From: a virus
Length of the DNA: 64,000 nucleotides
Virus record (IMG/VR): IMGVR_UViG_3300045988_112739
Direction: 5' to 3' (one strand)
Under the pieces are notes generated by a model. It saw nothing but the letters and a program-made list of their open reading frames with translations. It was not told the origin of the DNA and did no database searches. Positions 1 to 64,000 of this stretch are shown piece after piece (position 1 is the first letter of the stretch; every line of letters starts with the position of its first letter). The position numbers and the translations under genes are program-made.

Positions 1-1064
1 AGAACATTGGTGGGTATCTTGATGAGGGTAAGAGAAACGTAAGAGCTATGGGACTGAGAGGTGAGCGTAGCGAGGGTCTTTTCATGCCGCTTACTTCTCT
101 TGAAAAGTTCTGTGATATTTCTACTCTTAATGTTGGAGACCAGATTACCACTATAAATGGCAACGAAATTTGTTGTAAATATATTCCTAAGAGTGTTAAT
201 CGCCATAAGCCTAATAATAGTAAGAGCAGAAGATTTAAGGCTAATAAGCAGAGACTAGAGGAAAGATACCCTTTCTTTGCCGAACACATTGACACTCCTC
301 AGCTAAAGTATAATCCCGATATGTTTAAGCCCGGAGAACTTATAATAATGACAGAAAAATGCCATGGAAGCTCGCAAAGGGTTGCCAACACCTTTGTTTA
401 TAAGGATAATTTACTCTCTAAGATATTCAAGAGACCTAAGTATGAATATGTTGGAGGAACTCGCAGGCGCATTCGTAGCAAGGGAGATGTCGGATATTAC
501 GGTGATGAAGCTTTCCGAGATAAGTGGGAAGATTTCTTTAAGGGCAAGCTCCAAAAGGGCGAAACGATTTATGGAGAGATAGTCGGTTTTACTGAGAAAA
601 ATTCCCCTATTATGGGCAGAGGAGATAATACCAAGCTCAACGACAAGGATTTTGTCAAGAGATATGGCAAGACCACGACTTTCTCTTATGGCTGTGATGA
701 AGATAAGGGTGAGAATGATTTTTACATCTATCGTATAACTAAGACAGACGAAGACGGAAACGTCATTGAATATCCTTATGATTATATAAAGATAAGAGCA
801 GAGCAGATGGGAGCAAAGGTAGTTCCTGAGTTTGAAAGGTTTATTTATACTACTCATGAGGATATGATGGGAAGAGTAAATAAGTATCTTGAAGGTTGTT
901 CTACTATCGACTCTAGACACACTAGAGAGGGCATTGTATTAAGAGCGGATAGGGCAGATAGATACAAGGTAGCAAAGATAAAATCTTATGCGTTCAGCGT
1001 TCTTGAAGGTCTTATAAAGGAAAACGCAGATGCACCTGACATGGAAGAGGCACAGGAAGTATAA
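1..1064 (+). CDS. RNA ligase, Rnl2/DraRnl-like (5' end upstream of window)
   Basis: The frame is open from nt 3, so the listed ATG at 48 is internal. Nucleotidyltransferase motif I EKCHGSS (KxHG), later GEIVG and KIKS. N-terminal LRGERSEGLF resembles an OB/tRNA-binding type module. Confidence 0.55.
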   Translation, partial: NIGGYLDEGKRNVRAMGLRGERSEGLFMPLTSLEKFCDISTLNVGDQITTINGNEICCKYIPKSVNRHKPNNSKSRRFKANKQRLEERYPFFAEHIDTPQLKYNPDMFKPGELIIMTEKCHGSSQRVANTFVYKDNLLSKIFKRPKYEYVGGTRRRIRSKGDVGYYGDEAFRDKWEDFFKGKLQKGETIYGEIVGFTEKNSPIMGRGDNTKLNDKDFVKRYGKTTTFSYGCDEDKGENDFYIYRITKTDEDGNVIEYPYDYIKIRAEQMGAKVVPEFERFIYTTHEDMMGRVNKYLEGCSTIDSRHTREGIVLRADRADRYKVAKIKSYAFSVLEGLIKENADAPDMEEAQEV

Positions 1065-1091
1065 CCCTGTGCTTTTGCTTTATAAAATGAC

Positions 1092-1120
1092 TTGACAAAA
1101 CGATTAAAACGTGATATAAT
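1092..1120 (+). promoter_or_regulatory. sigma70-type promoter P1 (TTGACA-17 nt-TATAAT, TGn extended -10)
   Basis: aatgaCTTGACAaaa...gTGaTATAAT. One of 8 near-identical copies in the + arm. Confidence 0.75.
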
Positions 1121-1155
1121 ATACCTATAATCTAAAAAGAAATAAAGGAGTTTGT

Positions 1156-2130
1156 ATGAGTTACTTATCTGAACATAGAAATGAAATATTTAAAAAATAT
1201 GATACAAATACTTTACTTAATGATATAAAGAGTTTTCAAACAGGAAAAGGAAGATTAAGCAAAGTATTAAATCACTTTTTTGAAGAAATAATATATGAAT
1301 CTAAAGCTCCTAGGGGAAACAAAACACCAATGGAAGCTTTAGAGAACGCAGATGATATTAATTTTATCATTGAATATACCAAGAGTAAGCCCAACTTTTA
1401 TACTGGCGATGAAATATCTAATATAAAGTCGTTTTTTAGAAACGCAGGAAGGCTTGCGCAAAAGGTAGCAAATTTTTGTCCTAGAACAGCAAGAGAGATT
1501 TATTTTAGATACCACGACATCAATGGAGAAAAAATAAACATTTTAGATACAAGCTGCGGTTTTGGCAGTAGAATGTCGGCAGTTTTATTGTCTGGACATA
1601 ACTATTGTGGCTTTGACCCTAACAAAAAGTTACATGATAAATTGGTGGAATATTGTAATTTTTTAAGAGTAAACAAAGTAATTACACCAGAGCAAAGATG
1701 TGGTTTATACGTTTGTGGTAGTGAAATATACAAACCAGAATTAAAATGTTTATTCGATGTCTCGTTTACATCTCCACCATATTTTGATTTTGAAGTATAT
1801 AGTCAAGATAAAGGTCAGTCAATTTCTATGTTTCCGACATATAATGAGTGGCTAGAAGGATTTGTTAAACCCACGATTCAAAACACTTATGAGTATCTAA
1901 AGGTTGGTGGATATGCCATGATAAATATTAAAAACCTTACTCATGGTAAAAGATATCCGTTGTTTGATGATTGGTTCAAAATATTTGAAAGTATTGACGG
2001 GTTTGAATTCGTAGAAATATTTGAAATGCAACATCAGGCTAAAAAGAATTATACTATGAATTCAAATTATTCCAAAGAACAATATAAGGGTTTTAAAGAG
2101 CCAGTAATGGTTTTCAAGAAAATCAGATGA
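1156..2130 (+). CDS. DNA methyltransferase (SPPY type, N6-A or N4-C)
   Basis: SAM motif I LDTSCGFGSRM followed by catalytic motif IV TSPPYFDFEVY. RBS aaaggag lies upstream. Confidence 0.6.
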   Translation: MSYLSEHRNEIFKKYDTNTLLNDIKSFQTGKGRLSKVLNHFFEEIIYESKAPRGNKTPMEALENADDINFIIEYTKSKPNFYTGDEISNIKSFFRNAGRLAQKVANFCPRTAREIYFRYHDINGEKINILDTSCGFGSRMSAVLLSGHNYCGFDPNKKLHDKLVEYCNFLRVNKVITPEQRCGLYVCGSEIYKPELKCLFDVSFTSPPYFDFEVYSQDKGQSISMFPTYNEWLEGFVKPTIQNTYEYLKVGGYAMINIKNLTHGKRYPLFDDWFKIFESIDGFEFVEIFEMQHQAKKNYTMNSNYSKEQYKGFKEPVMVFKKIR

Positions 2131-2131
2131 G

Positions 2132-2212
2132 TCGAATCGCAATTTTATTGGCATTGAGCTTGATGAGAGATATTTCAATATTGCTAAAGAAAGAATAGAA
2201 TCTTTATTATAA
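2132..2212 (+). pseudogene. relic of the C-terminus of a beta-class DNA methyltransferase
   Basis: A 26-codon frame SNRNFIGIELDERYFNIAKERIESLL-stop starts right after the methyltransferase stop. It matches the typical ...R.fIGiE....Y...A..Ri tail of ParB/N4-N6 MTases. The frame only opens at 2108 and has no start. Confidence 0.4.
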
Positions 2213-2229
2213 CAAAGAGGTGATAAGCT

Positions 2230-2508
2230 ATTACTATAAAAACTCGTTGTCCTGTCTGTGGTCGTGAAAATACAACTCTAATATATTTAGACCCAACAAA
2301 CGATGTAGGAGAAACTATGTATAATTGTGTTTGTTGTGGATATGTAGATGAATTTGCTTATGGTTATTATAAAACTATTGTAAGAAATAAGGAGTTTACA
2401 TACTCTTGCTATGATACCAATTCAAAGCAAGAAAGAATTAAGAGAAAGATATATAGAGCAATATTCATGGCAAGGCGTAACTACAGAAAATTCAAGAAAA
2501 CGACTTGA
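2230..2508 (+). CDS. small zinc-ribbon protein (probable ATT start)
   Basis: The track ORF 2317..2508 lacks the first CxxC. The frame opens at 2227 and encodes CPVC upstream of CVCC. ATT at 2230 sits 7-9 nt after aaagaggtg. The stop TGA lies inside the -35 hexamer of P2. Confidence 0.4.
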   Translation: MTIKTRCPVCGRENTTLIYLDPTNDVGETMYNCVCCGYVDEFAYGYYKTIVRNKEFTYSCYDTNSKQERIKRKIYRAIFMARRNYRKFKKTT

Positions 2509-2533
2509 CAAAATGAAAATTCTGTGATATAAT
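2505..2533 (+). promoter_or_regulatory. sigma70-type promoter P2
   Basis: acgaCTTGACAaaa, 17-nt spacer, TGtgaTATAAT. Confidence 0.75.
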
Positions 2534-2573
2534 ATATATGCAATAATAAAAGTACTTTGAAAGGAAATACGTC

Positions 2574-3869
2574 ATGAGTTTTAAAATTGGTGATAAAGTT
2601 ATATATCATAGACGGGACATCAATTATCTCGCCACTATTTTTGATATCCATATATCGCACGATACAGAATGGTATGATTTACGTTTCGATACTCCCCATG
2701 AATTTGCAAGAGCAATACCAGAGGGAATATCAGACAGTATCAATGATGGAGATAATAAACAATATTATTCTGTAAGAGAAGAAAAGCTTTCTCTTAGTAT
2801 TGAAGTCCCTGTATATGTAGAATATGTTACCACTATAAGTGGTAAGCTTTGCCCTAAAGAGTTTGTAACTTCTATTTTTGGTCGGACAGTTATTACTTAT
2901 CTTTCTTATAAGGATAAGAGTAATTATACTGCTTGTGAGGGTTGTGGAGAATATCACGAACATTTTGAATTAAGGTCTGTATGGGGATATGATGGGAACG
3001 GATATAATAGAGCCGCTCATTATTTCTGTCAGGATTGCGTTGACGTTTATAGTAGAAACTGTTGTGATTGCAATAACAGGTTTCTTCCACGCAACATAAA
3101 TAGCAATGGTAGATGTCCTACTTGTGCTAGACAAGCGAGAAATCTTATTAGAAGTTATCACGATAGTCATTATCGTAGACGTAACTTCTATGGTGATACT
3201 AGAAACAACGTGTATCCTTATATGGGGTTTGAATTAGAAACAGAAAATATAGATGAAGATGATGACAGAACAATTGATTGTGCTTATAATGTACATCAGA
3301 TACTTGGTGATGAGTTTGTAAATACAGAACGTGACGGGAGTCTTGACTATGGATTTGAAACAATATCACAGCCTGCAACACTGCAATTTCACGCAAGTAT
3401 GGGAGATAAGTATAGAACACTTATGGATAATTACCGTGAATATGGCATGGAGGGTACTACAAATTGTGGTATGCACGTTCATTTTAACAGAAACTATTTC
3501 ACAAGCGAAGACAACCTTGTAAATCTCTTCACAATATTTAATAAATTCTGGGATGATATTGTTGAATTTTCAAGAAGAAACACCGAACAGATAGAAAGAT
3601 GGGCAAGAAAGCCATCTGATGATGTTGAAGAGGCAATAGAAGAAAATGAAAACAGATATATAGCTATAAATCTCACTAATACTAATACTATTGAATTTAG
3701 AATCTTTGCTTCTACTACAGATTATGACACATTCATGAAAACATTAACATTTGTAAATAATATAGTAATGTTTTCTAAATATGCTACTAAGGAGCAGATT
3801 GACGGTTTGTCATGGGAAGATTTATTCAATACGAATAATATAACAAATATGGCATTATCAGCCGCATAA
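2574..3869 (+). CDS. amidoligase (glutamine synthetase-like, Amidoligase_2 family) with N-terminal Zn-ribbon region
   Basis: GFELETE, ERDGSLDYGFETISQP, CGMHVHFNR and NTIEFRIF motifs typical of the Amidoligase_2 family. Cys-rich segment CEGCG...CQDC...CCDC...CPTC. Confidence 0.65.
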   Translation: MSFKIGDKVIYHRRDINYLATIFDIHISHDTEWYDLRFDTPHEFARAIPEGISDSINDGDNKQYYSVREEKLSLSIEVPVYVEYVTTISGKLCPKEFVTSIFGRTVITYLSYKDKSNYTACEGCGEYHEHFELRSVWGYDGNGYNRAAHYFCQDCVDVYSRNCCDCNNRFLPRNINSNGRCPTCARQARNLIRSYHDSHYRRRNFYGDTRNNVYPYMGFELETENIDEDDDRTIDCAYNVHQILGDEFVNTERDGSLDYGFETISQPATLQFHASMGDKYRTLMDNYREYGMEGTTNCGMHVHFNRNYFTSEDNLVNLFTIFNKFWDDIVEFSRRNTEQIERWARKPSDDVEEAIEENENRYIAINLTNTNTIEFRIFASTTDYDTFMKTLTFVNNIVMFSKYATKEQIDGLSWEDLFNTNNITNMALSAA

Positions 3870-3882
3870 AGGAGAAATTCTT

Positions 3883-4335
3883 ATTAAGTATATAGCATAT
3901 GGAAGTAATATGAGCGTATACCAAATGTCAAGATTGTGTCCTACTGCAACACTTGTAGGCATAGGAACTTTGCAGAATTGGTCTATGGGGTTTTATAAAA
4001 CCTGTAATTCCAATAGGGCATATGTTTATGCAGATGTCAGAGAGAGCAAGGACAACTTTGCAAATGTAGTGGTTTGGGAAATTACAAACCCTAGCGAACT
4101 GGAAACGCTTGATAGATTTGAGGGATATCCTAGTCTTTACAAGAAAATAGACAATTGTAAAGTAGTTATAAAAAATGGCGAAACAATTGAAGGTTTTCTA
4201 TATAAAATGTCCAATAATGCAGAAAATGGAGTCCCTGACGTTTATTATTTCATGCGTATTTATCAGGCTTATAAAAATTTACATATTCCTACAAAGCAAC
4301 TTGATGATTTTCTAGAGAATTTATCAAGGTCGTGA
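3883..4335 (+). CDS. gamma-glutamyl cyclotransferase-like (AIG2/GGCT) protein, probable ATT start
   Basis: The hallmark YGSNM lies upstream of the first ATG (3910). ATT at 3883 is 8 nt after aaaggag and gives (M)KYIAYGSNMS. LDRFEGYPSLYKK follows later. Confidence 0.6.
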   Translation: MKYIAYGSNMSVYQMSRLCPTATLVGIGTLQNWSMGFYKTCNSNRAYVYADVRESKDNFANVVVWEITNPSELETLDRFEGYPSLYKKIDNCKVVIKNGETIEGFLYKMSNNAENGVPDVYYFMRIYQAYKNLHIPTKQLDDFLENLSRS

Positions 4336-4347
4336 GAGGTACAATAG

Positions 4348-4980
4348 ATGGAAGATATTTTAGGAAGAGAAATACACGATGGAAATATGTGTATTTATAT
4401 GGGAATTGGTCAATATTCGCATATGCACATTGGCGTGTTTATGGGTAAATCTATGTATTTTTTATCAAAAGACAATACATTGTGCAGAGGTAACTACACA
4501 AACAATATGTATTTGCTAGAAAATCTTTCTGAAACGGAGATAAAAATTAAGGATAAAGTCTTAGAGCTTCTTTCAAAAGAAGAAGAAGAGAAAGAAAAGC
4601 GTAAATCCGAGATGAAAGCTATTTCTTCTAGCAAATTAATTGTTGGTGGTGTATATGAAACGGTTACTGGTGAAAAATACATATATTTAGGGAATAGAAC
4701 TTACACATTTGAAATTAAAAACGAAAATTATAAATGTGTAAAGAGTGGGCATTGTTTTTCACATTTATGGCGCTCAGCAGATATATCGAATATATCTCAA
4801 AACGAAATAGTGCGGTTTTGTTATTTCAGAAGAGACGCTCCAACAACAGTGACTGTTATAAAGACAAAAAAGAAGTTTGTAAAGTTTCTTGGAGCTGTAA
4901 ATATTTCTTTTCCTTTTGTTGTAGAAGGAGAGCATACTTTTTTAAACGCCCACTGGAATGCAAAAGTAACTATAGAATAA
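4348..4980 (+). CDS. hypothetical protein
   Basis: Long ORF with an RBS-like gagg upstream. No motif recognised. Confidence 0.5.
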   Translation: MEDILGREIHDGNMCIYMGIGQYSHMHIGVFMGKSMYFLSKDNTLCRGNYTNNMYLLENLSETEIKIKDKVLELLSKEEEEKEKRKSEMKAISSSKLIVGGVYETVTGEKYIYLGNRTYTFEIKNENYKCVKSGHCFSHLWRSADISNISQNEIVRFCYFRRDAPTTVTVIKTKKKFVKFLGAVNISFPFVVEGEHTFLNAHWNAKVTIE

Positions 4981-4995
4981 ATTTTCAAAAATGAC

Positions 4996-5024
4996 TTGAC
5001 AAATCTAGTATTTTGTGATATAAT
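4996..5024 (+). promoter_or_regulatory. sigma70-type promoter P3
   Basis: aatgaCTTGACAaat, 17-nt spacer, TGtgaTATAAT. Confidence 0.75.
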
Positions 5025-5083
5025 ATAAGAGTAGTTGACAACAACTTAAAACAAAAAAATCAGTATGTGAAAGGTGAGTTTTT

Positions 5084-5413
5084 ATGAGAATTAAGTTTGA
5101 TGACGTAAACAAGGCTGTAATTGCAGAGGGATATGTAAAGGGTAGACGAGTTAAGGCTATTGCCGTGTGTGCCCCCGATGATGCTTATGATAAGAAGTTT
5201 GGCGAACAGCTTGCTCTTGCTAAGTACGGCTACAAGGAGACACTCACGAAGATTAAGTGTCACGAAAGCAATATTAAGTCTATGAAGCAGGAAATTGCTA
5301 GTCTTATGGCTTGTATTGCAGATGAAGAGAGAATCATCAATAACCTTGGCGAGAAGCTTAACAAGACCAATGAGATAGCTAATGAGATTATCAATGCTCA
5401 TTACAACAAGTAA
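5084..5413 (+). CDS. hypothetical protein (C-terminal coiled coil)
   Basis: ORF with RBS aaaggtgag. Heptad-like C-terminal half. Confidence 0.5.
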   Translation: MRIKFDDVNKAVIAEGYVKGRRVKAIAVCAPDDAYDKKFGEQLALAKYGYKETLTKIKCHESNIKSMKQEIASLMACIADEERIINNLGEKLNKTNEIANEIINAHYNK

Positions 5414-5428
5414 AAGGAGAAAATAATT

Positions 5429-5668
5429 ATGTCAGAGATTATTACAGAAAACTCTGTAGCAACCACTACAGAAAACACAATTAAGAGAGATTTTGCTCCA
5501 CATCGGAGAGCATCTGCAAGAATTTGTAAGACTTGTGGTAAGTTTTATATTATATCAGACCCAGATGTAATATATTATGTTAAGAACTATGGCACAATGC
5601 CTCTTAGATGTGAAGAGTGCCGTGCAAAGAATAGAACGCAAGAAACAACAGATAGTGTTATACAGTGA
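5429..5668 (+). CDS. zinc-ribbon protein
   Basis: CKTCG...CEECR pairs. RBS aaaggaga. Confidence 0.5.
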   Translation: MSEIITENSVATTTENTIKRDFAPHRRASARICKTCGKFYIISDPDVIYYVKNYGTMPLRCEECRAKNRTQETTDSVIQ

Positions 5669-5679
5669 GGTGATTGCGC

Positions 5680-6666
5680 ATGGGAATGAAGTTTAAGGCT
5701 GTTGAAGCCGTAAGAGAAAAGATTGCCGTAAAGATTGCATTAATGGGGGCAAGCGGCTCTGGCAAAAGTTATACATCTTTGAGGCTTGCAACTGGTATGC
5801 TTGACGAAATGGAAAAGATAGATGGTAAGAGGGGGAAGATACTTCTTGCTAACACAGAGGGTTCTCGTGGTAGATATTATGCTAATGAGTTTAAGTATGA
5901 TATCGTAGACCTTGAATCTCCATATAATCCAGAGCTTTTCATTGACCTTATTAATTACGCAGTTGACGAAAAGTATTCAGTACTTATTATTGATAGTTCG
6001 TCTGCCGAGTGGGAAGGCAAGGGTGGTTGTCTTGAACTCCAGCAACAGCTTGGTGGTAAGTATCAGGATTGGTCGAAGGTCTCGCCAAGGCATGATAGAT
6101 TTATTGATGCCCTTGCTCTATCGCCAATTCATATTATTGCCACTATGAAGGGTAAAGACCAGTACGAAGTCGACAAGGATGATAGGGGCAAGGTTTCTGT
6201 AAAGAAACTTGGTGTCGGAGCTAAGCAAAGAGAAGGATTTGAGTACAACTTTACTTGTACGTTTAATATTGATAGAGATAGTCACGTTGCTAAGAGCGAA
6301 AAGGACAATACGCACATCTTCGAAAAAGAGGGAGATGTTCTTCTGTCAGAAGCTTTTGGCGAAAAGATTATTAAGTGGGCTAACAGTGGCGAGGGCGTAA
6401 GCATATCTGATATAAAGTTTGCAGAAAACAGAGAAGCTACAGGTGATGGCACTGTAACCGAAGCAAATGAACTCGCAAACAAGTTGTCGGAAATCAAGAG
6501 TCTTACAGGCGCACTTACATCTGCTAATGTAGATAGAGAAATCATTGCTACTGCAATTAAGAAGTTTCATATAGTGAACGGAAAGCCTAGTGCAAACTTT
6601 AATTCTATAAAGTCTGTAGATGTAGCTAATAATGTAATCAACGAACTTCTTACACTCAAAGGTTAA
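5680..6666 (+). CDS. Sak4-like/AAA_24 RecA-fold ATPase (recombination)
   Basis: Walker A GASGSGKSYT and Walker B-like LIIDSSS. ATG 5680 is 6 nt after gaggtga. Lies next to ssb. Confidence 0.55.
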   Translation: MGMKFKAVEAVREKIAVKIALMGASGSGKSYTSLRLATGMLDEMEKIDGKRGKILLANTEGSRGRYYANEFKYDIVDLESPYNPELFIDLINYAVDEKYSVLIIDSSSAEWEGKGGCLELQQQLGGKYQDWSKVSPRHDRFIDALALSPIHIIATMKGKDQYEVDKDDRGKVSVKKLGVGAKQREGFEYNFTCTFNIDRDSHVAKSEKDNTHIFEKEGDVLLSEAFGEKIIKWANSGEGVSISDIKFAENREATGDGTVTEANELANKLSEIKSLTGALTSANVDREIIATAIKKFHIVNGKPSANFNSIKSVDVANNVINELLTLKG

Positions 6667-6684
6667 TTAAAAGGAGATAAATAT

Positions 6685-7104
6685 ATGTTTGGAAATAATG
6701 TAGATTTTTTAGGTAGAATTACTCACGACCTTGAGCTTCGTCAGCTTCCTAGTGGAGTAGCGGTTCTTGACTTTAATCTTGCAAGAAACAGAATGAAGCC
6801 AAAGGATGGAGGAAACCCTGAGACAGATTTTGTTCGGTGTACTGCTTTTGGAAAGACGGCAGAAACCATTAATACCTATTTCAGCAAGGGAGACAGAATT
6901 GGTATTGGTGGCAGATTGCAGGTAGACAATTACGAAGACAAGGACGGAAATAAGCGCTCAACTACAAAGATTATTGTAGAGAGTATCGAATTCATTGAGT
7001 CTAAGAAGAATTCTGGTAACAACAGCGCTCCTACAAATACTCCTGCTAAGCCACAGCCTGTAGCAGACGATAGCTCTAGCGATAACGAGGACTATCCTTT
7101 CTAA
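6685..7104 (+). CDS. ssb: single-stranded DNA-binding protein
   Basis: OB-fold SSB pattern (GRITHDLELRQLPSGVAVLDFNLA, TDFVRCTAFGKTAE). Gly/Pro/Ser-rich tail ending in the acidic tip NEDYPF. Confidence 0.85.
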   Translation: MFGNNVDFLGRITHDLELRQLPSGVAVLDFNLARNRMKPKDGGNPETDFVRCTAFGKTAETINTYFSKGDRIGIGGRLQVDNYEDKDGNKRSTTKIIVESIEFIESKKNSGNNSAPTNTPAKPQPVADDSSSDNEDYPF

Positions 7105-7117
7105 AGTGATTTAGGCA

Positions 7118-7141
7118 ATAGCGCCCCGTAAAGGGCGCTAT
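7118..7141 (+). terminator. ssb terminator hairpin separated from its T-tract by the TnpB element
   Basis: atagcgccc-cgtaaa-gggcgctat 9-bp stem. The matching ggcgctata plus TTTTTTT occurs again at 8580..8595. Confidence 0.5.
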
Positions 7142-7211
7142 AAGCTGTTTATAAAAATCTTTACATATGTCAATAGATTTATACAAAATAGCTTATTGAG
7201 GAGGTGAAAAA

Positions 7212-8390
7212 ATGTTGATGTCGAAGAAAATAAGACTTAAACCAACTACTGAACAGGAAATATTATTCATGAAGAGCGTAGACGTTGCAAGATGGGCTTA
7301 CAATTATCTTTTATCTGAAAAGCAAAGGGTGTATGATGAATATTTACAGAATGGAAAAAGTGGTCGCAGAGATATCAGTGAGGGGGAAGTTAGGAAGTAT
7401 ATCAATAATGTCTTAAAACCTACAACGCACACATGGCTCAAAGAAGTTAGCAACAACGTCATGAAACAAGCTGTAAAAGATGCTGACGGTGCTTACAAAA
7501 GGTTCTTTTCTGGACAGAGTGGAAAGCCAAAATTTAAATCTAAGAAAAGAAGCAAGCTATCTTTTTATGTCAATTACGAAAGCCTTTCAAGACAGCCTAA
7601 CGGTTTTCGTGGTGAGAGGATAGGTTTTGTAAAGACATCTGAACCATTACCAAAACTCAAACCTAACGAGAAATATTCTAATCCTCGCATTTCATTCGAT
7701 GGAAAATATTGGTATTTGTCAATAGGCTATAACGTTGAGGATATAGAATGTACTTTAACGGATAAGAGTTTGGGTATTGACTTAGGTATAAAGGATTTGG
7801 CTATTTGTTCTGATGGTAAAATCTTTAAAAACATCAATAAGACTAAACGCGTTAGAGAATTAAAGAAAAGACTAAAAAGAGAACAAAGAAAATTTTCTAA
7901 AATGATTAACGGTAACATAGATAAACTTACAGTTAATCACAAACCAATATACAAAAAACCCTTGGAAGAATGCAAAAACATTCAAAAACAAAAAGAAAGA
8001 ATTAAATTGATTTATCGTAAACTTACAAATATTAGAAATAATTATATTCACCAAACTACATCTGAAATAGTGAAAGCCAAACCATTTCAGATAGTCATGG
8101 AAGGTTTAAACGTTAAGCAAATGATGAAAAATAAACATCTTGCCGAAGCAATTTCTGACGAAAAGTTTTATGAATTTATAAGACAGATGAAATATAAATC
8201 TCAAAGATACGGAATCACATTCATACAGGTTGATAGGTTTTATCCATCAAGCAAAATGTGTTCGCGTTGTGGTAATATTAAGAGAGATTTAAAGCTCTCA
8301 GATAGAACTTATAAATGTGATGTTTGTGGTCTGGTAATTGATAGAGATTATAATGCTAGTATAAACTTAGCAAACTATAAAGCTGTGTAG
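7212..8390 (+). CDS. tnpB: TnpB RNA-guided nuclease (OrfB_IS605 with Zn ribbon)
   Basis: RuvC motifs GIDLGIKDL, VMEGLNVKQM and DRDYNASINL. Zn ribbon CSRCG...CDVCG. N-terminal RLKPTTEQ. Confidence 0.85.
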   Translation: MLMSKKIRLKPTTEQEILFMKSVDVARWAYNYLLSEKQRVYDEYLQNGKSGRRDISEGEVRKYINNVLKPTTHTWLKEVSNNVMKQAVKDADGAYKRFFSGQSGKPKFKSKKRSKLSFYVNYESLSRQPNGFRGERIGFVKTSEPLPKLKPNEKYSNPRISFDGKYWYLSIGYNVEDIECTLTDKSLGIDLGIKDLAICSDGKIFKNINKTKRVRELKKRLKREQRKFSKMINGNIDKLTVNHKPIYKKPLEECKNIQKQKERIKLIYRKLTNIRNNYIHQTTSEIVKAKPFQIVMEGLNVKQMMKNKHLAEAISDEKFYEFIRQMKYKSQRYGITFIQVDRFYPSSKMCSRCGNIKRDLKLSDRTYKCDVCGLVIDRDYNASINLANYKAV

Positions 8391-8588
8391 ATTCATCTGA
8401 AAGAATTACATAGTTATGTACCTGTCGCTGACGGGGAATTTACGTCTATGGAGTGTTATATCAAACATGAGTAGTCAATGACGAAAACAGACATGATGAA
8501 ATAGAAAGTTTGTATCGTGAGGGCAAACACAGCATAGGTATATACAGATTACAATAGATTTGCATATATTTATCTCAGCGGCGCTATA
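8391..8588 (+). ncRNA. candidate omega/right-end RNA scaffold of TnpB (extent uncertain, may begin inside tnpB)
   Basis: About 200 nt without an ORF between the tnpB stop and the element end. This inference rests on the known arrangement of TnpB loci. Confidence 0.35.
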
Positions 8589-8611
8589 TTTTTTTAGAAA
8601 GGAGAAATTAA

Positions 8612-9370
8612 ATGGAAACATATAGTTATAGTAAAATAAAGATGTTTCATAATTGTAAAAAAGCGTTTTATGTTAGATATTTTGAGAATCCTAAAGAGTT
8701 GTTATCTCACGGAACTTCTGAATTTGGCTCTTTCGTACACGAAATATTAGAAAAATATGAGAAGGGCGAACTCCAAGTTTATGAAATGATGTCTTATTAT
8801 ATAGAACACTATGATGAAAATGTTCATTCATCATTTGTGTTGAATATGTCAAAAGATTTCAGCAGAGATTTTTCAGACAGTTATTATGCGGCGGGTCTTA
8901 AATATTTAGAGGGATTTGACGGATTTCCCGATTTTGATATAATACAAGCAGAGTACGAATTTACAATTCCCATAGAAAATAAATTTAATTTTACTGGAAA
9001 AATTGATTTAATTGCTAGAGACAAAGAAGGAAGCCTAATAATATTAGACCATAAATCAAAATCAAAGTTTAAAAGTAAAAAAGAATTAGCCGAATATGCG
9101 AAACAATTATATTTATATTCGTATGCGGTGTATAAAAAGTTTGGAGAACTTCCTAAGAAGTTGTATTTCAATATGTTTAGAACTGATGAACTTATTGAGA
9201 TACCTTTTAATAATGATGACTACAATGAAGCTTATCAATGGCTTGTAGAGTCTGTAGATGAAATTGAGAATTGTTTTGATTTTAGTGAACTAGAAGATAA
9301 GACAGATTTCTATTGTATGAATTTTTGTCCCATAAGAGAACAATGCAGAAAAGAAAATATTGAGGTGTAA
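8612..9370 (+). CDS. PD-(D/E)XK exonuclease, Cas4/RecB-like with 4-Cys cluster
   Basis: IDLIARD...IILDHKS (D...DxK), QLYLYSY (QxxxY). One N-terminal Cys (HNCKK) plus CMNFCPIREQC. Confidence 0.7.
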   Translation: METYSYSKIKMFHNCKKAFYVRYFENPKELLSHGTSEFGSFVHEILEKYEKGELQVYEMMSYYIEHYDENVHSSFVLNMSKDFSRDFSDSYYAAGLKYLEGFDGFPDFDIIQAEYEFTIPIENKFNFTGKIDLIARDKEGSLIILDHKSKSKFKSKKELAEYAKQLYLYSYAVYKKFGELPKKLYFNMFRTDELIEIPFNNDDYNEAYQWLVESVDEIENCFDFSELEDKTDFYCMNFCPIREQCRKENIEV

Positions 9371-9374
9371 TCAA

Positions 9375-9992
9375 ATGAAAAAGGTTTTGTTTTTCACTGG
9401 CGCAGGAATAAGTGCCGAATCAGGTATACCAACTTTTGGCGAACAAGAGGGGCTTAGAGACAAACTGACGCGCTCATTTGCATTAAACCATAAAGAAGAA
9501 TATAGGGAGACTATAAAGCAGATGTGCAATACGGTTGACAACGCAAAACCAAATAATGCCCATCTTGCCATTGCAAAATATAATTTTCCCGTTATTACAA
9601 TGAACATAGACGGATTGCATCAAAAAGCTGGTTCAGAAAATGTAATCTCTATACACGGTAGATTACCTAACCGTTATGAATTATATGATGATGACTTTAA
9701 TAGATTTGCTGGACTTCCTGTCCTTTATGGTGATAAAGCTCCCGAATATGGAACAGCAATAGACAAAGTTAATGAACTTAGAGATGGAGATAAGTTCATT
9801 ATAGTCGGAGTTCCCTTTTATGCCATGATAAGTAAGCAACCAGAATATATAACTACATGTAGAGAAAGTGAGCAACTAAAATATATAGCTACATGTAGAG
9901 AAGCAGAAGTAATAATTATCAATGATAGTGTAACAATCAAAGTTCCTAAAATTTGTGAATTACTTCATGAGGCTGGATATGTAGGATTATAA
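9375..9992 (+). CDS. Sir2-family (sirtuin-like) NAD-dependent protein, minimal form
   Basis: FFTGAGISAESGIPTF, NIDGLHQKAG and ISIHG motifs. No CxxC...CxxC zinc module after the catalytic His. ATG 9375 is 7 nt after tgaggtg. Confidence 0.65.
   Translation: MKKVLFFTGAGISAESGIPTFGEQEGLRDKLTRSFALNHKEEYRETIKQMCNTVDNAKPNNAHLAIAKYNFPVITMNIDGLHQKAGSENVISIHGRLPNRYELYDDDFNRFAGLPVLYGDKAPEYGTAIDKVNELRDGDKFIIVGVPFYAMISKQPEYITTCRESEQLKYIATCREAEVIIINDSVTIKVPKICELLHEAGYVGL
9844..9902 (+). repeat. in-frame 36-nt tandem duplication inside the Sir2-like gene
   Basis: aatatataactacatgtagagaa and aatatatagctacatgtagagaa lie 36 nt apart, giving PEYITTCRESEQ / LKYIATCREAEV. Confidence 0.6.
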
Positions 9993-10001
9993 GGTGATGT
10001 A

Positions 10002-12953
10002 ATGGAGAATTTATATATTAAAATCAATCAGGCAAAAGAAGAACTAGGAACACAGGCGGCGGCAATTATAGCGACAGAACTCCCTATTGAAAATTGGAAT
10101 GCCGAAAAATTAAGTGGAAAATCCCCTTTTAACCCTAACGACAATAATCCTAGTTTTATTTGGAATGCAAAAGATAATTGCTTTAAGGATTTCTCAACTG
10201 GAAAGAATTATGGCATTATAGATTTTTATATGGATAAGTATGGATACAGTTTCGTAACAGCCGCAAAAAAGTTATTTGAACTTGTCGATGTAGAATTTTC
10301 TGATGATGAATTTTCTTTTATGAAGAGTTCCAAGAAAGACTTTTTCGAGAATTATCGTTATCCTAGGGAAGAAAATAATGGTAACAGAGACAAGGTAAAT
10401 AAATATTTAGCAAAGCGGTCTATTAGTTCTGAAACTCTTGATTATATGGGGGTAAAAGAAGATAATCATGGAAATATAGTTTTTGAACTTAGAGATATCA
10501 ACGATAAACTTCTTGCTGTTAAGTATAGACCAGCAAGAGCAATTAACAAAGGCGAACCTAAGATGTGGTGGCAGAAAGATGCGGATATGTGTCCTAGTCT
10601 TTATAATATCAATAAAATTGACATTACACAACCCTTAGTGATTTGTGAAGGTTTCCCTGATTGTCTTTCAATAGTGGAAGCGGGATACAGAAACGTGGTT
10701 TCAATTCCTGGTGGAGCAGAAGATTTATCATGGATAGAATTTAATTATGATTTTCTTGATAGTATAAATGAAATTATTCTTTGGTTTGATAATGATAAAG
10801 CAGGACAAGGCGGTTTACAAAAAGCAGTATCAAGATTAGGGGAGGGTAAATGCAAAATTGTAAAGCCTACATCTATTGACGAAGATGATGTAGAAAAGTA
10901 TTATAAGCGGTATAATGAAAACCTTTCTATACGTAAGACAGATGCCAACAACATATTGATTGCTTGTGGTAAAAATGAAGTTATACGCCTTATCAATACA
11001 GCAGAAGAAATTCCTCTTAGAAATATTATTGACCTTGTAGAAATAGAAGAATTTGATATTAACAAGGTCGAGTATACTCCTACAGGATTTGCAGACTTAG
11101 ATAGAAAATTGTATGGATATATTGATGGCACTGTAAACGCATGGACGGCATATTCAGGTTGTGTGGATTGTGATACAGAGTTTTTTAACGGTAGAGAATG
11201 GAAGAAAATATCTGAATGGCAACCCGATGACAAGGTTCTCCAGTATAACGCAGATGGTACAGCAACGCTTGTTAAGCCACTTGCATATCATAAGTACAGC
11301 TGTAATAACTTGTGGGAATTTAAGAGTAAATATGGCATAAATCAGTGTTTAAGCGATGAACATACCGTGGTATATATAAACTCTATGGGGAATCTTAAAA
11401 CAAAGTCTTTTGCAGAGGTTAAGGCAATACATGAAGCAAACACAGGCGGTTTCCATGGAAAGTTTGTTCGTACTTTTAATTATAGTGGAAGTGGAATTAA
11501 TCTTTCTAATCCGGAAATTGAACTTATGTGTGCGGTTATTTGTGATGGTTCTTTTACCAAGAACAAGACTAATTTATGTCGGTTTCATATTAAAAAAGAC
11601 CGTAAAAAGCAAAAATTAAGAGAGATTTTTAATAAATGTAATATAAGCTATAGAGAGGCTATTTCGGCTAACGAAGGATATACCGATTTTTATTGTTATC
11701 CACCTCGCAGAGAAAAAGTTTTTTCTAGTTGGTGGTTTAATTGCACACATGAACAATTACAAGTTGTAGTTGATAACATTCTTTTTTGGGACGGAAGTAT
11801 TCATGATGGAAGAATGACTTTTTCCACATCATTGAAATCTACTGCTGATTTTGTGCAATTTGCATTTACATCATGTGGATATAGTGTGTCTATCAATACA
11901 TACGATAGAAGGGGCAGGATAAGAACCGTTAATGGTAAATCTTATGAAACAAAATCTGTTGAATATGGACTGAATATATCTGAAAGAAAACTTTCTGGTA
12001 TAGCTGGAGATAGCAAGGTAAAAATAAGCTCATATAAACCTATTGATGGCTTTAAATATTGTTTTACTGTCCCATCTCATATGTGGATAATGCGTAGAGG
12101 AGATAGGATAGTGGTAACTGGTAATTGTGGCAAATCAACACTTTTAACACAATCCTGTGTATTGGAGGCAATTGATAGAGGTGAAAGCGTTTTTTGGTTT
12201 AATGCCGAAAGCACACCCAGTCAGATGTTGAACTGGATTTTAGCACAATCTGCTGGCAGAGACCATACGATAGAGTTCACAAATGATAACGGATTTAAGT
12301 ATTATAAACCAACTACGCAAGCTACGTCAAAAATCAAACAGGTGTATAAAAACAAAATTTTAGTCTACGATAATTTGCTCTTAACGAACCCAGAAGACGT
12401 ATTAAATGAGATGAAAAACGTCTATACACGCCGAGGTACTAAAATTTTTATTTTAGATAACTGGCTTTGTCTCAATTTTCAGGCGGGTAGAGAGGAAGAT
12501 ATTAGTTCAGTCCAGTTGTCATTCCTAAATAAACTTATCCAGTTTACTAAAAAGAATGGACTTCAAGTTCATATCGTAAGTCACCCTAGAAAGCCACAAA
12601 CAGGAGTCCCTCTGAGTATGTATGACATACTTGGAACTTCTAACTTCGTAAATCTTATGGATAGAATTTTTGGACTTGATTTTCCACATGACAAGAAGAT
12701 AAAAGAAGCTGGGTATGACAGACAACTCACAGTGTTTAAGGATAGAGTTTTAGGCGAAGCCGAGTATTGCATGGGGTTGAACTATGACAAAGCTACCAGA
12801 CGATTAACAGGAATGAGCGACAATAAATTTAGAAGATATAATTGGGACGATGGTTCTATAAAATATAATTCTGAACAATTTGGAGAAAATGGTTGGCTTG
12901 TTGGAAAGAGAGTCCTTGATGATATTGATACTGTAAAAGAGTGTCCGTATTAA
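10002..12953 (+). CDS. bifunctional primase-helicase (T7 gp4-like) interrupted by an intein
   Basis: Toprim EGFPDCLS and WFDNDKAG. The helicase P-loop is split as AYSG / CGKSTLL. Downstream DNW (Walker B-like) and HIVSHPRK. Confidence 0.8.
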   Translation: MENLYIKINQAKEELGTQAAAIIATELPIENWNAEKLSGKSPFNPNDNNPSFIWNAKDNCFKDFSTGKNYGIIDFYMDKYGYSFVTAAKKLFELVDVEFSDDEFSFMKSSKKDFFENYRYPREENNGNRDKVNKYLAKRSISSETLDYMGVKEDNHGNIVFELRDINDKLLAVKYRPARAINKGEPKMWWQKDADMCPSLYNINKIDITQPLVICEGFPDCLSIVEAGYRNVVSIPGGAEDLSWIEFNYDFLDSINEIILWFDNDKAGQGGLQKAVSRLGEGKCKIVKPTSIDEDDVEKYYKRYNENLSIRKTDANNILIACGKNEVIRLINTAEEIPLRNIIDLVEIEEFDINKVEYTPTGFADLDRKLYGYIDGTVNAWTAYSGCVDCDTEFFNGREWKKISEWQPDDKVLQYNADGTATLVKPLAYHKYSCNNLWEFKSKYGINQCLSDEHTVVYINSMGNLKTKSFAEVKAIHEANTGGFHGKFVRTFNYSGSGINLSNPEIELMCAVICDGSFTKNKTNLCRFHIKKDRKKQKLREIFNKCNISYREAISANEGYTDFYCYPPRREKVFSSWWFNCTHEQLQVVVDNILFWDGSIHDGRMTFSTSLKSTADFVQFAFTSCGYSVSINTYDRRGRIRTVNGKSYETKSVEYGLNISERKLSGIAGDSKVKISSYKPIDGFKYCFTVPSHMWIMRRGDRIVVTGNCGKSTLLTQSCVLEAIDRGESVFWFNAESTPSQMLNWILAQSAGRDHTIEFTNDNGFKYYKPTTQATSKIKQVYKNKILVYDNLLLTNPEDVLNEMKNVYTRRGTKIFILDNWLCLNFQAGREEDISSVQLSFLNKLIQFTKKNGLQVHIVSHPRKPQTGVPLSMYDILGTSNFVNLMDRIFGLDFPHDKKIKEAGYDRQLTVFKDRVLGEAEYCMGLNYDKATRRLTGMSDNKFRRYNWDDGSIKYNSEQFGENGWLVGKRVLDDIDTVKECPY
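11160..12125 (+). mobile_element. intein (322 aa) with LAGLIDADG homing endonuclease domain
   Basis: Starts CVDCDTEFF (block A) and ends VVTGN followed by +1 Cys. Two LAGLIDADG-like motifs, LMCAVICDGSF and NILFWDGSIH. Removal restores SGCGKST. Confidence 0.7.
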
Positions 12954-12961
12954 CAAATGAC

Positions 12962-12990
12962 TTGACAAAATGAGACAGTTGTGCTATAAT
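12962..12990 (+). promoter_or_regulatory. sigma70-type promoter P4
   Basis: aatgaCTTGACAaaa, 17-nt spacer, TGcTATAAT. Confidence 0.75.
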
Positions 12991-13012
12991 AAATGTAGCA
13001 CAACTATTTTTA
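12978..13012 (+). terminator. intrinsic terminator-like hairpin overlapping the -10 of P4
   Basis: gttgtgcta-9 nt-tagcacaac followed by tattttta. The left arm includes the -10 region. Confidence 0.45.
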
Positions 13013-13026
13013 TAAGGAGTGATTTT

Positions 13027-14659
13027 GTGAGCAATTATTTTATATACCACTTACACAGTGACTATAGTAGTTGCACTACAAATATTGATAGTGTTACTAA
13101 GATAGATATGTATATTAATAAAGCTAAAGAGTGTGGAATGACGGCGTTAGCTTTCTCGGAGCATGGAAATATTCTGAATTGGTATGAGAAAAAGAGCAAA
13201 ATCGAAAAAGCAGGAATGAAGTATGTTCATGCAATGGAAGCTTATGTCACTGAAACCCTTGACGAAGCTATAAGAGATAATTACCATTTTGTCCTAATTG
13301 CAAAAAACTATGATGGGTTTCTGGAATTAAATAGGCTTAACACCAAATCATATAATAGACACGATAACTCATTCTACTATCGTCCAAGAATTTCGCTTGA
13401 CGATATAATGAACACTAGCGATAACATAATTATCACCACAGCTTGTCTTGCCGGACTGTTGAACAGTCAAAAAGATGAATTAAAAGAAAAATTTGTTAAT
13501 TGGGCAATAACCCATAAGGATAGAGTTTTTTTAGAGATACAGCATCATAATGTATCTGAACAAATTTCCTATAACAAAAATTTGTATATTCTGTCCCAAA
13601 AAACAGGACTTAGACTTATAACTGGAACTGATACTCACAGCATAGATGAGCCTCATGCAGAAGCCAGAGTGATTATGCAAAAAGCAAAAAAAGTATATTT
13701 TGATAACGAAGATGGTTGGGATTTAACTTTTAAAACTTACGATGAACTTGTAGAGAGTTATCGTAAGCAAAATAGTTTGCCAATGGATGTAGTTTTTGAA
13801 GCCATCAGGACAACTAAGATTATTGAGGATATGATAGAGCCTTTTGAGCTTGATATGTCTACAAAATATCCTAAGTTGTATGATAATTCTCTTGAAGTAT
13901 TCCGTAAGATGGTTTATGATTCTATTGACACTCACCCATATGCGCTTAAATTTCATACTAAGGAAGAGATTGTAAAGCGCATTGAAGAAGAACTTCCTGT
14001 TTATGAAAAAACACACATGATAGACTTTATGTTGTTCCAGAAATTTGTGCGAGATTGGGAACACGAAAACAACATATATGTTGGTGCAGGTAGAGGTAGT
14101 GTGTCTGGGTCTTATATAGCTTATCTATTAGGCATAACAGAAATGGATAGTATAAGATTTGACCTTAACTTCTTTAGGTTCGCTAATGAATATCGTGTTA
14201 GTAATTGTGATATTGATAGTGATTATTACGACCCCGACAGAGATAAAACGAGAAACTTTCTTTTAACTTGTGATAAAATAAAGTCCGCTGAAATAGCCGC
14301 TTTTGGTACTATTAAATTAAGAGGCGCTATAAGAGATGTAGGTAGAGCTTTAGAACTGTCGCTTGATGAAGTCACAGAAATTTGTGATAAACTTGAAGAG
14401 GTTGAAATTAATGGCAAAAAAGTTGAAATAGCAGGAGAGGCATTAAGAAAGAAATATCCAGAACTTTTTAAGTATGTTGATTTGGTTCAAGATGTGATTG
14501 TTTCTGTAGGTACTCACCCAGCAGGAGTTCTCTGTGCTAGTAGACCTATAGATGAAGAAATAGGTTTATTTAGTTTGTCTACAACAGAACACATGGTTTC
14601 TTGTAATGATATGTATGGTCTTGATGCCTGCTGGTGGACGAAACTTGATTGTTTAGGGT
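13027..14659 (+). CDS. dnaE: DNA polymerase III alpha subunit, exon 1
   Basis: GTG 13027 lies 8 nt after aaggag. The track start 12970 falls inside promoter P4. PHP motif YHLHSDYS. Ends ...KLDCLG within the conserved K.DxLGL motif. Confidence 0.8.
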
Positions 14660-15839
14660 AAACTATCTTGCCCTAGTAAAAACGGGTTATATGCTGGAAA
14701 AACCTTAGAGCTTTTATGCACTTACAGTATTTTGTATTTATTGTAATCGAAACAGTTAAAGGATTGGTTAATCAGCAGGCACGATAAGGTCAGCCTCAAC
14801 GACTATGGGAATATCCCAGTCATACATAAGTGATTATGTATGATAACCCCGTGAAAATGATATAGTCTGAACACTATAGAAATATAGTGAGATAAGCAGA
14901 AATGACTTATCATCTAGTAATTGTCGCATTAATATGAAAGGTGGTGATAAAGATTTCTAAGAAGAAGATTACAAAAGAAATGTTTGTAAATGAACTTGTA
15001 AGGTTGTATAATGAGTTTGGCAAAGTTAATATAAAAATATGGAATGAACACACTATATACAAAGGTTCTTGCTTTAATTGGTATTTGCACCAATATGGAA
15101 AGATTAGGACTTTATTAAACGAAGTTGGGATTACATACATAAACTACAATGAACTTACTGAGGAGCAAGTTCTTGAAAAAGCAAAGTGTATTTATCAAGA
15201 ATATGGATATATAAATAAAACCTTATGTGAACAAAACGGTTTATGGAGTTCGCCAGTTAGACATGTTTTTGGCAATTACAATAATTTATTTAAAGCTATT
15301 AATGCACCTATCAATATGTCTAGAGGTGTAACTAAAGACGAGCTTGTCAGCGATATCAAAGAGTTCATACAAAAATATCGGAGTTATTCAGCCGTTTTAT
15401 ATAGAAAATATGGGAAATATAGTTGTGCGATTGTTAATAAATATGGCGGTTGGGAAAATATACTTAATGAACTAGGGATGCGCTCTACAAGAAATAGTCA
15501 GCCAGAAAACTTTATAGAAACCTTTTTTGAACAAAATCAAGTTGAATTTGAAATACATAAAGGCTTTGAATGGCTTATATCTCCAGATGGGTATAAAATG
15601 TATGTAGACTTCTTTTTAACTAAATATAATTTGGTTATAGAGTATGACGGAGAGCAACATTATAAAATGGTAAAATATTTCCATAAAACACAAGAAAATT
15701 TTGAAAAGTGTTGTGAGCGAGACCGTCAAAAAGCTAAATTGTTAGAGGCACATGGTATAAAAATTTATAGAATAATATATAGCGACAATATATTATTTAA
15801 ACTTCAAGAATTATTAGAATTACTAGATTAACAAATTTG
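14660..15839 (+). mobile_element. group I intron with homing endonuclease ORF in dnaE
   Basis: P1 GGGUa/uGCCC (14656..14660 with 14669..14673). P10 UAUCU (14664..14668) pairs with exon AGAUA (15841..15845). caacgacta at 14797 and gatatagtc at 14859. Terminal G at 15839. The join gives LDCLG-LDNVGII in frame. Confidence 0.75.
14941..15831 (+). CDS. intron-encoded homing endonuclease, PD-(D/E)XK (Vsr/DUF559-like) with N-terminal homing-endonuclease-associated repeats
   Basis: C-terminal VDFFLTKYNLVIEYDGEQH...RDRQK. Four N-terminal repeats of the YGxxxxLLNEVG type. Located after the P7' core, in a peripheral loop. Confidence 0.65.
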   Translation: MVIKISKKKITKEMFVNELVRLYNEFGKVNIKIWNEHTIYKGSCFNWYLHQYGKIRTLLNEVGITYINYNELTEEQVLEKAKCIYQEYGYINKTLCEQNGLWSSPVRHVFGNYNNLFKAINAPINMSRGVTKDELVSDIKEFIQKYRSYSAVLYRKYGKYSCAIVNKYGGWENILNELGMRSTRNSQPENFIETFFEQNQVEFEIHKGFEWLISPDGYKMYVDFFLTKYNLVIEYDGEQHYKMVKYFHKTQENFEKCCERDRQKAKLLEAHGIKIYRIIYSDNILFKLQELLELLD

Positions 15840-17389
15840 TAGATAATGTCGGTATTATCAATAAAACGTGTGAACTTGCGGGTATAGACCGTATTAATCC
15901 TGATAACATTGATTTGGAAGACTGGGAAGTTTGGGACGATATTAGACAGGACACTACAGCGGTATTTCAGATGGAGTCTCCATATGCCGCTCAGACAATG
16001 AAACAAATATTTTCTGATAGTACCATAGCTAAAATAAGAAAAGCTATTCCTAATATCAAGATGTTGAAGTTAATGAGTTATGCAAACGCTCTTATCAGAC
16101 CCTGTGGCGCTTCTGTTAGAGAAGATTCTGTCAATGGTATAATTAAAAAAACTGGCATAAACGATATTGACGATTTGCTTGCACCAGAGCTAGGTAATTG
16201 TATTATTCAAGAGGACATCATGCTCTTCTTGATGAAATTCTGTGGTTTTGATTTGCCGAAGGCAGATTATGCTAGGAAATGCATTGCCAAGAAGCGCGGC
16301 ACAGAACAGTTAATGCCAGAGATTGAAGAAGGCTTTAATAGCAACGCAAAAGTAAAGTATAATTTATCAAATGAAAAAGCTGATGAAATTATAAAGCCTG
16401 TATTAAAATGCATATTAGATGCCACTAGATATGCGTTTAGTTGGAATCACTCTGATGCTTACAGCTTTATAGGATATGCTTGTGGATATCTTAGACATTA
16501 TTATCCTCTGGAATTCCTTACAACTTGTCTTAATGTATGGCAAGATAAAACGGAGAAAACCGCAATGGTTACTAGTAAAATAGCCGAAAGAGGATATAAG
16601 ATTGCTAATGCAAAATTTAGAATGTCTAGGGCAGAATATTTTTGTGATAAATCAACAGGCATAATTTATAAAGGAATAAAGTCTATTAAATACCTCAATG
16701 AAAATGTAGCAGAAATTCTATATTCTTTCAAGGATAATAAATATAATTCCTTTGTAGAACTGCTTTGCGATATCAGTAAAACGGCTATAAATTCAAGACA
16801 GGTAGGGGTTTTAATAGATATAGATTTCTTTGAAGAATTTGGAAATGCTAAACAATTAGCATTAATCTACAATATATTCAATATGTTTAAGCAAGGAAAT
16901 GCTAAACTCATCAAAAAGGAGAGGGTAGCTAATAACCCCATTCTCAATAATATAGTGGCAAGATATTCTAAAGAAACAGCAACAAACTATACACAGCTTG
17001 ATTGTAAAAATATATTATCAGAAGCAGAACAGTATATTATGTGTAGTATAACTGATGATTACCCTATAGGATATAAGATAAAAGTTCGCAAGGAATATTT
17101 AGGATATATTGATTACAAAACTAATAAGCCAGAAGATAGACCTAAAATTCTTATTCAAAGTTTAAAAAAGTGTATAGGTAAATTCGGTAAGGATGCTGGA
17201 AAGCCGTGGTGCTATATGTTTGATGGCTATAGCTTAGGCAGTGGTAAAGTGTCTACTTACAGTATTTTTGCTAAACAGTTTGAGAAAAATTCTTTTGCCG
17301 TTGATGATGTCATTTACATAGATGAATGGCATAGAAACAATAAAGGATATTTCTATATTGATAAATACAAAATATTGCCAAAAATTTAA
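15840..17389 (+). CDS. dnaE: DNA polymerase III alpha subunit, exon 2
   Basis: The frame is open from 15833 and has no proper start. Contains TTAVFQMES (the GVFQ.ES motif of Pol III alpha). Confidence 0.8.
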
Positions 17390-17410
17390 CAATATTTTTC
17401 TGAAAACGAC

Positions 17411-17439
17411 TTGACAAATTTCTCAAAATGTGATATAAT
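17411..17439 (+). promoter_or_regulatory. sigma70-type promoter P5
   Basis: aacgaCTTGACAaat, 17-nt spacer, TGtgaTATAAT. Confidence 0.75.
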
Positions 17440-17474
17440 AGTAGTGTACCTAAAAATGGTACACTACTATTTTT
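17439..17474 (+). terminator. intrinsic terminator immediately after or overlapping the P5 -10
   Basis: tagtagtgtacc-taaaaat-ggtacactacta 12-bp stem followed by ttttt. Confidence 0.55.
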
Positions 17475-17499
17475 AGAAATTATATAAGGAGTGATTTTA

Positions 17500-17730
17500 A
17501 TGGAAGAAATTACAATAAAGCTTCCTAAAGTTAGTGATGTTCATAATTTCTCTTATGCAGCTAACAAGTGTAAGTGTAAAGTAACCGTTGTTCATGGCGA
17601 ATATCAGGTAAATGGCAAGTCTCTTTTAGGACTATTTTCTCTTGACCTTGATAATCCTGTGAAGGTGGTATTCTCAGACCTTAAAGACGGGGAGAGCTAT
17701 ATTGATAACTTTAGGGAGTGGATGGTTTGA
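17500..17730 (+). CDS. HPr-like phosphocarrier-fold protein
   Basis: GEYQVNGKSLLGLFSLDLDNPVKVVFS resembles HPr N.KS(I/L)MG(V/L)MSLG...G....I. A His lies in the N-terminal SDVHNF. ATG is 8 nt after aaggag. Confidence 0.45.
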   Translation: MEEITIKLPKVSDVHNFSYAANKCKCKVTVVHGEYQVNGKSLLGLFSLDLDNPVKVVFSDLKDGESYIDNFREWMV

Positions 17731-18341
17731 TTATTAATTGGATTTCAGATAGTTGGACTAGAGTTAAGAACCACTGTCGCACAACAGTAAATAAAAAGTT
17801 TACTGATAAAGAACCCACTGACGAGTTTAAGAGAAAGCTTCTTATTTCAGAACATTCTCCTATTAGATTACTTGAAATAGATTGGACTTGGGAGAAAATC
17901 CCATATTGGGTTAGTACGGAGTGGAGTAGACATAAGTTTGAAAAATTTATCACTTCTCAGCGTGATGATAGAATGATTGACGAAACTCCTAGAGGTAAAA
18001 AACCACAAGAAGCTCCAGTCAATTTTGACGGATATGCAAACGCCCAAAACACAATAGACAGTTGGCGTAAAAGATTGTGTTATCAGGCTACCCCAGAAGC
18101 CAGAGAACTTGCAGAAGAGTTTAAGGCTCAGTTACACGAAGTAGAACCCGAATGGGCTGATGTATTACAAAAGAACTGTGTTTATAGAGGCGGTTGTCCT
18201 GAATTTAACCAGTGCCCTTATTGGAAAAACTTTTGTGAAAAACATAAAGGCGAAAATTTACTTGATATACAAACGAGATATGATTTAGCAAACAAAGACT
18301 TCTATGAAAGTCGTAAAAAGAGAAGTGAGAAAAATGGATAA
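17718..18341 (+). CDS. ThyX-like (flavin-dependent thymidylate synthase fold) protein, divergent motif
   Basis: SEHSPIRLLEIDWTWEKIPYWVSTEWSRHKFEKFITSQRDD parallels the ThyX pattern HxSxxEH...SR....RHRxxSxxxxSxR, but reads RHK and is one residue shorter. Confidence 0.4.
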   Translation: MDGLIINWISDSWTRVKNHCRTTVNKKFTDKEPTDEFKRKLLISEHSPIRLLEIDWTWEKIPYWVSTEWSRHKFEKFITSQRDDRMIDETPRGKKPQEAPVNFDGYANAQNTIDSWRKRLCYQATPEARELAEEFKAQLHEVEPEWADVLQKNCVYRGGCPEFNQCPYWKNFCEKHKGENLLDIQTRYDLANKDFYESRKKRSEKNG

Positions 18342-18876
18342 ACCTAATAAGTTATTAGTAATAGTTGGGGAAAGCGGTTGTGGCAAAACAAGCATTGCAG
18401 AAAAGCTACAACAGTATGGACTCAAATTAATACAAAGCTATACTACAAGACCCAAAAGAAAACCGCTTGAAACAGGACACACATTTATCACTAAAGAAGA
18501 TTTTGATAAGATTAGTGATAAGGTAGCATATTTAAAGAAATATGGTGCAGAATATTGCACAACTAAGCAACAGGTTGAAGATTGTGATATTTGTATATTA
18601 GACCCTAATTCAGCAAGGGTTCTTAAAAAGAATTATGATGGTGATAAAAAGATACTCACTATATACATAAAGACTAGTATAGATACTAGATATACTAATA
18701 TGACGAGAAGAAGAAAAGATAGTGAGAGAGCTGCAATGAACAGGATATTAGAAGATAATGACATCTTTAAAGGAGTAAGTGAAATTGCAGACTGTATCAT
18801 AGAAAATGAAAACACAGATTTAGATGTTCTCTGTGCCTATATATATAATGAAATTTATAAGGGTGATAATATATGA
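18334..18876 (+). CDS. guanylate kinase-like deoxynucleoside monophosphate kinase
   Basis: P-loop GESGCGKTS and YTTRPKRKPLETGHTF. The ATG overlaps the upstream stop (ATGGATAA). Confidence 0.65.
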   Translation: MDKPNKLLVIVGESGCGKTSIAEKLQQYGLKLIQSYTTRPKRKPLETGHTFITKEDFDKISDKVAYLKKYGAEYCTTKQQVEDCDICILDPNSARVLKKNYDGDKKILTIYIKTSIDTRYTNMTRRRKDSERAAMNRILEDNDIFKGVSEIADCIIENENTDLDVLCAYIYNEIYKGDNI

Positions 18877-21074
18877 TTAAGGTCATCAAACGTAATGGCA
18901 ATACAGTCCCTTTTGAAAGGCAAAAGATTAATAACGCCATATTAAAAGCATATAACGAAATCTACCCTGATAGAAGTGATAACATTGAATTATCAAATAA
19001 CGATGCCAATATAATTTCTTTGCATATAATGAACTGTGATAACGAAAAAATTGATGTAGAAGAAATACAGAACATGGTAGAAGACCATTTAATGGGAATG
19101 GATAAATCTGTCGCAAGGGCTTATATTAGATATAGATATAAAAGGCTATTAGCAAGAAATATGAAGCAAACCGATAATGAAATGTTATCTCTTATTGATT
19201 GTGAGAACGAAACTATAAAGGAAGAAAACTCAAATAAAAATCCGGCATTACTTCCTACTCAAAGAGATTATATGGCGGGTACAGTCTCAAAGGATTTAAC
19301 AAACAGAGTCCTTCTCCCGGAAGATATTGTGAAAGCTCATAACGAAGGGATTATTCATTTTCACGATGCAGATTATTTTGCTCAGCATATGCATAACTGC
19401 GATTTAATTGACCTCAATGATATGCTACAAAATGGGACAGTTATCAGCGGCACAATGATTGAAAAGCCACATAGTTTTGCAACTGCGTGTACCATTGCTA
19501 CACAAATTATCGCACAGGTAGCTAGTAATCAGTATGGCGGTCAGAGTATAACTTTGTCGGCACTTGCGCCATTTGTCGATATTTCACGACAAAAAATCCG
19601 CAAAGAGGTTGAACATTTTTTTAAATCTTTTAATTGGGAGATTAAAGATGGTGATTTACCTACTATTGATGATATTGTAGAAGAAAGAGTACAAGAAGAA
19701 ATTAAGCGCGGTGTTCAAACTATTCAATATCAAATAGTTACACTTATGACAACAAATGGTCAGTCCCCATTCGTAACCGTATTTATGTATCTTAACGAAG
19801 TACAGAACAAGCAAACAAAACACGACCTTGCACTTATTATTGAAGAGGTACTTAAACAGCGTTATCAGGGAGTTAAGAATGAAGTTGGTGTTTGGATAAC
19901 ACCTGCTTTCCCGAAACTTATTTATGTCCTTGAAGAAGATAATATTCACGAGAACTCACCTTATTATTATCTTACCAAACTTGCTGCAAAGTGTACTGCA
20001 AAAAGGCTTGTTCCAGATTATATTAGTGAAAAGGTAATGAAACAGCTTAAAGATGGTCATTGCTTTACAAGTATGGGTTGCAGAAGCTTTCTTTCACCTT
20101 GGAAAGATGAAAACGGAAATTATAAATTCTATGGTAGATTTAATAAAGGTGTCGTAACAATTAATCTTGTTGATGTTGCGCTCACAGCAAAGAAGAATAA
20201 CCCAAATAATATAATGACAGAATTTTGGAAGATATTTGATGAACGTCTGGAACTTTGTCATAGAGCTTTGATTTGTAGATATGAAAGACTCAAGGGTACA
20301 CCGTCAGATGTTGCACCTATTCTTTGGCAATATGGAGCATTGACAAGACTTAAAAAGGGTGAAGTAATTGATAAATACCTTACAGGTGGTTATTCAAGTA
20401 TTTCTCTTGGCTATGCAGGTCTGTGGGAATGTGTTTATGCTTTAACTGGTCACAAACTTACTGAAAAAACAGGTCGGGATATCGGCAAGAAAATAATGCA
20501 GTATATGAACGATAAGTGTGACGATTGGAATAAAGACCTTAATCTCGGATTTTCAATTTACGGTACACCTCTTGAATCGACAACATATAAGTTCGCCAAG
20601 TGTTTACAGAAGCGTTTTGGTATTATAAAGGGTGTAACCGATAAGAATTACATAACCAATAGTTATCATATACACGTTACAGAACCTATTGATGCTTTCA
20701 CAAAGCTTTCTATAGAATCTGAGTTTCAGTCTCTTTCAACCGGAGGAGCAATTAGCTATGTAGAAGTTCCTAATCTAAATAATAATATTGAAGCAGTGCT
20801 TGAAGTAATCAAGTTTATTTATGACCATATAATGTATGCTGAACTCAATACAAAATCTGATTATTGTCAAGTATGTGGATTTGATGGCGAGATACAGATT
20901 ATTGAAGATAAAGAAACAGGTAAACTTGTATGGGAATGTCCCAATTGTGGCAATAGAGATGAAAAGAAACTAAACGTGGCTAGAAGAACTTGTGGTTATA
21001 TAGGAAGTAATTTTTGGAACGCAGGGCGAACTCAAGAAATAAAAGAAAGAGTTATACATATAGGAGACAATTAA
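18873..21074 (+). CDS. nrdD: anaerobic ribonucleoside-triphosphate reductase
   Basis: N-terminal ATP-cone (VIKRNGNTVPFERQKI). C-terminal Zn site CQVCG...CPNCG. Glycyl radical motif RRTCGYIG. Confidence 0.85.
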   Translation: MIKVIKRNGNTVPFERQKINNAILKAYNEIYPDRSDNIELSNNDANIISLHIMNCDNEKIDVEEIQNMVEDHLMGMDKSVARAYIRYRYKRLLARNMKQTDNEMLSLIDCENETIKEENSNKNPALLPTQRDYMAGTVSKDLTNRVLLPEDIVKAHNEGIIHFHDADYFAQHMHNCDLIDLNDMLQNGTVISGTMIEKPHSFATACTIATQIIAQVASNQYGGQSITLSALAPFVDISRQKIRKEVEHFFKSFNWEIKDGDLPTIDDIVEERVQEEIKRGVQTIQYQIVTLMTTNGQSPFVTVFMYLNEVQNKQTKHDLALIIEEVLKQRYQGVKNEVGVWITPAFPKLIYVLEEDNIHENSPYYYLTKLAAKCTAKRLVPDYISEKVMKQLKDGHCFTSMGCRSFLSPWKDENGNYKFYGRFNKGVVTINLVDVALTAKKNNPNNIMTEFWKIFDERLELCHRALICRYERLKGTPSDVAPILWQYGALTRLKKGEVIDKYLTGGYSSISLGYAGLWECVYALTGHKLTEKTGRDIGKKIMQYMNDKCDDWNKDLNLGFSIYGTPLESTTYKFAKCLQKRFGIIKGVTDKNYITNSYHIHVTEPIDAFTKLSIESEFQSLSTGGAISYVEVPNLNNNIEAVLEVIKFIYDHIMYAELNTKSDYCQVCGFDGEIQIIEDKETGKLVWECPNCGNRDEKKLNVARRTCGYIGSNFWNAGRTQEIKERVIHIGDN

Positions 21075-21556
21075 TGATTATATCTGAAAATTTTAAATCT
21101 TTGTGGATTGAAAATTATGGGTATATTCAGGTTGGAACAGATGGAACGATTATTGGCAAAAAAGGCGTCTTAAAACCTAATAATCAAAACACTAAAGGTT
21201 ATTATAGAGTTCATCTTGGAAAACATATGTATTCTGTGCATAGACTTGTTGCTGAAGCTTTTATACCGAATCCTAATAATTATCCACAAGTAAACCATAT
21301 TGATGGTGATAAAAATAATAACACTGTTTATAATTTAGAGTGGTGCAACAATAAATACAATCGAAGACACGCAGTAATTAATAATCTATCCAGTGCAAAA
21401 ATCACTTTAGAACAAGCAAATGAAATAAGAAACAAATATAATAATGAAAAGATAACATACCAACGGTTAGGAACTATGTATAATCTTGATAGCAGTATGA
21501 TAGGATATATTATTCGAGGCGATAGTTGGAATTATGAATTACATAAAAATCAGTAA
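21074..21556 (+). CDS. free-standing HNH homing endonuclease between nrdD and nrdG
   Basis: ATG overlaps the nrdD stop (TAATG), with RBS taggag. VHRLVAEAFIPNP...VNHIDGDKNNNTVYNLEW (HNH_3 type). C-terminal helix-turn-helix-like tail. Confidence 0.7.
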   Translation: MIISENFKSLWIENYGYIQVGTDGTIIGKKGVLKPNNQNTKGYYRVHLGKHMYSVHRLVAEAFIPNPNNYPQVNHIDGDKNNNTVYNLEWCNNKYNRRHAVINNLSSAKITLEQANEIRNKYNNEKITYQRLGTMYNLDSSMIGYIIRGDSWNYELHKNQ

Positions 21557-22070
21557 ATATGATACTGCCAATGGTATAGGCATAGGAGTTGTACTCTGGG
21601 TCTCGGGGTGCAACCGCCACTGCTTTGGTTGTCACAATCCTCAAACTTGGAATTTTATTGCAGGGCAACCCTTTACAGAGAATACAATGCAAGAACTTCT
21701 CGAAGCACTTGATAAGCCTTATATCTCTCGACTAACTCTTTCTGGAGGACATCCTCTTGAGTTTCAAAATATTAATACAGTTTATAGAATTGTTAAAACT
21801 GTTAAAGAAAAGTTTCCTGACAAGACAATCTGGCTTTACACGGGTTACACTTGGGAAGAGATTTTAGAGCAATATAAGATATGGGAAGACCATGAAGTTA
21901 ATGGTATCTGCTCATTAGATGTCGTAAGATACTGTGACGTTCTTGTTGATGGCAGATATGAAGATGATAAAAGAGACATTTCTCTCGCTTGGAGGGGGTC
22001 GTCTAATCAGAGAGTTATTGATATTAAAGAAAGCCTAAATCAAAGCAAAGTAGTTCTTTATTGTGAATAA
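21534..22070 (+). CDS. nrdG: anaerobic ribonucleotide reductase activating protein (radical SAM)
   Basis: DTANGIGIGVVLWVSGCNRHCFGCHNPQTW is the typical NrdG CxxxCxxC region. Confidence 0.8.
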   Translation: MNYIKISKYDTANGIGIGVVLWVSGCNRHCFGCHNPQTWNFIAGQPFTENTMQELLEALDKPYISRLTLSGGHPLEFQNINTVYRIVKTVKEKFPDKTIWLYTGYTWEEILEQYKIWEDHEVNGICSLDVVRYCDVLVDGRYEDDKRDISLAWRGSSNQRVIDIKESLNQSKVVLYCE

Positions 22071-22103
22071 TCACACCAATTTCAAAGTAAAGTAAGACAG
22101 ATA

Positions 22104-22150
22104 ATATATAGTGTATGCCATTATAGCTTGTTTTGACTTACACTATATAT
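22104..22150 (+). terminator. long-loop inverted repeat after nrdG
   Basis: atatatagtgta-23 nt-tacactatatat. No clean T-tract, so its function is uncertain. Confidence 0.3.
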
Positions 22151-22191
22151 TAAATTTTACCATAAAGCAAAAATTTCATTGACAGAAGGAG

Positions 22192-23055
22192 ATGTTAAAA
22201 ATAAATCAGAAATACATAAAATCACCTATAAATTATGTAGGTAATAAATATCGTCTAATCAAGCAGATTATACCTTTGTTTCCTAAAAAAATTTCAATGT
22301 TTGTAGATATTTTCGGCGGTTCAGGAACAGTCTTAATGAACACAGAAGCAGACCATTATATATATAACGAAGTTAATCCTTATGTTTCAGATATTGTGTC
22401 GGGATTGTTCTCAACGCCTTATGATGAAATAATCGAACAGATTGAAAACATCATTTCAGAATACGATTTGAGTATGATAAATAAGGAAGGCTTTGAAAGA
22501 CTTCGTGATAGTTATAATAATGGCAGAAAAGATTGGATTGCACTATATACTTTGATGTGCCATTCATTTAATCATCAGTTCCGTTTTAATAACAAGCACG
22601 AATATAATAGCAGTTTCGGTAAAAATCGCAGTTATTTTTCTGACAGGCAAAGACAGGACTTACTTGCTTTGAAACAGAGATTTGAGAATAAAGACCCTAT
22701 AATAGTATCGTCTAAAAACGCTTTCGATTTTGATTTTTCAGACTTTAACGAGAACGATTTGGTATATTTTGACCCACCTTATTTTAACTCTGTTGGTAAT
22801 TATAACGATGGAAAACGTGGTTTTGAGGGTTGGACTGCCGAACACGAAAAGAAACTTTACGAATTACTGGATAGATTGGATGAACAGGGAACAAGATGGG
22901 CTTTATCAAATAACTTAAAATACAATAATGGATTTTTAGATGCTTGGAAAGATAAATATAATATTCACTATTTATCTGGAGACTATCTAAATTGTAGTTA
23001 TCATAAGAAAGACCGAGAAACCAAAGATATAGAAGTGCTGATAACAAATTATTAA
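22192..23055 (+). CDS. dam: Dam-like N6-adenine DNA methyltransferase (D12 class)
   Basis: FVDIFGGSGTV (motif I) and VYFDPPYF (DPPY motif IV). Confidence 0.75.
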   Translation: MLKINQKYIKSPINYVGNKYRLIKQIIPLFPKKISMFVDIFGGSGTVLMNTEADHYIYNEVNPYVSDIVSGLFSTPYDEIIEQIENIISEYDLSMINKEGFERLRDSYNNGRKDWIALYTLMCHSFNHQFRFNNKHEYNSSFGKNRSYFSDRQRQDLLALKQRFENKDPIIVSSKNAFDFDFSDFNENDLVYFDPPYFNSVGNYNDGKRGFEGWTAEHEKKLYELLDRLDEQGTRWALSNNLKYNNGFLDAWKDKYNIHYLSGDYLNCSYHKKDRETKDIEVLITNY

Positions 23056-23112
23056 AAAGCATACTATATATAGCGCTTTGTGCTCGAAATATTGTTTTAT
23101 TTCAGAAATGAC

Positions 23113-23141
23113 TTGACAAAACAGTTCCGTTGTGATATAAT
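23113..23141 (+). promoter_or_regulatory. sigma70-type promoter P6
   Basis: aatgaCTTGACAaaa, 17-nt spacer, TGtgaTATAAT. Confidence 0.75.
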
Positions 23142-23166
23142 ATAATCACAACGGAATTTATCTTTT
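23125..23166 (+). terminator. terminator-like hairpin enclosing the -10 of P6
   Basis: ttccgttgtgat-ataatata-atcacaacggaa 12-bp stem followed by tttatctttt. Confidence 0.5.
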
Positions 23167-23176
23167 AGGAGGTTTT

Positions 23177-23479
23177 ATGGAAAAATTTTGTAAATACTGT
23201 GGGAAGCCACTAAAGGAAAGAGTTGCTTGTTACGATAGAGAACTTTATTGTGACTGCGAACAAACTCAGTTAGCAAATGAATTAGGTCGTAAAATAAGAA
23301 CCACACAAGATGTTTTAAATGCTGATATAGAAGATTATGAACATATGCCATATACTAGTGACAAAGGGAAAGAGTTTATTGCTCTTATAAAGCAAAGAAA
23401 TGCACTTAATTACCAAATTCACAATATGGAAAACGATTATGGCTTTTCAGAAGAAACGGTAAAGAAGTGGTGTTGGTGA
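23177..23479 (+). CDS. zinc-ribbon protein
   Basis: CKYCG...CYDRELYCDC. RBS taggagg. Confidence 0.5.
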   Translation: MEKFCKYCGKPLKERVACYDRELYCDCEQTQLANELGRKIRTTQDVLNADIEDYEHMPYTSDKGKEFIALIKQRNALNYQIHNMENDYGFSEETVKKWCW

Positions 23480-23515
23480 ACAAAATCAGAGAGGGTCTGA
23501 GAGGAGATAATCAAA

Positions 23516-23725
23516 ATGATTCGAGTATTATTTGAAAATTCAAATGGCAAAACAAGAATTATCGGAGAAGTAATTACACAGAAAGAGGCGTTTAAGGTAG
23601 TCGGCAGTTTTCTTGACGAACATAATTATAAGTCTTACTATAAGAGGACATGGAAAACCGATGACAAGACCACTGCTGTTGACGTAGGAAGTTATACGGA
23701 GAGATTTTATTTTAAGGAGATATAG
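23516..23725 (+). CDS. hypothetical protein
   Basis: ORF with RBS gaggag. Confidence 0.5.
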   Translation: MIRVLFENSNGKTRIIGEVITQKEAFKVVGSFLDEHNYKSYYKRTWKTDDKTTAVDVGSYTERFYFKEI

Positions 23726-23900
23726 AACGGCTAAATATAAATGTATAGATTGTAAGAAAAGTAAATCCTGCATAAATAAAAAGGGCAGTTATCAATATTG
23801 TTTTGAACCACGGGATGGCAATGTTGATAAGAATTCCTATAAGTATATTCATGTTTTAGACCGAGCTATAGTTGACTTTAATTGTGGAAAAAGGAAATGA
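23709..23900 (+). CDS. Cys-rich small protein, possible ATT start
   Basis: Open frame with no ATG/GTG/TTG. ATT at 23709 is 5 nt after ggagag. Encodes KCIDCKKSKSC...YCFEP...FNCG. Confidence 0.3.
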   Translation: MLRRYRTAKYKCIDCKKSKSCINKKGSYQYCFEPRDGNVDKNSYKYIHVLDRAIVDFNCGKRK

Positions 23901-23906
23901 TGTTTT

Positions 23907-24062
23907 ATGTTATTCTGTAAGCACAAATATAATTATGTAAAAACAATAGATGTTTATGGTTCTTTTAGTGATGGTACTTGTACAGCAAATCCCGTAAGCA
24001 TTATAATTGTACAACGTTGTGAAAAGTGTGGTAGAATTAAGAAAGTGAGGATAAAGGCGTGA
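23907..24062 (+). CDS. small Cys-containing protein (51 aa)
   Basis: ATG 9 nt after aaggaaa. FCKH...QRCEKCG. Below the track size cut-off. Confidence 0.35.
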   Translation: MLFCKHKYNYVKTIDVYGSFSDGTCTANPVSIIIVQRCEKCGRIKKVRIKA

Positions 24063-24694
24063 GCTTAACACCAGAAGAATTTATAAAAAAGCATAATCTA
24101 AATAATATTGTAATTAATAGCAATGAAATGCCATTTGGTGAATTACCTGAAATAATAGTAAATGATGCCGATAAAAATAACCTTGTCATTGTATATGGTT
24201 ATTCAGATGACCTTTGTGAACTCCGTGGAGCTATTGTCGAAGAACACGATTGTTATGATGGTGGTAAAATCACAGTATATGGTAAGCCAATAAAGATAAT
24301 TTGGCACAATGATTATAGTAAATATTCATGGACATATGAAACGGATATTCCTCATGCTTGTTTTGATATTAACGAAATGAATGATACAATATATAGTTAT
24401 TGCCAAGCTATTGTATTTTCGTTAGAAAAGTTAGATAATACAGATAATATACCAATTCTTCTTCCCTGTCCTATTTGTGAAGGAAAAGTAAGAGTATCTT
24501 TTGTAGACGAAGACGAAAAACACGCATATTCTATAATAAAATGTGATTATTGCAAATTATCAATGAAAGGTAATGGCTATTATTTGCAGTCTGATAATGT
24601 TTCAGAAGCACGACTGCAATCATTGAGTATATTAGTAAATAATTGGAATGATAGAAGAAAGAAAAATAACACATCTATAAAAGGAGAAATATAA
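24059..24694 (+). CDS. hypothetical protein with C-terminal Lar-like (restriction alleviation) zinc ribbon
   Basis: LLPCPICEGKV...IKCDYCKLSMKG...EARLQSLSILVNNWNDR resembles the Lar family pattern CPFCG...C..C....a...WN.R. Confidence 0.4.
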   Translation: MSLTPEEFIKKHNLNNIVINSNEMPFGELPEIIVNDADKNNLVIVYGYSDDLCELRGAIVEEHDCYDGGKITVYGKPIKIIWHNDYSKYSWTYETDIPHACFDINEMNDTIYSYCQAIVFSLEKLDNTDNIPILLPCPICEGKVRVSFVDEDEKHAYSIIKCDYCKLSMKGNGYYLQSDNVSEARLQSLSILVNNWNDRRKKNNTSIKGEI

Positions 24695-24765
24695 ATGAAC
24701 TTCATATGGAATAAGAATTAATTTTTACGATAAAACACAAATTTGATTTTTGATAAGGAGAAATT

Positions 24766-25233
24766 ATGACTATTGAAGAACTTGAAAAGCAGATAGCAAG
24801 CCTGCGAGAGGAAGTTAGGAAACTGAAAGAAACCAAGACTGCCAAGCCGTGGAGGGCGGCTAAGGGAGGCTGGTATTACTACATTGATTCAGACGGAATT
24901 GTTGTGAAAGACTTAGACGATTATAGCGAGGCGCATTTACGCAGATTCCAATTCGGCAATTATTACCGTTGTAAAGAACTTGCTCATCTGGGTGTAAATG
25001 AACTGCGTCTTAGAGGCAGAATAAGACAACTTCGTGATACGATGTGTGAGGGGTATCGGTTTACTCCGAACGCATGCAATTACTTTATATTTTTCTCAGT
25101 AGTTGACATGAAATATTGCAAATGTTGGGAACGCGTTTGCCAAAGGGAATACACGGTTTATTTTGACACAGAAGAACATGCTCAACAGGTCTGTGATATT
25201 CTGAATGCTGAACTAAAAGATACAAATATATAA
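24766..25233 (+). CDS. hypothetical protein
   Basis: ORF with RBS aaggag. N-terminal coiled coil. Confidence 0.5.
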   Translation: MTIEELEKQIASLREEVRKLKETKTAKPWRAAKGGWYYYIDSDGIVVKDLDDYSEAHLRRFQFGNYYRCKELAHLGVNELRLRGRIRQLRDTMCEGYRFTPNACNYFIFFSVVDMKYCKCWERVCQREYTVYFDTEEHAQQVCDILNAELKDTNI

Positions 25234-25351
25234 GGTGATACATAATGATTGTATATGAATATATGTGTGTAGATTGCCCTCCAGATATATGTCGTGGAGG
25301 TTGTCAATATTGCAAACCCAATACCTAATTCATTTTAGAAAGGACATAAAA

Positions 25352-26146
25352 ATGGCAAACGCAAATGCACTTCCACAAAAAGTAGGTGATTTTATTCGAT
25401 TTAGAGACAACAAAGATATCATTTTTCGTGTAGCATTTCATATGGCGTTAATAGTTCTTTTGGGCATAGCTGATGGAACAATGATTTATAAGAAATGTAC
25501 TAAAGAAAAGCAAGAACAGCAGCAAACACAAATAAGTAATGTTCTTAATAATGATTATACTCAAATCAGAAGCTCATTTGATTTAGATGTTCCCGACATT
25601 AATGTCGGGAACATAACCGCTACTAGTAATACATATCTTAATAACATGGCTGAATCATCAGAACCGATAAATTCAATAATCGTACAGACTGCCTCTGATA
25701 ATAAAAATGATACTACAACAAACCCAGTCACGCTTTATGATACCTTGTCTGAAAATGAAATAACAATGATTGAAATTACCATTCAACATGAAGTTGGTAA
25801 TTTCTCAAAAGAATACAAAACCTATGTAGCAGAGTTAATAAGAAACAGACTTGTTTCAGAGGATTTCCCTAATACAATCACAGAGGTCTTGTTCCAAAAG
25901 GGACAGTTCCAAGGAATATCAAACTGGTTATATTCAGGGATAACTCCTGATGAAGAAACCAAAGAGGTAGTTAAGGAAGTATTTAGTGCCGAAGGCACTT
26001 CACATTCAGCAACATATTACTACAATCCAGAGCTAAGCGAATACGATAGCATTATATGGTTTGAATATAGTGGAGATATAGAATATTTGTTTGAATATAG
26101 TGAAGATAGCTGGGGTACTACTTACACAACAAGGTTTTTTGTGTAA
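25352..26146 (+). CDS. SleB-like cell wall hydrolase with N-terminal membrane anchor
   Basis: Start MANANAL after aaagga. TM segment VAFHMALIVLLGIADG. HEVGNFSKEYKTYVAELIRNRL...FPNTITEVLFQKGQFQG matches the Hydrolase_2 pattern. Confidence 0.6.
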   Translation: MANANALPQKVGDFIRFRDNKDIIFRVAFHMALIVLLGIADGTMIYKKCTKEKQEQQQTQISNVLNNDYTQIRSSFDLDVPDINVGNITATSNTYLNNMAESSEPINSIIVQTASDNKNDTTTNPVTLYDTLSENEITMIEITIQHEVGNFSKEYKTYVAELIRNRLVSEDFPNTITEVLFQKGQFQGISNWLYSGITPDEETKEVVKEVFSAEGTSHSATYYYNPELSEYDSIIWFEYSGDIEYLFEYSEDSWGTTYTTRFFV

Positions 26147-26369
26147 GTTAATGTGAATATGAAAAAGATAAAATTTAGAAAAGGATAAAAGTAATCATAA
26201 CAAAAATGATAGAAAAAAATAGTAAATTATAAGGTAAGGTTAATAACTTATAATAAATCAGAAACATATATTTATCTTAAAATTATCTTTACCAAAGACA
26301 TTCCTAACGAAGAAGTTGTATATAAATATATAATTTAAAAGTTTGGTTTAAATATTGTTTAGATATGCT

Positions 26370-26391
26370 GGAGATGTAATTTTACATCTCC
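26370..26391 (+). terminator. hairpin at the end of an AT-rich 245-nt spacer
   Basis: ggagatgta-attt-tacatctcc 9-bp stem. Confidence 0.35.
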
Positions 26392-26412
26392 ATGTTTATT
26401 AAGGAGCTAATT

Positions 26413-26994
26413 GTGTCGAACTGGACTGATATAGATATAAGTAGTATAGAGTATGTTGAATATAGTAAGAGATTTTATGGACAGCCTAAATTAGTCAAAC
26501 CTAAAGAGTTAAAAAATATAAATTCTATTGGTTCTGTAAGTTTCATACAAAAGCGTTGTAATCCACAAATATTTATAAAAGATGATGATATTTGGATAGA
26601 ACATACGGATTATTTTTCTGCTAGATGGAATCCACCGCAAGGTGAAAGAATAGATATGCCATTGAATTATTATTTAAATAAATATTTTAATATTGATAGA
26701 AAAGAAAAATTTGTTTATTCAGATTGTTGGGGAGAAATAATTTTAAGAAATGAAGCATGGCTTAAAATTACAAATGTTGTTGATTTGATACGAAAATGCA
26801 ATTATAACCGCTATCAAGCAGAACTGAGAATGGCTCATGAAATATTAAATAAACAAATTTCTAACCTTGGGTTTGAAGATTATTCTTGTGAATGGGAACG
26901 ATACTGGGAAAATGTAATGCGATTTGTTAATAAATATTTATATGAACACAAAAATGACGTGGTTCAATTAAATTTCTTTTCAGAAATGACTTGA
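26413..26994 (+). CDS. hypothetical protein
   Basis: GTG 26413 lies 6 nt after aaggag. The track ATG 26392 lies at the hairpin edge. The stop TGA is inside the -35 hexamer of P7. Confidence 0.5.
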   Translation: MSNWTDIDISSIEYVEYSKRFYGQPKLVKPKELKNINSIGSVSFIQKRCNPQIFIKDDDIWIEHTDYFSARWNPPQGERIDMPLNYYLNKYFNIDRKEKFVYSDCWGEIILRNEAWLKITNVVDLIRKCNYNRYQAELRMAHEILNKQISNLGFEDYSCEWERYWENVMRFVNKYLYEHKNDVVQLNFFSEMT

Positions 26995-27019
26995 CAAACA
27001 AATATTTTTATGATATAAT
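26991..27019 (+). promoter_or_regulatory. sigma70-type promoter P7
   Basis: aatgaCTTGACAaac, 17-nt spacer, TGaTATAAT. Confidence 0.75.
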
Positions 27020-27045
27020 ATAGCTAATAAAAAGAGGTGGTTATA

Positions 27046-27459
27046 TTGAGAATTTGGCATTATAAACTATTAGAAGTCCTGCCCGATTTACAATTTAAAG
27101 GACAGCTAAGAGAACTAGTTGCTATTATGCATGATTGGAGAGATAAGGGCAAAACCAATCATGTCTTAATCAATGCAGTTATGGAATATCCTAAGAGCCA
27201 TTTATCAACCTATTTTGACTTATATAGAGCAGAATATAAAAGAAGATATCTCAAAGATATAAAATCCAGTATTGTTAAAGAGTTTTCAGATTTTGCTCCC
27301 AGTATTTCAAAAGTTGATAATTTACTCTGGCATAATGATGAATATATCTTAGTATGCGTATATAATTTATACGAAAAATATAAGTTTGGCAGAGGAAAAT
27401 CGAAAATATCCGAAGAAGATTGGCAAAGGATAGAAAATTATGCAAAGGATTTGATGTAA
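27046..27459 (+). CDS. TIGR02328/pyrimidine-dimer glycosylase (DenV)-like protein
   Basis: TTG 27046 lies 8 nt after agagg and gives MRIWHYKLLEVLPDLQFKGQLRELVAI, like the MRLWH..L...LP...L.GQ.RE family start. Confidence 0.4.
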   Translation: MRIWHYKLLEVLPDLQFKGQLRELVAIMHDWRDKGKTNHVLINAVMEYPKSHLSTYFDLYRAEYKRRYLKDIKSSIVKEFSDFAPSISKVDNLLWHNDEYILVCVYNLYEKYKFGRGKSKISEEDWQRIENYAKDLM

Positions 27460-27618
27460 CTTTATGAAAACAATACAGCGGTTTGGGAAATAAATTGTGA
27501 TGGATATTATGTATATTGTACAAACTGCTGGTATGAGCCAAGAGAATACAATCTTGATGAATTACCAGACTTTTGTCCTAAATGTAATTCTAAAATGAAG
27601 AAACCATATAAGTCAATG
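27460..27618 (+). other. start-less zinc-ribbon reading frame continuing in frame after the TAA at 27457
   Basis: 52 codons (..CDGYYVYCTNCWYE...FCPKCNSKM..) with no ATG/GTG/TTG before codon 46. Same frame as the upstream ORF. Confidence 0.3.
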
Positions 27619-27637
27619 AATAAGGAGAAAAGATATT

Positions 27638-27862
27638 ATGGAATGGATATGCGTTAGAAATAAACAGCCCGAAAGAAAAGGTTGGTATATTGTTTGCTAC
27701 GAATATAAAGGTTTTGATGGACGCTATTTTAATAGCGTCACATATAGCTATTTTAATGGCAAAAGTTGGAAAGAACAACGTGGCATCGGCTGGATTACTT
27801 ACTGGATGCCATTTCCTAATCCACCTAAAGAGGCTAATAAAGAAAACTATCAAAGGCTGTGA
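27638..27862 (+). CDS. DUF551-like phage protein
   Basis: WICVRNKQPERKGWYIVC...WITYWMPFPNPP matches the DUF551 pattern (W...d.lP...v.v.....v.HWmPlP.pP). Confidence 0.55.
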   Translation: MEWICVRNKQPERKGWYIVCYEYKGFDGRYFNSVTYSYFNGKSWKEQRGIGWITYWMPFPNPPKEANKENYQRL

Positions 27863-27865
27863 TTA

Positions 27866-28243
27866 ATGAATAATATATTTATAATTCTAGCTATGATATT
27901 TTGTCATATAGTAGATGATTATTATTTACAAGGTATTTTCGCAAATATGAAGCAAAAGAAATGGTGGCAAGAAAACGCTCCACAAAAGTTATATAAATAT
28001 GATTATATAGTTGCATTGATAATGCACTCTATGAGTTGGTCGTTTATGATAATGTTGCCTATTGCTATTAGTATGAATTTTGATGTATCTATAATTTTCG
28101 CTATTGTTTTTGTTGGTAACACCATAATTCATGCAGTTGTAGACAATCTAAAAGCAAATAGGCTTAAAATAAATCTTGTCGTAGACCAAAGTATTCATAT
28201 ATTGCAAATAATTATAACTTATATAATATTATATATAATATAA
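27866..28243 (+). CDS. membrane protein (DUF3307-like)
   Basis: About four hydrophobic segments. HIVDDYYLQG near the N-terminus. Confidence 0.45.
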   Translation: MNNIFIILAMIFCHIVDDYYLQGIFANMKQKKWWQENAPQKLYKYDYIVALIMHSMSWSFMIMLPIAISMNFDVSIIFAIVFVGNTIIHAVVDNLKANRLKINLVVDQSIHILQIIITYIILYII

Positions 28244-28266
28244 GCTAAACAAACTGGAGGATATTT

Positions 28267-28662
28267 ATGAGTGATGAAATAATTAAAGTTTTCGATACAC
28301 TTGGTGAAAAATTTGGAATTGTAATTGATTGGGGTCAAGAAAATATTTATCCATATATGCAAGATTTATGTCAAAGAACTGCACAGTGCAAGATTACTAA
28401 TAACATTATAGTATTAATTGTTTGGACAATTATATTTGTATTTAGTATGTGTGGAATTATTTTTATAATAAAGAAATTTCCAAAAGATGTTGGTATGGAC
28501 GCGATAGAAGAAACCTTTCTTGGACTATCTCTATTTGGATTTATTATTTTTAGTGTATTAATCATATTGAGTTTAGTTATGTCGATACAAAATATTAACA
28601 GTATATGCATGTATGTATATGTCCCCGAAAGGGCTTTGCTCGATATGTTGCATTCAATATAA
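28267..28662 (+). CDS. membrane protein
   Basis: Two long hydrophobic segments. RBS tggagga. Confidence 0.5.
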   Translation: MSDEIIKVFDTLGEKFGIVIDWGQENIYPYMQDLCQRTAQCKITNNIIVLIVWTIIFVFSMCGIIFIIKKFPKDVGMDAIEETFLGLSLFGFIIFSVLIILSLVMSIQNINSICMYVYVPERALLDMLHSI

Positions 28663-28676
28663 GGAGATATTGTGTT

Positions 28677-28913
28677 ATGAAAATGTTTACTTGTCTTAAC
28701 ATTGCAGATAGTTGTGAACTACAAACTGTCGCAGAAGCAATAAGAAATATACGGCTTCACTCAAGCTGGACTTTTGATTATGATAAACTTTGGGAAGAGT
28801 TAATTGAGCTAGACGATGAGTTTTTTTATTACGATTTAGATTATGATGATAGCATTGTCACAGCTCTTGAAAAAATAAACAAGAAAGACGACACCAATCT
28901 CAAATTTGGATAA
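28677..28913 (+). CDS. hypothetical acidic protein
   Basis: ATG 28677 lies 9 nt after aaggag. The track start 28605 overlaps the upstream gene. Confidence 0.45.
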   Translation: MKMFTCLNIADSCELQTVAEAIRNIRLHSSWTFDYDKLWEELIELDDEFFYYDLDYDDSIVTALEKINKKDDTNLKFG

Positions 28914-28992
28914 ATATGAAAAATATGGGAATATAGTTAACACTATATTCCCATAAAATATTTTTATAAAAATCAAGAAATTAAAAAATGAC

Positions 28993-29021
28993 TTGACAAA
29001 ATTAATCTTTTGTGATATAAT
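28993..29021 (+). promoter_or_regulatory. sigma70-type promoter P8 (no ORF downstream)
   Basis: aatgaCTTGACAaaa, 17-nt spacer, TGtgaTATAAT. Faces the 3' end of the late arm. Confidence 0.7.
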
Positions 29022-29027
29022 ATAATT

Positions 29028-29152
29028 GTAAGGAACTTCTACACATTCCTTACAAGGCAATTCACTCAAACTATAGAGTGATAAGCTTTATTTCATTTCA
29101 CCGAAATGTCTCCGGCTCTTTTCTTTTCACTGGGGACGTTTTCTTTTTTTTT
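29028..29152 (+). ncRNA. candidate small RNA (~125 nt) transcribed from P8
   Basis: 5' hairpin ttgtaaggaa-10 nt-ttccttacaa (29026..29055). Small hairpin catttc-acc-gaaatg. Terminal stem gtctcc/ggggac followed by gttttcttttttttt. No RBS-preceded ORF. Confidence 0.35.
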
Positions 29153-29174
29153 ATTTAAATATCATTTTTATTCC

Positions 29175-30140
29175 CACCAGCGAAATCACCGCTACGATTA
29201 CACTGCTGTCCATTTAAACCCCCAGTCCCGCAAGTTCCTTGCGGAGTGCGGTCGCCCTAGCTTCTAGTCCAGCAAGCCTGTTTCTGTCCTCATCGGTGGC
29301 ACTTCCGGAAACTATTGCCGCAAGCGGGCGTACGCGCTCACGGTCTATCGCCGCAAATTCCCGTGCTATCTCTGCGGCTCTGAGCCTGCTTTCACGCGCG
29401 GCACGCTCCTCATCGGTCTCGCGCGGTTCGATGATTTCATCATAATTCTGCGACATATGCGTATCCTCCTGTTACCTGTTTGATGTCCGTTATGGTTCTC
29501 ATGCTGGGGCGCATGTCCAGCGGGTCGATGTCGTTTGTGGTGCGCACCTGGTAGTAGCGCTGGCACTTCGCGAGTTCCGTTGCCGGGTCGGGTGGGACGA
29601 ATGATGTTGCCAGTGACCCACTTTCCAGTTTTGTCCACGCGAGTTTCACGGAATCCCCGGCTTCGGTGCCCTTGTTGAACCCGATGGAGACTGCGGAGAT
29701 GTATTCGCCATCTGGCAGGTCGACCGATACCTTGTTCACTCCCTCGCGAAGCGCCAAAGTATAGTAGCTGTCAACGTAATCCCCCGAAGCGTTCACAGTG
29801 CGGATTCTCGCCGACCAGACACCGGATACCTCTGAAACGTTCAGCGAGAGTGTGTACTTCCCGGGCGCAAGAGGGAATTCGATGTTCTGCCAGAACGCAT
29901 GGGTATTTGAAGTCAGCGTTGCTGTAGCAGTCAGGCGGATTCCATTGGTTTCCGGAGCAGCTTTGCACTTATCAGTGGAGATGTACCACCTGTCCACGGT
30001 GTAACCGTCGCTGTACTCACTCAGTCCGCGCTGATTCACCTTGAAATTCGGGTTTATCAGCAGGTTCGGATTGCTTGCTATCTCATTTGCGTGAAGTCCG
30101 TCAAGTGTATCCGCATTGCCGCCATTTGCGGGGAGCGTTG
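29175..30140. other. G+C-rich foreign cassette (fibre distal domain plus small downstream gene)
   Basis: Sampled 60-nt lines give 57-63% G+C here versus 30% just upstream at 30181. The switch falls at the codons for GGNADTLDGLHA. Confidence 0.8.
29214..29456 (-). CDS. small Arg/Ala/Glu-rich protein, possible fibre assembly or chaperone factor
   Basis: G+C-rich ORF overlapping the fibre gene end by 17 nt. Helical, charged sequence. The function is inferred from position only. Confidence 0.45.
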   Translation of the reverse strand: MSQNYDEIIEPRETDEERAARESRLRAAEIAREFAAIDRERVRPLAAIVSGSATDEDRNRLAGLEARATALRKELAGLGV

Positions 30141-30717
30141 TCGGTATATCTTCTTTAGTAGCAATTTCTTTATCAAATAATTTACCTGTAGTTTTAGTTA
30201 TTTCAAAAGCATTGCTTCTATCTTCAGTAGATGTACCATTACCAACGGAAAAAAGAGTGTCAGCATTACTCTTGTTAAACGTTCCAAAAGCTATCTCGTA
30301 ATCATTTTTGTCGGCTATGACATTGTTACCATGCACAAAAGCCCCTTCTTTTAGCGCACTTGAAGTATTTCCTCCCGCATGAGCAAAAAACTTTGATGCT
30401 GTTGTACTATAACCTTCAGTATGAGAATAATCCCCGGTGGCGTCGGTATACGCACCTTCCGAATGGCTTGCCGAGCCATCAGCTTTCGTATATAATCCCT
30501 CTGCATGAGAGTAATTACCATTTGCTTTATTTTGAGTATAATCATTGAAGATTTCAGCATTCACACCTGTACCAGCTTTACCAACACCAGTAACTTCATT
30601 AGCCCCTAAATACAATTTTTTAGTATCAGTTGTATAATAAAAAACATCGTTGTCTTTAGTACTCGCTGCATATTCTGCGGCAGTACCACGAAGAAATTTG
30701 ACTTTATTATCAGCCAT
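29440..30717 (-). CDS. chimeric tail fibre / receptor-binding protein
   Basis: N-terminal KVKFLRGTAAEY...DTKKLYLG fibre motif. Hep_Hag-like repeats (SHAEG, SHSEG, SHTEG). NADTLDGLHA collar. G+C-rich jelly-roll-like distal domain containing ELAKCQRYY. Confidence 0.7.
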   Translation of the reverse strand: MADNKVKFLRGTAAEYAASTKDNDVFYYTTDTKKLYLGANEVTGVGKAGTGVNAEIFNDYTQNKANGNYSHAEGLYTKADGSASHSEGAYTDATGDYSHTEGYSTTASKFFAHAGGNTSSALKEGAFVHGNNVIADKNDYEIAFGTFNKSNADTLFSVGNGTSTEDRSNAFEITKTTGKLFDKEIATKEDIPTTLPANGGNADTLDGLHANEIASNPNLLINPNFKVNQRGLSEYSDGYTVDRWYISTDKCKAAPETNGIRLTATATLTSNTHAFWQNIEFPLAPGKYTLSLNVSEVSGVWSARIRTVNASGDYVDSYYTLALREGVNKVSVDLPDGEYISAVSIGFNKGTEAGDSVKLAWTKLESGSLATSFVPPDPATELAKCQRYYQVRTTNDIDPLDMRPSMRTITDIKQVTGGYAYVAEL

Positions 30718-30802
30718 TAGGCATTTCTCCTTTCATATTCATAATTTAATAAGGGTAATAATTCAACGTTATTAACCTTATTAATATTTTATCTTTTAGT
30801 AA

Positions 30803-31678
30803 TTAAGAAATAGCATCCCAAGTAAGAGCCTCGTCTGCACCATTAATTTTTGTAGCAAGAGTATCAGCAAGGTTCTCCTCTGCAACAGCCTTACCAGCAA
30901 GAGTAGCAGAAATTTCATTGCTTGCAGAAATAGTAACACTTATGCCAGTAGTTTCAGCCTTACCAGTATAGACATCAGCTAAGTCTTTCACATCAATATA
31001 TACGGGTGCTGTCTGATTGGCGATAGTCAGTTTAAGATATGTACCATTGGTAAGACCTGTAACGGGAGCATCATCACTGACAACAATAACTTCACCAGCA
31101 GTTACAACTAAATCCTTGGGAATATCTACTTCAAAAGGAGTACCAGTTCCATAAGTAAACTGATAAGTTTTAAGATATCCCTCGGTAGGAGTTTCCTTTA
31201 CTGTCATTACAAGGTCAGGAACAGTAATTGTACCAACAGTAGTCTCCTCTCCTGCCTTACCCTGTTTAATAGTCTGCTTAGACTTCTCTCCCGCACCAGC
31301 AGTTTCATTAGTAATAGTTACTGTATAATCTACAGCCGCAGGAATTTTAGCAAGTTCAGCAGCTACAAAATCCTTAATTGCCTTTACAGAAGCAAGAGCG
31401 GTGTCAGCAGTAGAATCACCAATTGCAGCTACGGTTTCGGGAACTACAACTGTAGAAGCAGTACCATCATAATAAGTTACAGACTTGTCAGTTGTATTTA
31501 CATAAACCTTTCCTGCAACCATAGTTACGGGAAGAGTATCAACAACCTCAATCTGGTTTGTATAAGATGTTTCGCCCTTAAAAAGCTGTCCCTCAATAAA
31601 ATAAAGGGTGTTAGCATCCTTAGTAGCAAGACCCTTATACTGCGCATAAGTGCCTGTTAAAAACTTTACATTAGCCAT
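30803..31678 (-). CDS. tail fibre-like protein (paralogous N-terminus)
   Basis: MANVKFLTGTYAQYKGL...NTLYFI shares its N-terminal motif with 29440..30717. Confidence 0.55.
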   Translation of the reverse strand: MANVKFLTGTYAQYKGLATKDANTLYFIEGQLFKGETSYTNQIEVVDTLPVTMVAGKVYVNTTDKSVTYYDGTASTVVVPETVAAIGDSTADTALASVKAIKDFVAAELAKIPAAVDYTVTITNETAGAGEKSKQTIKQGKAGEETTVGTITVPDLVMTVKETPTEGYLKTYQFTYGTGTPFEVDIPKDLVVTAGEVIVVSDDAPVTGLTNGTYLKLTIANQTAPVYIDVKDLADVYTGKAETTGISVTISASNEISATLAGKAVAEENLADTLATKINGADEALTWDAIS

Positions 31679-31698
31679 AATAAAATCTCCTTCTTAAA

Positions 31699-31950
31699 TT
31701 AAACGATAGTATCCCAATCAACAGTAGCCATACCGTCACCAACTAATACATAGCTGCTATCTTTATAAATATAGGACTTACTTGTATCAGTATCTATATA
31801 TATTTTATCAGCAAGACCCTGTGTAGGAAATTCAGACTTTTTAGAAAATATAACTTGTGATGTTGCACTTCCACCACTACCGCCAACAGGCGCGTTGCCA
31901 GCAATCTGTTTTAATTCACCCGTTGACTTCTGAAAAATATTTACCGACAT
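31699..31950 (-). CDS. small fibre-associated protein
   Basis: ADKIYIDTDTSKSYIYKDS is related to the fibre N-terminal motif. Confidence 0.45.
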   Translation of the reverse strand: MSVNIFQKSTGELKQIAGNAPVGGSGGSATSQVIFSKKSEFPTQGLADKIYIDTDTSKSYIYKDSSYVLVGDGMATVDWDTIV

Positions 31951-31961
31951 TTAATCACCCC

Positions 31962-34877
31962 TTAAACTATTTCTTCCATTTCATAAATGTATGCTGTACC
32001 AGAACCAACTTGAACAGTAAGTAATCCAGCTGTGGTATATGTAGCAGAGGCAACTACTCCAGAAGTCATTCCATAAAGTTTACCTCTATTAGCAGGAACA
32101 CCGTTACCAAAACAAAATACTCCAGAACTATGATATACACAGAAAGGATTGCCACCCGACATTGTTTGCTTAAAGGTGTTATTCGACGCTTCTCCTGTTT
32201 CTGGAGTAGAAGTTCCTATTAACTTCCATTTAAAAGGGAACATAGATAACATATCGTTTATCTTTTTTACAGAATAAGTTTCTGTTTCAGATGTAGTAGA
32301 TTTATCATTAATCGTTGCCATCTGTTTCCAACCATACCAAGCTTTTGAAGTGGAATTATATCTGTTGGTATATATTTCACCTGAGTTAAACTTAATAGCT
32401 GTAACACCGTATGTAGTTCCCATTTTGCGGACATCAACGATAAAATAAGTTCCAACAACAGGAGTATCAGTAACATTACCGTTGCAATAAATAAATCCCG
32501 AAGCAGGAAGTGTTAATATATAATCTAACAAGCTACCAGAGGTTAAAGTTCCTAAATTCTGAAGTAAATCGGTTGCCTTCTTACCATCAATGCTTCCCGC
32601 ATCAATCTTAGTCCAAGCACTCCAAGTCTGAGTTGAAGCATTATAAATTTTACTATAAAGCAAACTGGGACTACCAAAAGGCTGTACCGAAATTTGACGG
32701 TGAGTAGATGTCGCATTAACAGTACCTATCCAAGCTGCACTATCAATAGGCATACCTGTTACAGCAGAAGATATAGTTACTAAACCCGAAACAGATTCCA
32801 ACGCAAGTGTTTCTATATCTCCAGTAGACCACATTTTTAAATTCTGAACGAAATCGTCAGAATTAGGAATACTCTCGTTTATCTTCTTTGCACTCCAAGT
32901 CTTGTCGGTTGCATCAGCGACACTATCATCAATTAATGCATCAACAGGGGAATACTTCCACGATAAAATTCCAGTTTCATTAACCGCATATTCATAGAAA
33001 TAACCGCGCTGATAGTCCGATGAATTTTCTCCTATATACTGAACGACATCACCCTCGGTAGCAGTGTCAGGCATAACTTTGACCTGTACAGGGTTCTCTA
33101 CGAAGTCATCGGTTATATTAATAACTGCTCCATCTGCAAGAGTGGTTTTATCAAGTGTATTCCACTGTGCCTTAGTCCCGCTCCAAACAGAAATGTATTC
33201 AGGATTCTCTGCAAAGTCATCAGTTATGTTGATAATCGTCCCATCTGCAAGAGTAGTTTTGTCGAGCGCATCCCACTGTGCCTTTGTACCACTCCAAGCG
33301 GGTATATATTCAGATATATCCTTGCCACTTGCTTTGATATTTCCAGTGCCATCATCAAGAAGTATCTGGTTCTCTTTAATGTCAGTATCAGTCAGCTTAT
33401 CAGCTTTACTAGTGATATCAGTAGCCTTTGCATAAAGACCACCATCTGTGCCAACTTCAAGCAAGTTACCCTCGTCAGCAGAGATATTAACTTCGCCTGA
33501 AATTGTATTAGTAGCATCATTAATAGTAAGGGTAACTGTGCTTACCACTGTGCTTGCCTTGTAAATTTTGACGAGTTCATTCATAGACACAAAACTATAA
33601 GATATCTCTGTGTCTCCCTTAACAGCAAGAACTAAAACTGGTTGCCCATCAAGATTAGGGTTAATTGAGTTTGGATAAATCTCTTCACTCCAAATAAAAC
33701 TATTCACAAATGTAGTGTTAGCTTGGTCTAAAAACTGCTCCACAGGAAGATTTATTGTAAAATCAGCTACATCTGTTATTGTTGCATTGGGTTTTTTATA
33801 AAACATTAAAATGTTGTTTGCATATAAAACTGTTTTAATACCAAGACTTTCATCACCATTAACCCATGTTTTCAACTCTGTGGTTAAGTCTGTTATTTTA
33901 GTATCAACTTCGGTGTTGCTATAAGTCTCTGTTTTCTTATAGTAACTGCTTAATTTTGTATCAACTTCCGTTGTTTTTGCATAATCTTTCAGCTTATTAT
34001 CAACGTCTTCCGAAGTATCATAGTTAGTCAAAGCATCGGTAATCTTTTTATCGACAACAGTTGACTTGTCATATTCGGCAAGCTTATTATCTACGTCTTC
34101 GGTTTTTTCGTAACCAGTAAGAGCGGTTGCTATCTTACTATCAACTTCGGTAGAAGTATCATAATTAGCAAATTTGGCGTTTGTGTTAGTAATAGACTGT
34201 TTAGTTTCCTCAAACATATCGTTGGTTTTCTTTGCAGACCAAACCTTGTCAGTTGCTGTAATTGTAGTATCATCTATTTCAACAGAGCCTTTAATAGCAT
34301 TACCATTAAACAGGAGGGTATCGCCTGTATCGTTTGTAGTAAGTTTATCAAGAACTGTTTCTTTATTGTCGTGGGTATGCTTTGCTTTGTCAAGCGGCTC
34401 TATAAAAGCATCTATCTGTGTCTTGTCATAATATTTATCAGGGTCAAGTCCACCACCAGCGCCTTTAAGATTTGGCGTAGTAAACACACCATCTTCATTT
34501 GTTATGTCAAGTTTATATATTTCATTTGTGTTGTTGGGATTTTCTGTGATAGTTGGTGTAAAGCCATTATCACCTTTATCCCCTTTAATTGTATTAATAG
34601 TGCCAGCATCAATTTCAGAGCCATCAGATAATGTCACTATTAATTTATTGTTAGAATCAATGGTAGTACCAACAATAGATACACCATTCTTAACCTCAAA
34701 ACTGGTGGTCTCAACTGTACCACCAGTTCCAGTCCAAGAAAGTGTTACCTTGTTGCCATCAGTAGTAGGCGTTACACTATCAACCCTACAATCTGCACCT
34801 TTAATTGCACCAAGACCCTCAACAGCCTTGTCGGTATATTTTTTAGCTAATGCATAAGTACTAGCAGAAAAAGGCAT
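31962..34877 (-). CDS. large tail fibre protein (971 aa) with internal repeats
   Basis: Repetitive (T/S)EDVDNKL..Y.K.T.VD.K units, a 37-aa tandem duplication, and a beta-rich C-terminus. Confidence 0.6.
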   Translation of the reverse strand: MPFSASTYALAKKYTDKAVEGLGAIKGADCRVDSVTPTTDGNKVTLSWTGTGGTVETTSFEVKNGVSIVGTTIDSNNKLIVTLSDGSEIDAGTINTIKGDKGDNGFTPTITENPNNTNEIYKLDITNEDGVFTTPNLKGAGGGLDPDKYYDKTQIDAFIEPLDKAKHTHDNKETVLDKLTTNDTGDTLLFNGNAIKGSVEIDDTTITATDKVWSAKKTNDMFEETKQSITNTNAKFANYDTSTEVDSKIATALTGYEKTEDVDNKLAEYDKSTVVDKKITDALTNYDTSEDVDNKLKDYAKTTEVDTKLSSYYKKTETYSNTEVDTKITDLTTELKTWVNGDESLGIKTVLYANNILMFYKKPNATITDVADFTINLPVEQFLDQANTTFVNSFIWSEEIYPNSINPNLDGQPVLVLAVKGDTEISYSFVSMNELVKIYKASTVVSTVTLTINDATNTISGEVNISADEGNLLEVGTDGGLYAKATDITSKADKLTDTDIKENQILLDDGTGNIKASGKDISEYIPAWSGTKAQWDALDKTTLADGTIINITDDFAENPEYISVWSGTKAQWNTLDKTTLADGAVINITDDFVENPVQVKVMPDTATEGDVVQYIGENSSDYQRGYFYEYAVNETGILSWKYSPVDALIDDSVADATDKTWSAKKINESIPNSDDFVQNLKMWSTGDIETLALESVSGLVTISSAVTGMPIDSAAWIGTVNATSTHRQISVQPFGSPSLLYSKIYNASTQTWSAWTKIDAGSIDGKKATDLLQNLGTLTSGSLLDYILTLPASGFIYCNGNVTDTPVVGTYFIVDVRKMGTTYGVTAIKFNSGEIYTNRYNSTSKAWYGWKQMATINDKSTTSETETYSVKKINDMLSMFPFKWKLIGTSTPETGEASNNTFKQTMSGGNPFCVYHSSGVFCFGNGVPANRGKLYGMTSGVVASATYTTAGLLTVQVGSGTAYIYEMEEIV
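33091..33311 (-). repeat. two diverged ~111-nt tandem repeats inside the fibre gene
   Basis: They encode YIPAWSGTKAQWDALDKTTLADGTIINITDDFAENPE and YISVWSGTKAQWNTLDKTTLADGAVINITDDFVENPV. Confidence 0.7.
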
Positions 34878-34890
34878 CTTTCATCACCTC

Positions 34891-35082
34891 TTATACTACT
34901 ATCCATGACTGGTCTGCTTCATCATAGAAATAAACCATACCTGTGTCCATTTCTACAAAGGTGCTTCCATTCATGATACGATAACCTTCATACGAACCAA
35001 CAGGTTTCTCGTCTGTACTTTTGCCACTAAGTTCTAATATGCCAGTAAGTGTTCTGCCATTAAAACTTGTTACTGAAACCAT
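34891..35082 (-). CDS. hypothetical protein
   Basis: Short ORF tightly packed upstream of the fibre gene. Confidence 0.45.
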   Translation of the reverse strand: MVSVTSFNGRTLTGILELSGKSTDEKPVGSYEGYRIMNGSTFVEMDTGMVYFYDEADQSWIVV

Positions 35083-35096
35083 GTTATTTCACCTCT

Positions 35097-36239
35097 TCAT
35101 AAATTAGTATTGAACAAGAAGGTATCTTGTTCCTCATTAGAAAGCTCAATAAGTTTATCATAGTACATCCATTTAAGAGGAACACCATTGAGTCTTCCCG
35201 CAGTTTTTTGTTTCCCTTTGCAACAATTACCAATGCATCCTCTTTGTATTTTGTAATGGCGTGCTGCATCAGCTGCCGAATCAAAAACAGCTCCTGTTGT
35301 AATACAAATAACCTTAATGCAATTTTTATTTCTTGACTGTTGCAAAAATCTTTCCACATCGTTATCAGACATTTGTATGTATTCGTCATACCATAATAAA
35401 TGGTGTCCAAGTACATGATTTATTATAGCATCATAATAACTAATTTCTCCATTATTTTTAACATATTTTATTTTTCTTGTTTTGTGATTACAACAAGCAT
35501 AAATCTCCGTTTGCTGTACTTTGTGTGTCCTAGAATATTCTATCGCAGAATTATATACTTTGTTTTCTTCTATGTCATATACCATTTTTGCCATAGGGAT
35601 TTTCTCGTTGTAATCATTCGATAAGATATTTGTCATTTCTATAAATTCTAAAAACTGTTCTTTTGTGTTATTGCCACTGCCATATTTAGCGTGAAAAGCT
35701 TTGTGTAAATCTTTAGTGACAGTTATAGCATTTGTAACATCAAGCCGTTTGTTAATACACCAATTATATCCATCAAGATGATGGACTTCCAACTCAGTCT
35801 CTTTACTTGTTTTACCTGATACTACACAAGTATAGTTATCTCTTGCCATCACACGCTTCACAAAATCTTTATATTCTTGAAGACATCTTTTGTTTTCTCG
35901 TTCATTATCAGACATATCCTTATTCCATCGGTAATTATTTTCTTTAGAATTGAATGTATCACAAGCACATTTGTGACAATAGTATTTCCCATTATGGTTA
36001 CACTGGACATAGTTACGATATGGCAGTTCTAATATTTCGTTACATTTATCACATTTTATCTTAACAGATATTAATGAACTTTTAGGTAAATCTATTACCT
36101 TTACCATAAGTTTTGTGCCGCTAGTTGTAGTCACACCCCACGGCTTTTCGCTTTGTGGTATAATATACCCTAAATTTCTATAATATCGAATGCTGTTGGT
36201 TGATAAACTTACTTCGACCTCTTTTGTAATAAGCCCCAT
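35097..36239 (-). CDS. free-standing HNH homing endonuclease with C-terminal NUMOD/IENR-like DNA-binding repeats
   Basis: HHLDGYNWC...TKDLHKAFHAKYG (HNH). N-terminal Cys pairs. Repeats SAIEYSRTHKVQQTEIYACC and SAADAARHYKIQRGCIGNCC. Confidence 0.7.
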   Translation of the reverse strand: MGLITKEVEVSLSTNSIRYYRNLGYIIPQSEKPWGVTTTSGTKLMVKVIDLPKSSLISVKIKCDKCNEILELPYRNYVQCNHNGKYYCHKCACDTFNSKENNYRWNKDMSDNERENKRCLQEYKDFVKRVMARDNYTCVVSGKTSKETELEVHHLDGYNWCINKRLDVTNAITVTKDLHKAFHAKYGSGNNTKEQFLEFIEMTNILSNDYNEKIPMAKMVYDIEENKVYNSAIEYSRTHKVQQTEIYACCNHKTRKIKYVKNNGEISYYDAIINHVLGHHLLWYDEYIQMSDNDVERFLQQSRNKNCIKVICITTGAVFDSAADAARHYKIQRGCIGNCCKGKQKTAGRLNGVPLKWMYYDKLIELSNEEQDTFLFNTNL

Positions 36240-36455
36240 TTGCTTTACTTCCTTTCTTTATGCAAAAGGAGTTAATCATGACTTTTGCTTAACCAATTCT
36301 CAAAACATTTGTTAAAGTCCTCGTTTCTTTCATATACCCAAAAATGTTTATATGTTATTTTATGTAATCCAGTTAATACATCTTTAAAGCTATGATTTTC
36401 AAAATATTTTTTGATTTATGCTATAATAAATAAATATACTCATTTCTTATTTCCT

Positions 36456-36827
36456 TTACTGAAAAATGTTAGGTAATATAGAATGCAACAAGTATGCAAG
36501 AATCCCTGTCCCTAACGCCCCTAAAACGGCGGCAACAGCCCTGTCTACCCATGCAGCCTTGATTTTGTTTGAATTGGTTTTTAAATCCAGAACCTGCTCT
36601 GTTAAGCCAGACTGCGTTTCTTTGACGGCGGCAATGTCTGTCTTAATATAAGTCATATCTTGTGCAATTAATCTAACAGATGTAGCAATTTCATGTATAG
36701 TCTTGTTTTCCTCTTTAATTGTTTTAATATCGTCTTCAAGGTTATTAATTTTTTCAGTGTTGCTTTTCGCTCTTTCTGCGGTCTCGGTAAGTATCTTTAT
36801 AATGGTTTCATTATCCATTATCATCAC
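36456..36827 (-). CDS. XhlA-like lysis-associated membrane protein
   Basis: Long coiled coil followed by a C-terminal TM segment AVAAVLGALGTGILAYLL. Adjacent to the holin. Confidence 0.45.
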   Translation of the reverse strand: MMIMDNETIIKILTETAERAKSNTEKINNLEDDIKTIKEENKTIHEIATSVRLIAQDMTYIKTDIAAVKETQSGLTEQVLDLKTNSNKIKAAWVDRAVAAVLGALGTGILAYLLHSILPNIFQ

Positions 36828-37185
36828 TTCCTAAAATCTTTTTCAATTTATCAATAGCTTGTTTAGTATAACTAATAATTGAAGTTATAAAAATACTAAC
36901 AATTAAAAGAATACTAATAATCTCGTAAGCCTCTTGTGGTAAATCGACCCCACTATACTGGGCGTAGCTAGGAAGCAATGTTACCAAAATAGAAAGAGAA
37001 CCTAGTCCTACAACAAAGACCAAGAACTTTAATAAACTTTGAAGCAATTTCTTACAATCAAACTTCTTGCGCAGAGATTTCACATTATACCAAAGACCGA
37101 AACAAGTATTCGATAACATTGCTAACCCAAGCAAAATCACTGCAAATCCGACTAACATAAGGTTGTGTAATACTAAATCAACCAT
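36811..37185 (-). CDS. holin-like membrane protein
   Basis: Three hydrophobic segments and a charged C-terminus. Located directly downstream of the endolysin and a 100-aa ORF (37203..37505). Confidence 0.55.
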   Translation of the reverse strand: MVDLVLHNLMLVGFAVILLGLAMLSNTCFGLWYNVKSLRKKFDCKKLLQSLLKFLVFVVGLGSLSILVTLLPSYAQYSGVDLPQEAYEIISILLIVSIFITSIISYTKQAIDKLKKILGSDDNG

Positions 37186-37202
37186 GTTTATCCCTCGCTT
37201 TC

Positions 37203-37505
37203 TTAAATTAAGCTAAAGGACAGTTCCGCATAATTTTTTATCTTATTATACAACTCTTTGGCTTTCGCCTTAGTCATCTTGTCTGTTGCTACAATTTGAT
37301 ATTTAACACCATTGTCAAAAACTAATCTTATTTCAAATCCATTTACACCATGTGCAAGTATTTGAGAAAGGACAATTCTTGCTTTGGGTTCTGTTAAACA
37401 CGTTGCAACACAAAGAGTATATAACTCGTCTAAAATATTGTTTGGCGAAATCTGCTCTTTAATAACCGTAGTTTCTTTCGCACTTTTATTTCTAATAGAT
37501 GGCAT
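37203..37505 (-). CDS. hypothetical protein
   Basis: ORF between the endolysin and the holin. Confidence 0.45.
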   Translation of the reverse strand: MPSIRNKSAKETTVIKEQISPNNILDELYTLCVATCLTEPKARIVLSQILAHGVNGFEIRLVFDNGVKYQIVATDKMTKAKAKELYNKIKNYAELSFSLI

Positions 37506-37511
37506 GAACCA

Positions 37512-38561
37512 TCACCCCTTTAAACTCTGAATATATTGAAACGGAATATAAGCGAACTTGTTTGGAAATTTCTCACATTCCGGACTAGTAAATTTAACCC
37601 ATATTGTGCCGTTTTCTGCTGTAACATTACTACCTAAGTAAACTATAATTTCTGTATTTTTAGGCAATCTTGATATAGTTTTAGCATTGCGTTCTGGCAC
37701 ATATTTAATAGGTGTTCTATCTTTAGTGGTAATATATTTAGAATAATAAACACTAGGTTTGTATACTAAATTTCCTAAATTGTCAAAAACTTTATATCCT
37801 CTATTATAATCAGCAATATTTTTTGCTGTTTCCAGATTGTTATAAGCACCTATTTGGCTCTCAACATTATCTTTGCTTCTTCTGATTTTATAGGGTATAT
37901 TTTCTACTGGTTTTTCATATTCTGATAAATATTTCTTGACTGTTGTTTTGAATTTATCCCAATGTGGCATAATATAAAGAGGACAAACTTTCGTTACTCC
38001 TTTTTCAATATGAGTATTGAGATAATCCACACTACCGTCAAGTCCTAAATTTTTATTTATCCAGTAAGTATGAGTTCTTAACGCAGAAACGCCTAAATCA
38101 TTTTCGTGGAGAAAATATGCTGCTAATCTAGCAGTTTTGTCTTCTGCTATAACATCTGATTGTTTATTTTCATTCATAATGCACTCAATAGCAATATCAT
38201 CTATTGCGCCAGTATTATAAGTACCTCTTGCATTACACCATGCTACCTCATCAAATTCAAGTAACTGCCATACAGAACTTTCATCTACATACAAGTGCGG
38301 TCTAACTGAACCCATATTTTCATTATATGTAGCAAGAGTATATCTTTCAGCATCATCTTGAATATTATCTAGGTCAGCGGTATTATGAATTGTAACTGTA
38401 TTCACTTTAGACATTTTTACATTCGCTTTATACAATGCATTAGGAGAAAATTTTGCATTTCTAGCTTTAGTAGGGTCTTTCCATTTGAGACCATCTGGAA
38501 TAATTTTTTGTTTAATCTGTATTCCTGCTATTGTAATTATTTTGTCAGGAGTAATCGTCAT
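37512..38561 (-). CDS. endolysin, N-acetylmuramoyl-L-alanine amidase (Amidase_2/PGRP) with C-terminal wall-binding region
   Basis: TIHNTAD, PHLYVDESSVWQ, AWCNA and THTYW...KVCP. ATG 38561 follows aaaggtga. Confidence 0.7.
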   Translation of the reverse strand: MTITPDKIITIAGIQIKQKIIPDGLKWKDPTKARNAKFSPNALYKANVKMSKVNTVTIHNTADLDNIQDDAERYTLATYNENMGSVRPHLYVDESSVWQLLEFDEVAWCNARGTYNTGAIDDIAIECIMNENKQSDVIAEDKTARLAAYFLHENDLGVSALRTHTYWINKNLGLDGSVDYLNTHIEKGVTKVCPLYIMPHWDKFKTTVKKYLSEYEKPVENIPYKIRRSKDNVESQIGAYNNLETAKNIADYNRGYKVFDNLGNLVYKPSVYYSKYITTKDRTPIKYVPERNAKTISRLPKNTEIIVYLGSNVTAENGTIWVKFTSPECEKFPNKFAYIPFQYIQSLKG

Positions 38562-38583
38562 ATGTTTCACCTTTTTAACTATC

Positions 38584-40035
38584 CTATGATTCAATTAAAT
38601 CGTAAGTTATCTTCATCGTCTGGGCACTAGTTTTTGTTACTGGAGTGGCTAGATTATTAATAGTAGCCAAATAAGTGAAGTCTTTATTAAGATACAGTTT
38701 TGGCGCATTATAATAGTTGTAACGAGATATAAAATATGGGTATATATCTGTATATGTATAAATTTGCATATTATCCATATTCGAAATGTTATCTTGCCAA
38801 TATCCTAGCCTAATAATATCCCCATCTTCGGTTATACATTGGTTGTTCTGTAAGAAATGTGCTTTACGTTTCAAATCATAAAGCCTTTCCCATCTCCTAT
38901 CGCTATAGCTACTGGTCAAATCAAAATTTTTTATGAAATTTCCGTTAAAATCCACAGCAGCCAAGCGATAGGAATTCGTGTCAAGTTGAAACCATGCTAT
39001 AATAAAATTATTCATCAAACAAAATGGTTTATAACCGTTATATTTGTAATGAAAATAACTGTTCCCAGTACCCACATTGGCGAATCTTTTGATATAAAAA
39101 TCATCAGGAAAACTTTGAACATTAATAAGTATTTTTTTATCAAGGGCAACAGCTCCTGTTAAAGCATTAATTCTATTACAATTAAACCAAATGTCGTAGT
39201 GTATCTTATCTTCTTGTTCTTGATGACCATATCCAATGCAACGTATAAAACCATCCGAATCTGTATAACTAGTATAATCTCCTGGGTTTGTAATAGATAT
39301 GTCCTGTGTCTTATATGGCGAACTTGCAGAACTACCACAATCACCCCAATTTAATTCTATCTTTTCTGTGTTAAGTATTTTATAATAAGAAAGTCTAAAT
39401 GTTGTTGTAGACGGATTTGACAAAGAAACAATGGTATCTTTAGCTACTATCCCTCTAACTCCACCAAATTCGCTTGTTGGAACATCTCCTGGGATATTGT
39501 ATAAAAGTCTTGACAGGTTGTTATCAAAATTATAAAAATTAGTTATCTTAGGATTATAATTATCTGCTACCGAGTCCCAATATTCATTAAGTCCTATATA
39601 TCCACCTGTGCGACTTGTTAAACAAACGCAAGCGATTGTCCCGTTTGCACGGTCTGTAGCAAAATCCCACACCAACCGATATCCGTTGCTAAGAGTTCTA
39701 CACTCTGTCTCATTCAACGTTCCAGTCCATGGGTTAGTTCCAGAATATACTCTTCCAGCATGTCCAACTGCGCCCTCACCATTTGCATATATCAAATTTG
39801 AGTTTTCTTCCTTTTTATTACTAAAAAGAAGTACTCCACCCATGGCGTTAGTAGATATAGGTAAAGTGTTGTCAAGAATCGTTTTTATACTTGTATTACA
39901 CGACACAAATTCAACCGGAAGATTTAAAAGCTTCTGTACGGCACTTGTAACCATATTATTTTCTTCTACTACTTGTTCTAACTCCCCGGTTTCCGCGTTA
40001 AATAATTCTATTTTTGTACGCCCTTTGATTTTCAT
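38584..40035 (-). CDS. baseplate/tail structural protein (hypothetical)
   Basis: Large ORF in the tail-tip module. No motif recognised. Confidence 0.45.
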   Translation of the reverse strand: MKIKGRTKIELFNAETGELEQVVEENNMVTSAVQKLLNLPVEFVSCNTSIKTILDNTLPISTNAMGGVLLFSNKKEENSNLIYANGEGAVGHAGRVYSGTNPWTGTLNETECRTLSNGYRLVWDFATDRANGTIACVCLTSRTGGYIGLNEYWDSVADNYNPKITNFYNFDNNLSRLLYNIPGDVPTSEFGGVRGIVAKDTIVSLSNPSTTTFRLSYYKILNTEKIELNWGDCGSSASSPYKTQDISITNPGDYTSYTDSDGFIRCIGYGHQEQEDKIHYDIWFNCNRINALTGAVALDKKILINVQSFPDDFYIKRFANVGTGNSYFHYKYNGYKPFCLMNNFIIAWFQLDTNSYRLAAVDFNGNFIKNFDLTSSYSDRRWERLYDLKRKAHFLQNNQCITEDGDIIRLGYWQDNISNMDNMQIYTYTDIYPYFISRYNYYNAPKLYLNKDFTYLATINNLATPVTKTSAQTMKITYDLIES

Positions 40036-40036
40036 A

Positions 40037-40723
40037 TCATTCTCCCTCCAAATAGTTCATAGTATAAGTAAAAGCCCTATTAAAGCTCTTAATGTAAGTA
40101 TCATAAGCACTTTCTTTAATATTTCCTAATTCGTTCTTATACAAAATATTTACCTCACCAGATACTTGACCCATATCAGCAACCGTAAGTTTAATCCTAG
40201 ACACATCTGATATTTCTACTTTTACAGGGTTAAACGTATATTTAACTCCGCCAAATGTAGCAGTTATTTCAAAAGCTTTTATATTTTCGTTGGCAGAAAT
40301 ACTTGTGATTGGGTTTGTCATTTCAATATATATAGTGGTGCTATCAGTGCTATACACACTCCCAGTAACACAAGGCATGTTATCTGTTATCCTTGAGGTT
40401 GTTAAAACAAAAGAATTAATATAGTGATAAGCCACATTCTCTGTAAAAGAAATATCTATTGGGGTTTGAACATCATATATAAGTTCATCTTCGATATCCA
40501 TGGTTTTTAACGCAAAGGGATTAATTTTAAAATACCCAGTTTTTTCTCTGAAATGCAAATATCCGTCCCATAAATTAGAGGTGTCAATTTTTCTTGCAAT
40601 GGTTACAGCCATAGCAATAGCATTATTCCATCTCAAGTCTGTTGCGGCTGTTTTCCAACGCACAGGAATGCTAACATCTGTGTCACTGACAAATTCTATT
40701 TTTTTCTCGTTTACATCAGACAT
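40037..40723 (-). CDS. tail structural protein (hypothetical)
   Basis: ORF packed 1 nt from the next gene. Confidence 0.45.
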   Translation of the reverse strand: MSDVNEKKIEFVSDTDVSIPVRWKTAATDLRWNNAIAMAVTIARKIDTSNLWDGYLHFREKTGYFKINPFALKTMDIEDELIYDVQTPIDISFTENVAYHYINSFVLTTSRITDNMPCVTGSVYSTDSTTIYIEMTNPITSISANENIKAFEITATFGGVKYTFNPVKVEISDVSRIKLTVADMGQVSGEVNILYKNELGNIKESAYDTYIKSFNRAFTYTMNYLEGE

Positions 40724-40886
40724 TTTTCCCTACTCCTCTCGCTGTTATGACTATTGTGACGACAAAATTGCAAAAATCTATATCTGCATCTTCGTTTGCC
40801 CACTCAATAGTTGCATAGTTATCCCCTCTTATTGCTTTTATAATACGACCTTTTTCATCTTTATAAAATTTCAAATCAGGTATCAT
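40716..40886 (-). CDS. hypothetical protein (56 aa, below the track cut-off)
   Basis: ATG 40886. The stop overlaps the next start (AATGTCTGATG). Fills an otherwise empty 165-nt gap. Confidence 0.4.
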   Translation of the reverse strand: MIPDLKFYKDEKGRIIKAIRGDNYATIEWANEDADIDFCNFVVTIVITARGVGKNV

Positions 40887-40888
40887 AT

Positions 40889-41293
40889 TTATTCGCCCTC
40901 AAAAATCCCAATATATCTTTCAATGCCAGCGTTTGTATGCACAGAATAATCTATATTGGAATTTATAGTAATTGACGTAATTGGTTCAAGAGAATAACCG
41001 CCATCATATCTTGGTTCACCGCAACGCTCTCCAATCCAACCTTTTGCAGGATTGCTAGTATAAAAGACTTTTACGCTGTCACCAGACGATAATAGTTCAC
41101 CTGTCTTATTAAAAAATGTATACTGCGTTTTATTTTCGTCATCTACAAAGTAAACAAAAGCTTTTAAAGTATTATTATCATATTCTGTTACCACTGCGGC
41201 TCTTTGCCGCAAATATCCACAATTATTATTATTTAAATGTTTTTCTATTCTGTTATCAATTATATCAAGAAATTGCCCCACAGAATCAGCCAT
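40889..41293 (-). CDS. tail structural protein (hypothetical)
   Basis: ORF in the tail-tip module. Confidence 0.45.
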   Translation of the reverse strand: MADSVGQFLDIIDNRIEKHLNNNNCGYLRQRAAVVTEYDNNTLKAFVYFVDDENKTQYTFFNKTGELLSSGDSVKVFYTSNPAKGWIGERCGEPRYDGGYSLEPITSITINSNIDYSVHTNAGIERYIGIFEGE

Positions 41294-41297
41294 AAAC

Positions 41298-42548
41298 TCA
41301 TGTCACCCCCGAAGAATAATATGGTAATACCGCTACATTAGTAGCAGAAATTTTCATCGAACTTTTATTAAAAGGGAAAGTAATGCTCTGTATTATATGT
41401 TTTTCAACAGATTTACTATAGAACTCATCATATATATCAATAACTCTATTTACATCTAAATGTGGTAAAAACGTACATTCAATATCCGCGCTAAGTTGTA
41501 TAATAGACTTCATTTTAAGATAGTATTTAGCATAATCTTCGCATTTTTGTGGAGAATATGCCATAGCAGTCTCTATGCTTTCTCCTTGCCTAATACCCAC
41601 TAAAGACACTCTTACAGGAGATTTAGGGTTATCATTAGTTACAGTGGCGTAGTTGTATACACCTTCATACCCTTCACCAAAAACCATTATCTTATTAATT
41701 GCCTTAGATATATCATAAGAAGCAGTATAAGAAATATAGTCTGATTTATCAGGAGAAAAAAACCACTGAACACCCTGACCTACATACAAATAATCAGTAG
41801 TGCCTTTTGTCAGGTTTAAATGTCCATCTGTATCATAATAGATATCTGCTCCCAACATCATGGCAAGTTCTATCATCATATCTCCTAAAAAACCGCCAGC
41901 ACCAACAGTTAAGTCGTATGGTATTGGTTCGTCTTCTAACCTACTATCTATAATTGGTATAACAGGGTCAATAGCATATCCATTACCCTTATCTATAGTT
42001 AAAATATTACGAATTACATCAGCTATTTTAGGTGTTTGTTGCTGTAGTTTTTTAAGTTCTTCATCGCTAAGTTGTTCACTATATCTATCTTCTGGTATAA
42101 CAGAGATTTTATAGTCTACATCAAGAATGGAAGCACCTAAATCACTAGTAAATGCGGCAAACTTATCAATTCCAGTTATATGAGTTATTTTCTTCTCGCA
42201 TGAAATATTTTGTACAAAAAATACTCCTTGACTAAACCAATAAATATCTCCTGTCGCTTGGTCTTTCAATCCAGTGTAAAGCCTAAATTTTCTATGATAC
42301 CAAAACATAGAGTTTTCATTAGGTAAATATTTTTGGTCTATATTTATTACAGAAAATTCACAAGTTCTACGAACACCTTGTTGATATTTAACAGATATAC
42401 TACCCTCGCTATCAAGGCTAATATCTTGAGTAATATCCATAATAGTAAACTCACTATAATCCAATATCTCAATTTTAAATACTGGATATTTTTGAGGGCG
42501 TTTACAAATATCAATATATTTCTGATTATAAAAATTGGTATATTCCAA
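41298..42548 (-). CDS. Tal-like tail tip/baseplate hub protein (tentative)
   Basis: Second gene after the tape measure gene. Call is based on size and position only. Confidence 0.35.
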   Translation of the reverse strand: MEYTNFYNQKYIDICKRPQKYPVFKIEILDYSEFTIMDITQDISLDSEGSISVKYQQGVRRTCEFSVINIDQKYLPNENSMFWYHRKFRLYTGLKDQATGDIYWFSQGVFFVQNISCEKKITHITGIDKFAAFTSDLGASILDVDYKISVIPEDRYSEQLSDEELKKLQQQTPKIADVIRNILTIDKGNGYAIDPVIPIIDSRLEDEPIPYDLTVGAGGFLGDMMIELAMMLGADIYYDTDGHLNLTKGTTDYLYVGQGVQWFFSPDKSDYISYTASYDISKAINKIMVFGEGYEGVYNYATVTNDNPKSPVRVSLVGIRQGESIETAMAYSPQKCEDYAKYYLKMKSIIQLSADIECTFLPHLDVNRVIDIYDEFYSKSVEKHIIQSITFPFNKSSMKISATNVAVLPYYSSGVT

Positions 42549-42561
42549 TTAAAACGCCCCC

Positions 42562-44709
42562 TTAATTACTTAATATTCTAACCTTACTTATAGGATAAGT
42601 TTCTACAAAATCTAATTTTTCTGTTATAGAACGTTCTACTGGTTGTGTATTGTCTATTTCGCTATTATGGCTAACTATACTACCAAACCATTTATTTCCT
42701 CGATAATCTTTAATCATAACAGGAATACCACTAGCAATCAACTCTTTTAGATGTTTATAATACACCTCGTCTTTATTAATAACTTCGTTCCAACCATAAT
42801 TGATAGAGTTCGCAAAATCTTGAGTAAAATTTCTATCAAAAGTTGTTCCGTCTGGATATTTAACTTCTGTATTGCCTAACTGGAAAGATAATGAAAATGT
42901 ATCATAAGTCGTTTCCCATGCGGCTGTACTAGCTTTTACAGCATAACCCACATAAGTATTCCTGCCAAGATTATGAGATATGCTATGTTTATCTACTACA
43001 TTAAGTTCAGGTCTGACGATATCTATTACATTGAAACTTCTTTCAGCATACATATAATCATAATCTATACGTTTATCAGTTTGAACATCAAATCTAGTAT
43101 AAGCCTGTTCTTGCAAAAAGTAGATTGAATATGTATAAAAATCTGTATCATAATATTGAGATATCGCGGGAAGATACATTAAACTTGTAGAAGAATCTCC
43201 AGTAGATACAAAATCGCAAATATAATACCTATATTTCTTTCTACTAACAGAATCATAATCTATAAATGTGTTCGTTTGATTGGCTTTAATACTGTTGTAT
43301 GTTAAAGTAGCTACATAAATGATTTCGTTGCTACCATATTCTTGTCTTAATATTTTAGTACCACATAAACCTTTGCTCGGAGCAGTTAGGGCTTTAATAT
43401 GTTTATATGTTAATTCTATTGCGTTTTTTTCTTTATTATATTTCATAGCAATTGAATTTATATTAGTTTCTGCACTACCACTTGTTATTGCATTAGGCGT
43501 TTCTGCCTCAACGTCCCAATTTGTTTGTGTAGTAACATATAGTTTTGCTTTATAACTATGCCCTGTAACATATCCTCTAAAAACATATTCTAAAGCACCA
43601 ATATACATTTTTTCAGAAGTATCAACTAATAAAGAATTGCTAGTTATATTCCCACTAGTATTTGTTACATCATATATTTCCCATTTTTGATATTTAGTAA
43701 AAGATTTAGAATTTAGACTAGCAGTAAATTTAATAACTTCTGCATCAAACACTCCTTGTAGATTTTCAATTACAGGGGTAGGTTCTGTTTCAAAATAGAA
43801 AAATGGACTTTCTATATAACTACAATATAACGTATAATCTGTACCAACATCAGGAGTTGTACTAAAAGCACTAATTAATTCTACATAACCTAACGATTTT
43901 TTATAGGTCTTAATTGCCCGAAACTCTCCATTAATCTCTAAATAGTAACATGGCTGATTTGTGGTAGGATATGGTAAATCAGTTCTTCCACCAATATGCC
44001 CTACTCTATGGTCTGTTGTCTCAGATTCGTCAATAGCTATATCTGGAGCGATAAACAAACCATTTTCACTTACTTGAAGTTTAACATTTCTATAAGGTGA
44101 TATGGTATATTCTGTCCCCTCTGCCACTTCATCAGTTGTTTCGTTTTTTAATCTTATTCTCGTTTTAACTGGTTTTTGATTTTGGTCTACTCCCACTCTG
44201 GCTTCTAATATAATTCTACGTTCGCCATTTACAGTTATCCAAGATGGTAGTGTTATTGTTTCTGTAGTATCTAAATCTAACATTTTTTTATTTGCTTTCC
44301 CATCAGAGCCTAGAACTGTAGCAAGAGTCTTGCCAGAAATAAAAGGACTGGCTTTAGTTGTTCCACTTACAACCCTAATATTTGGATTTTTGCTATTTGC
44401 AATATCAACATCATCATAAACTCTAACTTTCCATACAAATTGTTTATTGTTATTACTTGAAACATTTGTTGCTAACGTGTCTATTTCTTCTGTATTATAG
44501 TAGTAAAGCTTTTTTGCTCCTGCGGCGTAATCAGAATAGATATTATTGTTCCAAAGATTATTAGTATTCATTTCGTAAATAAAGTAGTCTGCACCAATAG
44601 TTCTATCACCATAGAACGTAAATTTAAAAGCGTTTCTTGCTCTATTAGTCATAGTAGCTGCGTCTATGCTAACATTTTGAGGATAAGCATTTACTATTGA
44701 ACAATTCAT
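42562..44709 (-). CDS. distal tail protein-like (enlarged Dit, tentative)
   Basis: First gene after the tape measure gene. Position-based call. Confidence 0.35.
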   Translation of the reverse strand: MNCSIVNAYPQNVSIDAATMTNRARNAFKFTFYGDRTIGADYFIYEMNTNNLWNNNIYSDYAAGAKKLYYYNTEEIDTLATNVSSNNNKQFVWKVRVYDDVDIANSKNPNIRVVSGTTKASPFISGKTLATVLGSDGKANKKMLDLDTTETITLPSWITVNGERRIILEARVGVDQNQKPVKTRIRLKNETTDEVAEGTEYTISPYRNVKLQVSENGLFIAPDIAIDESETTDHRVGHIGGRTDLPYPTTNQPCYYLEINGEFRAIKTYKKSLGYVELISAFSTTPDVGTDYTLYCSYIESPFFYFETEPTPVIENLQGVFDAEVIKFTASLNSKSFTKYQKWEIYDVTNTSGNITSNSLLVDTSEKMYIGALEYVFRGYVTGHSYKAKLYVTTQTNWDVEAETPNAITSGSAETNINSIAMKYNKEKNAIELTYKHIKALTAPSKGLCGTKILRQEYGSNEIIYVATLTYNSIKANQTNTFIDYDSVSRKKYRYYICDFVSTGDSSTSLMYLPAISQYYDTDFYTYSIYFLQEQAYTRFDVQTDKRIDYDYMYAERSFNVIDIVRPELNVVDKHSISHNLGRNTYVGYAVKASTAAWETTYDTFSLSFQLGNTEVKYPDGTTFDRNFTQDFANSINYGWNEVINKDEVYYKHLKELIASGIPVMIKDYRGNKWFGSIVSHNSEIDNTQPVERSITEKLDFVETYPISKVRILSN

Positions 44710-44737
44710 AAAATCACCACCATTCTAAATATTAAAA

Positions 44738-44770
44738 GTATCACCACTGTTTACTGCACAGTGGTGATAC
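44738..44770 (-). terminator. intrinsic terminator overlapping the tape measure stop codon
   Basis: Minus-sense GTATCACCACTGT-gcagtaa-ACAGTGGTGATAC followed by TTTTAATATTT. Confidence 0.6.
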
Positions 44771-47700
44771 CATTTTTGTTTTGTATCTTAGTAACAATTT
44801 CAGACCAGAAACTTTCAGCGTCAATGTTTTTGTCAAACTTAAATTCCATATCACCTGTAAAGGTATAGTTGTTTTTAACTTCTCCTGTGTTAGTAACGTT
44901 TGTTATCATATTAGTAGTTGGCTTAGTTTCTGCGAAAGATGTAGGTTTAAGTATTTCTGCATATTTGTCAAGGCTAGTCGCCAATGTGGTTACAGAAGTG
45001 CCTAATGCAGTCATAATAGACTTCCAGTCAAAAGCAAATCCGCTTTTCCCATTAGTAGCATAGCCACCAGAAATAAGATTTGCTTTTGCTTTGTTAAGTT
45101 CTTTTTGACTTTGAGCGTCCTCAAATCCTAAATTGATGTCAACCGCTTTACCATAACGACTACGGAAAGCTTGTTGTTCTTTATCACTTAGATTAAGTAA
45201 ATCTTTAGCACTTAATGTACTAGCATTTACTCCACGATATTGTGCAAGCCAACTTAAAGCAGATTTGACATCTCTTTGATTTTGTATTGTTTCAGGAATG
45301 TTACTGAAACTCTCTCCGTATTTCTCTAACCATTCTTTACTATCTTCTAAATCTTGTTTTCTATTTTCTTCAAGTTGTTGGTCATATTCCTGTTGTGCTT
45401 TCTTAATATCTTTCTTATTAGTAGTCCACTCAAATTGACCTGTTTCAGCATTGTATTCACGAACACTTCTTTGTGTCTTAGCTTTATTAAGAGCCTCAAG
45501 TTTTTCTTGTAAAGCAATTTGTCTTTGTTGAGCTTCATTCTTTTTATCAAGCAAATCTATCTCTTTATCTAAAGCATCAATTTCAAGCTGTGCCGCTGCA
45601 ACAATACCGTTGGCAATATCTTCATAGTATTCTACTTGTTTAGATAGTACAGTAGATATATCGGATAAAGCGTCCTCAACGGAATAAACAGATTTTTCTA
45701 TAGTATCTACTATACCATCAGCAGTATCTTCTGCTACTTCCCCTGTTGCTTCTAGCAAGTCTTTTATTGCACTAATAGAATCAACAACCTGTTGACCGCC
45801 AATTATTAGAGATGGATTCTTGGCAATTGTTTCATACCACGCTGTAGTGTCTAATGTGTTTAAATCAATAAAATCACTTATTGTTAATTTGCCCGTCAAT
45901 GCTTGCGCTTCCGTTAGCTTATTAAAATTGTTTAGTATTTCCTCTTTTGCCGCTGTAACTGTAGCAAAATTCTTTAAATCTATATGATACTGTTTGTTGA
46001 ATTTGTCCACTAATTCTTTATTACCTAAGATGGCGTTTTTATAAAAATCGCTACTATAGCTTAATTTTTCAATTTGTGCATTTTTGTAATTTGTTTTATC
46101 TTGTTCATATAACTCTTTAAATTTAGAAATAAGTTCTTGTCTAGTCATTTCTTTACGAAGATACCTGTCAATATATTCTGTTATAGCAGGATAAGCGGAT
46201 TTCATAGAATCGAGAGTATCTAATGTAATTTGACTGCTCTCTTGTCCTAATTCATGCATTAGACTATAAGCATCTTTCATACGAGATGTTACAACGTCTA
46301 ATCGAGAATCAAGCTCCTCGTCAAGATTGACGGAGGCTGTAGAAGACCCTTGGTCAAACTTATTTGCGAACTCTTCGATAATTTTAGGATAATCTTTTAA
46401 GTATTCTTGACATTCTTTTAGTATTTCTATATACCAGCTTGGAGCATTAGACATTGCTCCTCTCAGCTCTGGCTTTAAGTTGTTGTCCTCGTCAAAAAGC
46501 TCGGCAAGTTGATATTTTTCGGCATCGGCTCGTGTTTTAGAATATTTATTTTCTATTGCAGACTTTGCATCAATGTAATTAGTGTAATTTTTCAAATCAA
46601 TTCCGTATTTGTTTTTAAATTCTTCCACAAAGCTGGAATTCTCGTTAAGCCAACTAGAATAATACTCATCTGTTTTCATATACTTCTTTTGCTGATAATC
46701 ATAAAAATTATCAATATCGTTATTATAGAACTGCTTAAATGCTTTTAATAACTCATCGTTATCAATCATACCCAAACGATATTTCTCAACAATAGAAGCC
46801 ATACCAGAATACTGGTCTACCATACTACTAAGAATATCTTCGCTTATAGTACTATCTCCATATCCAGCAACTTCCGCTATAAGTTCACCAGCAGATTTTA
46901 TAGCTGTGACATATTCGTTGGCAGTAGTTTTAACACCATCAACAGCATTGCTAACAATCTGTTTTTCAAGTTCTAATAGTTTGTTTTGGTTTGTTATTTC
47001 TAATCTTTGTTCATCAGTAATATCTTTTTGTTTTACCATTGTGGCATTATTAATATTCAACTGCTCATCTAAGGTGTCTAACATAGACTGTACATAATCG
47101 TTACGAACAGCCTCTATTTTTGCAATATTATCCAATCCACCCTGAGTAAGATTTGTTATATCTACACCAGCAGTTTTTAACTCAAACAGTTCCTCTATAT
47201 CAGGAGTTGTCCCCTCTGAAAGAGCTTTTATTGCATTGTTAAGTTTTTCTATGTTGTCTACTGCGTTAGTAATTTGTTTTGCATCTGTAGGGAATCCGGC
47301 AATTAAATCCGTTGCTGTAATCGTTTCGGTTTTTTGATAAGTATATCCTAATAGTTCAAGGGAATCCACTATTTCAGAGATACTCATATCAATATCGTTT
47401 TTGTCTTTTAAACTTTCTCTAATTCCACCAAGTAAATCAGTAATTTCTTTATCTTGTGTTTGCTTAATATCTGTAGCAAACATACCTTTTATTTTTTCAG
47501 ACAACCCGCTACTTTCTACTGCTTTATCAATTAGTATATTAGCTTGTGCTTTTTGTTGAGATTTTTCAAATTCTTGTCCTGCTTCTGTAATACTTCTGCC
47601 AACAAGTTCTGCAATTCTTTCGTTGCTAGTTAATCCTGTTGCAGTAGATAATGTTTGCAATAAATTATCTGCAACGGTCTTTAAATCATTGTATGCTTTC

Positions 47701-49430
47701 TCATCAACTTCTCCAGAACCTGCCAAAGTGTTCATTTGAGAAGTAATTTCTGTATACTGGTCTAAAACTTCCCTTACAGTTTGACCCGCATAATCTCCCT
47801 CTGTAAACGTTTTAGACAACGAGTCTATCGCTATATTTTTTGCATTGTCAAGTATTTGTTTGTTTTGCTGATATTCAGTATCTTTTTCTATTGCTTTGAT
47901 TTCTTGTGAAAGCACGTCTCTAAAACTTTGATAGGCTTCTTGGTTTTCTTTCGTAATTTCTCCACTAGAAATTTTCTCGTCAATAATTGTTAATAATTGT
48001 TTCATATTTTCAACAGTTTGAAAATATGATTCTGACCCAAACATAAGAGCCTCGTTTGCCAAATAGACCTTGCCACCAAATCCGCTAATTTCTGATTGTA
48101 AATCATTTATTACATCAAAATATTTTCTGGCAGCACCACTGTCTCCAATTTGTGTGACTGCTCCGTGAAGCTTACCAGTGGTAATGTCTCCGTAATTCCA
48201 AAAGCCGATGCTCTTTTCGTAGTCAAAAGCCGTTGCTACTTCATCGGAAATATCAGTCCACGTTTCACTCGCACGTTGCTGTGAAATTTGTTTAAGTGTA
48301 GCCAAAGTTGTTTCAAGTTTGCCATTTACTACATCAATTCCGTCTGCTTCTGAACCGTAAGTCTCAACTATTTGGTCTCTACTAGTTAATAATTCTTCTG
48401 CCTTTTCGTTTTTAAGAGACGTATCAGATATAGAATCATATTCTTTTTTGAGGTTTTTATATTTTTCTATAAGCTCATCTATAGAAGAAGATGTATCATT
48501 ATAGGTGTTTATGGTTTCAATCGCGTTATCACGAGCCTGTTCTGCGGCTTGACGAGCACTCATAATGGCTGTCGCTATGCCTGAAATTGCAATAGATACA
48601 ATTCCCAAAACTAAATTCAACGTTGACATAGCCGTTGTCAATCCTTGTGTCGTAAATTGCATTGTCTTTTGTTTTGCTATTGCCCCAGCTAAACTTATAG
48701 TTTCCTGCTGGTTGAGTTGTATATTATTTTTTTTTGCCATTGCAAAAAGTATTGCCGCTATTTTACCTTGCTTTTGACTTTCTGTTAAACTGTTGTTTGA
48801 TATTATAGCCTGCATATTAGCAGCAGTTTGCGCATCTGTGTTTAACAACAGTTGTGCTTGTGCAGTTGTCAACCCCATATCAACTAATTTTTGAGCTTTC
48901 TTTTCTGCATTTAAAGCCTTGCTGCTTACAATAACTGCAATCTGTTGTTTTTCGTACGCACTTAATGTTTCCCCGTTTTTAGAGATTATTGTATCTAATG
49001 TAGCCCAGCTACTTTTTAATCCTGTAATTGTTTGTCTTAAATTTTTTGTAGGAAGGACTACGTTGTTTAACAAACCTTTAAATCCTTTGCTTAAACTAGA
49101 TACTAACGCAGGTATTCCTTTAAGAGCCTTAAAAGCAAGAAAAAACCCTAAAACATTTTGCAATACAGGTGCTTTTGCTGATAAAGCATCTAATACACTA
49201 AGCATTCCACTCAATAATGAAACTCCAATTTTAATAGTTCCACTTTGGTTAAGACCCTGTATAAATTGTTCCCATTGTACAGTTAATTCGTTTATTTTAG
49301 CTTCAAGGCTACTCATATAGTGAGTATACTTCTGAGCAGATGTACCAGAAGCTTCCATTGTTTTGTTTGTATATTCAAGAACTTTGTCGTAGTTCTGCAT
49401 TACTGCAATAAAGGTATTTCTTTGATGTAC
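44751..49430 (-). CDS. tail tape measure protein, exon 3
   Basis: Begins VHQRNTFIAVMQNYDK.., the usual continuation after the ..IAG motif of TP901-type TMPs. The track start MKVTEL (49448) is interpreted as intron 3' sequence. Confidence 0.7.
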   Translation of the reverse strand, partial: VHQRNTFIAVMQNYDKVLEYTNKTMEASGTSAQKYTHYMSSLEAKINELTVQWEQFIQGLNQSGTIKIGVSLLSGMLSVLDALSAKAPVLQNVLGFFLAFKALKGIPALVSSLSKGFKGLLNNVVLPTKNLRQTITGLKSSWATLDTIISKNGETLSAYEKQQIAVIVSSKALNAEKKAQKLVDMGLTTAQAQLLLNTDAQTAANMQAIISNNSLTESQKQGKIAAILFAMAKKNNIQLNQQETISLAGAIAKQKTMQFTTQGLTTAMSTLNLVLGIVSIAISGIATAIMSARQAAEQARDNAIETINTYNDTSSSIDELIEKYKNLKKEYDSISDTSLKNEKAEELLTSRDQIVETYGSEADGIDVVNGKLETTLATLKQISQQRASETWTDISDEVATAFDYEKSIGFWNYGDITTGKLHGAVTQIGDSGAARKYFDVINDLQSEISGFGGKVYLANEALMFGSESYFQTVENMKQLLTIIDEKISSGEITKENQEAYQSFRDVLSQEIKAIEKDTEYQQNKQILDNAKNIAIDSLSKTFTEGDYAGQTVREVLDQYTEITSQMNTLAGSGEVDEKAYNDLKTVADNLLQTLSTATGLTSNERIAELVGRSITEAGQEFEKSQQKAQANILIDKAVESSGLSEKIKGMFATDIKQTQDKEITDLLGGIRESLKDKNDIDMSISEIVDSLELLGYTYQKTETITATDLIAGFPTDAKQITNAVDNIEKLNNAIKALSEGTTPDIEELFELKTAGVDITNLTQGGLDNIAKIEAVRNDYVQSMLDTLDEQLNINNATMVKQKDITDEQRLEITNQNKLLELEKQIVSNAVDGVKTTANEYVTAIKSAGELIAEVAGYGDSTISEDILSSMVDQYSGMASIVEKYRLGMIDNDELLKAFKQFYNNDIDNFYDYQQKKYMKTDEYYSSWLNENSSFVEEFKNKYGIDLKNYTNYIDAKSAIENKYSKTRADAEKYQLAELFDEDNNLKPELRGAMSNAPSWYIEILKECQEYLKDYPKIIEEFANKFDQGSSTASVNLDEELDSRLDVVTSRMKDAYSLMHELGQESSQITLDTLDSMKSAYPAITEYIDRYLRKEMTRQELISKFKELYEQDKTNYKNAQIEKLSYSSDFYKNAILGNKELVDKFNKQYHIDLKNFATVTAAKEEILNNFNKLTEAQALTGKLTISDFIDLNTLDTTAWYETIAKNPSLIIGGQQVVDSISAIKDLLEATGEVAEDTADGIVDTIEKSVYSVEDALSDISTVLSKQVEYYEDIANGIVAAAQLEIDALDKEIDLLDKKNEAQQRQIALQEKLEALNKAKTQRSVREYNAETGQFEWTTNKKDIKKAQQEYDQQLEENRKQDLEDSKEWLEKYGESFSNIPETIQNQRDVKSALSWLAQYRGVNASTLSAKDLLNLSDKEQQAFRSRYGKAVDINLGFEDAQSQKELNKAKANLISGGYATNGKSGFAFDWKSIMTALGTSVTTLATSLDKYAEILKPTSFAETKPTTNMITNVTNTGEVKNNYTFTGDMEFKFDKNIDAESFWSEIVTKIQNKNGITTVQ

Positions 49431-49720
49431 CAATTCTGTTACTTTCACCTAAAAGGTTACTGACTATGTATTAAACATAGCGGTCGAAGTTCTTCCAAAA
49501 GTGTCTTTACACTTGACCTCAACTCTATATATTTCTATATAGTTCAGACTGTATTTTCATCTTTACAGATGTTATCCTCTGCGGTCGTTACGATGAGATT
49601 ATAAATAATCTTTATCTCGGTATTGTCTACAGCATTATCTGTTTAGAGTTTCACCGATATAGGATAATTCTGATATCTAAAAGATATCCATATATTTCTA
49701 TATGTTCGGGCATACATTTT
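49431..49720 (-). ncRNA. group I intron B in the tape measure gene (290 nt, no ORF)
   Basis: P1 GGGUa/uGCCC (49724..49720 with 49712..49708). P10 AUGUAU (49717..49712) pairs with exon GUACAU (49430..49425). The P7'/P9 segment auacagucugaacuauauagaaauauauag is nearly identical to the dnaE intron. Terminal G at 49431. Confidence 0.65.
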
Positions 49721-50282
49721 ACCCGCTATTGCAGTCGCAATTTGTGCCTGTTCTACGGTATCAAATTCATTCCATCTACGCCCAACATCATCTAGAACAT
49801 CTTCAAGATTTCTAAATTCTGTTGCACTATTTCTAAGAGTAATATTATAACGTTTAAGAACCTTTTCGGAATCGTTAATAGCTTCTCCCTCGTCATCAAT
49901 ACTCTTACCAGCTTTTACATTCTGCAAACGAGAGAACATTGACTTAAATGCCTGACCTACTGTTTCTGCTGACAATCTAGTGGTTTCACTTGCTGTAGTG
50001 AGCATACCCACCATTTTATCAAAGCTAACGCCAGCAGCACTAGCAAATGAAGCAGAATACTGGAATGCAGTAGCAAGTTCTTCTGTACTTGTTGCCGCAA
50101 TAAGGTCGGCATTAACAAGTTTATCTACTACTTCTGCCGCATCGTCTGCTTCTAATTTATATGAGTTTAAAATTGCAGTTAATTTTTCTGTAGCTTCGCT
50201 TGATTCCATTGCACCAAGCGTTGCCATCATAGTAGATGCTTTAAGTAATTTAGCAGTTTCCTCTGCTGTCTTACCCTGTCTC
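49721..50282 (-). CDS. tail tape measure protein, exon 2 (TP901-type core)
   Basis: RQGKTAEETAKLL...ATSTEELATAFQYSASFASAAGVS...TVEQAQIATAIAG. It has no start of its own. The track ORF 49643..50230 runs into intron B. Confidence 0.7.
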
Positions 50283-50622
50283 CTGTTATATTAACTAGAG
50301 TTCGTCACACTCTAATCTTATAGTTTCCTATAAGCATAGACTATATCTTCAATCTAAAAAAGATTGTCCCCCACTTCGATTTAAGGGGTTCTCACCCACG
50401 CCATATGACGATTGCGCCCTACTTCTATTGTCCACAAGGACTTACGAATAGTCGTTGAACCTTTCTCCTAATAGGAGACTTGGTTGCGGATTGTCCAATA
50501 TTGATACTTTTTACTATACCTTAATAATTAGTTAAGCCATTATAATATTGCTATTATAATTTAGTATATCAATCTCTAAGGAGTTTCCCGCAGTTAAAGG
50601 GATTTATAATGACCTAATTAAA
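50283..50622 (-). ncRNA. group I intron C in the tape measure gene (about 340 nt, no ORF)
   Basis: Minus-sense AAGAUAUAGUC (50349..50339), CAACGACUA (50458..50450) and GGACAAUCCGCA (50496..50485). P1 GGCUu/AGGUC has a U.G pair. The join gives SGSVEW-L-RQGKTAEE in frame. Boundaries are good to a few nt. Confidence 0.65.
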
Positions 50623-53429
50623 AGCCATTCAACAGACCCAGAACTCACAATTTCTGTTGTAGTTCCAAGTTCTTTTGCAAGTTCAGAATAACTAGCTAAA
50701 GTTTTCCTAACACTAGTATCAGTCTGATTAGTTACCATTTGTACTTCTGTCATGGTCTTATCGAATTCTTTAGTTTTTTCGATAACGTTTGACAAGCCTT
50801 GTCTCATTTCCATGAACAGTCTATTAAATATATTAAAACTAAAAGCAACAGCCGCAGTACGTTGGAAACTTGCTTTTAATCTTTCTAACAGTGTCAGTTG
50901 CTTACTATTACTCTGATTACTACGAGTTACATTATCTGCCATTTTAGCATTGGCTTCCGCTACCATATTTGTATAAGTTGAAGTTTTAGCTAATGCATCA
51001 TTGTCTTTAAGTAGTGCATTATACTGCGCTTGTAACCTATCAACAACTGCTTGTTGCTGATTTACAGTAGCATCATTATATGCTCTTGCTTTATACTCTT
51101 GAAGTGTAGATTGTGCTTTCTTCAAATTAGTATAAGCAGTAATCATTTTATTAAGGGTTGCCAAATCACTTTCTTGCTTTGCTTTTATAGTATCGTCTTT
51201 TATAGTGGCGTTAGCTTCTGCTACTACGGTTCTTAACTTTTCATATTGTTCTCTTGTAATACCTAAAGTGGCATTGAAACTCTTCAAAGACATTTGTCCA
51301 CTTGAAAAATCAATTAAATTTCCAAGTCCACTAGTGCCAATTATAGCAGACATCTTATCTTGTACATTTTGATAAGCGGCAGTGTATATACCTTTGTCGC
51401 CCTTGCCAGCCTTATTAGTAAGTTTGCCTTGTTCTCTGCGTAATTCTACATATTCTTGCAAAGATTTAGTTGCTTTAGAATAAACTTCGTTTTCTTGCTT
51501 TTGACGTTGAATATCTTTTTCTTTACTATTTGCTACTCTCTGTAATGTCTGATTATATTCAATATAATTGTTTAGTAATTCTCTTACTCTGTTTGTTAAT
51601 AACTGAGTGTTTTCAGCACTTCTTAATTCTGTATTATATTCAGATAGTTTGGCTTGTGCGATTTTTTGATACTCTGTGGCTTCTTCTATATTTCCTTTTT
51701 GCATAGCAGAACGAGATTTTTGCCAAGCCTGATACCTTTCATTTTCTAATCTTGTTAATTTTGTCACTAAGTTTTGCTGTTGTACGTTTGTATCGCTAGA
51801 CGTAATTCTATTATATGTATCTGTTGGTATGCGACCATTATAAGATTCTATCTGAGTATTTACTTGATTAAGCCTGTTCTGTGTAGTTACAAATTTTTGA
51901 CTACCCGTTGTCTGTCCAGAAAGTCTACTTTCTAATTTAGCCCTTTCTGATACTAAATTTGTAAGCTCCTGCTCTAATTGAATTTGTTCTCTTATAACGT
52001 TATCTTCGTTTGCTCTTGTTTGAATAGCCCGTTGAATGTTTTGATTACGTTCCTGTAATTGCCGATTAAGAAAAGAAATACTTTCTGGGTCTTCGGCGTT
52101 CCCGTAACCGCTAAAAATAGGGTCTCTACCGCCAGCCACCCTACCAGCATTTAATGCGCTTTTCTGAATATTGTTTATTTCAAGCTGATATCTTATTTTG
52201 TTTTGTAAAAGATTATCTTCGTTGGCTTCTGCCTCGTATAATTTTAATTTCAAATCATACTCTTCTGTGAGTAGTGTTTTATATCTTTCTACCTGGCTGA
52301 CCTCATCCACATACGTTCTGCTCAAACTAGATGTCCCACCACGGCTTAACATCATATCATTAAGTGCTTTAGGGTTTACATTTTGTGGCGTTTTCCCAAA
52401 TTTATTTGTAATTGTCTGTATATCCTCAGGAGATAAAGTTATATTTGCACTTTCTCGTCCGCTTATTCTTAATCTAGCGTTTGCTTTTACTAAATTGCCT
52501 GTATCGTCAAATACGCCAGTAATCTGCCTAAACAAATTGCTATAGTTTTTTTTAAATTCGTCAAACCTTTTTCTTGCGTTGATAATTGCGGCATCCGCTT
52601 TTTGAGACGCATCTGCTGATATTTTTAATCCCTCTGCTGTATTTCTATTAAATTCAGACAATTTGGCTCTAGGGTCTTTACTTGCTATAGAGGAATTGTC
52701 ACTTTCCCCATTATTGCCGCCGCCAGACGGTGAATTTGTAGATGGATTGCCAGCGTTTTGAGCCGCACCACTTAAAGCATTAGCCGCGTTGCTAACCGCT
52801 TGTGCCGCAGTATTTAATGTGGTAGAAGCCCCACTTATACTTTGGGAAGTGTTTCCTAAATTAGCATTAGCTGTACCTAAAGCAGAAGCACTATTACCTA
52901 TATTAGTAGCACTAGTATTTAAACTAGAAGAAGCAGAATTAAGGTTCTGAACAGTGGTGTTAAGATTATCAACAGTCTGCATTAATGTTTTATTTAGAGC
53001 GTCTGCGTTGGTTGATGTACTCTTCTTATCAGCAGGAGTTGTTTTTGTCTTTTGAGCTGTAATTACTTTTTCCACTTCTTTAGTAATTGTGGCTAGGTCA
53101 GAAGACTTATATCCTGTGCCGCCTATCGTAGCTCTTCCAGCTTTTGTGTTATAAGTAAACTTTAGACTTTGGTCTGTAATCTGCCTATTGATATCCGTAA
53201 CGAATTCTGCAAAGTTCTGATAGTCTTTCTTAGATTGTTCAATCGCCTTTTGTATTGGTTCTCTAAACAGACTTTCTCCTATATTTTTAGTTCCAGAATA
53301 TTTATTTAAAGCATCAAAAAGCTTCATAATATCATTAGGAAACTTTGATACTAAATTCTGAAATTGCTGTTCAAATGTACTTGTATCTAATCCTAATTGA
53401 ACCTTGGCAATTTCTATTTTTTCTGCCAT
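50623..53429 (-). CDS. tail tape measure protein, exon 1
   Basis: Coiled-coil, Ser/Asn/Ala-rich N-terminal part ending ..ELAKELGTTTEIVSSGSVEW. The listed C-terminal LLIRSL-stop is read-through into the intron. Confidence 0.7.
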
Positions 53430-53445
53430 ATACTATCTCACCACC

Positions 53446-54189
53446 TTATTTCTTCATATCTTTAGCAAAAGCATTAATTTGTGTTTCAGCAATTTGCCAT
53501 ACTTCTTTTCTAACCTTATTTAACTCAGTATCAATCCATTTTTGTACTCTCTTAGTGGCATTGGTTGGGTGAATTATCCTGTTCTTAGGGAATTTACCCA
53601 AATTACGCCAGCTTTCTCCACCTGTTTCAATGAAGTCTATATATGCGCTAAAATCCAAACCCTTATTGATTTTTTGAGTTTGACCGAATAGAGAAGCACT
53701 ATAATCTACAAACTTTCTGGTATTTCCAGACTGTTTACTTTCATACATTTTGCTCTCTGTGGCTCTTGCTCTCTTCCCCGATTTTCCTGCAAGCCACCCG
53801 GCATGCTCTCCCCATGTTTGTCCAAAACCGGAAAGCTGGCGATAAGAAGCATTACCATACTCACCATGGTCGCTTGCGCTTATGTCATCTTTGTAGTATA
53901 CAGTCACAGAATTTTCTCCAACATCATAGCTATAACCTGTTAAATGAAGTATATCCCCGTGCCCTCTGCTTTGTGCTCTTCTATATTTTTTTGATATACC
54001 ATTTTTTCTATACCACTCTTTGTTTATTGTATTAGTTTTGTGTTGAATATCTTTACCAAGTTTATTCAAAAGAATATCGAGGTCATCTTGCGATTTCTTA
54101 TTTATAACCCTCATACGTCTTTCGACATCTGTGAAAGTATATCTATAACGTTTTTCATCAAGTCCCCATGTAATGAATCCGTTTGCCAT
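53446..54189 (-). CDS. hypothetical protein (immediately upstream of the tape measure gene)
   Basis: ORF. The position is compatible with a tail assembly factor, but no slippery site was recognised. Confidence 0.4.
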   Translation of the reverse strand: MANGFITWGLDEKRYRYTFTDVERRMRVINKKSQDDLDILLNKLGKDIQHKTNTINKEWYRKNGISKKYRRAQSRGHGDILHLTGYSYDVGENSVTVYYKDDISASDHGEYGNASYRQLSGFGQTWGEHAGWLAGKSGKRARATESKMYESKQSGNTRKFVDYSASLFGQTQKINKGLDFSAYIDFIETGGESWRNLGKFPKNRIIHPTNATKRVQKWIDTELNKVRKEVWQIAETQINAFAKDMKK

Positions 54190-54193
54190 AAAA

Positions 54194-54817
54194 TCACTCC
54201 TGATTTCTATTCATTACCTCATTAGCAGTTTCCTTTTGAAGATTATTTACAAGCGTATTTAATGTCGGACTGGTTAATAACTGAACTGCATTCAATTTAT
54301 CCAACACATCTTTATCTAATCCGTTATTAATAATATCAGCAATTTTTTCAATGTTCTGTAAATTACCATTGGAACAGAATATATCATGTAATTCATTTAA
54401 TATCCAAACGGTTTCAATTCCACAAATTCTACGAGAAAGCTTTTTGAATTCATCAACATCGTTTTTACACTGGTCTACTATCATATCATAGAAGCCGCTC
54501 GACATTACTAAATCATAATTTTCTGCACTACGTTCCTCGTTGGCTGAAATAATTCCTGCATACGCATTTAATATAACAAACATACTTTCTACATCATAAG
54601 TAATATAGTACGCTTGAACATCTTCATTAGTACTTCTATCTGCATCACTTATCAGTTCTGTTAATCTTTTGTTAAACACATTAATCTGTGCATACTTCTG
54701 AATAATAGGAAGATAGAATTTAACATCTAATCCTTTGACGAGTTCTATGAGTTTGTCAATTCCTACTTCTCCCTTAACATACTGTTCTAATATTAATTTA
54801 ATATCCCTAAAAAGCAT
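54194..54817 (-). CDS. hypothetical acidic protein (possible tail assembly chaperone by position)
   Basis: ORF. Position-based call only. Confidence 0.35.
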   Translation of the reverse strand: MLFRDIKLILEQYVKGEVGIDKLIELVKGLDVKFYLPIIQKYAQINVFNKRLTELISDADRSTNEDVQAYYITYDVESMFVILNAYAGIISANEERSAENYDLVMSSGFYDMIVDQCKNDVDEFKKLSRRICGIETVWILNELHDIFCSNGNLQNIEKIADIINNGLDKDVLDKLNAVQLLTSPTLNTLVNNLQKETANEVMNRNQE

Positions 54818-54832
54818 ATTAATTCCCTTTCA

Positions 54833-55870
54833 TTACAAATCGCCAAGTTGACTTTGCTTAACTTCTTTAATTCCGTTTTCATCAAAATAATCAGCAAAAC
54901 TATCCATAGCTTCGTTATCATCGTAAATCGAAATCATCGCACCGCCACTAGCTTTATTCCAACCTATAAGTTCAATTATTACAGGGTCAGGCAGTTTTTT
55001 AGCCCTTAACTGAGAAATTAAGAAGTGTCTAAGGCTATGGAAATAGAAATCGCAACCCAGTACACTCTCAATTGTTCTAGCCCAGACACTAGCAGTGCTA
55101 ATTTGTGCCTGACGATAACCCTCTGGGGTTCTGGAAACAAACAGCCACTCGCTATCTATGCCTAACCGCTTACGCTCTTCCATCCATAAATCATAATATC
55201 TCTTAAACTGTTGTATAAAAACATATTTGTACAATAGTTTGCCACGACTACCTCTACCCTTAGTGGTTATTTTCTCTGGCGTTTTATATAGACAACCAAA
55301 AACAATATTGTCATCTGTGAACCAATTAGCCTTAAACCTTAATAACTCTGCTTTTCTAGCGCCACTAGCACAAGCCAAAGCCATAAAGCAAGCAGCTTGA
55401 TATTTGCCAAGCTCAACTAATTTTTCAAGACAAGTATCTACTTGCTCTTGTGTTAATACGGTCTTTTCTCTTACTGGTTCAATAGCCACCGTTTCTATCT
55501 TCTTGACATTATTACGATATCCCTCGTAATCTTCGTCTAATATATTTTCTATGAAATTACTAAACGAACTTATAATTGCTCTGACTGTTTTTAACCTATT
55601 AGGAGAGGCATCAAGCTCGTTTGTCATATAACTAAAGAAGCGAACAAACTCTCTCTTCTTAATATCTACAAACACTTTGTTTGCATTGTGTTCTACGTTC
55701 CAACAGAAAAACAATTTAAGCACCGCTGTATACTGATAAACAGTTTGTGCAGATTTATCAGTACTTATCTTATACTCCCTAAACTCATTCAGCAAATCTT
55801 TGTTTTCTTGGTCTACTTGCGCCCAAAGTTCTTCTGAAAAAGTGGAAGTTCTTTTTGTAGTTCTACTCAT
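54833..55870 (-). CDS. tyrosine recombinase / integrase (XerC/D-like)
   Basis: ASGARKAELLRF (Arg box), HSLRHFLIS (HxxR) and GGAMISIYDD (catalytic Tyr region). Confidence 0.75.
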   Translation of the reverse strand: MSRTTKRTSTFSEELWAQVDQENKDLLNEFREYKISTDKSAQTVYQYTAVLKLFFCWNVEHNANKVFVDIKKREFVRFFSYMTNELDASPNRLKTVRAIISSFSNFIENILDEDYEGYRNNVKKIETVAIEPVREKTVLTQEQVDTCLEKLVELGKYQAACFMALACASGARKAELLRFKANWFTDDNIVFGCLYKTPEKITTKGRGSRGKLLYKYVFIQQFKRYYDLWMEERKRLGIDSEWLFVSRTPEGYRQAQISTASVWARTIESVLGCDFYFHSLRHFLISQLRAKKLPDPVIIELIGWNKASGGAMISIYDDNEAMDSFADYFDENGIKEVKQSQLGDL

Positions 55871-55877
55871 TCAAAAA

Positions 55878-56387
55878 TCATTCCCTTTCACTCAGTGCCC
55901 ATAATAATTTATTGACATCATATTTATAGTTTTTAATCTTTTTAGTTTTTTCAATTACAATACCACCATTATCAATTACATCTTTTTCATTGATTGATTT
56001 CTTAGTAGTTCTTGATAAAAAAGAATTAAATTTGTCAATACTCATAAACCAAGTTTTACTGTTTCTGAAATCAAATACAAATCCAGCAGTGACTTTGTTG
56101 TATTTTTGAGCATCTGTAAGACCATCTATTTGATGTTTTTTAATCATTTTACTAGTATCTTTTTTATCGAATTGTATTGAAAAACTTGTTCCGCTTGTGC
56201 TTTTTAATTCAAAGCAGAACAGATTAATTCCATTAAACATTAATATATCATATGGATTTCTTAGTGTAAACCTAGTGGCAACACTATCCTGTCCGAATGA
56301 TGTTGCACTGTCCTTTAGTCGCAAATAAAATATATCACTCGGAACAGATTTTCTAAAATTACTTTCGAAAATCTTACCTTCGTTCAT
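55878..56387 (-). CDS. RecU-like Holliday junction resolvase
   Basis: PYDILMF...LFCFELKST...IKKHQIDGL...AGFVFDF follows the RecU pattern (D...E.K...hQ). Confidence 0.55.
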   Translation of the reverse strand: MNEGKIFESNFRKSVPSDIFYLRLKDSATSFGQDSVATRFTLRNPYDILMFNGINLFCFELKSTSGTSFSIQFDKKDTSKMIKKHQIDGLTDAQKYNKVTAGFVFDFRNSKTWFMSIDKFNSFLSRTTKKSINEKDVIDNGGIVIEKTKKIKNYKYDVNKLLWALSERE

Positions 56388-56389
56388 AA

Positions 56390-56827
56390 TCACATTTCCT
56401 TTATTATATCCTGTAACGCCGAAATATTTTTTAATATATTAAGGCTTTTTCCGTAGTCAACGTTTTGTGAAGAAATAAGTTTATTATATGACACAGATAA
56501 CTCTTCTACGTTCTTTTCCAATATTTTCTTAGTACCTCCAAAGTGAGTTTCGGAAGATAATGATATTGTATCTATCTTACCAAAAATATTTCTTAAAAAT
56601 AACTCCGCATCATCAATGACATATATGGTCTTATCTTTTCTATTTTTAACGTCTTCCCACAATGCAAAACTTACATCATTTTTAGATATGCCAAGTTCTA
56701 ACATTTTATTAACCTTGTTGTAGTATTCTGATTTATCTCGACAGAGAATTGTGTATCCGTTCTCGTAAGCACATTTAATAATTTCTTCTGTCTTACCAGT
56801 ACCACGACTTCTATAAATTATATTCAT
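56390..56827 (-). CDS. small P-loop NTPase
   Basis: ATG 56827 follows aaggaga. Walker A SRGTGKTEE and Walker B-like IYVIDDAE. Confidence 0.5.
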   Translation of the reverse strand: MNIIYRSRGTGKTEEIIKCAYENGYTILCRDKSEYYNKVNKMLELGISKNDVSFALWEDVKNRKDKTIYVIDDAELFLRNIFGKIDTISLSSETHFGGTKKILEKNVEELSVSYNKLISSQNVDYGKSLNILKNISALQDIIKEM

Positions 56828-57028
56828 AATATTCTCCTTGATGGTTCGGTCATCACCCATATATTTTGGCAGTCTATTTATCTTCATGCAGACCAAACAG
56901 ACATATCAGGCTCAACTAACTTAATGTTGAGCCACTTTCACAGAAATTCAAAATTTTGAACCCTTATAAATAAAGGATTTTGAGCTTGATTTTGTGAATA
57001 AAATTTAATTTAATATTTTTTAATAAAA

Positions 57029-57547
57029 TTACTCGATTTTCTTTTCCACAGTTACTATAGTATCATTATGCCACCCACCATGTGCCACCAATAAAATCTC
57101 TACTATCTCAAATCCATATTTCTTACCTATTCCACCAGAATTCCAACAACAAGTTACTACATAACCATCTTTCTTCATTACCCTGCCTATTTGCTCCTTT
57201 TGTTTCGACCAATAACTTGACTGTGTGGTTTCCATATTAACTGTCTGACCCATCTTTTTATAGCACTCTGAAACCTGTCTTGGACTATAAGGAGCGTCAA
57301 ACAGAACCATATCGCAAGATTTATCATCAAACAACTTAAAAAACTCCAATGAATCTAAATGATAATCTGTATCATATGCAGTATCTAAGTCATTTGTAAT
57401 CGTACCTAATTTACTTGAATTTGCAAAAGGGTCTAATATAATATGCTTCTCAGGCAACTTAGCTATGTACTTATTTATTATCTCTTCAATAGGCTTAATA
57501 CTAAAAGTATTACTATTTGGCATACACCACACTCTATTAATTTCCAT
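57029..57547 (-). CDS. small DNA methyltransferase (DAPY motif)
   Basis: IILDPFANSS (motif I-like) and VLFDAPYSPRQ (motif IV variant). Confidence 0.55.
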   Translation of the reverse strand: MEINRVWCMPNSNTFSIKPIEEIINKYIAKLPEKHIILDPFANSSKLGTITNDLDTAYDTDYHLDSLEFFKLFDDKSCDMVLFDAPYSPRQVSECYKKMGQTVNMETTQSSYWSKQKEQIGRVMKKDGYVVTCCWNSGGIGKKYGFEIVEILLVAHGGWHNDTIVTVEKKIE

Positions 57548-57659
57548 TTTATTTTTCTCCTTTTCTTAAAATTTTGTAATACTTTACAAAATTTTCACTC
57601 TTTTATGAAATAAAATAAAATGCTTATTTTAGTCATCATAGCCCTAAAAGAAGACGAAG

Positions 57660-58070
57660 TTACTCGTCAGATGTTTCAGACTCAGCAACTTCGTTCTTTT
57701 TGTTAATCTTTTTCGGTTTTTCTACTTTATCATAAAGTCGTTCAGAAAGATTCTTCATCTCATCTACAGGAACGATAAAGTAATCGAACTCGTCTATTGT
57801 ACGGGTTTTACCATCTGTACAATCAAATTTTCCAAGTTCAAGGTCGTAACCAGTAATACTAATAGTAAGACCAGAAGTTAATCCCGCTCTTAATACAGTC
57901 ATACCGTTTCCTCCTTCCAATTCGATTGGAGAATTTTCTTCTCTTTTTGCTATCATTTGACGATAGCACTCTCTGGAACAACAAAAGTTCTTCCAAGAGT
58001 TTTTCTTAATACAATTACTACAAGCGTAGTACTTTTCTCCACAATTATTACAAATACGATTATAAGTCAT
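57660..58070 (-). CDS. Cys-rich hypothetical protein
   Basis: ATG 58070 follows ggtga. CNNCG..YYACSNC...CCSREC. Confidence 0.45.
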   Translation of the reverse strand: MTYNRICNNCGEKYYACSNCIKKNSWKNFCCSRECYRQMIAKREENSPIELEGGNGMTVLRAGLTSGLTISITGYDLELGKFDCTDGKTRTIDEFDYFIVPVDEMKNLSERLYDKVEKPKKINKKNEVAESETSDE

Positions 58071-58087
58071 TGCGTTCACCAACAATA

Positions 58088-58123
58088 TTTATGCAGACAC
58101 CCCTAAAAGAGTGTCTGCATAAA
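58088..58123 (-). terminator. strong stem-loop after the intron-containing tail protein gene
   Basis: 13-bp stem tttatgcagacac / gtgtctgcataaa with a 10-nt loop. The T-tract is weak. Confidence 0.5.
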
Positions 58124-58140
58124 TGCACCTGAAATTATTA

Positions 58141-58797
58141 TCAGGTTGTCTCGTCCTCAGTATATACCTTGAAGGTATAAAGAGTTCTGTCAAGACAGCC
58201 CTTAACAAATTCAAGACCAAGGTTCTGTACAACAGGCTCACCATCAGCAGAAACGTCAAAGTTCCAGTTACCGTCAACCTGTGCCTGACCCTCAATCTCG
58301 CAAGGGAATAACTCACCAGTACATACGTCCTTTGCAATACCATAAGCGGTAGCAAGAACAACCGGAGGAATACCGTCAGAGTTTACGGTGATAGTCTGTG
58401 CATTAGTATCAGACTTGAAGCTATATGCACAAGCAATCATGTCTCCAGCGGTGGGAGCATCTGTGCCAAAAGTAATCTCCTTAGTACCAGAGTCATAAGA
58501 GAAAGTCTCTGTTCCAGTAGCAGTAGCAGCTTGTTTATAAGTCTTAGAATAAGTGCCATCAGCACCTACAATATAAACAAATTTGATTTCGCTACCAGCA
58601 GTACCAGTAGCAGTAAACTTAGTCTTGTACTTACCATCACTACCTGCCTCAATTACATCATAATATGTAATAGGGGTAGAACCAGTAACAACCTCAGTAC
58701 CATTCTGAATAGCCAGTACCTCAGTATTAAATGTAGCAACAGTTACATTCATAGTGGCTCTACGAGAGTGTGAGAAGCCACCGCCGATATATACGTC
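58141..58797 (-). CDS. probable major tail (tube) protein, exon 3
   Basis: The frame is open from 58797 (DVYIGGGFSHSRRAT) before the listed Met. Beta-rich, Thr/Gly-rich sequence. The function call is positional. Confidence 0.55.
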   Translation of the reverse strand, partial: DVYIGGGFSHSRRATMNVTVATFNTEVLAIQNGTEVVTGSTPITYYDVIEAGSDGKYKTKFTATGTAGSEIKFVYIVGADGTYSKTYKQAATATGTETFSYDSGTKEITFGTDAPTAGDMIACAYSFKSDTNAQTITVNSDGIPPVVLATAYGIAKDVCTGELFPCEIEGQAQVDGNWNFDVSADGEPVVQNLGLEFVKGCLDRTLYTFKVYTEDETT

Positions 58798-59165
58798 CTT
58801 GGTATTTATATGTATTCGCTAAATACATACCATACAACAAATGTATGCTCATGCTTTCACATGAGAGTAGGTCATATCACAGACTTATTAAAAGTCTTTC
58901 CCCATTTCACAGTCGCTTGACTGTTACGCACCGCCGTGCTGACCGTCGAACCTTACTTGAATAATTTATTCAAGTCTTGGCGGCTGATTGTCCATTATTA
59001 CAGTACTTAGGCTTGCACCATATACTATCCACATTATTCTTTCTACTTTCGTCACATTCACGCTTGTTAATTAAAACTACGTTGTAGTTAATGTGGCTCT
59101 TAGGAGTTTCCAGCCATTAAAGGAATTTTTCGATACTTTTCACAAAGTAAAGGGAACGTTATATT
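58798..59165 (-). ncRNA. group I intron E2 (368 nt, no ORF)
   Basis: P1 GGAAU/GUUCC with a terminal U.G pair. GGCUGGAAACUCCUAAGAG...GGACAAUCAGCC (P4/P5 type). Variant P7 GGUCA/UGACC. Terminal G at 58798. Confidence 0.6.
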
Positions 59166-59186
59166 ATTCCTGCACCCAATATCTTC
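59166..59186 (-). CDS. probable major tail protein, 21-nt micro-exon (EDIGCRN)
   Basis: This is the only segment left between the 3' end of intron E1 and the 5' end of intron E2. It keeps exons 1 and 3 in frame. Confidence 0.5.
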
Positions 59187-59544
59187 CAATAGGTCGTTAA
59201 TCTATTGCGTTTTTAAAACAGCTCTATATTTCTATAGACGTTGAGACTATATCTTCATACATTTTATGTATGCACTCCATTTCGATTTAAAGGGTTCTCA
59301 CCTACGCACTTGCGCCCTACTCTTATTGCAATTAACCCATTGCTAAAAAAGATAGTCGTTGAACCTTTCTCCTAATAGGAGACTTGGTTGCGGATTATCC
59401 AATACCAATACTTATTACCATACCTTAGTAGTTAATTAAGCCATTACTATATTACTATAATAACTTGGTATATTGGTCTCTAAGGAGTTTCCCGCAATTA
59501 AAAGTGTTTTCAAATACCAATCAGTATTTGGAGCAGTATTATTT
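59187..59544 (-). ncRNA. group I intron E1 (358 nt, no ORF)
   Basis: P1 GGGUa/uGCUC. Minus-sense AAGAUAUAGUC (59255..59245), CAACGACUA (59362..59354) and GCGGGAAACUCCUUAGAG. P9 cuauagaaauauag. Terminal G at 59187. Confidence 0.65.
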
Positions 59545-59694
59545 ACCCGTGGGATATACCATTTCCATTGTATTTTCAAGAGAAGTTGTCTTACAGTTAG
59601 TAAGATATGCAATAATGCTCTTGTCAACAGGCTTTCTTAAAAGAATCTCAAATGCCTGCTGCATAGAGAACTGTTTAGGTGTAGCTAAAGCCAT
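59545..59694 (-). CDS. probable major tail protein, exon 1
   Basis: ATG 59694 follows ggag. MALATPKQFSMQQAFEILL...EMVYPTG, 50 codons ending in GGU. Confidence 0.55.
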
Positions 59695-59723
59695 AAATTT
59701 TCAACTCCATTCATAACATTAGA

Positions 59724-60557
59724 TTAATTAATACTAGAAGCCCAATTAATCTTTTCCCAATTAATAGGGTGTTTCTTCGTATCAATACAACCAGCATTTA
59801 ATTTATTCAATGTATCTTGGTAATTACTCATTTTGTTATACCTAAAATACATATCATACAGTGTATAAACAGGCAAATCCCACACAGACGTAGGATTACC
59901 CAAATGGCACTCAACAAATGAAACTATAGTGTCAAAGGTTATATATTGTTTCCTTTGAACTTTTCGTTCATCGTAATCATGCTTTAAGATATATTTCTTT
60001 GCTCTTTTGTTGCCACCCTTTAAGAAATCAAAATCCTGATTAATCCAATTAATCTGTCTCAACATTTGAGACAAAAGGTTATAACTCATTTCAGCAAATA
60101 CTATACTATCTTCATTTATAATATAAATATCATTCTCATTTTTTACATTATATAATACAGTCTGTTGTGTGTTCTCCCTAGTGATAACAGACAAGGCATA
60201 TTCGCCTGTTAAACCTAAGAAAAAGTTTAAGGCATCTCTATATATATCAGAAACTAAAACACCATCAACTGTAATATCATATTCTTTTAAATATAATTTA
60301 CAATCCTTTTTCTGACCTACAGCCATACTAAGGAATAATGTCCAATCACTTTCTATATCTTCATACCAAACTTGATTTTCACACCATAAAATATCTGCGT
60401 ATTCTATTCTGCCACAAGTCAATACGCTAACATATGCCCTATAATTACTATAACCTAGTTTCTCTATATCTCCTAATGTAGGCTGATATAGTGTGAGAAA
60501 TTTGGTTATACTTTGGGCTGTACCCCTCATCAAAGAAAGAGTTTCTACTTTATTCAT
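59724..60557 (-). CDS. hypothetical structural-module protein
   Basis: ATG 60557 overlaps the upstream stop (ATGAATAA). The longer track ORF start is an overlap artefact. Confidence 0.45.
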   Translation of the reverse strand: MNKVETLSLMRGTAQSITKFLTLYQPTLGDIEKLGYSNYRAYVSVLTCGRIEYADILWCENQVWYEDIESDWTLFLSMAVGQKKDCKLYLKEYDITVDGVLVSDIYRDALNFFLGLTGEYALSVITRENTQQTVLYNVKNENDIYIINEDSIVFAEMSYNLLSQMLRQINWINQDFDFLKGGNKRAKKYILKHDYDERKVQRKQYITFDTIVSFVECHLGNPTSVWDLPVYTLYDMYFRYNKMSNYQDTLNKLNAGCIDTKKHPINWEKINWASSIN

Positions 60558-61221
60558 TTTGATTCTTGCTATGAAAATTTCTAGGCAGATAAGATATTTT
60601 AGGGATTTCGACTGCATTTTTGTCAATTTCTTCAACAGGATAAACAAGTTTACTATTAATATTTTGGTTCTTAGGCAATCCACCACAGTCAATGTTGCTA
60701 TTAACACTAACCTCATAAATCATCTGCAAACCGTAGAAATAGTTACTATAATCTCTTGGTTGAAAACCACGAGAGTATGGCGCACCAGTAATAGGCAAAT
60801 CTGTTATCTTGCTATTAAGTATTTTGTCTATTTCAGACATAATAAGGTAAGGGCGATATCCCTCTTTTACTTTCCAACATTTTAAATGAGAAATAATATC
60901 TATCAAAATATTTACTCTCCTAAACCCAGTATTTTCATCAACATCATAGCCACCACTTAAATTTACTAAAATAAATGTTTGCTGTTTAGTTTCTGCTTCT
61001 GGTATTTTAGGAAGAGGAAATACATTTTTATAAAAAAGAACGTCTGTATTCTTTATATCAGGTTGAGAATATACCGAATAATTTAAATCAGGAAAATCGT
61101 TCATATTATCAGAACCACTTTCGGGATAATAATAGAGCAATTTGCATATATTTTGATTTCTCAAAATCTTTTCTCCGATTATATTATCTACAATTTTAGA
61201 CAACTCTGAATAATATGGCAT
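60550..61221 (-). CDS. hypothetical structural-module protein
   Basis: ORF translationally coupled to its neighbours. Confidence 0.45.
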   Translation of the reverse strand: MPYYSELSKIVDNIIGEKILRNQNICKLLYYYPESGSDNMNDFPDLNYSVYSQPDIKNTDVLFYKNVFPLPKIPEAETKQQTFILVNLSGGYDVDENTGFRRVNILIDIISHLKCWKVKEGYRPYLIMSEIDKILNSKITDLPITGAPYSRGFQPRDYSNYFYGLQMIYEVSVNSNIDCGGLPKNQNINSKLVYPVEEIDKNAVEIPKISYLPRNFHSKNQNE

Positions 61222-62477
61222 TATACTAACCCTCCTAATTCTATTTCAAATTCAGTTATTCTAGTATCACTTGTATCACTAACACAAGACACTATTAATC
61301 TTTCATCGCTAGGTCTTAAATTAAGCACAGTGAAATGGTTGCCATCGACATCACTAATTTTGTAATATCTGCTATTCGCACCACTAAAAGTAAATGTGAA
61401 TACAGCATTTGTGGCAACATTATTTACATATTCATAAACGCCAAACGTTTGTCTCGCATTCAACTTAACGAACCTAGAGATAGGACTAATTACTATTTTA
61501 GAAACCATAGGTAACACATTAGAAACTTTGACTTGTACTGCCGAGGTCACATCAGGTTTATTTACCATTGTGGCTATGAAGCCACACTCGCCTAATTTCA
61601 ACAGTTTAAATTCGCCTGTATATGGGTCTATTTCGGCGACACTAGGAGACGTACTCTCCCAAATTACTTCCTCGTCAGTTTCTTCTCCGTCAAGTAAAAC
61701 TCGTGCGTTTAATTTTCCTGTGAAACCTATAACATTTTCTATATTACCAGTAGGAATAATAGCAGTATAATTATGTTCAACATAATTAGCTATTCCTAAG
61801 TCAAACCTGTCATCGTCAGATATATTGTCAAGGTCAATATAAAAATTTATAATCTTTTGAGACTCAGAATTAAATGTCTCTCTTAAATCATAATCTCCAC
61901 GACTACGAATTTTATAAACACTAGACCCGAATATAAATCTATTATTTATAGAAACCCTGTCGCTGTAAACATTGTCTTGACAAAAAACTTGCAGTCTACT
62001 ATTAGCTACTTCCATTTCTGTACTTCTCTGCAACTGTGTTTCATTAATCTTATAATCAATCACACACGGTTCTTTATGAATGTTTCCATATTTATCCTCT
62101 GTATTTATAGTGTTATTACAACGCCTTACATAAACACTAGAAGTTGCAGTAAGTATATTTTCCAAAGAGTAAACTATCCAAATATTGTTTTCAAACCTAT
62201 ATCTTGTACCCAATTCAGGACAATGTTTAATGTCTGGAAATATAATTTTACGATAATCGTCATTAACCCTTTGTCCAGTAGTAGCATCTATAAGAGTTGT
62301 AACTCTACATATAATGGGTTTAAATTCTAATGTACCAAAAGCAATTTCTTCTTCTATACCATTTTTCTGGTATGTAGAAGAATTGGTAAAAGTTTTATCA
62401 ATTAATGCTTGCATGGCATCGTGCCATCTGTCATACGGTTCGGGAGTGTTGCTTATAAACGTATCATAATATTTCAT
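61221..62477 (-). CDS. structural protein with C-terminal Ig-like (Big_2-type) domains
   Basis: VIWESTSPSVAEIDPYTGEFKLLKLGECGFIATM is a Big_2-like pattern, followed by a second beta-rich repeat. Confidence 0.45.
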   Translation of the reverse strand: MKYYDTFISNTPEPYDRWHDAMQALIDKTFTNSSTYQKNGIEEEIAFGTLEFKPIICRVTTLIDATTGQRVNDDYRKIIFPDIKHCPELGTRYRFENNIWIVYSLENILTATSSVYVRRCNNTINTEDKYGNIHKEPCVIDYKINETQLQRSTEMEVANSRLQVFCQDNVYSDRVSINNRFIFGSSVYKIRSRGDYDLRETFNSESQKIINFYIDLDNISDDDRFDLGIANYVEHNYTAIIPTGNIENVIGFTGKLNARVLLDGEETDEEVIWESTSPSVAEIDPYTGEFKLLKLGECGFIATMVNKPDVTSAVQVKVSNVLPMVSKIVISPISRFVKLNARQTFGVYEYVNNVATNAVFTFTFSGANSRYYKISDVDGNHFTVLNLRPSDERLIVSCVSDTSDTRITEFEIELGGLV

Positions 62478-62791
62478 ATGTTTCTCCCTTTCTTAACAGC
62501 ATCAATGCAATAGAATATATTAGACTTCATTTCTTTATGATTGATTGTTGATAAATTTTCATTTATCCCGTTTAGTGTACTCACAAGAGAAATGAAGTTT
62601 TCAGCTTCTATTAAGTCATTAAACCCTTGAAATTCAAGAATTAAATGCTCAATATATGTAGATAACTGCTCATAGTTATCTGTAGACTTTTCATATATTT
62701 TTAAGCATGCGAATATTTTTCCAATAATTTTATTAAAATAACTATCTATTTCTTCTTCGCTCAAATTTTTAAAATAATCCTTACAAACCAT
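62474..62791 (-). CDS. hypothetical head-tail joining module protein
   Basis: ATG 62791 (MVCKDYF..) overlaps the stop of connector exon 2. The upstream part of the track ORF is exon 2 read in another frame. Confidence 0.45.
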   Translation of the reverse strand: MVCKDYFKNLSEEEIDSYFNKIIGKIFACLKIYEKSTDNYEQLSTYIEHLILEFQGFNDLIEAENFISLVSTLNGINENLSTINHKEMKSNIFYCIDAVKKGRNI

Positions 62792-62927
62792 AGTCACCCA
62801 CCGCCCACTGTTTGAAATTAGTGTTTGCGAGACCATAATCTGTCATATCCTGAGAAGCTATTTCTCTTAGCTTATCTGCATATTCTCTTTTCTCTTTAAG
62901 GTTTTTCTCTTCGGAATAATGCTTAAA
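62781..62927 (-). CDS. head-tail connector-like protein, exon 2
   Basis: FKHYSEEKNLKEKREYADKL...QWAVGDYGL-stop. It has no start codon of its own. Confidence 0.55.
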   Translation of the reverse strand, partial: FKHYSEEKNLKEKREYADKLREIASQDMTDYGLANTNFKQWAVGDYGL

Positions 62928-63263
62928 CTTTTCATTACTTTTATATTTAGCTTATCATATAAAAGACCGTTTGGTTTTCTCATAATTTCTTATGAGCATA
63001 GACTATATCTTTACCCTGTTACGGGTATTCCCCACTTCGGAACGCTTGTTCCTAACGGTATCTCAACCGATAGTCGTTGAGGGTTTTCCTTTTCGGAACT
63101 TCCCTGCTGATTGTCCAATCTTATAACTTTTCAAACATTTACATATAAGCGTATTTCATCTTTCTGCTTTAGTATATAAGCTCTAAGGAGTTTCCAGCAT
63201 TTCAAGGAATTTATGTATAAACTTCCGTATTATACAAGACTTTAAACAACGTTGTGTTCTCAA
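62928..63263 (-). ncRNA. group I intron F (336 nt, no ORF)
   Basis: P1 GAUuu/AAGUC with a U.G pair at the splice site. Minus-sense AAGAUAUAGUC (63011..63001) and CAACGACUA (63080..63072). P9 cucauaagaaauuaugag. Terminal G at 62928. Exons are 312 + 147 nt, in frame. Confidence 0.6.
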
Positions 63264-63575
63264 ATCATTATCGTTAAGATTTAATTCCATTTGTACAATA
63301 TCATTGATATTGTATTCTACCCAAGAAATAACCATAAGTTCAGAGAGAATATTCTTCTCTTTAATACTAAGAGTAAAATTAAACTCTTTTGAGGTAGTAT
63401 CTACATCTTCTATATTAGGACAATTATGGAATTTGGCTATAGCCTTTATAAGAAATGTCTCTAGTAAATCTTCACCAAGTTCAAAATTTTCCTTAAATAA
63501 ATTCTTTAAGTGATAATCCTGTATAGAGTTTAAAAATATGTGATAAATCTCACTAAATTCTGTATTAGCACTCAC
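63264..63575 (-). CDS. head-tail connector-like protein, exon 1
   Basis: ATG 63575, ending ..MELNLNDND. The listed tail LRTQRCLKSC.. is intron read-through. Confidence 0.55.
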
Positions 63576-63600
63576 ATACTTAACCCCCTCTCAATATGGA

Positions 63601-64000
63601 TTACTTGCGACCATCTATCAGTTTCTGTATAGCATTATATCCTGCTAATTCATCATTGATATTGATTTTTGTAAGTTTACTAATAAGATTCACTTTGTTA
63701 AGGTCAAAACTTTCACCACTAGCTGTTCTATAAACAATATTCTGTACAAGAACCTGTTTTTGAGCATCGTTCATAGTGCTAACAATTTCCTCAATCTCTT
63801 TGTTAGAACGAGAACAAATATGTGTAATCACATCAAGATTAAACAATCTACTATAAACATCTGAAAGCCCTAAATGATATACTGCACTAGGGTCACAAAT
63901 GTAAAACAGTCCGTTCTCTGCAAAACTACTATCATTATTAACAATATCAGTTAAACGAGAATATAAGCAACTCTTAGTTTGACCGAATTTATCAAAATGC
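63601..64000 (-). CDS. hypothetical protein, 5' end outside the window
   Basis: The minus-strand frame is open all the way to nt 64000. The listed TTG start at 63846 is internal. Confidence 0.5.
   Translation of the reverse strand, partial: HFDKFGQTKSCLYSRLTDIVNNDSSFAENGLFYICDPSAVYHLGLSDVYSRLFNLDVITHICSRSNKEIEEIVSTMNDAQKQVLVQNIVYRTASGESFDLNKVNLISKLTKININDELAGYNAIQKLIDGRK

What the first reader, a model, noticed from the sequence alone, without database searches (positions are those of the whole stretch)
58798..59544. Two group I introns separated by a 21-nt micro-exon in a probable tail tube gene
The gene starts at 59694 with a 50-codon exon ending in GGGU. It is followed by intron E1 (59187..59544), the 21-nt segment gaagatattgggtgcaggaat (EDIGCRN) and intron E2 (58798..59165). 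Exon 3 then starts DVYIGGGFSH. The 5' site of E2 is defined by P1 GGAAU/GUUCC with a terminal U.G pair. The 3' site of E1 is the G that closes the hairpin CAAUAG..CUAUUG. Only this combination keeps all three exons in frame. A 7-codon exon flanked by two ribozymes raises questions about splicing order and about possible exon skipping, which would delete 7 in-frame residues.
Basis: partly seen in the sequence, partly recalled or inferred. Interest (0 to 1): 0.8.

Follow-up and report, generated by a model that had tools for sequence, protein, structure and literature searches.

The report
Two introns split phage tail-tube gene
A phage tail-tube gene is interrupted by two separate self-splicing group I introns that leave only a 10-base exon between them (not 21 as first read), and the second intron appears to be cut one base away from where the textbook rule predicts.

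Summary
The core observation holds. The minus-strand gene 59694..58141 is an SPbeta-type tail tube gene (YomU_Tube) split by two different group I introns. The proposed junctions do not hold.

Intron-less homologues all read YPTG-G[A/R]GN-VYIG. Near-identical relatives that carry E1 but not E2 fix the 3' end of E1 ten bases further downstream.

Corrected map, minus strand:
- exon 1: 59694..59545
- E1: 59544..59177 (368 nt)
- micro-exon: 59176..59167, GGUGCAGGAA (10 nt)
- E2: 59166..58797 (370 nt)
- exon 3: 58796..58141

The product is 271 aa (...YPTGGAGNVYIGGGF...). Skipping the micro-exon shifts the frame, so it is not an in-frame 7-residue deletion.

E2 scores below Rfam's cut-off but is a real ribozyme. 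31 of 81 base pairs show compensatory changes among relatives.

At three independent insertion sites, introns with E2's P1 (GGAA/UUCC plus a U.G pair) can only restore the intron-less sequence if the exon ends at GGAA and the U belongs to the intron. A canonical U/omega-G cut would leave one extra base.

Related phages show 7 insertion sites within 18 codons of this gene. The closest precedent is Twort orf142: a tail tube gene with three introns and a 23-nt exon.

The parts
59545..59694 (-). Exon 1 of the tail tube gene (50 codons, M...MEMVYPTG). A GGAG ribosome-binding site lies 9 nt upstream of the ATG. The exon ends ...ACGGGU.
   Evidence: Sequence. tblastn of the intron-less YomU protein of L002 covers residues 3-49 at 91% identity. 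Alignment A1.
59177..59544 (-). Intron E1, a 368-nt group I intron with no ORF. P1 pairs exon GGGU with IGS GCUC (59534-59531) through a U.G pair. P7 is GACUA (59357-59353) / UAGUC (59249-59245). The distal hairpin at 59207-59187 is followed by the tail GAAGAUAUUG, which ends in omega-G at 59177.
   Evidence: Rfam RF00028, 73.2 bits. The 3' end is fixed by the E1-only alleles L088, L089 and L005, and by L021/L023. P1 and P10 were read from the sequence and are inferred. Coordinates.
59167..59176 (-). Micro-exon GGUGCAGGAA (10 nt). It encodes G51, A52, G53 and the first base of N54. Bases 1-4 can form P10 with E1 (GGUG/UACU, 59538-59535). Bases 7-10 form P1 with the IGS of E2.
   Evidence: Intron-less homologues read YPTG-GAGN-VYIG. 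E2-less siblings read GGT GCA GGC AAT. The diverged lineage L034/L046 has GGUCGUGGAA, giving G R G N.
58797..59166 (-). Intron E2, a 370-nt group I intron with no ORF. It begins with U (59166) and ends ...CCAAGG, with omega-G at 58797. The IGS is GUUCC (59157-59153). P3 is UUCC (59125-59122) with GGAA inside 58903-58896. P7 is GGUCA (58944-58940) / UGACC (58874-58870).
   Evidence: Rfam RF00028, 33.9 bits, E=1.2e-6. Covariation on alignment A5. The junction comes from three independent insertion sites.
58141..58796 (-). Exon 3. It starts AC GUA UAU AUC GGC (..N VYIGGGFSHSRR...) and runs to the stop codon.
   Evidence: ORF list. tblastn to L002 YomU residues 62-270 at 85% identity. HMM scoring of splice variants.

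Best explanation
The gene at 59694..58141(-) is the tail tube gene (YomU family) of an SPbeta-like, low-GC gut phage. Its most conserved N-terminal motif (...MVYPTGGAGNVYIGGGF...) is interrupted by two unrelated, ORF-less group I introns that sit 10 nt apart. Each intron folds on its own into a ribozyme and is removed by the usual two transesterifications. For E1, P1 pairs the exon end GGGU with GCUC through a U.G pair. The first four bases of the micro-exon (GGUG) can pair with UACU just 5' of that guide to form P10. Omega-G is at 59177. For E2, the last four bases of the micro-exon (GGAA) pair with UUCC of the guide sequence, and omega-G is at 58797. The exons join as ...GGU|GGUGCAGGAA|ACGUAU..., giving a 271-aa protein that reads YPTG-GAGN-VYIG like its intron-less homologues. 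Either order of removal works, because each splice leaves a normal long exon for the other intron. Skipping the 10-nt exon would shift the frame and truncate the protein, so inclusion is obligatory. The two cores differ in the three core helices compared (P3, P4, P7), which should prevent the hybrid-ribozyme route to exon skipping proposed for Twort introns 2 and 3. The introns are, or descend from, mobile elements: close relatives differ by presence or absence of individual introns, and related copies carry HNH homing endonuclease genes. Shown here: both RNAs are group I introns, the gene is a tail tube gene, and comparative data fix the exon junctions. Inferred: the P1/P10 pairings, the splicing order, and the actual chemistry at E2's 5' site. 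At that site the comparative junction puts an A-U pair at the cleavage position and leaves the U.G wobble one step inside the intron.
For: Both introns match Rfam RF00028. The E2 fold has 98.4% of cells paired and 31 of 81 pairs with compensatory changes, including 3 of the 4 pairs of the P3 pseudoknot; slid controls give 1-3 and 0/500 shuffles reach the observed value. Gene identity rests on phrog_2729, PF27173 YomU_Tube on 120 homologues, and synteny with L002. Twenty intron-less homologues have G-x-G-N between YPTG and VYIG. The E1-only alleles L088, L089 and L005 read ...ATATTG|GGTGCAGGCAATGT.... L004 carries the identical E1, micro-exon and E2 plus a third intron. The diverged L034/L046 lineage has the micro-exon GGTCGTGGAA, giving GRGN. 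The E2 junction GGAA|U...AGG|N is the only reading that recreates the intron-less sequence at three sites. (1) N54 of the tube gene. (2) E44|M45 of the tube gene, in L005/L089 compared with the window itself. (3) An unrelated small gene, where L090 and its relatives read AAA GGA A[U...AGG]CA TTA CAA ATG, while the intron-less L104 reads GGA ACT TTA CAA ATG and L105 reads GGA ACG; the protein motif is RKG-T-LQM. E1 and E2 are 57% identical against 52% for shuffled sequence, and neither has a stop-free stretch longer than 55 aa. Relatives' introns encode HNH_3 proteins.
Against: There are no RNA data. A search of metagenome contigs for the spliced junction found nothing. E2 is below Rfam's gathering score. 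The inferred 5' splice site of E2 follows an A, not the near-universal U of a U.G pair. A perfect U.G pair (GGAAU/GUUCC) sits one base further on. Scaffold relatives with unambiguous frames cut after the U: Staphylococcus phage LSA2308 intron 2 at ACGAAU| and L098 at GGGAGCU|. The P10 pairings are short and were read by eye; for E2-type introns they do not uniformly favour one register.
Confidence: 0.82

Rival explanations
1. One reading: E1 = 59544..59187, a 21-nt micro-exon encoding EDIGCRN, E2 = 59165..58798, and a 275-aa product.
For: All four splice-site bases are canonical (U at both 5' sites, G at both 3' sites) and the product is in frame.
Against: It inserts 4 extra residues and destroys the G-x-G-N motif that is invariant in 20 intron-less homologues. 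The same E1 3' site puts the E1-only alleles L088, L089 and L005 out of frame. The homologous model in L034 needs a different omega-G choice to stay in frame. It scores 15 bits below the corrected product.
Confidence: 0.02
2. E2 cuts canonically after the U (GGAAU|) and its 3' site lies one base further on, after ...AAGGA. The product would read GAG-I-VYIG.
For: It keeps the U.G wobble at the cleavage site, as in scaffold relatives. In intron A of L005, the guide loop AAACUA pairs perfectly with UGGUUU in this register. The product is in frame.
Against: The last intron base would be A, A, A or C at different sites rather than the universal G, although the G-C pair of P7 is intact. That last base equals the ancestral exon base at all three sites, a coincidence of about 1/64. 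It replaces an invariant N, and the T conserved in P0121-P0123, with I.
Confidence: 0.06
3. Fully canonical splicing of both introns with a compensating shift: E1 uses the second G of UUGGG as omega-G, the micro-exon is GUGCAGGAAU, E2 cuts after the U and after AAGG, and the product reads YPTG-VQEY-VYIG.
For: All four sites are canonical and the length is correct. In L034 the register GGAAU-AUG pairs with UAUGUUCC.
Against: It replaces the invariant GxGN motif and scores 12 bits lower. The identical E1 must use UUG| in E1-only alleles. Introns with the same P1 at sites that have no upstream intron to compensate (L005 intron A; L090) would be frameshifted.
Confidence: 0.05
4. The 5' site is after GGA and the 3' site after CCAAG, the reader's exon 3 start. 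The product would read GAG-D-VYIG.
For: It is in frame with an omega-G and scores only 3 bits below the best model.
Against: It gives D at an invariant N. At the L090 site it gives GCA (Ala), where intron-less alleles have ACT or ACG (Thr).
Confidence: 0.03
5. The whole span 59544..58797 behaves as one intervening sequence, so exon skipping or a composite intron is the main pathway.
For: Exon skipping between tandem group I introns is documented for Twort orf142 and for a Bastillevirinae gene (PMC10136302, PMC11878797).
Against: Joining exon 1 to exon 3 at the comparative junctions shifts the frame and gives a stop after 65 aa. The in-frame variant lacks GAGN. E1 occurs alone in close relatives. 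The cores of E1 and E2 are dissimilar.
Confidence: 0.02

Closest known systems
Staphylococcus phage Twort orf142 (tail tube gene) with three self-splicing group I introns and exon skipping (Landthaler & Shub 1999, as cited in PMC11878797 and PMC10136302)
   Same: Several group I introns packed into a tail tube gene and separated by very short exons. E2 also has blastn-detectable relatives in Twortvirinae. In Staphylococcus phage LSA2308 the related intron sits in a gene split by three introns immediately downstream of the tail sheath gene, taken here to be the tail tube gene; its guide sequence is also GUUCC.
   Different: The tube protein family differs (YomU/SPbeta-type). The micro-exon is 10 nt against 23 nt, and its length is not a multiple of three, so skipping cannot give a functional protein. 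The two introns are dissimilar (57% identity), whereas Twort I2 and I3 are highly similar. The inferred 5' site of E2 is not at the U.G pair.
Mini-exons between organellar group I/II introns (for example fungal mitochondrial cox1; PMC10352661)
   Same: Exons shorter than about 4 codons flanked by self-splicing introns. They can be found only by fitting missing conserved residues, which is how this one was resolved.
   Different: Those are mitochondrial and often depend on maturases. This one is in a phage late structural gene.
HNH-endonuclease-carrying group I introns of Gram-positive phages (SPO1/SP82, Bastille, SPbeta bnrdE/F)
   Same: IA-like phage introns in conserved motifs of essential genes. 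Relatives of E1 and E2 carry HNH_3 ORFs in a peripheral loop. Intron presence or absence varies among near-identical alleles.
   Different: The window's copies have no ORF. The host gene is a structural (tail tube) gene rather than a DNA-metabolism gene.

Membership tests
Group I intron (Rfam RF00028), E1 | Conserved catalytic core (P3-P8, with P7 holding the G-binding pair) that scores above the curated threshold | tested here: met
   73.2 bits against a gathering score of 50, with the full-length model matched.
Group I intron (Rfam RF00028), E2 | Conserved catalytic core fold | tested here: met
   33.9 bits is below the gathering score of 50. However, all 15 helices, including the P3 pseudoknot and P7, are kept in 4 sequences, with 31 of 81 compensatory pairs against 1-3 in slid controls.
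Group I intron | 5' exon ends in a U that forms a U.G wobble with the internal guide sequence in P1 | tested here: inconclusive
   E1 meets it: ACGGGU| with GCUC. For E2 a GGAAU/GUUCC helix with a terminal U.G exists and is invariant. But the exon junction inferred from three independent sites lies after the A, so the U is intronic. RNA data are needed.
Group I intron | The intron ends in G (omega-G) | tested here: met
   E1 ends ...GAUAUUG at 59177 and E2 ends ...CCAAGG at 58797, both at the comparative junctions.
Group I intron | Self-splicing with a guanosine cofactor | not testable with these tools
   No RNA or biochemical data. The metagenome scan for the spliced junction found nothing.
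Mobile (homing) group I intron | Encodes a homing endonuclease, and alleles are polymorphic for intron presence | tested here: inconclusive
   The window's E1 and E2 have no ORF longer than 55 aa. Homologous introns in L034, L046 and L005 encode HNH_3 proteins. Alleles 92-94% identical differ in which introns they carry.
Twintron (intron inside an intron) | One intron interrupts the sequence of another, with no coding bases between them | tested here: not met
   The 10 bases between the two ribozymes encode the conserved G-A-G-N(1) and are contiguous exon in E2-less alleles.
Tail tube protein, YomU family (PF27173) | Sequence match to the family and the conserved tail-gene neighbourhood | tested here: met
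   120 listed homologues carry PF27173. phrog_2729 matches at E=6e-19. YomX-YomW-YomV-YomU order as in L002. The local Pfam copy lacks this model.

The most novel reading that the evidence does not exclude
E2 belongs to a subfamily of phage group I introns (P1 = exon GGAA / guide UUCC, followed by an intronic U paired to the guide G) that is cut one nucleotide 5' of the U.G wobble. The cleavage site would then be a Watson-Crick A-U pair, contrary to the near-universal rule that the U.G pair marks the 5' splice site. The subfamily has colonised at least three different GGAA^N sites. In this window it works next to another ribozyme across a 10-nt exon in which 8 of the 10 bases are predicted to pair with one ribozyme or the other.
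Probability: 0.55. Interest if true: 0.7.

Novelty: new member of a known kind. Interest (0 to 1): 0.55.

Why it matters
Gene callers miss this gene. They report a 51-aa stub and an N-terminally truncated ORF, so tail tube proteins of a whole group of gut phages are mis-annotated.

The conserved YPTGGxGNVYIGxGF motif is an intron hotspot. There are 7 insertion sites within 18 codons across relatives, and up to three introns per gene. It is a compact natural system for studying intron homing, competition between introns and co-conversion.

The 10-nt exon must serve as P10 for one ribozyme and P1 for the next. Skipping it is lethal to the reading frame. It is a natural test case for how tandem ribozymes avoid exon skipping.

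If the displaced 5' splice site of the GGAA|U introns is confirmed by cDNA, it would be a natural exception to U.G-defined splice-site choice in group I introns.

Tried and rejected
- Megablast of the region against phage genomes found only short intron-core hits.
- The local Pfam copy gave no tube family.
- A search of metagenome contigs for the E1-spliced junction GTNTATCCCACGGGTGGTGCAGG, hoping for a transcript or an identical intron-less allele, found nothing.
- Landthaler & Shub 1999 (PMC22036) is not held. Its content was taken from two papers that cite it.
- The first fold_alignment run included a wrongly specified L099 stretch. I repeated it cleanly.
- The MAFFT alignment that mixed E2-type, A-type and Staphylococcus introns misaligned the P6-P7 region and was not used for pair counts.
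- tblastn of the L090 small protein against phages found nothing. The large protein database did find intron-less homologues.
- I tried to decide the E2 junction from P10 pairings. The results conflicted between L005-A, L034, L090 and the window, so the junction rests on comparison of intron-plus and intron-less alleles instead.
- Considered and rejected: twintron, a single composite intron, programmed frameshifting to absorb the extra U (the U falls at different codon positions at different sites), and broken pseudogenes (the arrangement recurs in several diverged lineages on long contigs).

Full report
**What is at the site**

On the minus strand, an ORF starts at 59694 behind a GGAG ribosome-binding site and stops after 51 codons. 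A second ORF in the same orientation (58752..58141) lacks a proper N-terminus.

Rfam's group I intron model matches 59222-59570(-) at 73.2 bits against a gathering score of 50. With relaxed thresholds it also matches 58848-59175(-) at 33.9 bits. The E-value is 1.2e-6 for the local stretch and 6.6e-5 for the whole window.

**The gene**

The joined product matches phrog_2729, a virion structural protein, at E=6e-19. It has 180 homologues in the large protein collection. The 120 listed all carry PF27173, which the source names YomU_Tube.

An intron-less relative, L002, has the gene order YomX_C - YomW - YomV - YomU_Tube. tblastn places the same four genes in the same order in the window at 62477..58150. 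This is an SPbeta-type tube gene in a 34% GC phage.

**Testing the junctions**

Twenty full-length intron-less homologues (44-85% identical) all read ...MVYP[TQSA]G-[GAS][RAK]GN-[VT]Y[IV]G.GF.HS... That is exactly four residues between YPTG and VYIG.

Close relatives then fix the junctions at nucleotide level.
- L088 and L089 are 92-94% identical in exon 3. They carry the same E1 but no E2, and read ...CCTATTGGAAGATATTG|GGT GCA GGC AAT GT[G/A] TA[C/T] AT[A/T] GGC..., which encodes GAGNVYIG. L005 reads the same way.
- L021/L023 carry a diverged intron at the same site and read ...GATATTG|GGC GCA GGC AAT GTC TAT.

Hence E1 does not end at the G closing the hairpin CAAUAG..CUAUUG (59207-59187). 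It ends ten bases further on, at 59177.

**The 10-nt micro-exon**

In the window the exon after E1 starts GGU GCA GGA A, followed by the start of E2. Exon 3 has to supply AC GUA UAU AUC to give G-A-G-N-V-Y-I. This is identical to P0002/P0003 (MGAGNVYIGGGF...) and to the closest intron-less homologue, P0001.

The map is therefore:
- exon 1: 59694..59545
- E1: 59544..59177 (368 nt)
- micro-exon: 59176..59167 (GGUGCAGGAA)
- E2: 59166..58797 (370 nt)
- exon 3: 58796..58141
- product: 271 aa

I scored the alternative products against a profile built from the intron-less homologues:

| Splice model | Bits |
|---|---|
| Corrected (GAGN) | 469.3 |
| GAGD variant | 466.4 |
| GAGI variant | 464.5 |
| All-canonical (VQEY) | 457.6 |
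| In-frame skip | 452.4 |

Joining exon 1 directly to exon 3 at the corrected junctions shifts the frame and stops after 65 residues. Exon skipping here is not a benign 7-residue deletion.

**Is E2 a real ribozyme?**

Yes.
- The same intron occurs at the same site in L004, which is nearly identical to the window.
- It also occurs in a lineage whose tube protein is only about 40% identical (L034, L046, L099, L101). There the micro-exon is GGUCGUGGAA, giving G-R-G-N, the family consensus.
- I wrote a 15-helix group I structure by hand for the window copy, including the P3 pseudoknot and P7. On an alignment of four copies, 98.4% of cells pair and 31 of 81 pairs change on both sides. Versions slid by 1-3 columns give 1-3 such pairs, and 0 of 500 shuffles reach the observed values.
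- P7 is GGUCA/UGACC, where E1 has GACUA/UAGUC. Three pairs differ in a compensatory way and the G-C pair of the guanosine site is kept.

E1 and E2 are 57% identical, barely above the 52% of shuffled sequence. E1 is closer to an intron in the tape-measure gene, at 69%. Neither intron has a stop-free stretch longer than 55 aa.

**The odd 5' splice site of E2**

By the textbook rule the exon should end with that U. With omega-G at ...AAGG, that cut leaves one base too many.

The same problem recurs wherever an intron with this P1 is found.
- **Site 1, tube gene N54:** GGA A[U...AAGG]AC or [U...AAGG]AU. E2-less siblings read GGC AAT.
- **Site 2, tube gene E44|M45:** L005/L089 read ATG GAA [T...TTAGG] ATG GTT TAT CCC. 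The window itself is intron-less here and reads ATG GAA ATG GTA TAT CCC. No upstream intron could compensate.
- **Site 3, an unrelated small gene:** L090/91/94/95/100 and the diverged L097/102/103 read AGA AAA GGA A[T...TTAGG]CA TTA CAA ATG. Intron-less homologues found in the protein collection read AAA GGA ACT TTA CAA ATG (L104, 95% identical protein) and AAA GGA ACG ATT GAC ATG (L105). The protein motif is RKG-T-LQM or RKG-T-IDM.

Only the reading "exon ...GGAA | intron U...AGG | exon" recreates the intron-less sequence at all three sites.

The alternative "cut after U and one base later at the 3' end" has three problems. It would make the last intron base A, A or C rather than G. It would make that base coincide with the ancestral exon base each time. 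It would put Ile at an invariant Asn and at a conserved Thr.

The alternative GGA|...AG| gives Ala where Thr is found.

I therefore place E2's boundaries at 59166 and 58797. This puts an A-U pair, not the U.G wobble, at the inferred cleavage site.

Two caveats apply. Scaffold relatives with unambiguous frames are canonical: Staphylococcus phage LSA2308 intron 2 cuts at ACGAAU|...CUG|GAA, and L098 at GGGAGCU|...AAACG|GAA. Other introns in this gene family also seem to lack a U at -1: L021 intron 1 has C or G, and the L004/L005 third intron has C or G. Only RNA data can show where the chemistry really happens.

**How it most likely works**

These steps are inferred.
- E1's guide GCUC (59534-59531) pairs with the exon end GGGU through a U.G pair.
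- The four bases just 5' of the guide (UACU, 59538-59535) can pair with the first four bases of the micro-exon (GGUG) as P10. This fits the corrected 3' site and neither alternative.
- E2's guide UUCC pairs with the last four bases of the micro-exon.
- So 8 of the 10 bases of the micro-exon are predicted to pair with one ribozyme or the other.
- If either intron goes first, the other is left with an ordinary long exon, so no fixed order is required.
- P3, P4 and P7 differ between the two introns. A hybrid ribozyme spanning the micro-exon is therefore unlikely. That is the route proposed for exon skipping between the near-identical Twort introns 2 and 3 (PMC10136302).

**Mobility and the hotspot**

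Relatives differ in intron content:

| Locus | Introns in the tube gene |
|---|---|
| Window | E1 + E2 |
| L004 | E1 + E2 + a third intron after GTATACATTGGAGC |
| L005 | Intron A + E1 + that third intron (with an HNH gene); exons of 18 and about 26 nt |
| L089 | Intron A + E1; exon 18 nt |
| L088 | E1 seen (the contig starts inside E1) |
| L034 | E1-like (HNH) + E2 (HNH) + a further intron after GGCU |
| L021/L023 | Two introns |
| L017/L018 | One intron, at V46/Y47 |
| L019 | One intron (HNH), inside Y47 |
| L046 | Additionally a TnpB-carrying intron after ATWN |

 That is seven insertion sites within codons 44-61, plus one further downstream.

Among 38 viral loci with this gene, seven are interrupted in this region.

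**Comparison with what is known**

Tandem group I introns in a phage tail tube gene are known. Twort orf142, later recognised as the tail tube gene, has three introns, a 23-nt exon between introns 2 and 3, and exon skipping (PMC11878797, PMC10136302). Coxiella 23S rRNA has a 34-nt exon between two group I introns (PMC10136302).

E2 has blastn relatives in Twortvirinae. In Staphylococcus phage LSA2308 the related intron lies in a gene split by three introns just after the tail sheath gene, which I take to be the tail tube gene. Mini-exons shorter than four codons are routine in mitochondria (PMC10352661). I found no paper describing introns in YomU-type tube genes.

**Verdict**

This is a new member of a known kind, with three features beyond the precedent:
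- a 10-nt, frame-breaking micro-exon
- a dense insertion hotspot
- an inferred non-canonical 5' splice site that needs cDNA confirmation

Noticed in passing
window 50317-50659 (-) and 49525-49730 (-): The tape-measure gene (ORFs 53429..50604, 50230..49643 and 49448..44751) is also split by two group I introns. One scores 73.8 bits and is 69% identical to E1. The other is smaller and scores 38 bits, below the gathering score. The exact junctions of the first are unresolved: several in-frame options exist, and its P1 (CAGAA/UUCUG) also lacks an obvious U.G pair at the expected place.
   Followed up: partly
window 8445-8507 (+): Match to Rfam RAGATH-18 RNA (RF03064) at 60.3 bits against a gathering score of 44.9.
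   Followed up: no
L046 7500-9120 (IMGVR_UViG_3300013426_000034): A third intron in that phage's tube gene, after ACT TGG AAT, carries a 384-aa TnpB (HTH_OrfB_IS605, OrfB_IS605 and Cas12f1-like TNB domains). It looks like an IStron-type element in a structural gene. The rest of the tube gene is not found downstream in the fetched stretch.
   Followed up: partly
L005 713-2510; L004 1790-2990; L034 300-2500: Relatives carry three introns in the same 20-codon stretch, leaving internal exons of 10, 15-16, 18, 21 and about 26 nt. HNH_3 homing endonuclease genes sit in peripheral loops of several of these introns.
   Followed up: yes
L021 1690-2110 and L004/L005 third intron: Two other intron types in this gene family also appear to lack a U at the last exon position when junctions are set by protein continuity: ACCGGC|GAAC... 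and GGAG(C)|... In contrast, L021 intron 2 (GGGGU|), L017 (GGUU|), L019 (GGUAU|) and L034 intron 3 (GGCU|) are canonical.
   Followed up: partly
L047, L052, L053, L056, L071, L072 (viral contigs with the E2-type P7 core): In other genes of gut phages, an E2-type intron is followed after a short exon by the start of another group I intron (a P1-P2-P3/P4 motif within about 60-100 nt). Tandem introns with short exons therefore seem common in this phage group.
   Followed up: no
window 57029-57547 (-) and 56390-56896 (-): Two ORFs (172 and 168 aa) lie between the homologues of L002 genes g5 and g6. They have no counterpart in that intron-less relative and may be an insertion.
   Followed up: no
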